This document shows positions 1 through 24,138 of a DNA stretch of 24,138 bases, piece by piece. Origin of the DNA: an uncultured Lachnospiraceae bacterium (GTDB lineage Bacteria; Bacillota; Clostridia; Lachnospirales; Lachnospiraceae); NCBI GenBank assembly GCA_902797475.1, contig CADBTG010000012.1, positions 1-24,138 on the forward strand, given 5' to 3'. How positions within the stretch are numbered: the first letter of the stretch is position 1; each line of letters opens with the position of its first letter. The position numbers were made by a program, and so were the translations under genes. The notes beneath the pieces were generated by a model. It had not been told where the DNA came from, searched no databases, and was given only the letters and a program-made list of their open reading frames with translations.

Positions 1-1274
1 CCGCTGATGTAATACTTCAGAATATCGCTCGGTGCGAGCTGGGAATCCAGGCCTATGATGGTTGACTGATGATTGTGATCATGGTACACATCGGAAAGCC
101 AGCTTGCCCACTCAATCAGCTGAATCTCCATGTTGATTCCGACCTTCTTCAGCTGGGAAGCGATAACTTCCGCCGTCTGCACATGGTATGTGTAGTTGGA
201 CGGAACGGAGCAGGTGAAGGTGAACCCGTCGGGATATCCGGCTTCCTTCAAAAGCTGCTTGGCTTTCTCGGGGTCATACGGGTAAGCATTGACGCTGTCC
301 TCGTTAAAGTAAGCCGTGAAGCCTGCGTATACGCCGCTTCCGATCTTCTTGCCCTTGCCGTCGTTCAGAATCGCGAGAATCTCATCCTTATCGATTGCGT
401 AATTGACCGCCTGACGGACTTCCTTCTTATCAAAGGGCTTCACCTTGTTGTTCAGGAACAGGCCCTGAACGAGGCTCATCTCGCCGACTTCGATATAGTA
501 TTTGTCCTTTAACTGTGCGGCCTGGTCGGCTGTCAGGTACGGGAAGATGTCAATCTCGCCTGCCTGCAGCTTCAGGAATGCGGCATCCGTGCTCTCGGAG
601 ATGGAAAATGTCACCTTCTCAAGGCTCGCTGCCTTGCCGTAATAGTTGTCGTTCCGCTCCATGACAAGGCCGCTCATGGGCGTATAGGAAACGAACTTGA
701 AGGGGCCTGTTCCGACGGGCTTCGTCTTCTGCTCCGTGTAGTCGCAGGGAACGATGCTTGCCGTGAAGTACCCGATCAGCTCGGTGTTGCCTTCCTGCAA
801 AGTAACAACAACAGTGTCTTTGTCATTCTCCTTTGCGGATGTGATGTCGGAAATAACAGAAAAAGCGGCCAAAACCTGGACCTCCGGATCGGAAGTCGTA
901 AGCTTGCCCGCGACACGTTTAAGGGAATAAACTACATCCTCTGCAGTAAGCTTCTTTCCGTTGTGGAAGGTCACATCGCTTCGAAGCACGAAGGTATATG
1001 TCTTTCCGTCGTCGGAAATGCGGTAGCTTTCCGCTACTGCAGGAACGAGATTGCCTGCCGGGTCCGATTTCACCAGACCTTCGAACAGGTTATACAAAAC
1101 TTCCTTAGTTCCTGCCGCTACTGCTTTATGCGGGTCAAGACTGTCTAAATCCTGTGTTATTCCGACCACCACCGCTCCGCCGTTTTTCCCGTCCTTTGTG
1201 CCGTCTTTCTTACATCCGGAAAGTGCAGCCGCAGCTACGGTAAGGAGAAGAACCGTGAAAAGAAATCTCTTCAT
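1..1274 (-). CDS. ABC transporter substrate-binding lipoprotein, family 5 (oligopeptide/dipeptide/nickel type); 3' end runs out of the window
   Basis: Not in the ORF track because it has no stop in the window; I translated it by hand. ATG at 1274 follows GAAGGAGGACAT. MKRFLFTVLLLTVAAAALSGC (lipobox), then family-5 motifs 'VVVGITQDLDSLDPH', 'LFEGLVKSD..GNLVPAVAESY.ISDDGKTYTFVLRSDVTFHNGKKLTAEDVVYSL', 'PVGTGPFKF', 'VRQAVNYAIDK', 'YDPEKAKQLLKEAGY'. Confidence 0.93.
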   Translation of the reverse strand, partial: MKRFLFTVLLLTVAAAALSGCKKDGTKDGKNGGAVVVGITQDLDSLDPHKAVAAGTKEVLYNLFEGLVKSDPAGNLVPAVAESYRISDDGKTYTFVLRSDVTFHNGKKLTAEDVVYSLKRVAGKLTTSDPEVQVLAAFSVISDITSAKENDKDTVVVTLQEGNTELIGYFTASIVPCDYTEQKTKPVGTGPFKFVSYTPMSGLVMERNDNYYGKAASLEKVTFSISESTDAAFLKLQAGEIDIFPYLTADQAAQLKDKYYIEVGEMSLVQGLFLNNKVKPFDKKEVRQAVNYAIDKDEILAILNDGKGKKIGSGVYAGFTAYFNEDSVNAYPYDPEKAKQLLKEAGYPDGFTFTCSVPSNYTYHVQTAEVIASQLKKVGINMEIQLIEWASWLSDVYHDHNHQSTIIGLDSQLAPSDILKYYIS

Positions 1275-1322
1275 ATGTCCTCCTTCGGCATCTTGTGATG
1301 CTCTTATAAGATTTACAAGCGT

Positions 1323-1350
1323 ATCATATCACATTTTCCCCGGAATGCAA
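1323..1350 (-). promoter_or_regulatory. Sigma-A-type promoter for the ABC substrate-binding gene
   Basis: Minus strand TTGCAT (1350-1345), N16, TATGAT (1328-1323), with an extended -10 TG; about 50 nt upstream of the start codon. Confidence 0.6.
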
Positions 1351-1420
1351 GACTTTTCGCCCGGGCACGGGGAAAATGTGAAAAAAGAGTTGCTTTCTTG
1401 AACGATTTCGGAAAATGTGA
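1329..1420. repeat. Three copies of GGAAAATGTGA: a 14-bp perfect inverted repeat plus one direct copy
   Basis: TCACATTTTCCCCG (1329-1342) and CGGGGAAAATGTGA (1368-1381) are exact reverse complements with a 25-nt spacer. A third copy, GGAAAATGTGA, is at 1410-1420. Confidence 0.85.
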
Positions 1421-1426
1421 TAGGAT
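1398..1426 (+). promoter_or_regulatory. Sigma-A-type promoter for the DUF2927 lipoprotein operon
   Basis: TTGAAC (1398-1403), N17, TAGGAT (1421-1426), with TG at 1418-1419. Confidence 0.6.
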
Positions 1427-1448
1427 AGATTTGATTGGGGGCATTTTT

Positions 1449-2288
1449 ATGAAACGTGCTTATTTATTGCTATTATTACTGTGCATCCTGCTTCTTGTTT
1501 CTTGTTCGGGCGAGGCGGCTTTACCCGAAGCCGGAACAAACAGACCGAAGCGCACGCCGACTGCGACCGCGGTTCCGACCGAAACGCCGACCCCGACGTA
1601 TGTGCCGACGCCGAGCGAGGTTCCGACTGAGACGCCGACGCCGGATGCCCCGAAGAAGCTTGATGCGGGCGCCGTCGGCCTTAAGAAAGAGGATATCGTC
1701 AATTATTACTGCCGCATCGGACTGACAAGCGAGTATACGAACGGCAACGTCATCGATTATGTGCGGAAGTGGCAGAAGCCCATTGTTTATATTATCGAAG
1801 GAACGCCGAATCCGGATGATCTTGCCCTGATTGAGAGGCTCGTCACGGAGCTCAATCAGGTTTACGGCTTCCCGGGCATGTATCCCGCGGATGAATCCGA
1901 TGATTCCGTCAACTTCACGATGCGTTTTTTGGATTATGAAGAGTATACGTCTGCTTCGCTTGCCGCCATCGGCGACGGCTACACGGACGGTTACAGCTCC
2001 ATCTGGTTTCGAGGCGGTGAAATCACGGATGCCGAAATCGGTGTCTGCAACGACCTGAGCAGGACCAATAAGAACCATGTCATTCTCGAAGAAATCATTC
2101 AGGCCCTCGGGCTTCAGAACGATACGTACGATTATCCGGAAAGCCTTTTCTACCAGGGCTACAACGAACCGCAGTGGCCGTGCGAACTGGATTGGTTTTT
2201 AATCCGGTTCCTGTATCATCCGGAGCTTGCCCCGATGATGAAGGAGCCCCTCGTCCGCATGACGGCGGAACTGATCATTACGGAATAA
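1449..2288 (+). CDS. DUF2927 domain lipoprotein with a Pro/Thr-rich linker (zincin-like fold suspected)
   Basis: Start moved to ATG 1449 (MKRAYLLLLLLCILLLVSC, signal peptide plus lipobox Cys). The PT-rich linker is followed by 'HVILEEIIQALGLQND....PESLFY...LDWFLIRFLYHPELAPMM', which matches the DUF2927 pattern EELxQxLGLxND...LYxPxLxPGM as I recall it. Confidence 0.75.
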   Translation: MKRAYLLLLLLCILLLVSCSGEAALPEAGTNRPKRTPTATAVPTETPTPTYVPTPSEVPTETPTPDAPKKLDAGAVGLKKEDIVNYYCRIGLTSEYTNGNVIDYVRKWQKPIVYIIEGTPNPDDLALIERLVTELNQVYGFPGMYPADESDDSVNFTMRFLDYEEYTSASLAAIGDGYTDGYSSIWFRGGEITDAEIGVCNDLSRTNKNHVILEEIIQALGLQNDTYDYPESLFYQGYNEPQWPCELDWFLIRFLYHPELAPMMKEPLVRMTAELIITE

Positions 2289-2309
2289 AGAAATTCGAAA
2301 GGAATCATT

Positions 2310-3074
2310 ATGCAGAATATTACCGGCAAACAGACGGCTCTTGAAGACGATGCCGAAATTTATAAAAGAGGCGCGGATCGGCCCGACAACAAAACCGAAA
2401 AGCAGACCTGGAGCGAATTAAGCGCGAAGGGCAAATGGTCGTATTTTTGCACCTATTATCTGGCTAAGATTCTTATCATTCTTGCCATCGGCGCTCTTGT
2501 CGTATACGGCCTGTACTCCGCCCTGAAGCCGAAGCCGAAGGATGTCGCGTATATCGTAGTCCTGGACAACACCCTCGACGCTGTTGCCCTGCAGGAATTC
2601 TTCGACGATGCCGTTGTGGAAATGGGCTATGAAAAAGGCAAAGCCGAAATCTTCTGCGACACCCGCCTTTCCGGTTCCCAGAATTCCCTTACCGACATGT
2701 CAACCCTGTCGACCTATATTGTGGCCGGCACGCTGGACATTCTGATTGCCGATGAGAAGGGACTTCGCCGCTATGCCGAGAACAGCATGCTGGTCGATCT
2801 CGAAACGCTTCCCGATGACATCAAAGCTGCCATCCCCGAGGAGGACCGCTACATCTACCATTTCGTTCCGAACAGGGACTCCGCCAAAGATGCCGTGGAG
2901 CGTGATATCTTCCTCGGAATCCGCTTAGATAACACACAGCTGATCAAGGATGTCAAGTTCACCACGCGCGAAACCGATTACATCCTGACTCTCATTCCGA
3001 CCGGCGACGGCGTCAAGAACGGAAACGCCTACGGCGTAATCCGTGCCATCCTCGGAATCCCGCAGGTGAAATAA
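2310..3074 (+). CDS. Hypothetical membrane-anchored protein (single TM, extracellular domain resembling a solute-binding protein)
   Basis: 254 aa, with RBS AAAGGA. 'KWSYFCTYY' precedes one hydrophobic helix; the downstream 'IVAGTLDILIAD...YAENSMLVDLETL' resembles type II SBP segments. It lies 21 nt after the previous gene and is probably co-transcribed. Confidence 0.7.
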   Translation: MQNITGKQTALEDDAEIYKRGADRPDNKTEKQTWSELSAKGKWSYFCTYYLAKILIILAIGALVVYGLYSALKPKPKDVAYIVVLDNTLDAVALQEFFDDAVVEMGYEKGKAEIFCDTRLSGSQNSLTDMSTLSTYIVAGTLDILIADEKGLRRYAENSMLVDLETLPDDIKAAIPEEDRYIYHFVPNRDSAKDAVERDIFLGIRLDNTQLIKDVKFTTRETDYILTLIPTGDGVKNGNAYGVIRAILGIPQVK

Positions 3075-3100
3075 AGCTTCTCAACTGAGACAAATGCAAC

Positions 3101-3132
3101 AAAAAACCGGGCATAACCTGCCCGGTTTTCTT
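3101..3132. terminator. Bidirectional intrinsic terminator
   Basis: AAAACCGGGCA-TAACC-TGCCCGGTTTT between the convergent stops at 3074 and 3142, with an A-tract on one side and a T-tract on the other. Confidence 0.88.
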
Positions 3133-3141
3133 ATGTTCTTC

Positions 3142-4239
3142 TTACTTCTTCGTAATGTATCCGAGGGCGACAAGCGTCTCTGCGGAAAGAATTGCTCCGC
3201 CGGCGGCGCCGCGCTTCGTGTTGTGAGAGAGTCCGACGAACTTCCAGTCGTAAACCTTATCCTCACGAAGACGTCCGGCCGAAACGGCCATGCCGCCTTC
3301 GAGGTCGCGGTCCAGAGCGGCCTGCGGACGGTTGTCCTCTTCGAAGTAGTGAATGAACTGCTTCGGAGCGCTCGGAAGCTCTAACTCCTGCGGAAGTCCC
3401 TTGAAGCTTGCCCACTTCTCAAGAATCTGCTCCTTCGTGGGCTTCTTCTTAAACTTTACGAATACGGCAGCCGTATGCCCGTCACTTACGGGAACGCGGA
3501 TGCACTGCGTCGTGATGACCGGTCCTTCAGCCTTGACAATCTGGCCGTTCTCAATCTTACCCCAGATGCGAAGAGGCTCCTGCTCGCTCTTCTCTTCCTC
3601 CCCGCCGATGTACGGAATGACATTGTCAATCATCTCCGGCCAATCCTTGAAGGTCTTGCCTGCGCCGGAAATTGCCTGGTATGTCGTCGCTACAATCTCA
3701 TAAGGCTCGAACTCGCGAAGCGCATGCAGCATAGGCGTGTAGCTCTGAATCGAGCAGTTCGGCTTAACGGCCACAAAGCCCTTCGTCGTTCCGAGACGCT
3801 TTCTCTGGAACGGAATGATGTCATAGTGCTGCGGGTTCAGTTCCGGAACTACCATCGGAACATCGGGCGTCCAGCGGTGTGCGCTGTTGTTCGAAACAAC
3901 GGGCGTCTCGGTCTTAGCGTAAGCATCCTCGATGGCGCGGATTTCGTCCTTCGTCATATCGACTGCGGAAAATACGAAGTCGACTTCTGCTGCCACGGCC
4001 TCCACCTCGTTTACGTTGCGGACAACAAGCTTCGCAACGCGCTCCGGCATCGGATCCGTCATCTTCCAGCGGTCACCGACTGCTTCCGCATAGGTCTTGC
4101 CTGCGCTTCTCGGGCTTGCGGCAACCATCGTTACCGTAAACCACGGATGGTTCTCCAAAAGGGAAATGAATCTCTGCCCTACCATACCCGTAGCGCCGAG
4201 GATTCCGACTTTAAATTTTTCTTTAACTTCAACTGCCAT
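3142..4239 (-). CDS. asd: Aspartate-semialdehyde dehydrogenase
   Basis: 'KVGILGATGMVGQRFISLLENHPWF' (Rossmann fold), 'VVSNNSAHRW', catalytic 'KPNCS', 'TTYQAISGAG', 'CIRVPVSDGH', 'HNTKRGAAGGA'. RBS GGGAGG. Confidence 0.97.
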   Translation of the reverse strand: MAVEVKEKFKVGILGATGMVGQRFISLLENHPWFTVTMVAASPRSAGKTYAEAVGDRWKMTDPMPERVAKLVVRNVNEVEAVAAEVDFVFSAVDMTKDEIRAIEDAYAKTETPVVSNNSAHRWTPDVPMVVPELNPQHYDIIPFQRKRLGTTKGFVAVKPNCSIQSYTPMLHALREFEPYEIVATTYQAISGAGKTFKDWPEMIDNVIPYIGGEEEKSEQEPLRIWGKIENGQIVKAEGPVITTQCIRVPVSDGHTAAVFVKFKKKPTKEQILEKWASFKGLPQELELPSAPKQFIHYFEEDNRPQAALDRDLEGGMAVSAGRLREDKVYDWKFVGLSHNTKRGAAGGAILSAETLVALGYITKK

Positions 4240-4322
4240 ATCGGCCTCCCTGCTGCGGAATTACTTCTCTCAACCCCGCAATGTGTATTTCTGTGGCGGA
4301 CATTTGTCCGCGAACTTGCCTT

Positions 4323-4351
4323 ATTCTATACCATGTAAGAGGAAAATGCAA
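4323..4351 (-). promoter_or_regulatory. Sigma-A-type promoter of asd
   Basis: Minus strand TTGCAT (4351-4346), N17, TAGAAT (4328-4323), with an AT-rich tract upstream. Confidence 0.65.
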
Positions 4352-4380
4352 GTCCTTTTTTCATTTTTCATAAAGTTTTT

Positions 4381-5826
4381 TTAATATGCCGAAACAATAT
4401 CACTGTAATAGGTCATCATTGTCATGATCATGACGTTCATCGCTTCGTCCATATCGTATACAGCGGCGGCGTCACGGAAATCATCAAACGAGCAGTCGAT
4501 GATTTCAAACTGCGTCTGTCCGTCCTCGTCCAAATCGGCGATCAGGAAGAATTCATATCCGGGGAACGTGATACTGATGCTCGCGAGCCGCTGCGTGCTG
4601 TAGTAATTCTCCGGATCTTCCGGCTCGAAATAGCAGAAGAACCGGTCGGTCGAATCAAAGCCGAAGAAGACCGCATATGCATTCGATTCTTCCTGCTCGG
4701 CTTCACGGTCTCCGGCGCCTTTGAATTCCACGTTCTGGGCCTTCAGGAATGCGGCCAGATCTTCATAGGACATGGTGCCGAGCCCCTCGACAACGCCGCG
4801 CATAACGTAACGGTAACGTTCCGAACGGCTGAAATGCCAGGTGTCTTCGTAAACCAGTCCTTCCGGTGCTTTGGGCGCCGGCGTGTAGGAGCCGTACGCG
4901 CCAACCATCTCCGGAACGAACCGCTCCGGATGTTCTTCGATTTCATACGTCAGGCTGACCTCACCGGTCGCGTAAGGGGCAAGATATCCGGTATTGAACC
5001 ATAGTTCGATACCGTCATCCGTAGCAACCCAGCCGACCGTTCCGTCCGTGATTGCCTTACGGACAAGTTCCTTCCAGTTATCCCAGAAGCCTTCAGGCTC
5101 CGCCATGATCTCGAGTGCCTCGATTGCGTCGTCAGCCAGGCCTTCGCAATCCTTAATCAGCGCCCCGAGTGCCAGTCTCTCACCGTTCTGAGAGTTAAAG
5201 CTGTAACCCGTCCGGTATTCATACGGATGCGCTCCGCCGATATAAGTATCATCATCTCTCTCATATGCGAAAACCTTGGAGTCGTTTCTGTGCACCCGGA
5301 TTATGTTATGTTCATACCATCTTTCATTGAATTCGCCGTTCACGGTCTCAAACATGGCGCCCGCATCGTCGCGAACCTTAAAATTCTGCCGATAGGTGTA
5401 AAGATTCTGCGCTCTGACAGCTTTCGCGAGGTTTTCATATTCGTACTCGGTGATGTAAAGGTAATCGATCTCCGAATCGAAGGCCGGCCCCTCACCCGTG
5501 AATTTTTCCGAATAGCGGTCACAGCCGTCGCCGTGTGCGACAACATAGTTCGGGCCTTCCTTCACATCCGGCACCGGCATTTTGTCCGCAACAGGCGTAG
5601 GTGTCACGGTGATCTCGGGCGTGGGCTCCTCCGTCGGTACAGGCGTAGGCGTCTCAGGCTCACCGGTCGGCACCTCGCTGGGCGTCACCACTTCACTGGG
5701 CGTAGGCGTCGACTTTCCTTTTCCGACGCGGTTTTTGCCCTCTTTCGCGCTTTCGTCTTCCGAACCGCATGCCGTGAGGCAAACCGCCAAAACAATTGTC
5801 AGGACCAGACAAAGTAATCTCTTCAT
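4381..5826 (-). CDS. Lipoprotein with a DUF3298/DUF4163 (RsiV/PdaC-like) domain and an unrecognised C-terminal domain
   Basis: Start moved to ATG 5826 (RBS GGAAGGAG). MKRLLCLVLTIVLAVCLTAC lipobox, PT-rich linker, and 'TYIGGAHPYEYRTGYSFNSQNGERLALGALI', the GGAH signature of the DUF3298/RsiV family. Confidence 0.75.
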   Translation of the reverse strand: MKRLLCLVLTIVLAVCLTACGSEDESAKEGKNRVGKGKSTPTPSEVVTPSEVPTGEPETPTPVPTEEPTPEITVTPTPVADKMPVPDVKEGPNYVVAHGDGCDRYSEKFTGEGPAFDSEIDYLYITEYEYENLAKAVRAQNLYTYRQNFKVRDDAGAMFETVNGEFNERWYEHNIIRVHRNDSKVFAYERDDDTYIGGAHPYEYRTGYSFNSQNGERLALGALIKDCEGLADDAIEALEIMAEPEGFWDNWKELVRKAITDGTVGWVATDDGIELWFNTGYLAPYATGEVSLTYEIEEHPERFVPEMVGAYGSYTPAPKAPEGLVYEDTWHFSRSERYRYVMRGVVEGLGTMSYEDLAAFLKAQNVEFKGAGDREAEQEESNAYAVFFGFDSTDRFFCYFEPEDPENYYSTQRLASISITFPGYEFFLIADLDEDGQTQFEIIDCSFDDFRDAAAVYDMDEAMNVMIMTMMTYYSDIVSAY

Positions 5827-5868
5827 CGTTTTCTCCTTCCGCGCAATTCGAGTGTTTCGCATTTTCCT

Positions 5869-7263
5869 TTAATAGAGTTCCGGATAATACAGATAAAAGC
5901 CCTGAAGAAGCACCGCAAGGGCCTCTTCGATATTGACAAATGAGACCGTTCTCTGCGAAGGAAGTCCGTCCTTCTGCGGGAAGGACCGGTCCACCACATC
6001 GTATTCCACCGTGCTTGTGTGATAGTTGTCCGTCACAAGCAGAAAGCCGTCCAGCTTAAACGGCAGGACATATAACAGGGAAAGCGTCTGCACACCTGTC
6101 GGATCGTTCTCGTTTTTCGGCCAGAACATCAGCTGGATTTTATCTCCGTTCATCGGATCGTAAAATGAGATGTTGGGCTGTACTTCTTCTGCCTCGCCGG
6201 GGGCAACGAACGTATAGGAAAGATCCGTCATATCAAGACTGAGTGTGCATTCGTCATACGTCATGGTCCCGACGCCGGCAATCAGTTTCAGCAGAATTTC
6301 CTCGTAAATCGGGGTCTGCGCCTCCTTCGGGTCGGCCTTATCCTCACGTTCCTTCAACATGCCGTCGGCATAGGCTCCGACATACTGCTCCGCGAAAAGC
6401 TCCGGATGTTCGGCAACCTTCAGCGTCCCTTTGTAAAGTTCCGTAAGGTCGTCGGTCATGTATTCCATTTCAATCCAGTATTCGATTCCTTCGTCGGCAT
6501 ATACCCATCCGTAATGACGGAAGCCGAACAGCTGTGTGAAAACATTGTCCCAGGAATCAAGCAGGACGTTTTTATTTCCGTATTCCGCTTCGATGCCCGC
6601 GCGCATGGCTTCCTGCAACACATCGGTATCCTTAATGACATCCGTGATGTCGAGCAGCTCGCCGGTTTTGGTATCGAACGAGTAACCCGTCAGATCCTCC
6701 GTCGCAACGACGCCGTTAAATTCGCTGAGGCTTCTCGTGTAGGAGAATACCGCGGAATCGTTTCGGAACGCCTTGATTCTGTCGCGATAATACCAGCCCT
6801 TGTCAAACCGCTCCTCCTGTACGGAAAGGAGCTTCAGGATTTCATCCTGATAATACGCTCCGGACTCATTGTGCCGGTTGTTTTCTTCCTTCATCCGGGC
6901 GGCAAGGTCCGGATATCCGTCCTCCGTCAGATAGATGAAATCAATCTCCGAAGTGAACGCCGGCAGATTGGGGCTTATATAGGTATCCGCATAAGCCGTT
7001 CCGTCCATGGTCGTTCCGATTGCAAAAAGCGGTCCCTCCGTAAGCTCCGTATGCGGAAGCTTCGCGGTGTCCGGCGTCGGCATCGGCGTAATCTCCTTTG
7101 TCGGCTCCGGGGTTGCCGTGTTTTCGGGCGTTGCCGTCAGAGTGCCTGTCGGCGCTTCGGTCACCCTCCCGTTCCCCTTTTCCTGTTCCTTCTTTTCTTC
7201 TTTGCATCCGACAAGGCATACAGCCATCGCCAGAATCAAAAGAAGCGCAATTCGTCTTTTCAT
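5869..7263 (-). CDS. Paralogous DUF3298-like lipoprotein lacking the GGAH motif
   Basis: MKRRIALLLILAMAVCLVGC lipobox, RBS GGAGG. Collinear similarity to 4381-5826: PAFTSEIDFIYLTE/PAFDSEIDYLYITE, RNDSAVFSY/RNDSKVFAY, TGYSFDTKTGE/TGYSFNSQNGE, HPELF..YVGAY/HPERF..MVGAY, GVGTMTYDE/GLGTMSYED. Confidence 0.72.
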   Translation of the reverse strand: MKRRIALLLILAMAVCLVGCKEEKKEQEKGNGRVTEAPTGTLTATPENTATPEPTKEITPMPTPDTAKLPHTELTEGPLFAIGTTMDGTAYADTYISPNLPAFTSEIDFIYLTEDGYPDLAARMKEENNRHNESGAYYQDEILKLLSVQEERFDKGWYYRDRIKAFRNDSAVFSYTRSLSEFNGVVATEDLTGYSFDTKTGELLDITDVIKDTDVLQEAMRAGIEAEYGNKNVLLDSWDNVFTQLFGFRHYGWVYADEGIEYWIEMEYMTDDLTELYKGTLKVAEHPELFAEQYVGAYADGMLKEREDKADPKEAQTPIYEEILLKLIAGVGTMTYDECTLSLDMTDLSYTFVAPGEAEEVQPNISFYDPMNGDKIQLMFWPKNENDPTGVQTLSLLYVLPFKLDGFLLVTDNYHTSTVEYDVVDRSFPQKDGLPSQRTVSFVNIEEALAVLLQGFYLYYPELY

Positions 7264-7283
7264 ATCATCCTCCTGTAACGCAC

Positions 7284-8252
7284 TCAGTTCTCATATCGGG
7301 ATACGAACTGCCGGAGCAACTCCTCAAGCTCCGTAAAACTTCCTATCTCATTCGACCTTCTTCGAAGCGATGCCGAATCGGGATACCCTGAAAAATACCA
7401 TGCCACATGACTTCTCATCGCGGGCATTGCGCGTTTCTCCCCGATTCGTTCAATCTCCATCCGCGCATGCTTAAGCGCGGTTTCCGCAACGGTCCGGACA
7501 TCCGGTCTTTCCGGAACCGGTTTGCCCGAAAAGGCGGCTTTACACTGCTCGAAGATCCACGGGTTTCCTCTTGCCGCACGCGCGATCATGACACAGTCGA
7601 CGCCGGTTTCCCGCTTCATTGCAAGTGCCTTTTCGGCACTGTCGACGTCTCCGCTTCCGATGACCGGAATCGATACCGCCTCCTTGACCTTCCGAATGCA
7701 GTCCCAGTCGGCCTTACCGGCATAAAACTCTCCGCGGAGTCTTCCGTGAACGGCAACGGCCGAGGCACCGGCCGCTTCGCAGGCCTTTGCAACCTCCGTC
7801 GCATTTTCCACGGAAAAGCCCTTCCGGATTTTGACGGTCACGGGCTTCGGCTGCGCCTTCACCATCGCATCCACAATCTGAAAAATAAGAGAAGGGTCTT
7901 TCATCAAAGCCGAACCTTCTCCGTTATTTACCACCTTCGGGACGGGGCAGCCCATGTTGATATCGAAAAAATCGAATTCCCGGTCGGAAAGATACGCCGC
8001 CTGCTCCGCCATGATTGCAGGGTCGCATCCGAACAGCTGCAGGGCAACCGGGTGCTCCCCGGGCACCGTCTGAAGCAGCTCTTCGGTATTCCGGTTTCGG
8101 TACATGACGCCCTTGGCGCTGACCATTTCCGTATACAGAAGACCCGCTCCGTGCTCCTTGCAGATAAGCCGGAACGGGAGGTCCGTAATGCCGGCCATCG
8201 GCCCGAGCGCCGTGTCCGTTTCAATTGTCACATTTCCGATGCGAAAACTCAT
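7284..8252 (-). CDS. dusB: tRNA-dihydrouridine synthase B
   Basis: '[13 protein letters not shown]', 'YTEMVSAK', 'QLFG', '[19 protein letters not shown]', 'VTVKIRKG', 'VHGR', 'VIGSGDV', '[14 protein letters not shown]'. Confidence 0.95.
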
Positions 8253-9046
8253 GCCTTGTCCTTCCGCCTGCTTTGTTTCGCATAAATGATCTGCAATCCC
8301 TTCAACGTCAGGTCGGGATCGTAAACGTCAATCATATCCGTTTCCGCAGAAACGATTCTGCCGAGGCCGCCGGTCGCAACAACCTTCATTTCGGTGAGAC
8401 CGGCCTCCTCCTTTACCTTTTTAATGATATATTCCGTCTGTCCGATGCAACCGTACACAAGACCGGCCTGCATGCTCGAAATCGTGTCGCGCGCAAGGAT
8501 GCTCTTCGGCTTCTCAATCGCGATTTCGGGAAGCTTCGCGGTCTCATTCCACAAGGCATTCGCGCAGATGCGGATGCCGGGGCTCGTGATGCCGGTCTCA
8601 AAGATGCAGCCGGGAAGCACGAGGTCATATGTTGTCGCGGTGCCGAAGTCGATGACCATTACCGGCGAGCCGTACAGTTCATATCCTGCCACGCAGTCGA
8701 CGACGCGGTCCGCGCCGAGTTCCTTCGGGTTGGCCATGTTGATGCGAAGCCCGGTCTTCATGCCTGCCTCAATCACAATCGGGGTTTTGTTCAGGTATTT
8801 GATGATTCCCGAATTCAGGGAATGCATGATTCCGGGAACAACAGACGCAATAATGACGTCCGCAAGACCGTCCGGATCAAAACCGGAGCCCGAAAGAAGC
8901 GAACGGATCCATACGCCGAATTCGTCGCTCGTTCTCTGCATCTTCGTCGTCATGCGGAAGGTTTTCAAAATCTCCTCGCCGCGGAAGATTCCGAACGTAA
9001 TATTCGTATTTCCCACATCGATTCCGAGTAAAATGTCCTTTTTCAT
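8249..9046 (-). CDS. coaX: Type III pantothenate kinase
   Basis: 'IDVGNTN', 'ASVVP', 'ELGADR', 'IDFGTATT', 'PGI', 'SMQAG', 'ATGG'. 4-nt overlap with dusB. Confidence 0.96.
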
Positions 9047-9384
9047 GCTTCTGCCTCCGGGTCAAGTCCGAGAAAGAATACCTTAAAGTACAGCTCTAAG
9101 GATTCCCACAGTTCCTGTTCTTCGTTCCGAATCTTCTTAATCTCGAGTGCGCTTCCGATTTCGTCGAACGCGGGATCGCCTTCGTTCGCCGAAACGTTGA
9201 AAAGAAGCGTTCCTTCCTCGTCGAATTCAAGCATCAGTCTTCCGCCGACCTTCTCGGTAAAGAACACGCAGATAATCTTCAGTCGGTCCTTTACGTCCTT
9301 GGGAAGATTCTCGAAATCCGGATTCAGGTAGAACAGTTTTTCATATGCGCTTGCTCCGCAGAGCACAACCTTATCCTGATACAT
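9043..9384 (-). CDS. DUF6145 family protein
   Basis: 113 aa, '[42 protein letters not shown]...[12 protein letters not shown]...[13 protein letters not shown]', recognised from memory as this Clostridia family. Overlaps its neighbours. Confidence 0.75.
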
Positions 9385-10385
9385 TACGAGAGCTCCTCCT
9401 CGGAAAGCGTAGCAAACATAACCGCCTTAATTGTATGCATGCGGTTCTCCGCCTCGTCAAATACCTTGCTGTAGTTCGATTCGAATACCTCGTCGGTGAC
9501 TTCCATCTCGTTAAGACCGAACTTCTCACTGATGGTCTTGCCGATGCCGGTGTTCAGGTCATGGAAGCTCGGCAGACAGTGTAAGAAGATGGCATTTTCC
9601 GAAGCATTCTCCATGCACTTCATGTTAACCTGGTAAGGAAGCAGGTCATGGATTCTCTCGTTCCAAACCTCGTCCGGCTCACCCATCGATACCCATACGT
9701 CGGTCGAGATGACGTCGGCGCCCCTGGTTCCTTCCGTCACGTCTTCGGTAAATGTGAGCGTTGCCCCGGAAGCCTTTGCGTACTCTTCGCAGGTCTTTCT
9801 GAGATCTTCGTTCGGCCAGTATTTCTTCGGCGCGCAGCATACAAAATGCAGTCCGAGCTTGCTGCAAACGATCATCAGAGAGTTGCCGGTATTGTAGCGG
9901 GCGTCACCGAGATAGGCAAACTTAATGCCCTTCAGGTAACCGAAATGATCCCGAACGGTAAGCATGTCGGCAAGCATCTGCGTCGGATGATACTCGTTCG
10001 TCAGGCCGTTCCAAACCGGAACGCCCGAATCCTTCGCAAGCGTCTCCACAATCTCCTGACCGTAGCCGCGGTACTCGATGCCGTCGAACATTCTGCCGAG
10101 CACTCTCGCGGTGTCGGCAATGCTCTCCTTCTTTCCGATCTGGGATGCGGACGGATCCAGATAGGTCGTCCCCATTCCGAGGTCATGCGCGGCAACTTCA
10201 AACGAGCAGCGCGTTCTTGTGCTCGTCTTCTCGAAAATCAAAGCAATGTTCTTGCCTTCACAGCCGGAAACATGAATGCGCTTCCTCTTTCTGGCGCGAA
10301 GCTCCTCGGCAAGATCAAGAAGCCCGATGATCTCCTCGGGCGTAAAATCCTTAAGCGTTAAAAAAGATCTTCCTTTCAAATTCAT
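9384..10385 (-). CDS. argF: Ornithine carbamoyltransferase
   Basis: 'FEKTSTRTR', 'HPTQ', 'TDVWVSMG', 'HCLP', '[11 protein letters not shown]'. The start at 10385 fits the GGAGG spacing better than 10394. The anabolic versus catabolic (arcB) role cannot be settled from sequence alone. Confidence 0.93.
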
Positions 10386-10403
10386 GATATACATTCCTCC
10401 TGA

Positions 10404-11165
10404 TTAATATTCCACTCTTTGAAGCGTCAGCCCGTGCGCCGGTGCCGTCGGCCCCGCAAGCGCCCTGTCCGCTCCGCCAAGAATTGATTTCATTTCACCC
10501 GGCTCGCGCTTGCCTTCTCCGATCTCCAAAAGCGTCCCGGTCAGAATCCTGACCATGTTCGGCAGGAATCCGTTTCCGGAAAATGCGATGGCAATCTCCG
10601 GGAAAGCCGTCTCCCCTTCCTTTCGGACCGTTTCGGAAAAGGTAATGTCATATATCGTACGAACCGTTGATTTCTTGTAGTGCCGGTTCCCGAGAAAGCT
10701 TCGGAAATCATGCTCGCCGATCAGGCATTCCGCGGCCTTTCTCATTGCCTTAAGGTCAAGTTCCTCCGGATGCCACAAAACATATTGGCGTCCGAAAACC
10801 GGTCGGAGCCTTCCCGTCACGATCCGATAGCAGTACGTCTTTCGCTTGGCGTTAAGCCTTGCGTGAAAGCGCGCATCGGTCATGCGGCAGTCGGTCACGA
10901 CAATGTCCTTCGGCAGGAATGCGTTCATCTTCTCCATGACCTTATCAGGCCCGAGATCAGTGTCCGCCGCAAAGCTTGCAACCTGTCCGACGGCATGCAC
11001 GCCCGCATCGGTCCGGCCGGAGCCCTGAACTTCAATCTCCTGCTCGAACAGCTTCGAAAGCATCGTCTCGACTCTGCCCTGAATCGTATTGTCCGTGTTT
11101 CCCTGCTTCTGCCAGCCGTCGTAACGGCTTCCGTCATACTGCAGCGTAATGCGAAAATGCTTCAT
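10404..11165 (-). CDS. truA: tRNA pseudouridine(38-40) synthase
   Basis: 'YDGSRYDGWQKQ', catalytic 'SGRTDAGVHA', 'FHAR', 'HDFRSF', 'GFLPNMVRIL.G', 'APAHGLTL..VEY'. Confidence 0.96.
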   Translation of the reverse strand: MKHFRITLQYDGSRYDGWQKQGNTDNTIQGRVETMLSKLFEQEIEVQGSGRTDAGVHAVGQVASFAADTDLGPDKVMEKMNAFLPKDIVVTDCRMTDARFHARLNAKRKTYCYRIVTGRLRPVFGRQYVLWHPEELDLKAMRKAAECLIGEHDFRSFLGNRHYKKSTVRTIYDITFSETVRKEGETAFPEIAIAFSGNGFLPNMVRILTGTLLEIGEGKREPGEMKSILGGADRALAGPTAPAHGLTLQRVEY

Positions 11166-11199
11166 TTCGGCTCCTTTTGGAAATAATAAGACATTTTAC

Positions 11200-11228
11200 A
11201 TCATAGCACATTCTCTGAAAAATGTGAA
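11200..11228 (-). promoter_or_regulatory. Sigma-A-type promoter for the truA-argF-DUF6145-coaX-dusB-lipoprotein run
   Basis: Minus strand TTCACA (11228-11223), N17, TATGAT (11205-11200), with an extended -10 TG. Confidence 0.65.
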
Positions 11229-11255
11229 ACTTTTTTAGATTTCGCCCCTTCATTC

Positions 11256-11284
11256 TTTACACTAAGGCCTAAAATCAGTATAAT
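11256..11284 (+). promoter_or_regulatory. Sigma-A-type promoter for the VTC-DUF4956-CotH operon
   Basis: TTTACA (11256-11261), N17, TATAAT (11279-11284); near consensus. Confidence 0.75.
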
Positions 11285-11342
11285 ATAAAGAAGCTGCCGA
11301 AACGACATTGGTTTCGGAAATACCTGTTTCAAGGCGGTATTC

Positions 11343-12077
11343 ATGGGAATCAAACGATACGAGAATCCTTATAAAGACCGACCCAAGAGGCACGAGATCA
11401 AAATCCTTCTTTCGTATCCGAAATACGTCGAACTGCGGGCAAGAGTCACCGGCATTCTGACGCCGGATCCGCACATGCCGGGCCCCGAAGGCTATCTGAT
11501 TCGAAGCGTCTATATGGACACGCTTCGGGACGACGGTTATTACGAGAAGGACAGCGGCGTGCAGCATCGGGACAAATACCGGATGCGGGCCTATAACGGT
11601 GATGATTCGTTCATCGTTCTCGAAAACAAAGAAAAAATCGACGACCGCATCTGTAAGACATCCGTCCGGATTTCAAGAGCGGATTATGACGCGGTCCTGC
11701 AGGGCGATTTCTCGGTTTTCGAGAAGAGGGAGGAAGCGCTTCCACAGGAAATCCTTGCGCTCCACCGCGCGCACGGACTGACGCCGAAGGTCATCGTCGA
11801 GTACTACCGGGAGGCCTTCACGCATCCGCTTTCGATGGTGCGTGTGACATTTGACAGAATGGTGGCCGCCGGCATGAATACGCTTGACATGTTTGATGAG
11901 AAGCTTGTCACGTCCCCTGTTTTTGATAAGCGGGAGGTCATTCTCGAAATCAAATACGACGATGCTTTTCCGATGTATCTGAAGCAGCTGCTTCAAAACA
12001 ACGGCATTCGTCTTGCGGTATCCAAATATGTCATTTGCCGCGATAAGTTAAAACAAAACTATATCTGTTTACAATAA
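11343..12077 (+). CDS. Polyphosphate polymerase (VTC) domain protein, CYTH/TTM superfamily
   Basis: N-terminal ExK motif 'RHEIK', then 'IRSVYMDT', 'EKDSGVQHRDKYRMRAY', 'LENKEK', 'PKVIVEYYREAF', 'RVTFDR', 'VILEIKY', 'SKYVIC'. No signal peptide or TM helix, so cytoplasmic. Confidence 0.88.
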   Translation: MGIKRYENPYKDRPKRHEIKILLSYPKYVELRARVTGILTPDPHMPGPEGYLIRSVYMDTLRDDGYYEKDSGVQHRDKYRMRAYNGDDSFIVLENKEKIDDRICKTSVRISRADYDAVLQGDFSVFEKREEALPQEILALHRAHGLTPKVIVEYYREAFTHPLSMVRVTFDRMVAAGMNTLDMFDEKLVTSPVFDKREVILEIKYDDAFPMYLKQLLQNNGIRLAVSKYVICRDKLKQNYICLQ

Positions 12078-12087
12078 AGGAGCCGAT

Positions 12088-12750
12088 ATGTCTGATTACA
12101 TTACCGAAATCAAAAACCTGATGGGACAGGCCGATTCCCTGAGCAGCACGACGCCGGCGGAAATCATCGCGTGCCTGACCTTTACCATCATCTGTGCAGC
12201 CGTCATCTACTGCGTCTACCGTTTCTTCTACCGGGGCGCCAGCTACAGCGAAAACTTCGCCGTGCTTCTCGTATTGGTGACGCTGATTACCGCCATGATC
12301 ATTCTGACCATCAGCTCAAGCGTGGCGCTTTCGCTCGGCACAATCGGTGCACTGAGCATCATCCGCTTCCGTTCGGCCGTGAAGGATCCCCTCGATGTGG
12401 GATTTCTGTTTTGGGCGGTTGTGGCAGGTCTGACGACTGGCTCCGGCATGGTTCCGTTCGCCCTGATCGGTTCCGCCTTCATCGCCGTCGTTTACATCCT
12501 GATGAACTTCATCCGCACCTCGAGAGGCACGTACCTGCTTGTCATCCGCTACGAGGACAAGGCGCAGGAAGAGGTTGATAAGAAGGTTGCCGAACTGAAG
12601 GGCAGACTGAAGAACAAGACACTTTACAAGAACGAAACCGAACTTACCGTGCAGATTCGTTTCCGCGGCACCGATACGGGCTTTTTAAAGGAGCTGCAGG
12701 CTGTTGACGGCGTCAGCAACACGGTATTGGTGGAGTTCACCGGTGAATAA
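12088..12750 (+). CDS. DUF4956 domain membrane protein
   Basis: Several hydrophobic helices with 'ALSLGTIGALSIIRFRSAVKDPLDVGFLFWAVVAGLTTGSG' (DUF4956 signature), then a soluble ACT-like C-terminal segment. RBS AGGAG, 10 nt after the VTC stop. Confidence 0.85.
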   Translation: MSDYITEIKNLMGQADSLSSTTPAEIIACLTFTIICAAVIYCVYRFFYRGASYSENFAVLLVLVTLITAMIILTISSSVALSLGTIGALSIIRFRSAVKDPLDVGFLFWAVVAGLTTGSGMVPFALIGSAFIAVVYILMNFIRTSRGTYLLVIRYEDKAQEEVDKKVAELKGRLKNKTLYKNETELTVQIRFRGTDTGFLKELQAVDGVSNTVLVEFTGE

Positions 12751-12789
12751 AGGAATGCTTTTTGAAGATTACTTCCACGGAGGGAGACT

Positions 12790-15213
12790 ATGAAGAAAAA
12801 GACACTGATTATCATATGCTCGGCGGTTCTGGTCGTCGGCATCATCATCGCCGCGGTGATTATCTTTAACAGAGAGAAGCCCGCAACGCCCCAGCCGGTT
12901 CCGCCCGGACAGCAGACCGAGCCGGACCGCGACGAGCCCGGGACAAAGGTGACGCCGCCTGTCGATTACGGCGATGAAGAGGACAAGTTCACATTTACCG
13001 ATGAGATGGGCGATTTGATGTTCTCCCACAATCAGTACTTCTATGAAGAGGGCATCTACGTCCGCATCTATTCCCGTAACGGCGGAACCATCCGGTATAC
13101 CGTTAACGGCGAGACGCCGACCGAGAAGTCTTCCGCCTATGCTCCCGGCAAGGGAATCTTTCTTGCCGCTTCCACGACGGATGACCCGAAGGTTCATACG
13201 ATACACGCCAAGGCGTTTTATGAGGATGGTACCAGCTCCGACGAGCTGGTTCACAGCTATCTGATCGGGCGCGACGTAGCGAGCCGGTACGATAATCTGC
13301 TGATCTTCTGCATTTCCGGAAATCCTGCGGATCTGACAGGTTCGCCGAACGGCATCTTCTTCGGCAACAACTACGAGCTTCGCGGCAAAAAGAGCGAGCG
13401 TCCCGTTTACGTCGAAGTGCTGAACCGCTCCGGCGAGAAGATTACGGAGCAGAAACTCGGCGTCCGCATCAACGGCGGTTACAACCGTCAGTTCTCGCAG
13501 AAGTCCATGAAATTCTTTGCCCGTAAGAGCTACTCTCCGAACGAAGGCACGGCATATCTGAACTGCTTCAACCTTCTTGCGGAGGACGGCAGCCAGATTG
13601 TCCGCTATGACAAATTCGTGCTCCGCGCCAGCGGCAATGATTTCCGCTTTGCATTTGTCAGAGACGAGCTGAACCAGATGCTCGCAGCCGATGCCGGCTT
13701 CAGCGATTACGAACCGGTCTTCCCGGCTGTTGCTTACATGAACGGACAGTATTTCGGCTTCTATTGGCTCCACGGCGCTTATTGCGACGAGTTCTTCAAA
13801 AACCGTTACGGTGACAGCCCCGCAAGGAAGGCTGCGAACGGTGAAAAATGCGACGAGGGCGAATTCATTGTTCTCGCCGGAACCGATACCGAGAAAGAAC
13901 TTGACGAAGAAGACGAAGACGAAGCAAAGATTGCCGAAGAGTTCAACAAGACCTACGAGGAATTCTCGAAGAAGGATCTCCGCAACGAGGCCGAATACCG
14001 CAAGCTCCGCGCGTGGATGGATGTGGAGAATTATCTCGATTACATGGCTTATAACATCTATCTGTGCAATCAGGACTGGCCGAACAACAACGTCCGCTGC
14101 TACCGTTATTTTCCGACAGCAGGCGAGTCCTTCGGCGAGGCTCCGTATGACGGACGGTGGAGATATCTCCTGCACGACATCGACTATACCTACGGTCTTT
14201 ACGGACAGCAGGAAGTATTGAACTCCTATGATACGTTAAAACAGGTGCTTTCCTCTCCCGGTCCGCGCCGTTCCCCGCTTTTTGCAGCTTTGATGGAGCG
14301 TGCGGATTGCCGCGAGTACTTCATCCGGAAATCGCTTGACTACGGTGCCGGCGCGCTTTCCTACGGAAATGTTTGCGCGAAGCTTGACGCCGCAATAAGA
14401 AGCCGCGAAAAGGAAATGGATTACTACTACGCTTACCTGACGTCACTCGGAAAACCCGATGTTTCCTGGGTCAGAAAGAACCAGTACGCATCGAACCTTC
14501 AGTCCATCCGGGATTTCGCAGAGCGCAGAGCCGACCGTTCCGCCGATTATCTGAAATTCAACCTGAATCTGAAGGGTGAAAAGTATTGGATCAACGCTGT
14601 CGGTGCCGACGGCGCAAAGCTCGTAATCGGAAGCTTCACCGCCAAGGAAGGCGCCGGCGTCAACGGCGTATACTTCACCGATTACGCCGTGAAGGTATCC
14701 GCCGAATACAAACTCGGCAAAGCCTTCGATTATTGGGAAGTGAACGGCAATAAAGTGACGACCGAAACGCTGAGCATCACCAAAGCATCCCTCAAGGACG
14801 GCCGTGTTTCGATTGCGCTTCACGTAAAGGATGTTCCGGTTGACAAGGTTTTGATTTCGGAATTCTGCGCCCGCGATGACGATTCCGTTGTGCTCACGAA
14901 CTATTCGACGTCGGACATCTCCTTAAAGGGCTACATCCTTTCCGACGGCACCTACGACTATCCTTTCGAGGACGGCGACGTGATCAAGGCCGGAGACAGC
15001 ATTGTCATCTACGGCAACAACACCGACACCGATGCGGCATCCGAAAGGAAGGCCATCTTCAACCTTTCCGAGGGTGAGACCGTTATCTTGAAAAATGCCA
15101 CCGGCACCGTCGTGGATTCCGCATACGTTCCGAATCCGCACACCGGTTTTTACTTTAAGAGAAACCTCTTCACAATGAAATTTGAAGAGGTTCCGCAAGG
15201 CAAAGACAATTAG
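12790..15213 (+). CDS. Membrane-anchored CotH-family atypical kinase with an Fn3_assoc/CHB_HEX-like domain and a C-terminal lamin tail domain
   Basis: N-terminal TM anchor (MKKKTLIIICSAVLVVGIIIAAVIIF) and Pro-rich linker. 'IRYTVNGETPTEKSSAY' (Fn3_assoc). CotH motifs 'GGYNRQFSQKSMK', 'LRASGND', 'RDEL', 'NGQYFGFY', 'DWPNNN' (D429), 'WRYLLHDIDYTYG' (D463/D465). LTD 'VLISEF...ISLKGYILSD...FNLSEGETVILKNATGTVVDS'. Confidence 0.87.
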   Translation: MKKKTLIIICSAVLVVGIIIAAVIIFNREKPATPQPVPPGQQTEPDRDEPGTKVTPPVDYGDEEDKFTFTDEMGDLMFSHNQYFYEEGIYVRIYSRNGGTIRYTVNGETPTEKSSAYAPGKGIFLAASTTDDPKVHTIHAKAFYEDGTSSDELVHSYLIGRDVASRYDNLLIFCISGNPADLTGSPNGIFFGNNYELRGKKSERPVYVEVLNRSGEKITEQKLGVRINGGYNRQFSQKSMKFFARKSYSPNEGTAYLNCFNLLAEDGSQIVRYDKFVLRASGNDFRFAFVRDELNQMLAADAGFSDYEPVFPAVAYMNGQYFGFYWLHGAYCDEFFKNRYGDSPARKAANGEKCDEGEFIVLAGTDTEKELDEEDEDEAKIAEEFNKTYEEFSKKDLRNEAEYRKLRAWMDVENYLDYMAYNIYLCNQDWPNNNVRCYRYFPTAGESFGEAPYDGRWRYLLHDIDYTYGLYGQQEVLNSYDTLKQVLSSPGPRRSPLFAALMERADCREYFIRKSLDYGAGALSYGNVCAKLDAAIRSREKEMDYYYAYLTSLGKPDVSWVRKNQYASNLQSIRDFAERRADRSADYLKFNLNLKGEKYWINAVGADGAKLVIGSFTAKEGAGVNGVYFTDYAVKVSAEYKLGKAFDYWEVNGNKVTTETLSITKASLKDGRVSIALHVKDVPVDKVLISEFCARDDDSVVLTNYSTSDISLKGYILSDGTYDYPFEDGDVIKAGDSIVIYGNNTDTDAASERKAIFNLSEGETVILKNATGTVVDSAYVPNPHTGFYFKRNLFTMKFEEVPQGKDN

Positions 15214-15215
15214 AT

Positions 15216-15608
15216 TTACAGAATCAGATAAACCGCTGAAATGAGAAGCTCCGCGACGCATGCCAGGCATGCCGGCACGGAGCTTTTCTTTTTTTCGGAG
15301 ACATATTCCGCAAGGAAGCACACCGTGTCACACAGAACAACAAACGGCGCGTAAACCCTGCCGCATTTCTTATAAATGACCAGATACAAAGCCCCCATGG
15401 AGAAAGCGGAAACAAATACACTTGCGACTCTGTGCTGCATGACGGACGCATTTACCGAAGGTCCCATGACATACTTCCAAAAGGCTTTCTCCACGTAAGG
15501 CGTAAGCATCAGAAAAGACAGCCCGAGCAGAATGCCCGAAAGGACCCGGTTCCCCGTATAGCAAAATATAAGACCGAACAGATTCAGTGCCGCAATGAAA
15601 AATGCCAT
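15216..15608 (-). CDS. Small hypothetical membrane protein (about 4 TM helices)
   Basis: 130 aa, mostly hydrophobic, with RBS AAAGGGG and its own promoter-like signal upstream. No family recognised. Confidence 0.65.
   Translation of the reverse strand: MAFFIAALNLFGLIFCYTGNRVLSGILLGLSFLMLTPYVEKAFWKYVMGPSVNASVMQHRVASVFVSAFSMGALYLVIYKKCGRVYAPFVVLCDTVCFLAEYVSEKKKSSVPACLACVAELLISAVYLIL
15246..15295 (+). terminator. Probable intrinsic terminator of the VTC-DUF4956-CotH operon, lying inside the convergent gene
   Basis: Outer stem AAGCTCCG (15246-15253) / CGGAGCTT (15278-15285), inner stem GCATGC-CAG-GCATGC, followed by TTCTTTTTTT. It starts 33 nt after the CotH stop. Confidence 0.55.
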
Positions 15609-15639
15609 AGATGCCCCTTTCTATAATCTCCCCAGGTTA

Positions 15640-15668
15640 ATAATAGCAAAGGGGTACAGGCTTTTCAA
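15640..15668 (-). promoter_or_regulatory. Sigma-A-type promoter of the small membrane protein gene
   Basis: Minus strand TTGAAA (15668-15663), N17, TATTAT (15645-15640), with an extended -10 TG. Confidence 0.6.
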
Positions 15669-15675
15669 ATATCCG

Positions 15676-15708
15676 TTGATGAACGACATATTTTTTTGAT
15701 GAACGACA
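15676..15708. repeat. 13-bp exact direct repeat, candidate activator site
   Basis: TTGATGAACGACA at 15676-15688 and 15696-15708 (20-nt period), 7 nt upstream of the -35 at 15663-15668. Confidence 0.8.
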
Positions 15709-15761
15709 CTAAAATATTGAAAAAGCGCTTTTTTTGCGAATATTATTATATTTTTGCATGC

Positions 15762-15795
15762 AAAAAAAGTGAGCCGCCTGATGCGACTCACTTTT
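15762..15795 (-). terminator. Intrinsic terminator of the nadD-yqeK / trigger-factor-like operon
   Basis: Minus strand GTGAGTCGC-ATCAG-GCGGCTCAC followed by T7, about 35 nt after the stop at 15831. Confidence 0.85.
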
Positions 15796-15830
15796 CGTTT
15801 TCAATTCTTTTTTAAGAAGCAGAAGCCTCT

Positions 15831-16871
15831 TTACTCTGCCACGGCGCTGTCCATGATTACTTTAAATGCAAGGTCGAACAGCATGCTCTGACGAAGCTTA
15901 TCCTTACCGTACTCCGTTTCGAACTTCGCCTGATCCGTGTAGTCATACTTCTTCATGTATTCCTGCACCATCGTATTGTACTGCTCGTCCGAAAGAACAA
16001 TCTTCTCTTTAGAGACGATGGCATTTAACACCATCTCCTCTTTCATCGTCTGCTCTGCAACACCCTTTACCTGCGCATTGAATTCGTCTACTGTCGTGTT
16101 GTAAGTAACTGACAGATAGTTCTCAAGCGACATGTTGGCCTTCAGGGCTTCGTTCGCATAGTAATTCTTGATGTCGTTATAGTAGCCGTCGAGCTTCTCG
16201 GCATCCAGCTTACCGAATTTCGTATCGGAAACAATCTTATCCAGAAGATCGCTGCGAACCTCACTCATATAAGTCTGCGCCTTCGCCTGAATGATATAGT
16301 CGGAGGCAAATTTCTTATACTCTTCCAAGGTCTTGAACTGTCCGTTTGAATAATCGGTAATCAGCTCATCATTCATCTCGCGGACCTTCTTCTCCACGAT
16401 GTCTTTTACGGTAACGGTAAATGTGACCTTCTTTCCGGCATATTCGGCATAATACTGTTCGGGAAATGTCAATTTGAGATCCGTGGTCTCGCCCTGCTTC
16501 ACGCCGATCAGGCCGTCTTCAAAGCCCGGAATGAAGCGGCCGCCGCCGATTTCCAGAATGTAGTCTTTGCCGGTTCCGCCCTCAAACGGCTCAGTCTGCC
16601 CGTCCAAAACGCCGCTGAAGTCGATCTTAACAAGATCTCCCTTCTTCACGGCCGTGCCCTTGCGGCTTTCAATCGACTCATAGGTCGTGTAGCGCTCCAG
16701 AATCTGCGCATACAGGTTCTGAAAATCCTCCTCGGAAACCTCAAAGGTCTTGTTAGGGTACGTCAGGCCTTTGTATTTGCCAAGGACAAGCTCGTCCTTC
16801 TTTCCGCAGCCTGCAAGGCAGGGAATCATCAGACATACCGTCGTCAAAAGCAGCAGTAATCTCTTCTTCAT
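15831..16871 (-). CDS. Trigger-factor-like lipoprotein (FKBP PPIase and C-terminal chaperone domains, no ribosome-binding domain)
   Basis: Start moved to ATG 16871 (ATGA overlap with the upstream stop). MKKRLLLLLTTVCLMIPCLAGC lipobox; FKBP 'VKKGDLVKIDFSG...FEGGTGKDYILEIGGGRFIPGFEDGLIG...LTFPEQY..EYAGKKVTFTVTVKDI'; helical Tig C-domain. No GFRxG motif. Confidence 0.85.
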   Translation of the reverse strand: MKKRLLLLLTTVCLMIPCLAGCGKKDELVLGKYKGLTYPNKTFEVSEEDFQNLYAQILERYTTYESIESRKGTAVKKGDLVKIDFSGVLDGQTEPFEGGTGKDYILEIGGGRFIPGFEDGLIGVKQGETTDLKLTFPEQYYAEYAGKKVTFTVTVKDIVEKKVREMNDELITDYSNGQFKTLEEYKKFASDYIIQAKAQTYMSEVRSDLLDKIVSDTKFGKLDAEKLDGYYNDIKNYYANEALKANMSLENYLSVTYNTTVDEFNAQVKGVAEQTMKEEMVLNAIVSKEKIVLSDEQYNTMVQEYMKKYDYTDQAKFETEYGKDKLRQSMLFDLAFKVIMDSAVAE

Positions 16872-18154
16872 TGTTTCCTCAGGATGGCTTTCCATCCTTT
16901 TCCTTTCTTTGATGTCCTGATTTTATGTAACGTTTGATAAATGCAAGCCATATCGTCGGTTTCTTTACTTCCGATAGCCCGCAGATAATACATGGTAGCC
17001 GCGGTTACCGTTTCCGAACCGAAAACAGCATCCTCCCGGGCAATCTGCCTGATCACAGGAAGCGGCGGCGTCGGAATGTGGTCGCGGAACGGTTCTGTGA
17101 AATCCGCAATGAAAACCGCCATCTCCATCGGATGCTCATCCATATCCACGGAACCGTTACAATGGTTTCCGATGGCCCGAAGCATCTCCGCATCGCGAAT
17201 GTCATAACGTTCCCTCGCCATCGCCCGACCTGCGGGACCGTGCCATATGCCTTTGATTGCAAGCACATCGTCCCGAAGCTTTACACGGTGTTTCTTCAGG
17301 TAAGCAAGCGTTTCCTCGCCGGTCAGGCTCTTCGCACAGTCATGAAGGAGTCCGGCAAGTAACGTTCTTCGGACAAGCCTCTTCCCGTTCGGCGTCTCAA
17401 GGATGCCTTCCGAATCGAGCCATTCCGCCATCAGATTGGCAGACATGAAGGCAACCCCTTTTGAGTGATTCAGACGGTGCGCGGAAACGGTTCCCGCCAG
17501 TCGTTCGGAAAGCTCTTCATAACGCTTTAAGGCTTCTCTTCGGACCGCCGTCGGTTTACAGCCGTATAAGCCGAAGCGGTGAATGTAATCATCCGTCGCT
17601 TTCACCAGTGCGGGATGGGGTTCCCGCTCCGTCCGGACAGCCTGCCGGATTACGGTTGAGGAAATATCGTAATAAGGAACCGTCAGTGCCTGAAATGCTC
17701 CGCCGTACTGCCGATTGCGTTCGGCAAGCAGTTCGCCGAAGCCCTTCTCGTCCGTTCCTCTGACGGCAACCAGCATCGTTGCAAGAGAAGCAATCTTTTC
17801 CGGCTCATGCCAGGTGACGAAATCCCGAAGGGAGTCTTCCCCGATGATGCAGAAAAGCTGATCGTCGGGATGCCTCTCGTGTAAAAGGGCAAGCGTATCG
17901 GAGGTATAGGAAACGCCTTCACGTTCAAACTCCGTCAGATCGAGCTCGATGCCTTCGCCGACCGGAAGCGCAAGGCTTACCATCATCAGGCGGTGGACAT
18001 CCTCGGTAATGCCCTTATTCTGTTTATGGGGCGGGATTCGCGCCGGCATGATGCGAACCATGTCAAGCCCGAACTGTTCCTTCGCCGCACGGGCAATCGC
18101 AAGGTGTCCCTTGTGGATCGGATCAAATGTCCCGCCGAAGATACCGACTTTCAT
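16868..18154 (-). CDS. nadD: Fusion of nicotinate-nucleotide adenylyltransferase (NadD) and a YqeK-type HD-domain hydrolase
   Basis: N-terminal 'GIFGGTFDPIHKGH', 'PPHK', 'SYTSDTL', 'IIGEDS', 'ISST'. C-terminal 'HRLNHSKGVA', 'AGLLHDCAK', 'WHGPAG', 'AIGNH', 'FIADFTEP.R'. One continuous 428-aa frame. Confidence 0.9.
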   Translation of the reverse strand: MKVGIFGGTFDPIHKGHLAIARAAKEQFGLDMVRIMPARIPPHKQNKGITEDVHRLMMVSLALPVGEGIELDLTEFEREGVSYTSDTLALLHERHPDDQLFCIIGEDSLRDFVTWHEPEKIASLATMLVAVRGTDEKGFGELLAERNRQYGGAFQALTVPYYDISSTVIRQAVRTEREPHPALVKATDDYIHRFGLYGCKPTAVRREALKRYEELSERLAGTVSAHRLNHSKGVAFMSANLMAEWLDSEGILETPNGKRLVRRTLLAGLLHDCAKSLTGEETLAYLKKHRVKLRDDVLAIKGIWHGPAGRAMARERYDIRDAEMLRAIGNHCNGSVDMDEHPMEMAVFIADFTEPFRDHIPTPPLPVIRQIAREDAVFGSETVTAATMYYLRAIGSKETDDMACIYQTLHKIRTSKKGKGWKAILRKQ

Positions 18155-18186
18155 GTTCTCTCCCCTTTTGACCGGTTTACTGCCAC

Positions 18187-18215
18187 ATTATATCACTTGA
18201 CAAAGGATTTTTCTA
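18187..18215 (-). promoter_or_regulatory. Promoter of the nadD operon (overlaps the divergent MATE promoter)
   Basis: Minus strand TAGAAA (18215-18210), N17, TATAAT (18192-18187), with an extended -10 TG. Confidence 0.6.
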
Positions 18216-18225
18216 CTATTATTAT
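18197..18225 (+). promoter_or_regulatory. Promoter of the MATE gene
   Basis: TTGACA (18197-18202), N17, TATTAT (18220-18225). Confidence 0.7.
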
Positions 18226-18299
18226 AATTCCGTTTGATAACAGTCTGTACAGTACCGTCCCATAACCCGTTCGGGACAACCGTTTGGAAGGAATCCGAA

Positions 18300-19706
18300 A
18301 TGAATGACCCTGTCTTAAAAGAAAATAAAATGGGCGTTATGCCCGTTAACAAACTGCTTGTATCGATGGCCGTACCGATGATCCTTTCGATGCTGATGCA
18401 GGCGATGTACAACATCGTGGACAGCATCTTTGTCGGCCGCTTCGATCAGAACGCGCTGAGTGCTGTTACGATGGCATTTCCCGCACAGTCACTGATGATT
18501 GCGATTGCCGCAGGTACCGGCGTCGGCGTGAACTCCCTTCTCTCTTACAGCCTCGGCAGAAAGGACAGAGAATCCGCGAACAAAGCCGCGACACACGGCA
18601 TCTTCCTTGCCTTTTGCGCCGCAATCCTGTTCCTTGTGCTCGGTCTGTTCCTCTCGGAACCGTTCTATCGCTGGCAGATTTCCGTGAAAGAATGGAGCGA
18701 GAATCCCGAGGCCTGCCGCGCCATCATCGCATACGGCAGGGAGTATCTCGGCGTCGTCACAATGTTCAGCCTCGGCATTTACATGCAGGTGACGTTAGAG
18801 CGTCTTCTGCAGTCTACCGGCAAGACCTTCTACGCCATGATCACGCAGGCAACCGGTGCGATCATCAACATCGTTCTCGACTATATTTTCGTTTTCGGCA
18901 AATGCGGACTCCCCGCCATGGGTGCAAAGGGTGCCGCGATTGCAACCGTCATCGGACAGTGGATCGCGATGTTGCTTGCTCTTGTGTTAAATGTAAAGAA
19001 AAACCGTGAAATCAGTCTTTCGTTCAAGGGGTTCCGCGTAGACGGCACGGTCGTGAAAACGATCTACCGCGTCGGCTTCCCCAGCATCATCATGCAGGCG
19101 ATTTCATCGGTCGTCACATTTTCCTTAAACAAGCTTCTGAACGGCTTTTCGCAGGTTGCCGTCAATGCGTTCGGCATTTACTTCAAGCTGCAGAGCTTCA
19201 TTTTCATGCCGGTGTTCGGCCTGAATAACGGCATGGTACCGATTATCGCATACAACTACGGCGCGCGGCACCGAAAGCGCATCTTCGATACGATGAAGCT
19301 GAGCTACCTGATTGCCGGCAGCATCATGGCAGTCGGAACGGTCATCTTTTTGGTGTTCCCGAAGCCTCTTCTGTCGATGTTCTGTAAGCCCGAGTCGCTT
19401 GACGAGCTTGCCCGCTACGGCATTCCGTGCCTTCGGCTAATCAGTCTTCACTTTGTCGTCGCGGCGTTCTCAATCATTACGATATCGGTATTCCAGGCGC
19501 TTGGAAACGGCCTGTACAGCATGATTGTTTCGATCTGCCGTCAGCTGGTGATTCTGCTTCCGGTCGCTCTGTTCATGGGACTTGTTCTTAAAAATATCGA
19601 CCTCGTGTGGCTCAGTTATCCGATTGCGGAAATCGCGTCGGCTTCCATGTGCCTGTTCTATTTAGTCAGGATATACCGCAGGAATTTAAAAGGTCTGCCC
19701 GAATAA
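18300..19706 (+). CDS. MATE family efflux transporter
   Basis: Start moved to ATG 18300 (RBS GGAAGGA). 'KLLVSMAVPMILSMLMQAMYNIVDSIFVG', 'NIVLDYIFVFG..GLPAMGAKGAAIATVIGQ', 'IIAYNYGAR'; about 12 TM helices. Confidence 0.95.
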   Translation: MNDPVLKENKMGVMPVNKLLVSMAVPMILSMLMQAMYNIVDSIFVGRFDQNALSAVTMAFPAQSLMIAIAAGTGVGVNSLLSYSLGRKDRESANKAATHGIFLAFCAAILFLVLGLFLSEPFYRWQISVKEWSENPEACRAIIAYGREYLGVVTMFSLGIYMQVTLERLLQSTGKTFYAMITQATGAIINIVLDYIFVFGKCGLPAMGAKGAAIATVIGQWIAMLLALVLNVKKNREISLSFKGFRVDGTVVKTIYRVGFPSIIMQAISSVVTFSLNKLLNGFSQVAVNAFGIYFKLQSFIFMPVFGLNNGMVPIIAYNYGARHRKRIFDTMKLSYLIAGSIMAVGTVIFLVFPKPLLSMFCKPESLDELARYGIPCLRLISLHFVVAAFSIITISVFQALGNGLYSMIVSICRQLVILLPVALFMGLVLKNIDLVWLSYPIAEIASASMCLFYLVRIYRRNLKGLPE

Positions 19707-19719
19707 GGCAGACCTTTTT
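19688..19719. terminator. Bidirectional intrinsic terminator overlapping the MATE stop codon
   Basis: AAAAGGTCTGCC-CGAATAA-GGCAGACCTTTT. The MATE TAA lies in the loop, and the convergent stop is at 19722. Confidence 0.85.
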
Positions 19720-19721
19720 CA

Positions 19722-20486
19722 TTATATGGACTTTTTCTGAATGCACGCAAGGCCTCCCGCGATGCAAAGCGCAAAGCAGACTCCCGCGACACAAAGCGGT
19801 ATTACGAAATCTCCGATTGCAAGTTTTTCCTCCAACAGGGAGAGGCCGCTTGAAAGCCGGATCGGAAGATATTTCTCGGTCTTCGGGATGATGGTAAGAA
19901 ACGTGCAGAGAAAATACACGCCGCCGACTCCCAAAAGCACCTGAAAGCTTCCCGATGCAATCGAGGAGAAGAATGCCCACAGCCCGATGATCCAGATTCC
20001 GAATGCCCACTCAAGAAGCACTGCCGGGATGATATGCGGCACTCTGTCCGACCAGTAATATAAGGTGTATCCGTAGCTTAAAAGGAAATACAACCCGTAT
20101 CCCGCCGTCCAGACGCAAAGCAGCGCTCCGACCTTCGACAGAAAGATATCGGTTCTTTTAAGCCCCTTGGTCACGAGCGGAACAAGCGTATGCCTGCGGT
20201 ATTCCTCCGTAAAGCAACCCGCCCACATAAGCACCATGACGATCAGCGGAATATCGATGTTTTTGAAGAACTGCATCCAGGCATCCATCGCCGTAACGTC
20301 CTTCGGAACCATGACGATTCCCTGGGTTGCCATCTCCTCCGCCACCATGTCTAAAATTTTCGGTGTCAGAAGCGCCGTTCCGATTCCGAGAAGCGCGAAG
20401 GCGGCAAATACAATGGCTATGATCAATGCCTTCTTACGCCGCACAATCTCGGTGACTTCTTTTCTGAAAAATGCCATCCCGCTCAT
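19722..20486 (-). CDS. ABC-2 type transporter permease (YxlG-like)
   Basis: 254 aa, about 6 TM helices, 'FFRKE..EIVR', 'FTEEYRRHTLVPLVTKGLKRTDIFLSK'. 4-nt overlap with the ATPase gene. Confidence 0.85.
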   Translation of the reverse strand: MSGMAFFRKEVTEIVRRKKALIIAIVFAAFALLGIGTALLTPKILDMVAEEMATQGIVMVPKDVTAMDAWMQFFKNIDIPLIVMVLMWAGCFTEEYRRHTLVPLVTKGLKRTDIFLSKVGALLCVWTAGYGLYFLLSYGYTLYYWSDRVPHIIPAVLLEWAFGIWIIGLWAFFSSIASGSFQVLLGVGGVYFLCTFLTIIPKTEKYLPIRLSSGLSLLEEKLAIGDFVIPLCVAGVCFALCIAGGLACIQKKSI

Positions 20487-21430
20487 CGTACCGCCTCCCT
20501 TCCGTCTTCGCTGTCGACCTTGCCGACAGCCTCCAGGAATTGGTCCTCAAGCGTGGATTCTTTCCATTCCGCCTTCTCGATATCGATGCTTTCTTCCGCT
20601 ACCGTTTTCAAAACCCTGCGAAAATCCTCCGCACCGCCGTGTTTCCACAAAAGCCGGCTGATGCCGCCCTGCTCTTCTTCGGGAATCATATTCGGGAACA
20701 GTTCTGCCAGTCTGATAAAGCTTTGCTGGTTGGCGGCCGACACGAAGAAGTCTCTCTCGGAGCGAACCCGGTGTAATTCCTCCATCGTGCCTTCCCTAAC
20801 GATTCTGCCGTCATGAAGAATCGCCGCACGGTCGCTGATCCTCTCCACATCAGAAAGGATATGCGTCGAGAAGATGATCGTCGTCTCCTTTTTCGCGGCA
20901 AGAAGCGCATCGAGAATCTCTTTTCGCCCCATCGGGTCAAGCGCCGAGGTGGGCTCATCGCAGATCAGAAGCTTCGGCTTATTAAGAAGCGCCTGGGCGA
21001 TGCCGAGCCGCTGCTTCATACCTCTTGAAAAGCCGCCGATCCGATGCTTCTCTCCTGCAAGCCCTACGGTCTCGAGCATCTCGTCGATTCGGGATTTCTG
21101 CTCCTTTTTCGGCATCCCCGTTATGTCTGCACACAAGCGGAGATACTCTTTCGTTGTCATATAATCATAAAACTCCGGGACATCCGGCAGATATCCTACC
21201 ATTCTGTTGGTTTTGGTATTTCCGTAGGTCACCGGCTCCCCGAACACGCGAATCTCTCCGGCATCCTTCTGCAAAAGGCCTAGCACCGTTTTCATGGTCG
21301 TGGTCTTTCCTGCGCCGTTCTGACCGATGAATCCGAAGATGCACCCCTCCGGCACGGAAAAGGAAACACCCTTCAGCACTTCCTTTGTCCCGAACCTTTT
21401 CTTAAGTCCTTCTATCTCCAAAGCATTCAT
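20483..21430 (-). CDS. ABC transporter ATP-binding protein (ABC-2/drug-resistance type, YxlF-like)
   Basis: Start moved to ATG 21430 (RBS GAGG). Walker A 'GQNGAGKTT', signature 'FSRGMKQRLGIAQAL', Walker B 'LLICDEPT', H-loop 'STHIL'. Confidence 0.94.
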   Translation of the reverse strand: MNALEIEGLKKRFGTKEVLKGVSFSVPEGCIFGFIGQNGAGKTTTMKTVLGLLQKDAGEIRVFGEPVTYGNTKTNRMVGYLPDVPEFYDYMTTKEYLRLCADITGMPKKEQKSRIDEMLETVGLAGEKHRIGGFSRGMKQRLGIAQALLNKPKLLICDEPTSALDPMGRKEILDALLAAKKETTIIFSTHILSDVERISDRAAILHDGRIVREGTMEELHRVRSERDFFVSAANQQSFIRLAELFPNMIPEEEQGGISRLLWKHGGAEDFRRVLKTVAEESIDIEKAEWKESTLEDQFLEAVGKVDSEDGREAVR

Positions 21431-21497
21431 GTCATTTTCCTCAGGCTGTATTAAAGTGCAGTGGCGCGCGCCTGTCACGCCATCCGTGGGCGGCATT

Positions 21498-21968
21498 CTA
21501 ACCCCTGCCCTTAACCGCTATGAATACCATCGTTGCGATAAATGCGACGGTGAAAACTCCCAGCTGTATGAAAATAATCCAGCCGGGATAGGTTTTGGAA
21601 AATACGATGGCAATAATCGGGCCGGCCAGAAGCGTAATCATGATAATGGTTTCGACTTCCATGAAGTATTTGACGGTCCGGTAGACAAATTCCCGGTTGC
21701 TATCCGTAATCTTCACGGGCAGATTCCACATCTTCGGGAACATTTCCGAAAGATACATAAGCCCCGTTATGGCAACCATTACGACCAACAGGACAATCAG
21801 CATTTTCTTGCCGCCGAAGCCGTTCGGTTCCCCGTTCAGTTCAAAGTGTGTCGGGATCTTATCCGGCAGTTTATTCCACCGAACGGCAACAATCAAGGCC
21901 GTTGCCGCGCAGCATAAAAAGGCGACGGCTTTCAAAATCCAATCCACGGTGTTGTTCGCGATTCTCAT
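21498..21968 (-). CDS. DUF1648 domain membrane protein (SdpI-like N-terminal region)
   Basis: Start moved to ATG 21968 (RBS AAGGAG). 'RWNKLPDKIPTHFELNGEPNGFGGK' is the DUF1648 signature; about 4 TM helices. Confidence 0.82.
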   Translation of the reverse strand: MRIANNTVDWILKAVAFLCCAATALIVAVRWNKLPDKIPTHFELNGEPNGFGGKKMLIVLLVVMVAITGLMYLSEMFPKMWNLPVKITDSNREFVYRTVKYFMEVETIIMITLLAGPIIAIVFSKTYPGWIIFIQLGVFTVAFIATMVFIAVKGRG

Positions 21969-21978
21969 ATAAGGCTCC

Positions 21979-22203
21979 TTACTCGTCCGATTTGCCGATG
22001 ACCAGGTAAAGAATCGGGCCGACAAAGTTCATGCCCACCAAGGCAATAATGTTCCAAAGTACCCGGTTGCCGGTTTTGTAGGTTTCGTGGGTGTTGATGT
22101 GCCACAAAACATAAATCAGCAGAACGAACTCAATTACAACAATCGGGATGATAAGCGGAAGATACTGTTTTAAATCCGCTAAAGTTGCTGTTGCTGCAAA
22201 CAT
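21979..22203 (-). CDS. PLDc N-terminal domain small membrane protein (YxlE-like)
   Basis: 74 aa, RBS GAGGAG, 'YLPLIIPIVVIEFVLLIYVLWHI...RVLWNIIALVGMNFVGPILYLVIGK'. Confidence 0.8.
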   Translation of the reverse strand: MFAATATLADLKQYLPLIIPIVVIEFVLLIYVLWHINTHETYKTGNRVLWNIIALVGMNFVGPILYLVIGKSDE

Positions 22204-22243
22204 GTTCTGTCTCCTCTTTCATAATCCTTTCAAACGGTGATTC

Positions 22244-22438
22244 TTATACGTCAAGTTCCGGCGGCACATCGATTTCCTTACCGACATACGCGCCGTTCTT
22301 CTTGCGTTGCTTCACACACTCCGAAAGGAGATATTCAATCTGTCCGTTCACGGAGCGGAAATCGTCCTCCGCCCATGACGCAATGGCATTATACAATGCT
22401 TCCGAAAGCCGAAGCGGTACCTGCTTTTTCTCAGCCAT
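22244..22438 (-). CDS. Arc-family ribbon-helix-helix DNA-binding protein
   Basis: 'KKQVPLRLSEALYNAIASWAEDDFRSVNGQIEYLL' (beta strand, helix, RSxN helix). The AAGGAG spacing favours the ATG at 22438. Confidence 0.85.
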   Translation of the reverse strand: MAEKKQVPLRLSEALYNAIASWAEDDFRSVNGQIEYLLSECVKQRKKNGAYVGKEIDVPPELDV

Positions 22439-22474
22439 TGTCATACTCCTTTCCGGGTTGCCCCGCCTGGGTGA

Positions 22475-22494
22475 GGGGGACCCGAGGGTCCCCC
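22475..22494. other. GC-rich stem-loop between the SPFH and Arc genes, without a U-tract
   Basis: GGGGGACC-CGAG-GGTCCCCC, a perfect stem beginning 8 nt after the SPFH stop. Confidence 0.7.
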
Positions 22495-22502
22495 GTTACG
22501 GT

Positions 22503-23495
22503 TTAGTACAAGCTGCCGGAGTTAACAACCGGCTGTGCGTCGTGGTTTCCGCAAAGGACAACCAGAAGGTTCGATACCATTGCGGCCTTTCTCTCTTCGT
22601 CAAGGTTAACCATCTTCGTTTCATTCAGACGCTCAAGAGCCATTTCCACCATGCCTACGGCACCGTCTACGATCATCTTTCTTGCGTCGATGATTGCCGA
22701 AGCCTGCTGACGCTGCAGCATTGCAGCTGCAATTTCGGGAGCGTATGCAAGGTAGGTGATTCTGGCTTCAATAATATGCAGTCCGGCGATGGATACGCGT
22801 TTCTCAATCTCTTCACGGATACGTGCCGCAACCACTTCGCTGGAGCCGCGGAGACTTCCCTCGTCCGCTACGCCGTCGCCGGTCGTGTCAACGCCTTCCG
22901 CCACATCATAAGGATAAATCCGGACGATGTTACGAAGCGCGGTATCACACTGCAGGGAGAGATACTCTTTATAGTTGTGCACGTTGAACACGGCTTTTGC
23001 CGTATCGTCGATGCACCATGTTACTGCCATGCCGATCTCCACGGGCGTTCCGAGGCGGTCGTTGATCTTCTGACGGTTGTTATTAAGAGTCAGGATCTTC
23101 AGGGAGAGCTTATTGCTCGGCATAGAAATGGTCCCGGGCTGACCCGTCAGCGGGCTGATTGCGCTCTTAACGTCGCCGCTCTGGTTCAGCTCGGTCTTGG
23201 CTGCCGGGTTAACGGAAACGCAGAACGGGTTTACGGCATAGAAGCCTTCACCCTTAAGGGTTCCGTAGTATTTACCAAAGAGCGTAAGAACAAGAGCTTC
23301 CTGAGGCTTCAGGACTTTAAGGCCGAGAAGCATGATCCATCCGAGAGACAGCCATATGACTGCAAGGACGATCACGGCCGGCGCATTTTCGCTTACTCCG
23401 AACGGAATCAGACCGATTGCCACGATGTCGAGCAGAAAATACGTAACCAGAAGAAGCATTCCGTGTTTCTTGCCTGTTAAAACTTTTTCTTTCAT
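22503..23495 (-). CDS. SPFH/band 7 domain membrane protein
   Basis: Start moved to ATG 23495 (RBS AAAGGGG). Two N-terminal TM helices, 'EALVLTLFGKYYGT', 'KINDRLGTPVEIG', 'ALRNIVRIYPYD', 'ARITYLAYAPEIAAAMLQRQQASAIIDARKMIVDGAVGMVEMAL'. Confidence 0.92.
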   Translation of the reverse strand: MKEKVLTGKKHGMLLLVTYFLLDIVAIGLIPFGVSENAPAVIVLAVIWLSLGWIMLLGLKVLKPQEALVLTLFGKYYGTLKGEGFYAVNPFCVSVNPAAKTELNQSGDVKSAISPLTGQPGTISMPSNKLSLKILTLNNNRQKINDRLGTPVEIGMAVTWCIDDTAKAVFNVHNYKEYLSLQCDTALRNIVRIYPYDVAEGVDTTGDGVADEGSLRGSSEVVAARIREEIEKRVSIAGLHIIEARITYLAYAPEIAAAMLQRQQASAIIDARKMIVDGAVGMVEMALERLNETKMVNLDEERKAAMVSNLLVVLCGNHDAQPVVNSGSLY

Positions 23496-23536
23496 GTAAG
23501 TTACCCCTTTCACAGTAATTGAAATTTGGTTACAAG

Positions 23537-23571
23537 TGCAATTTGCATTTTTCTGATATCAATTTGATATC
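23537..23571. promoter_or_regulatory. Tandem palindromic operator candidates downstream of the SPFH operon promoter
   Basis: GATATCAA-T-TTGATATC (23555-23571) and TGCAA-T-TTGCA (23537-23547). Both are centred on CAATTTG, 21 nt apart. Confidence 0.65.
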
Positions 23572-23580
23572 GTTGAGATG

Positions 23581-23609
23581 GTTTTATCATATCTGTTGAA
23601 AAATGTCAA
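23581..23609 (-). promoter_or_regulatory. Promoter of the SPFH-Arc operon
   Basis: Minus strand TTGACA (23609-23604), N17, TAAAAC (23586-23581), with an extended -10 TG. The -10 is weak. Confidence 0.5.
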
Positions 23610-23636
23610 GATAACTTTCGAAAGATTTAACAATTC

Positions 23637-23664
23637 AAAAAGGCCGAGGGAAAATCCCCCGGCC
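23637..23664 (-). terminator. Intrinsic terminator after the metallophosphoesterase gene
   Basis: Minus strand GGCCGGGGGA-TTT-TCCCTCGGCC followed by TTTT, 27 nt after the stop at 23692. Confidence 0.75.
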
Positions 23665-23691
23665 CTCCGGGCCTTAAATGCCTGAAAATCT

Positions 23692-24138
23692 CTATTGCCG
23701 ACGCAAAGTCACGACCAGAAGCTCCGGAAAATTGTTGATCCGAAGCGGCAGGACACTGTTTCCGAGCCCCCTGCTGATGTACATCGTCATACTGTCATCG
23801 CCTTCCCCGTACACATGCGCGCCCGCATATAATTCCGGAAAGAATTCAAGATCCGGCGAAATCAGTCCGCCTTTTTTCGGGATGATCACCTGCCCGCCGT
23901 GCACGTGTCCGACAAATGCCACGTCGGCGCCGAGCGCCCGGTACCGTTCATGATACATCGGCTCGTGGGCAAGGCAGATTGTGAAGCCGTCCTCATTTTT
24001 CAATTCCTCGGGCGGACGACGCAGGCTTTCGTCGGCAATTCCGATGATTGTAAGCCCGCCGGCGGTGACTTTTCGGTTGTCCATCATGATGACGCCGAGC
24101 TCTTCGATGCTTTTCAAAAACTTCGTGAGGCGCTCTCC
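23692..24138 (-). CDS. Metallophosphoesterase, YkuE-like (C-terminal part; start lies outside the window)
   Basis: The frame is open to the window edge. 'CLAHEP', 'VGHVHGGQV', 'MYISRGLGNSVLPLRINNFPELLVVTL'. Confidence 0.9.
   Translation of the reverse strand, partial: GERLTKFLKSIEELGVIMMDNRKVTAGGLTIIGIADESLRRPPEELKNEDGFTICLAHEPMYHERYRALGADVAFVGHVHGGQVIIPKKGGLISPDLEFFPELYAGAHVYGEGDDSMTMYISRGLGNSVLPLRINNFPELLVVTLRRQ

What the first reader, a model, noticed from the sequence alone, without database searches (positions are those of the whole stretch)
11343..15213. VTC polyphosphate polymerase + DUF4956 membrane protein + surface CotH kinase: candidate polyphosphate export and extracellular phosphorylation system
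Seen: a self-contained operon (near-consensus promoter at 11256-11284, RBS-linked genes 10 and 39 nt apart, terminator-like hairpin at 15246-15295). It encodes a cytoplasmic VTC/TTM enzyme with intact basic tunnel motifs, a multi-pass membrane protein with conserved 'IIRFRSAVKDP', and a kinase predicted to face outward on a TM anchor, with Fn3_assoc and lamin-tail modules. Established: yeast Vtc4 uses this fold to polymerise polyP from ATP while TM subunits of the VTC complex pass it across the membrane; Bacillus CotH is an atypical kinase that phosphorylates spore-coat proteins. From memory, this gene trio recurs in Firmicutes and I know of no assigned function, but I cannot verify that here. 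Inference: DUF4956 may be the channel for the split VTC enzyme. Exported polyP could supply the phosphoryl donor for a kinase located where ATP is scarce, to modify surface proteins or glycans or to build a polyP surface layer. Alternatively the TTM enzyme may be a triphosphatase, or may transfer phosphate to a lipid carrier.
Basis: partly seen in the sequence, partly recalled or inferred. Interest (0 to 1): 0.82.

Follow-up and report, generated by a model that had tools for sequence, protein, structure and literature searches.

The report
Bacterial VTC–DUF4956–CotH envelope operon
A rumen or gut Lachnospiraceae bacterium carries a widespread, functionally untested three-gene operon: a yeast-type polyphosphate-polymerase-like enzyme, an MgtC-like membrane protein and a kinase anchored outside the cell, an association already in print and seen many times in this scan.

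Summary
Three RBS-linked + strand genes (11343-15213) lie between a near-consensus promoter and a strong hairpin terminator. They encode a VTC-domain enzyme, a DUF4956 membrane protein, and a TM-anchored CotH-fold kinase with CHB_HEX_C/Fn3_assoc and LTD modules.

All Vtc4 tunnel and catalytic residues are conserved. DUF4956 is a divergent MgtC/SapB relative (5 TM helices plus an ACT domain). It does not resemble the yeast VTC channel subunits.

In 301 genomes of the phylum, VTC and DUF4956 co-occur in 45 of 45 genomes, with matched copy numbers. Thirty-five of 37 genomes with exported-type CotH carry the pair. Spore-type cytoplasmic CotH is not linked to it. Cthe_2159 beta-helix proteins sometimes replace CotH. 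A two-component system adjoins about one third of loci and Pel genes about one quarter.

This genome's assembly (79% complete) shows no Pel, PPK1, PPK2 or PPX.

The trio is already published as a Pel accessory set (2020, 2025) without a function. This scan has noted it 745 times in at least 671 genomes.

My best reading (confidence about 0.35) is a membrane-coupled polyphosphate-type synthase that serves an extracytoplasmic process. PolyP as the kinase's phosphoryl donor remains speculative (about 0.08). The S. intermedius knockouts do not fit a simple linear pathway.

The parts
11256..11284 (+). sigma-70-type promoter-like site TTTACA-17-TATAAT
   Evidence: 11 of 12 consensus matches, the best in the 5-kb scan. 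It lies 59 nt upstream of the first ATG.
11343..12077 (+). VTC-domain (Vtc4-like TTM) protein, 244 aa, no TM segment or signal
   Evidence: Pfam VTC E 4e-33. A 28-sequence profile hits yeast Vtc4 3g3q at E 3e-10. K20, R80, R82, K96, R156, R167, E202 and K228 are invariant and align to Vtc4 K200, R264, R266, K281, R361, R373, E426 and K458.
12088..12750 (+). DUF4956 membrane protein, 220 aa, a divergent MgtC/SapB-family member
   Evidence: Pfam DUF4956 E 2e-15. AF2 model pLDDT 84.6 with five helices at 23-142 plus a beta-alpha-beta-beta-alpha-beta domain. hhalign against 30 MgtC proteins: probability 96.9%, E 1.4e-10, 191 columns.
12154..12513 (+). five predicted TM helices of the DUF4956 protein (residues 23-142)
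   Evidence: Helices 23-47, 55-75, 79-95, 101-118 and 122-142 in the model. The charge distribution fits N-out/C-in (read from the sequence).
12358..12390 (+). conserved IIRFRSAVKDP motif at the predicted cytoplasmic TM3-TM4 turn
   Evidence: R93, R95 and D103 are invariant. I91, F94 and K99 are at least 90% conserved in 46 homologues.
12526..12738 (+). C-terminal ACT-like domain of the DUF4956 protein (residues 147-217)
   Evidence: The top Foldseek PDB hit is the MgtC C-terminal domain 2lqj, followed by ACT domains. VIA-align gives Z 10.3 to 2lqj and Z 9.8 to 7qa5.
12790..15213 (+). membrane-anchored, exported CotH-fold kinase, 807 aa
   Evidence: Pfam CotH, CHB_HEX_C_1/Fn3_assoc and LTD. 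The AF2 model of residues 165-600 has pLDDT 87. Its top PDB hits are B. cereus CotH 5jd9/5jda at E 1.6e-10 and TM 0.71, and the next hit is at E 0.05.
12802..12867 (+). N-terminal signal-anchor helix of the CotH protein (residues 5-26)
   Evidence: MKKK then 22 hydrophobic residues, followed by a Pro/Thr/Glu-rich linker. 103 of 108 trio-linked CotH proteins have such an N-terminal hydrophobic segment.
13042..13242 (+). CHB_HEX_C_1 / Fn3_assoc module
   Evidence: Pfam E 9e-8 and 1e-5, both above their cut-offs.
13462..14532 (+). CotH kinase domain (residues 225-581)
   Evidence: Pfam and genome search. D429, N434, H462, D463 and D465 are invariant in 24 homologues. D429/N434 align to the NFDGFVHNY catalytic loop of 5jd9, but that sequence alignment is weak at E 0.92.
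14842..15123 (+). lamin-tail domain (LTD)
   Evidence: Pfam LTD E 4e-14.
15243..15296 (+). intrinsic-terminator-like hairpin and U run
   Evidence: -30.4 kcal/mol, z -4.6 against 200 shuffles. It overlaps the 3' end of a convergent 130-aa hydrophobic ORF.

Best explanation
This is a self-contained operon for an envelope-directed, phosphate-polymer-type module. The cytoplasmic VTC protein is a Vtc4-like triphosphate-tunnel enzyme. It most likely polymerises phosphate from ATP. It works only together with the DUF4956 protein, an MgtC-family membrane protein. That protein has a conserved basic RFRxxxK turn at the inner membrane face and a cytoplasmic ACT-like domain.

The pair delivers its product, or its product's effect, to the outer face of the membrane. 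There the TM-anchored CotH-fold kinase acts on a cell-surface protein or glycan, using its glycan-binding-type modules.

Shown here: the families, the conserved residues, the topology signals, and the genomic coupling. Inferred: polyP synthesis, contact between VTC and DUF4956, any transfer across the membrane, and the kinase's substrate and phosphoryl donor.
For: The Vtc4 catalytic and tunnel residues are all conserved.

VTC and DUF4956 are found in 45 of 45 genomes out of 301 sampled (about 7 expected by chance). Copy numbers match (1, 2 or 3), and the genes were adjacent at nearly every listed place (one genome had them on different contigs).

Thirty-five of 37 genomes with exported-type CotH carry the pair. 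The six 352-368-aa spore-type CotH proteins I read have no N-terminal hydrophobic segment. Four lie in genomes without VTC; the G259 copy lies about 30 kb from that genome's trio and the G150 copy on another contig.

103 of 108 trio-linked CotH proteins have an N-terminal hydrophobic segment, against 1 of 105 VTC proteins.

In 88 loci with enough flank, CotH lies within three genes in 69. A secreted Cthe_2159 beta-helix protein takes its place in 6, and up to 10 by the cluster count. So the third partner is always an extracytoplasmic, polymer-binding type of protein.

The trio also occurs in Planctomycetota, Opitutae, Chloroflexota, Acidobacteriota and Saprospiraceae records. All three families ring in the B. 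thetaiotaomicron, C. glutamicum and M. acetivorans control genomes.

No PPK1, PPK2 or PPX was found in this 79%-complete assembly.

From established knowledge: the bacterial outside is electrically and topologically equivalent to the yeast vacuole lumen into which VTC threads polyP.
Against: No bacterial VTC-domain protein has been assayed in any paper I could find.

DUF4956 is homologous to MgtC. The known members of that family act as regulators of other membrane proteins, not as channels (as cited in PMC12345266).

The membrane domain resembles no solved channel. Only the ACT domain found PDB matches.

In S. intermedius the VTC deletion had no reported aggregation phenotype, while the DUF4956 and CotH deletions did, with opposite effects on Pel level.

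Thirteen of 88 loci have the pair with neither CotH nor Cthe_2159 nearby. Sixteen of 45 VTC-positive genomes also have PPK1.
Confidence: 0.35

Rival explanations
1. Cytoplasmic polyP homeostasis unit. VTC makes polyP that stays inside the cell. The MgtC-like DUF4956 protein is a membrane-tethered regulator, with its ACT domain sensing a metabolite, that tunes VTC or phosphate/Mg2+ handling. CotH is co-regulated because surface remodelling and phosphate status are linked, not because anything crosses the membrane.
For: DUF4956 is homologous to MgtC over the TM and ACT parts. Salmonella MgtC acts on the F1Fo ATPase and on PhoR (cited in PMC12345266). An OmpR/PhoB-type response regulator plus a PhoR/PnpS-like histidine kinase adjoins 30 of 88 loci, although their family scores are all below cut-off. 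The 2024 preprint itself proposed that the polyP stays cytoplasmic. This genome shows no other polyP synthase.
Against: This reading does not explain why exported CotH almost never occurs without the pair (35 of 37) while cytoplasmic CotH does. It also does not explain why the third gene is always a secreted polymer-binding protein. Sixteen of 45 VTC-positive genomes already have PPK1 for cytoplasmic polyP.
Confidence: 0.25
2. The TTM enzyme is not a polymerase. It could be a tripolyphosphatase or nucleotide triphosphatase, or it could transfer phosphate to a lipid or other carrier, acting with DUF4956 at the membrane.
For: The TTM/CYTH superfamily is mostly made of hydrolases and cyclases (established knowledge). 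The protein gives a weak CYTH hit. It also keeps one Glu of the canonical ExExK strand (RHEIK, E18), where Vtc4 has Thr.
Against: The protein scores far better against VTC than against CYTH (115 versus 17 bits). It also keeps every residue that is mutated in catalytically dead Vtc4 (R264, R266 and E426 equivalents).
Confidence: 0.15
3. One reading: polyP is threaded out through a DUF4956 pore and serves as the phosphoryl donor, or as the transferred group, for the extracellular CotH kinase where ATP is scarce.
For: The evidence is the same genomic coupling as above. The asymmetry is notable: exported CotH nearly always needs the pair, but the pair does not always need CotH.
Against: No kinase of this fold is known to use polyP. 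I found no paper linking CotH activity to polyP. The CotH domain keeps the catalytic-loop and Mg-binding Asp/Asn pattern of ATP-using B. cereus CotH. The S. intermedius VTC knockout showed no phenotype. Replacement of CotH by a non-kinase beta-helix protein in some loci argues that feeding a kinase is not the pair's general purpose.
Confidence: 0.08
4. A dedicated accessory module of Pel exopolysaccharide biosynthesis, as proposed for streptococci.
For: Twenty-one of 88 loci have PelF, PelA, PelD or PelE genes beside the trio, and all 21 include CotH. Knockouts in S. intermedius alter Pel level and aggregation.
Against: There are no Pel genes in this window. No PelF (DUF3492) was found anywhere in this 79%-complete assembly. 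About three quarters of the loci lack Pel genes. This contradicts the published statement that the synteny is not found outside Pel loci.
Confidence: 0.05

Closest known systems
cotH / poly-phosphate polymerase / DUF4956 accessory genes of Gram-positive pel operons (Whitfield et al. 2020, PMC7112168; S. intermedius SIR_1594/1593/1592, PMC12345266)
   Same: The same three families sit adjacent in one transcription unit. CotH is exported, VTC is cytoplasmic, and the membrane protein has an MgtC-type TM domain plus ACT. No biochemical function is known.
   Different: Here the trio stands alone between housekeeping genes, and no Pel genes were found in the window or the assembly. This CotH is TM-anchored and carries CHB_HEX_C/Fn3_assoc and LTD modules rather than a C-terminal FN3.
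Eukaryotic VTC complex (yeast Vtc4/Vtc3/Vtc1; PDB 3g3q, 7ytj, 8i6v)
   Same: The catalytic TTM domain is the same, with all tunnel and catalytic residues conserved. Both are obligatorily paired with a membrane component.
   Different: There is no SPX domain and no fused 3-TM domain. The membrane partner is a separate MgtC-like 5-TM plus ACT protein, unrelated by these tests to Vtc1-type subunits. Neither polymerase activity nor translocation has been shown in any bacterium.
Bacillus CotH spore-coat Ser/Thr kinase (PDB 5jd9/5jda)
   Same: The atypical kinase fold is shared (Foldseek E 1.6e-10). The conserved Asp/Asn catalytic loop and the HDxD motif are shared.
   Different: Spore CotH is about 360 aa, has no signal sequence and works in the mother cell, where ATP is available. 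The window's protein is 807 aa, membrane-anchored and extracellular, with glycan-binding-type and LTD modules, and it is genomically tied to VTC/DUF4956.
MgtC/SapB/YhiD family (Salmonella MgtC; C-terminal domains 2lqj, 7qa5)
   Same: The architecture is the same: five TM helices plus a C-terminal ACT-like domain. Profile-profile homology covers 191 columns.
   Different: The protein is below Pfam's MgtC threshold (8 bits versus 31.4). It has its own invariant RFRxxxKDP motif. It is always paired with a VTC gene, which ordinary MgtC genes are not. MgtC was found in 45 of 61 genomes sampled.
Clostridium perfringens NELoc-2 (two VTC-domain proteins plus a CotH kinase on a pathogenicity locus; PMC11677781)
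   Same: VTC-domain and CotH genes are clustered in a Firmicute.
   Different: That locus is plasmid or pathogenicity-locus borne and also carries a sigma/anti-sigma pair, a glycosyltransferase and a deacetylase. I did not analyse it here beyond the paper's text.

Membership tests
Vtc4-type polyphosphate polymerase (VTC domain, TTM superfamily) | VTC domain above Pfam's gathering score | tested here: met
   115.3 bits against a cut-off of 23, covering positions 1-232 of 235.
Vtc4-type polyphosphate polymerase (VTC domain, TTM superfamily) | Basic tunnel and catalytic residues of Vtc4 (K200, R264, R266, K281, R361, R373, E426, K458) | tested here: met
   They align to K20, R80, R82, K96, R156, R167, E202 and K228, all invariant in 28 homologues. 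The Vtc4 numbering was derived from the printed alignment and from my memory of Hothorn et al. 2009.
Vtc4-type polyphosphate polymerase (VTC domain, TTM superfamily) | Synthesis of polyP from ATP | not testable with these tools
   This needs an enzyme assay. I found no bacterial member assayed in print.
Eukaryotic VTC complex (coupled synthase-translocase) | SPX domain and a DUF202-type 3-TM domain, fused to or assembled with the catalytic domain | tested here: not met
   The 244-aa protein has only the VTC domain. Its invariable partner is DUF4956, an MgtC-like protein.
Eukaryotic VTC complex (coupled synthase-translocase) | Physical coupling of the polymerase to a membrane channel | not testable with these tools
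   Only genomic coupling is shown (45 of 45 genomes).
MgtC/SapB family | Five-TM domain followed by a C-terminal ACT-like domain | tested here: met
   Shown by the AF2 model. PDB hits are 2lqj and 7qa5. Full-length AFDB hits are HI_0647, SapB, YhiD and MgtC, at E 5e-7 to 1e-4.
MgtC/SapB family | Sequence membership (Pfam MgtC gathering score) | tested here: not met
   8 bits against a cut-off of 31.4. Distant homology is nevertheless supported by hhalign (96.9%, E 1.4e-10). The MgtC HMM also hits two DUF4956 genes at E 5e-6 and 4e-4.
CotH atypical protein kinase | CotH domain and kinase fold | tested here: met
   Pfam 88.5 bits against a cut-off of 23.8. Foldseek top hits are 5jd9/5jda at E 1.6e-10 and TM 0.71 by target, with the next hit at E 0.05.
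CotH atypical protein kinase | Catalytic-loop Asp/Asn and Mg-binding Asp | tested here: inconclusive
   D429, N434, D463 and D465 are invariant in 24 homologues. D429/N434 align to the 5jd9 catalytic loop, but that sequence alignment is weak (E 0.92). No residue-level superposition was available.
CotH atypical protein kinase | ATP-dependent Ser/Thr phosphorylation of coat proteins in the mother cell | tested here: not met
   Only the location part of this feature was tested. The signal-anchor and linker predict an extracytoplasmic domain. Activity and substrate are not testable here.
pel-locus accessory cassette (cotH, PPP, DUF4956) | The three families adjacent in one operon | tested here: met
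pel-locus accessory cassette (cotH, PPP, DUF4956) | Contiguity with pelDEADAFG | tested here: not met
   No Pel family occurs in the 24-kb window. DUF3492/PelF was not found in the assembly, which is 79% complete.

The most novel reading that the evidence does not exclude
A bacterial counterpart of the yeast VTC machine, built from unrelated membrane parts. An oligomer of the MgtC-like DUF4956 protein takes the polyP chain from the VTC tunnel at its RFRxxxK turn. It passes the chain outward, driven by the membrane potential. The exported CotH-fold enzyme then uses that polyP as phosphoryl donor, or attaches it to wall proteins or glycans. That would be an ATP-independent way of doing phosphorylation chemistry outside the cell.
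Probability: 0.08. Interest if true: 0.9.

Novelty: new member of a known kind. Interest (0 to 1): 0.45.

Why it matters
If the pair really makes and exports a phosphate polymer, it would be a third bacterial route to polyP besides PPK1 and PPK2. It would also be the first route aimed at the cell surface. It would give a first biochemical role to a branch of the enigmatic MgtC family.

It would explain how thousands of exported CotH-fold kinases, in gut, rumen, soil and marine bacteria and in some pathogens, could work where ATP is scarce.

The data here also correct a published view. The trio is not a Pel-specific accessory set. It is an autonomous module that Pel loci have recruited in a minority of cases.

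As a single locus, this window is an ordinary copy of that module.

Tried and rejected
- Complex prediction of DUF4956 with VTC, using my own alignments, gave no verdict (score 0.01). It says nothing either way.
- Single-sequence and profile sequence searches of the CotH part against the PDB were not significant. The fold search settled the family.
- Foldseek and VIA-align of the DUF4956 model matched only its ACT domain in the PDB. The TM domain therefore found no solved relative, and the yeast VTC chains did not appear. This is not evidence that the folds differ.
- My first label 'GGDEF' for the commonest neighbour cluster was wrong, because single linkage through REC domains misled me. Pfam showed OmpR-type response regulators plus HisKA kinases. 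NCBIfam could not assign them to a named system, since all scores were below cut-off.
- I looked for VTC-DUF4956 fusions among 150 family representatives. The longer proteins were fusions to unrelated or uncalled parts, such as a citrate synthase fragment and a 2-thiouracil desulfurase, and none was fused to VTC.
- I tried to test the lead from earlier notes that diderm bacteria pair VTC/DUF4956 with an HlyD adaptor and a TolC duct. In 16 short (8 kb or less) records of other phyla, most of them double-membraned (Chloroflexia and Anaerolineae among them), read with a crude ORF caller, I saw the trio but no such genes. This is too small a sample to count against the lead.
- A 'phylum of G301' search returned the same genomes as my own phylum sample and added nothing.
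- A plasmid search gave only four Gram-positive hits.
- A complementarity test against PPK1 showed no mutual exclusion: 16 of 45 VTC-positive genomes have PPK1, against 36 of 256 VTC-negative genomes.

Full report
**What is there**

The window holds three + strand ORFs at 11343-12077, 12088-12750 and 12790-15213, separated by 10 and 39 nt.
- A TTTACA-17-TATAAT site (11 of 12 matches) lies at 11256-11284.
- Strong Shine-Dalgarno sequences precede the second and third genes.
- A hairpin with a U run follows the last stop codon. It folds at -30.4 kcal/mol, z -4.6, and none of 200 shuffles folds as well.
- The neighbours on both sides are unrelated genes on the other strand: truA, ornithine/aspartate carbamoyltransferase, coaX and dus upstream, and a small hydrophobic ORF and a lipoprotein trigger-factor-like gene downstream.

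The operon is real and self-contained. Close homologues are annotated in Lachnospiraceae MAGs. The nearest genome record, at 95% identity for DUF4956, is from a water-buffalo omasum.

**Gene 1: VTC**

Pfam VTC scores 115 bits. A profile of 28 homologues finds yeast Vtc4 structures at E 3e-10.

In that alignment the window's K20, R80, R82, K96, R156, R167, E202 and K228 fall on Vtc4 K200, R264, R266, K281, R361, R373, E426 and K458. All are invariant in the family alignment.

The protein has no SPX domain, no TM segment and no signal sequence. One difference from Vtc4 is that the first strand reads RHEIK. It keeps one Glu of the canonical TTM ExExK motif where Vtc4 has Thr.

**Gene 2: DUF4956**

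The family is large. A library of 50%-identity cluster representatives held 5,075 at E up to 0.001, nearly all 215-235 aa.

G84, R93, R95 and D103 are invariant, and K99, F108, W109 and G114 nearly so. The AlphaFold model (pLDDT 84.6) has five helices between residues 23 and 142 and a beta-alpha-beta-beta-alpha-beta domain at 147-217.

Several results point to the MgtC family:
- The best PDB match is the C-terminal domain of M. tuberculosis MgtC, followed by ACT domains.
- The best Swiss-Prot models are full-length HI_0647, SapB, YhiD and MgtC.
- hhalign against 30 MgtC proteins taken from genomes of the phylum gives 96.9% probability, E 1.4e-10, over 191 columns.
- Pfam's MgtC model itself picks up two DUF4956 genes below threshold.

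DUF4956 is therefore a divergent branch of the MgtC/SapB family, as the 2025 S. intermedius paper also states for SIR_1592. It is not related, by any test I could run, to the 3-TM subunits of the yeast VTC channel.

The charge distribution fits an N-out/C-in topology. That places the invariant RFRxxxK turn and the ACT domain at the cytoplasmic face. This topology is my inference from the sequence.

**Gene 3: CotH**

The protein begins with MKKK, a 22-residue hydrophobic helix and a Pro/Thr/Glu-rich linker. These are followed by CHB_HEX_C_1/Fn3_assoc, CotH and LTD domains.

The modelled kinase domain (pLDDT 87) matches B. cereus CotH 5jd9/5jda at E 1.6e-10, far above every other chain. D429, N434, H462, D463 and D465 are invariant. 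D429/N434 align with the catalytic loop of 5jd9, although that sequence alignment is weak by itself.

**Co-occurrence**

I searched 301 genomes drawn evenly from the phylum.
- VTC was found in 45 genomes and DUF4956 in the same 45, plus one sub-threshold hit. Copy numbers matched (1, 2 or 3) and the genes were adjacent at nearly every listed place (G190 had them on different contigs). About 7 shared genomes would be expected by chance.
- CotH above cut-off was in 42 genomes.
- Five of these have only the 352-368-aa Bacillus type, which has no N-terminal hydrophobic segment. Four of the five lack VTC.
- Of the other 37, with long exported-type CotH, 35 carry VTC and DUF4956. The two exceptions are lipoproteins.
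- Conversely, 10 of 45 VTC-positive genomes lack exported CotH.

The dependency is therefore asymmetric. Exported CotH almost always comes with the pair, while the pair can stand without CotH. Relatives are not independent samples, so I give counts rather than P values.

**Neighbourhoods**

I read 114 loci: 40 from the phylum sample and 74 from a genome-collection scan. I used a simple ORF caller, my own HMMs and all-against-all clustering, and named the recurrent clusters with Pfam.

Of the 88 loci with at least three genes on each side:
- 69 have CotH within three genes.
- 6 have instead a secreted Cthe_2159 beta-helix carbohydrate-binding protein (up to 10 by the cluster count).
- 13 have neither.
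- 30 have an adjoining OmpR-type response regulator plus HisKA kinase. Their best NCBIfam scores (RppA/PhoB and PnpS/PhoR/RppB) are all below cut-off.
- 21 have Pel genes (PelF, DUF2194/PelA, TPR/PelE, GAF/PelD), always together with CotH.

The free-standing trio, as in this window, is the commonest arrangement. The published remark that the synteny is not found outside Pel loci does not hold.

The sample is biased toward relatives of the query.

A pattern scan also recovered the trio in Planctomycetota, Opitutae, Chloroflexota, Acidobacteriota and Saprospiraceae records. All three families ring together in the B. thetaiotaomicron, C. glutamicum and M. acetivorans controls.

**This genome**

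No PPK1, PPK2, PPX or PelF was found. The assembly is only 79% complete, so this is not proof of absence.

A second CotH paralogue with the same CHB_HEX_C/Fn3_assoc module lies on a 3-kb contig and is cut at its 5' end.

Across the phylum, PPK1 is not excluded by VTC: 16 of 45 VTC-positive genomes have it, against 36 of 256 VTC-negative genomes.

**What is in print**

- Whitfield et al. 2020 listed cotH, a poly-phosphate polymerase, DUF4956 and DUF4832 as accessory genes of streptococcal, clostridial and bifidobacterial pel operons.
- The S. intermedius work (preprint 2024, mBio 2025) described the three proteins. It noted the MgtC TM and ACT domains. It found that deleting SIR_1592 (DUF4956) or SIR_1594 (CotH) cut aggregation by more than half in sputum medium and changed Pel level in opposite directions. 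Deleting SIR_1593 (VTC) gave no reported change.
- C. perfringens NELoc-2 carries VTC-domain and CotH genes.
- I found no assay of any bacterial VTC protein, no paper on DUF4956 function, and no link between CotH activity and polyP.

This scan's own notebook holds 745 notes on this trio in at least 671 genomes. One later check priced the full export-and-donor reading at 5 in 100.

**Reading**

The firmest conclusions are these:
- VTC and DUF4956 form an obligate two-gene unit.
- The VTC protein has everything Vtc4 needs for catalysis.
- Its partner is an MgtC-type membrane protein with a conserved basic turn on the inner face.
- The unit serves something outside the membrane. Its recurrent third partner is always an exported, polymer-binding type of protein, and exported CotH hardly exists without it.

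I therefore favour a membrane-coupled polyphosphate-type synthase feeding an extracytoplasmic process (0.35). This is ahead of a purely cytoplasmic polyP homeostasis unit with an MgtC-like regulator (0.25), a non-polymerase TTM enzyme (0.15), the specific 'polyP as kinase donor' chain (0.08) and a Pel-only role (0.05).

Four things weigh against the favoured reading: the S. intermedius VTC knockout, the regulatory rather than channel nature of known MgtC proteins, the lack of any solved channel resembling the TM domain, and the 13 of 88 loci with no exported partner nearby.

**Verdict**

However, the cassette is already described in print and has been found many times in this scan. This locus is an ordinary, free-standing copy, and the interesting mechanism remains untested.

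Noticed in passing
window 15216-15608 (-): A 130-aa very hydrophobic ORF with no Pfam family runs convergently into the operon. Its last ~25 codons overlap the terminator hairpin. An ORF of the same length sits at the same place in the closest relative (L045). It has its own promoter-like site at 15668-15640.
   Followed up: partly
G000 contig C134, L002:61-1704 (+): There is a second CotH paralogue in the same genome, with CHB_HEX_C_1/Fn3_assoc plus CotH. It is cut at its 5' end by the contig edge and is not next to a VTC/DUF4956 pair on what is assembled.
   Followed up: partly
related loci, e.g. L023:6808-8709, L104:6156-8125, L027:6689-8789: An OmpR-type response regulator and a HisKA sensor kinase sit directly beside the trio in about one third of loci, co-directional or divergent. 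The best NCBIfam matches, all below threshold, are RppA/PhoB and PnpS/PhoR/RppB. This may be a dedicated regulator of the module. It is absent from this window.
   Followed up: partly
related loci L005, L007, L008, L011, L012, L018, L078, L079, L083, L115: In these loci a 690-810-aa Cthe_2159 (PF14262) beta-helix carbohydrate-binding protein takes the place of CotH next to VTC-DUF4956, often with the same two-component pair alongside.
   Followed up: partly
L214:1915-4920 (-) and L190:3201-5900 (-): In a Saprospiraceae record a 1001-aa protein without a Pfam CotH hit lies between the VTC and DUF4956 genes. In a proteobacterial record an 899-aa one lies next to the VTC gene (no DUF4956 gene was called in that 8-kb window). 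Both cluster with a planctomycete protein that my own CotH HMM recognises, so they may be very divergent CotH-like partners.
   Followed up: no
window 5869-7263 (-), 2310-3074 (+), 4381-5862 (-): Two sizeable ORFs (464 and 254 aa) have no Pfam family. A 493-aa ORF has only weak PdaC and mucin-like low-complexity hits. All are upstream of the operon among housekeeping genes.
   Followed up: no
window 12769-14175 (-): A 468-aa antisense open frame lies inside the CotH gene. Similar antisense frames misled my crude ORF caller in several related loci (the 'c9' cluster replacing VTC). I treat it as a non-coding shadow frame.
   Followed up: partly
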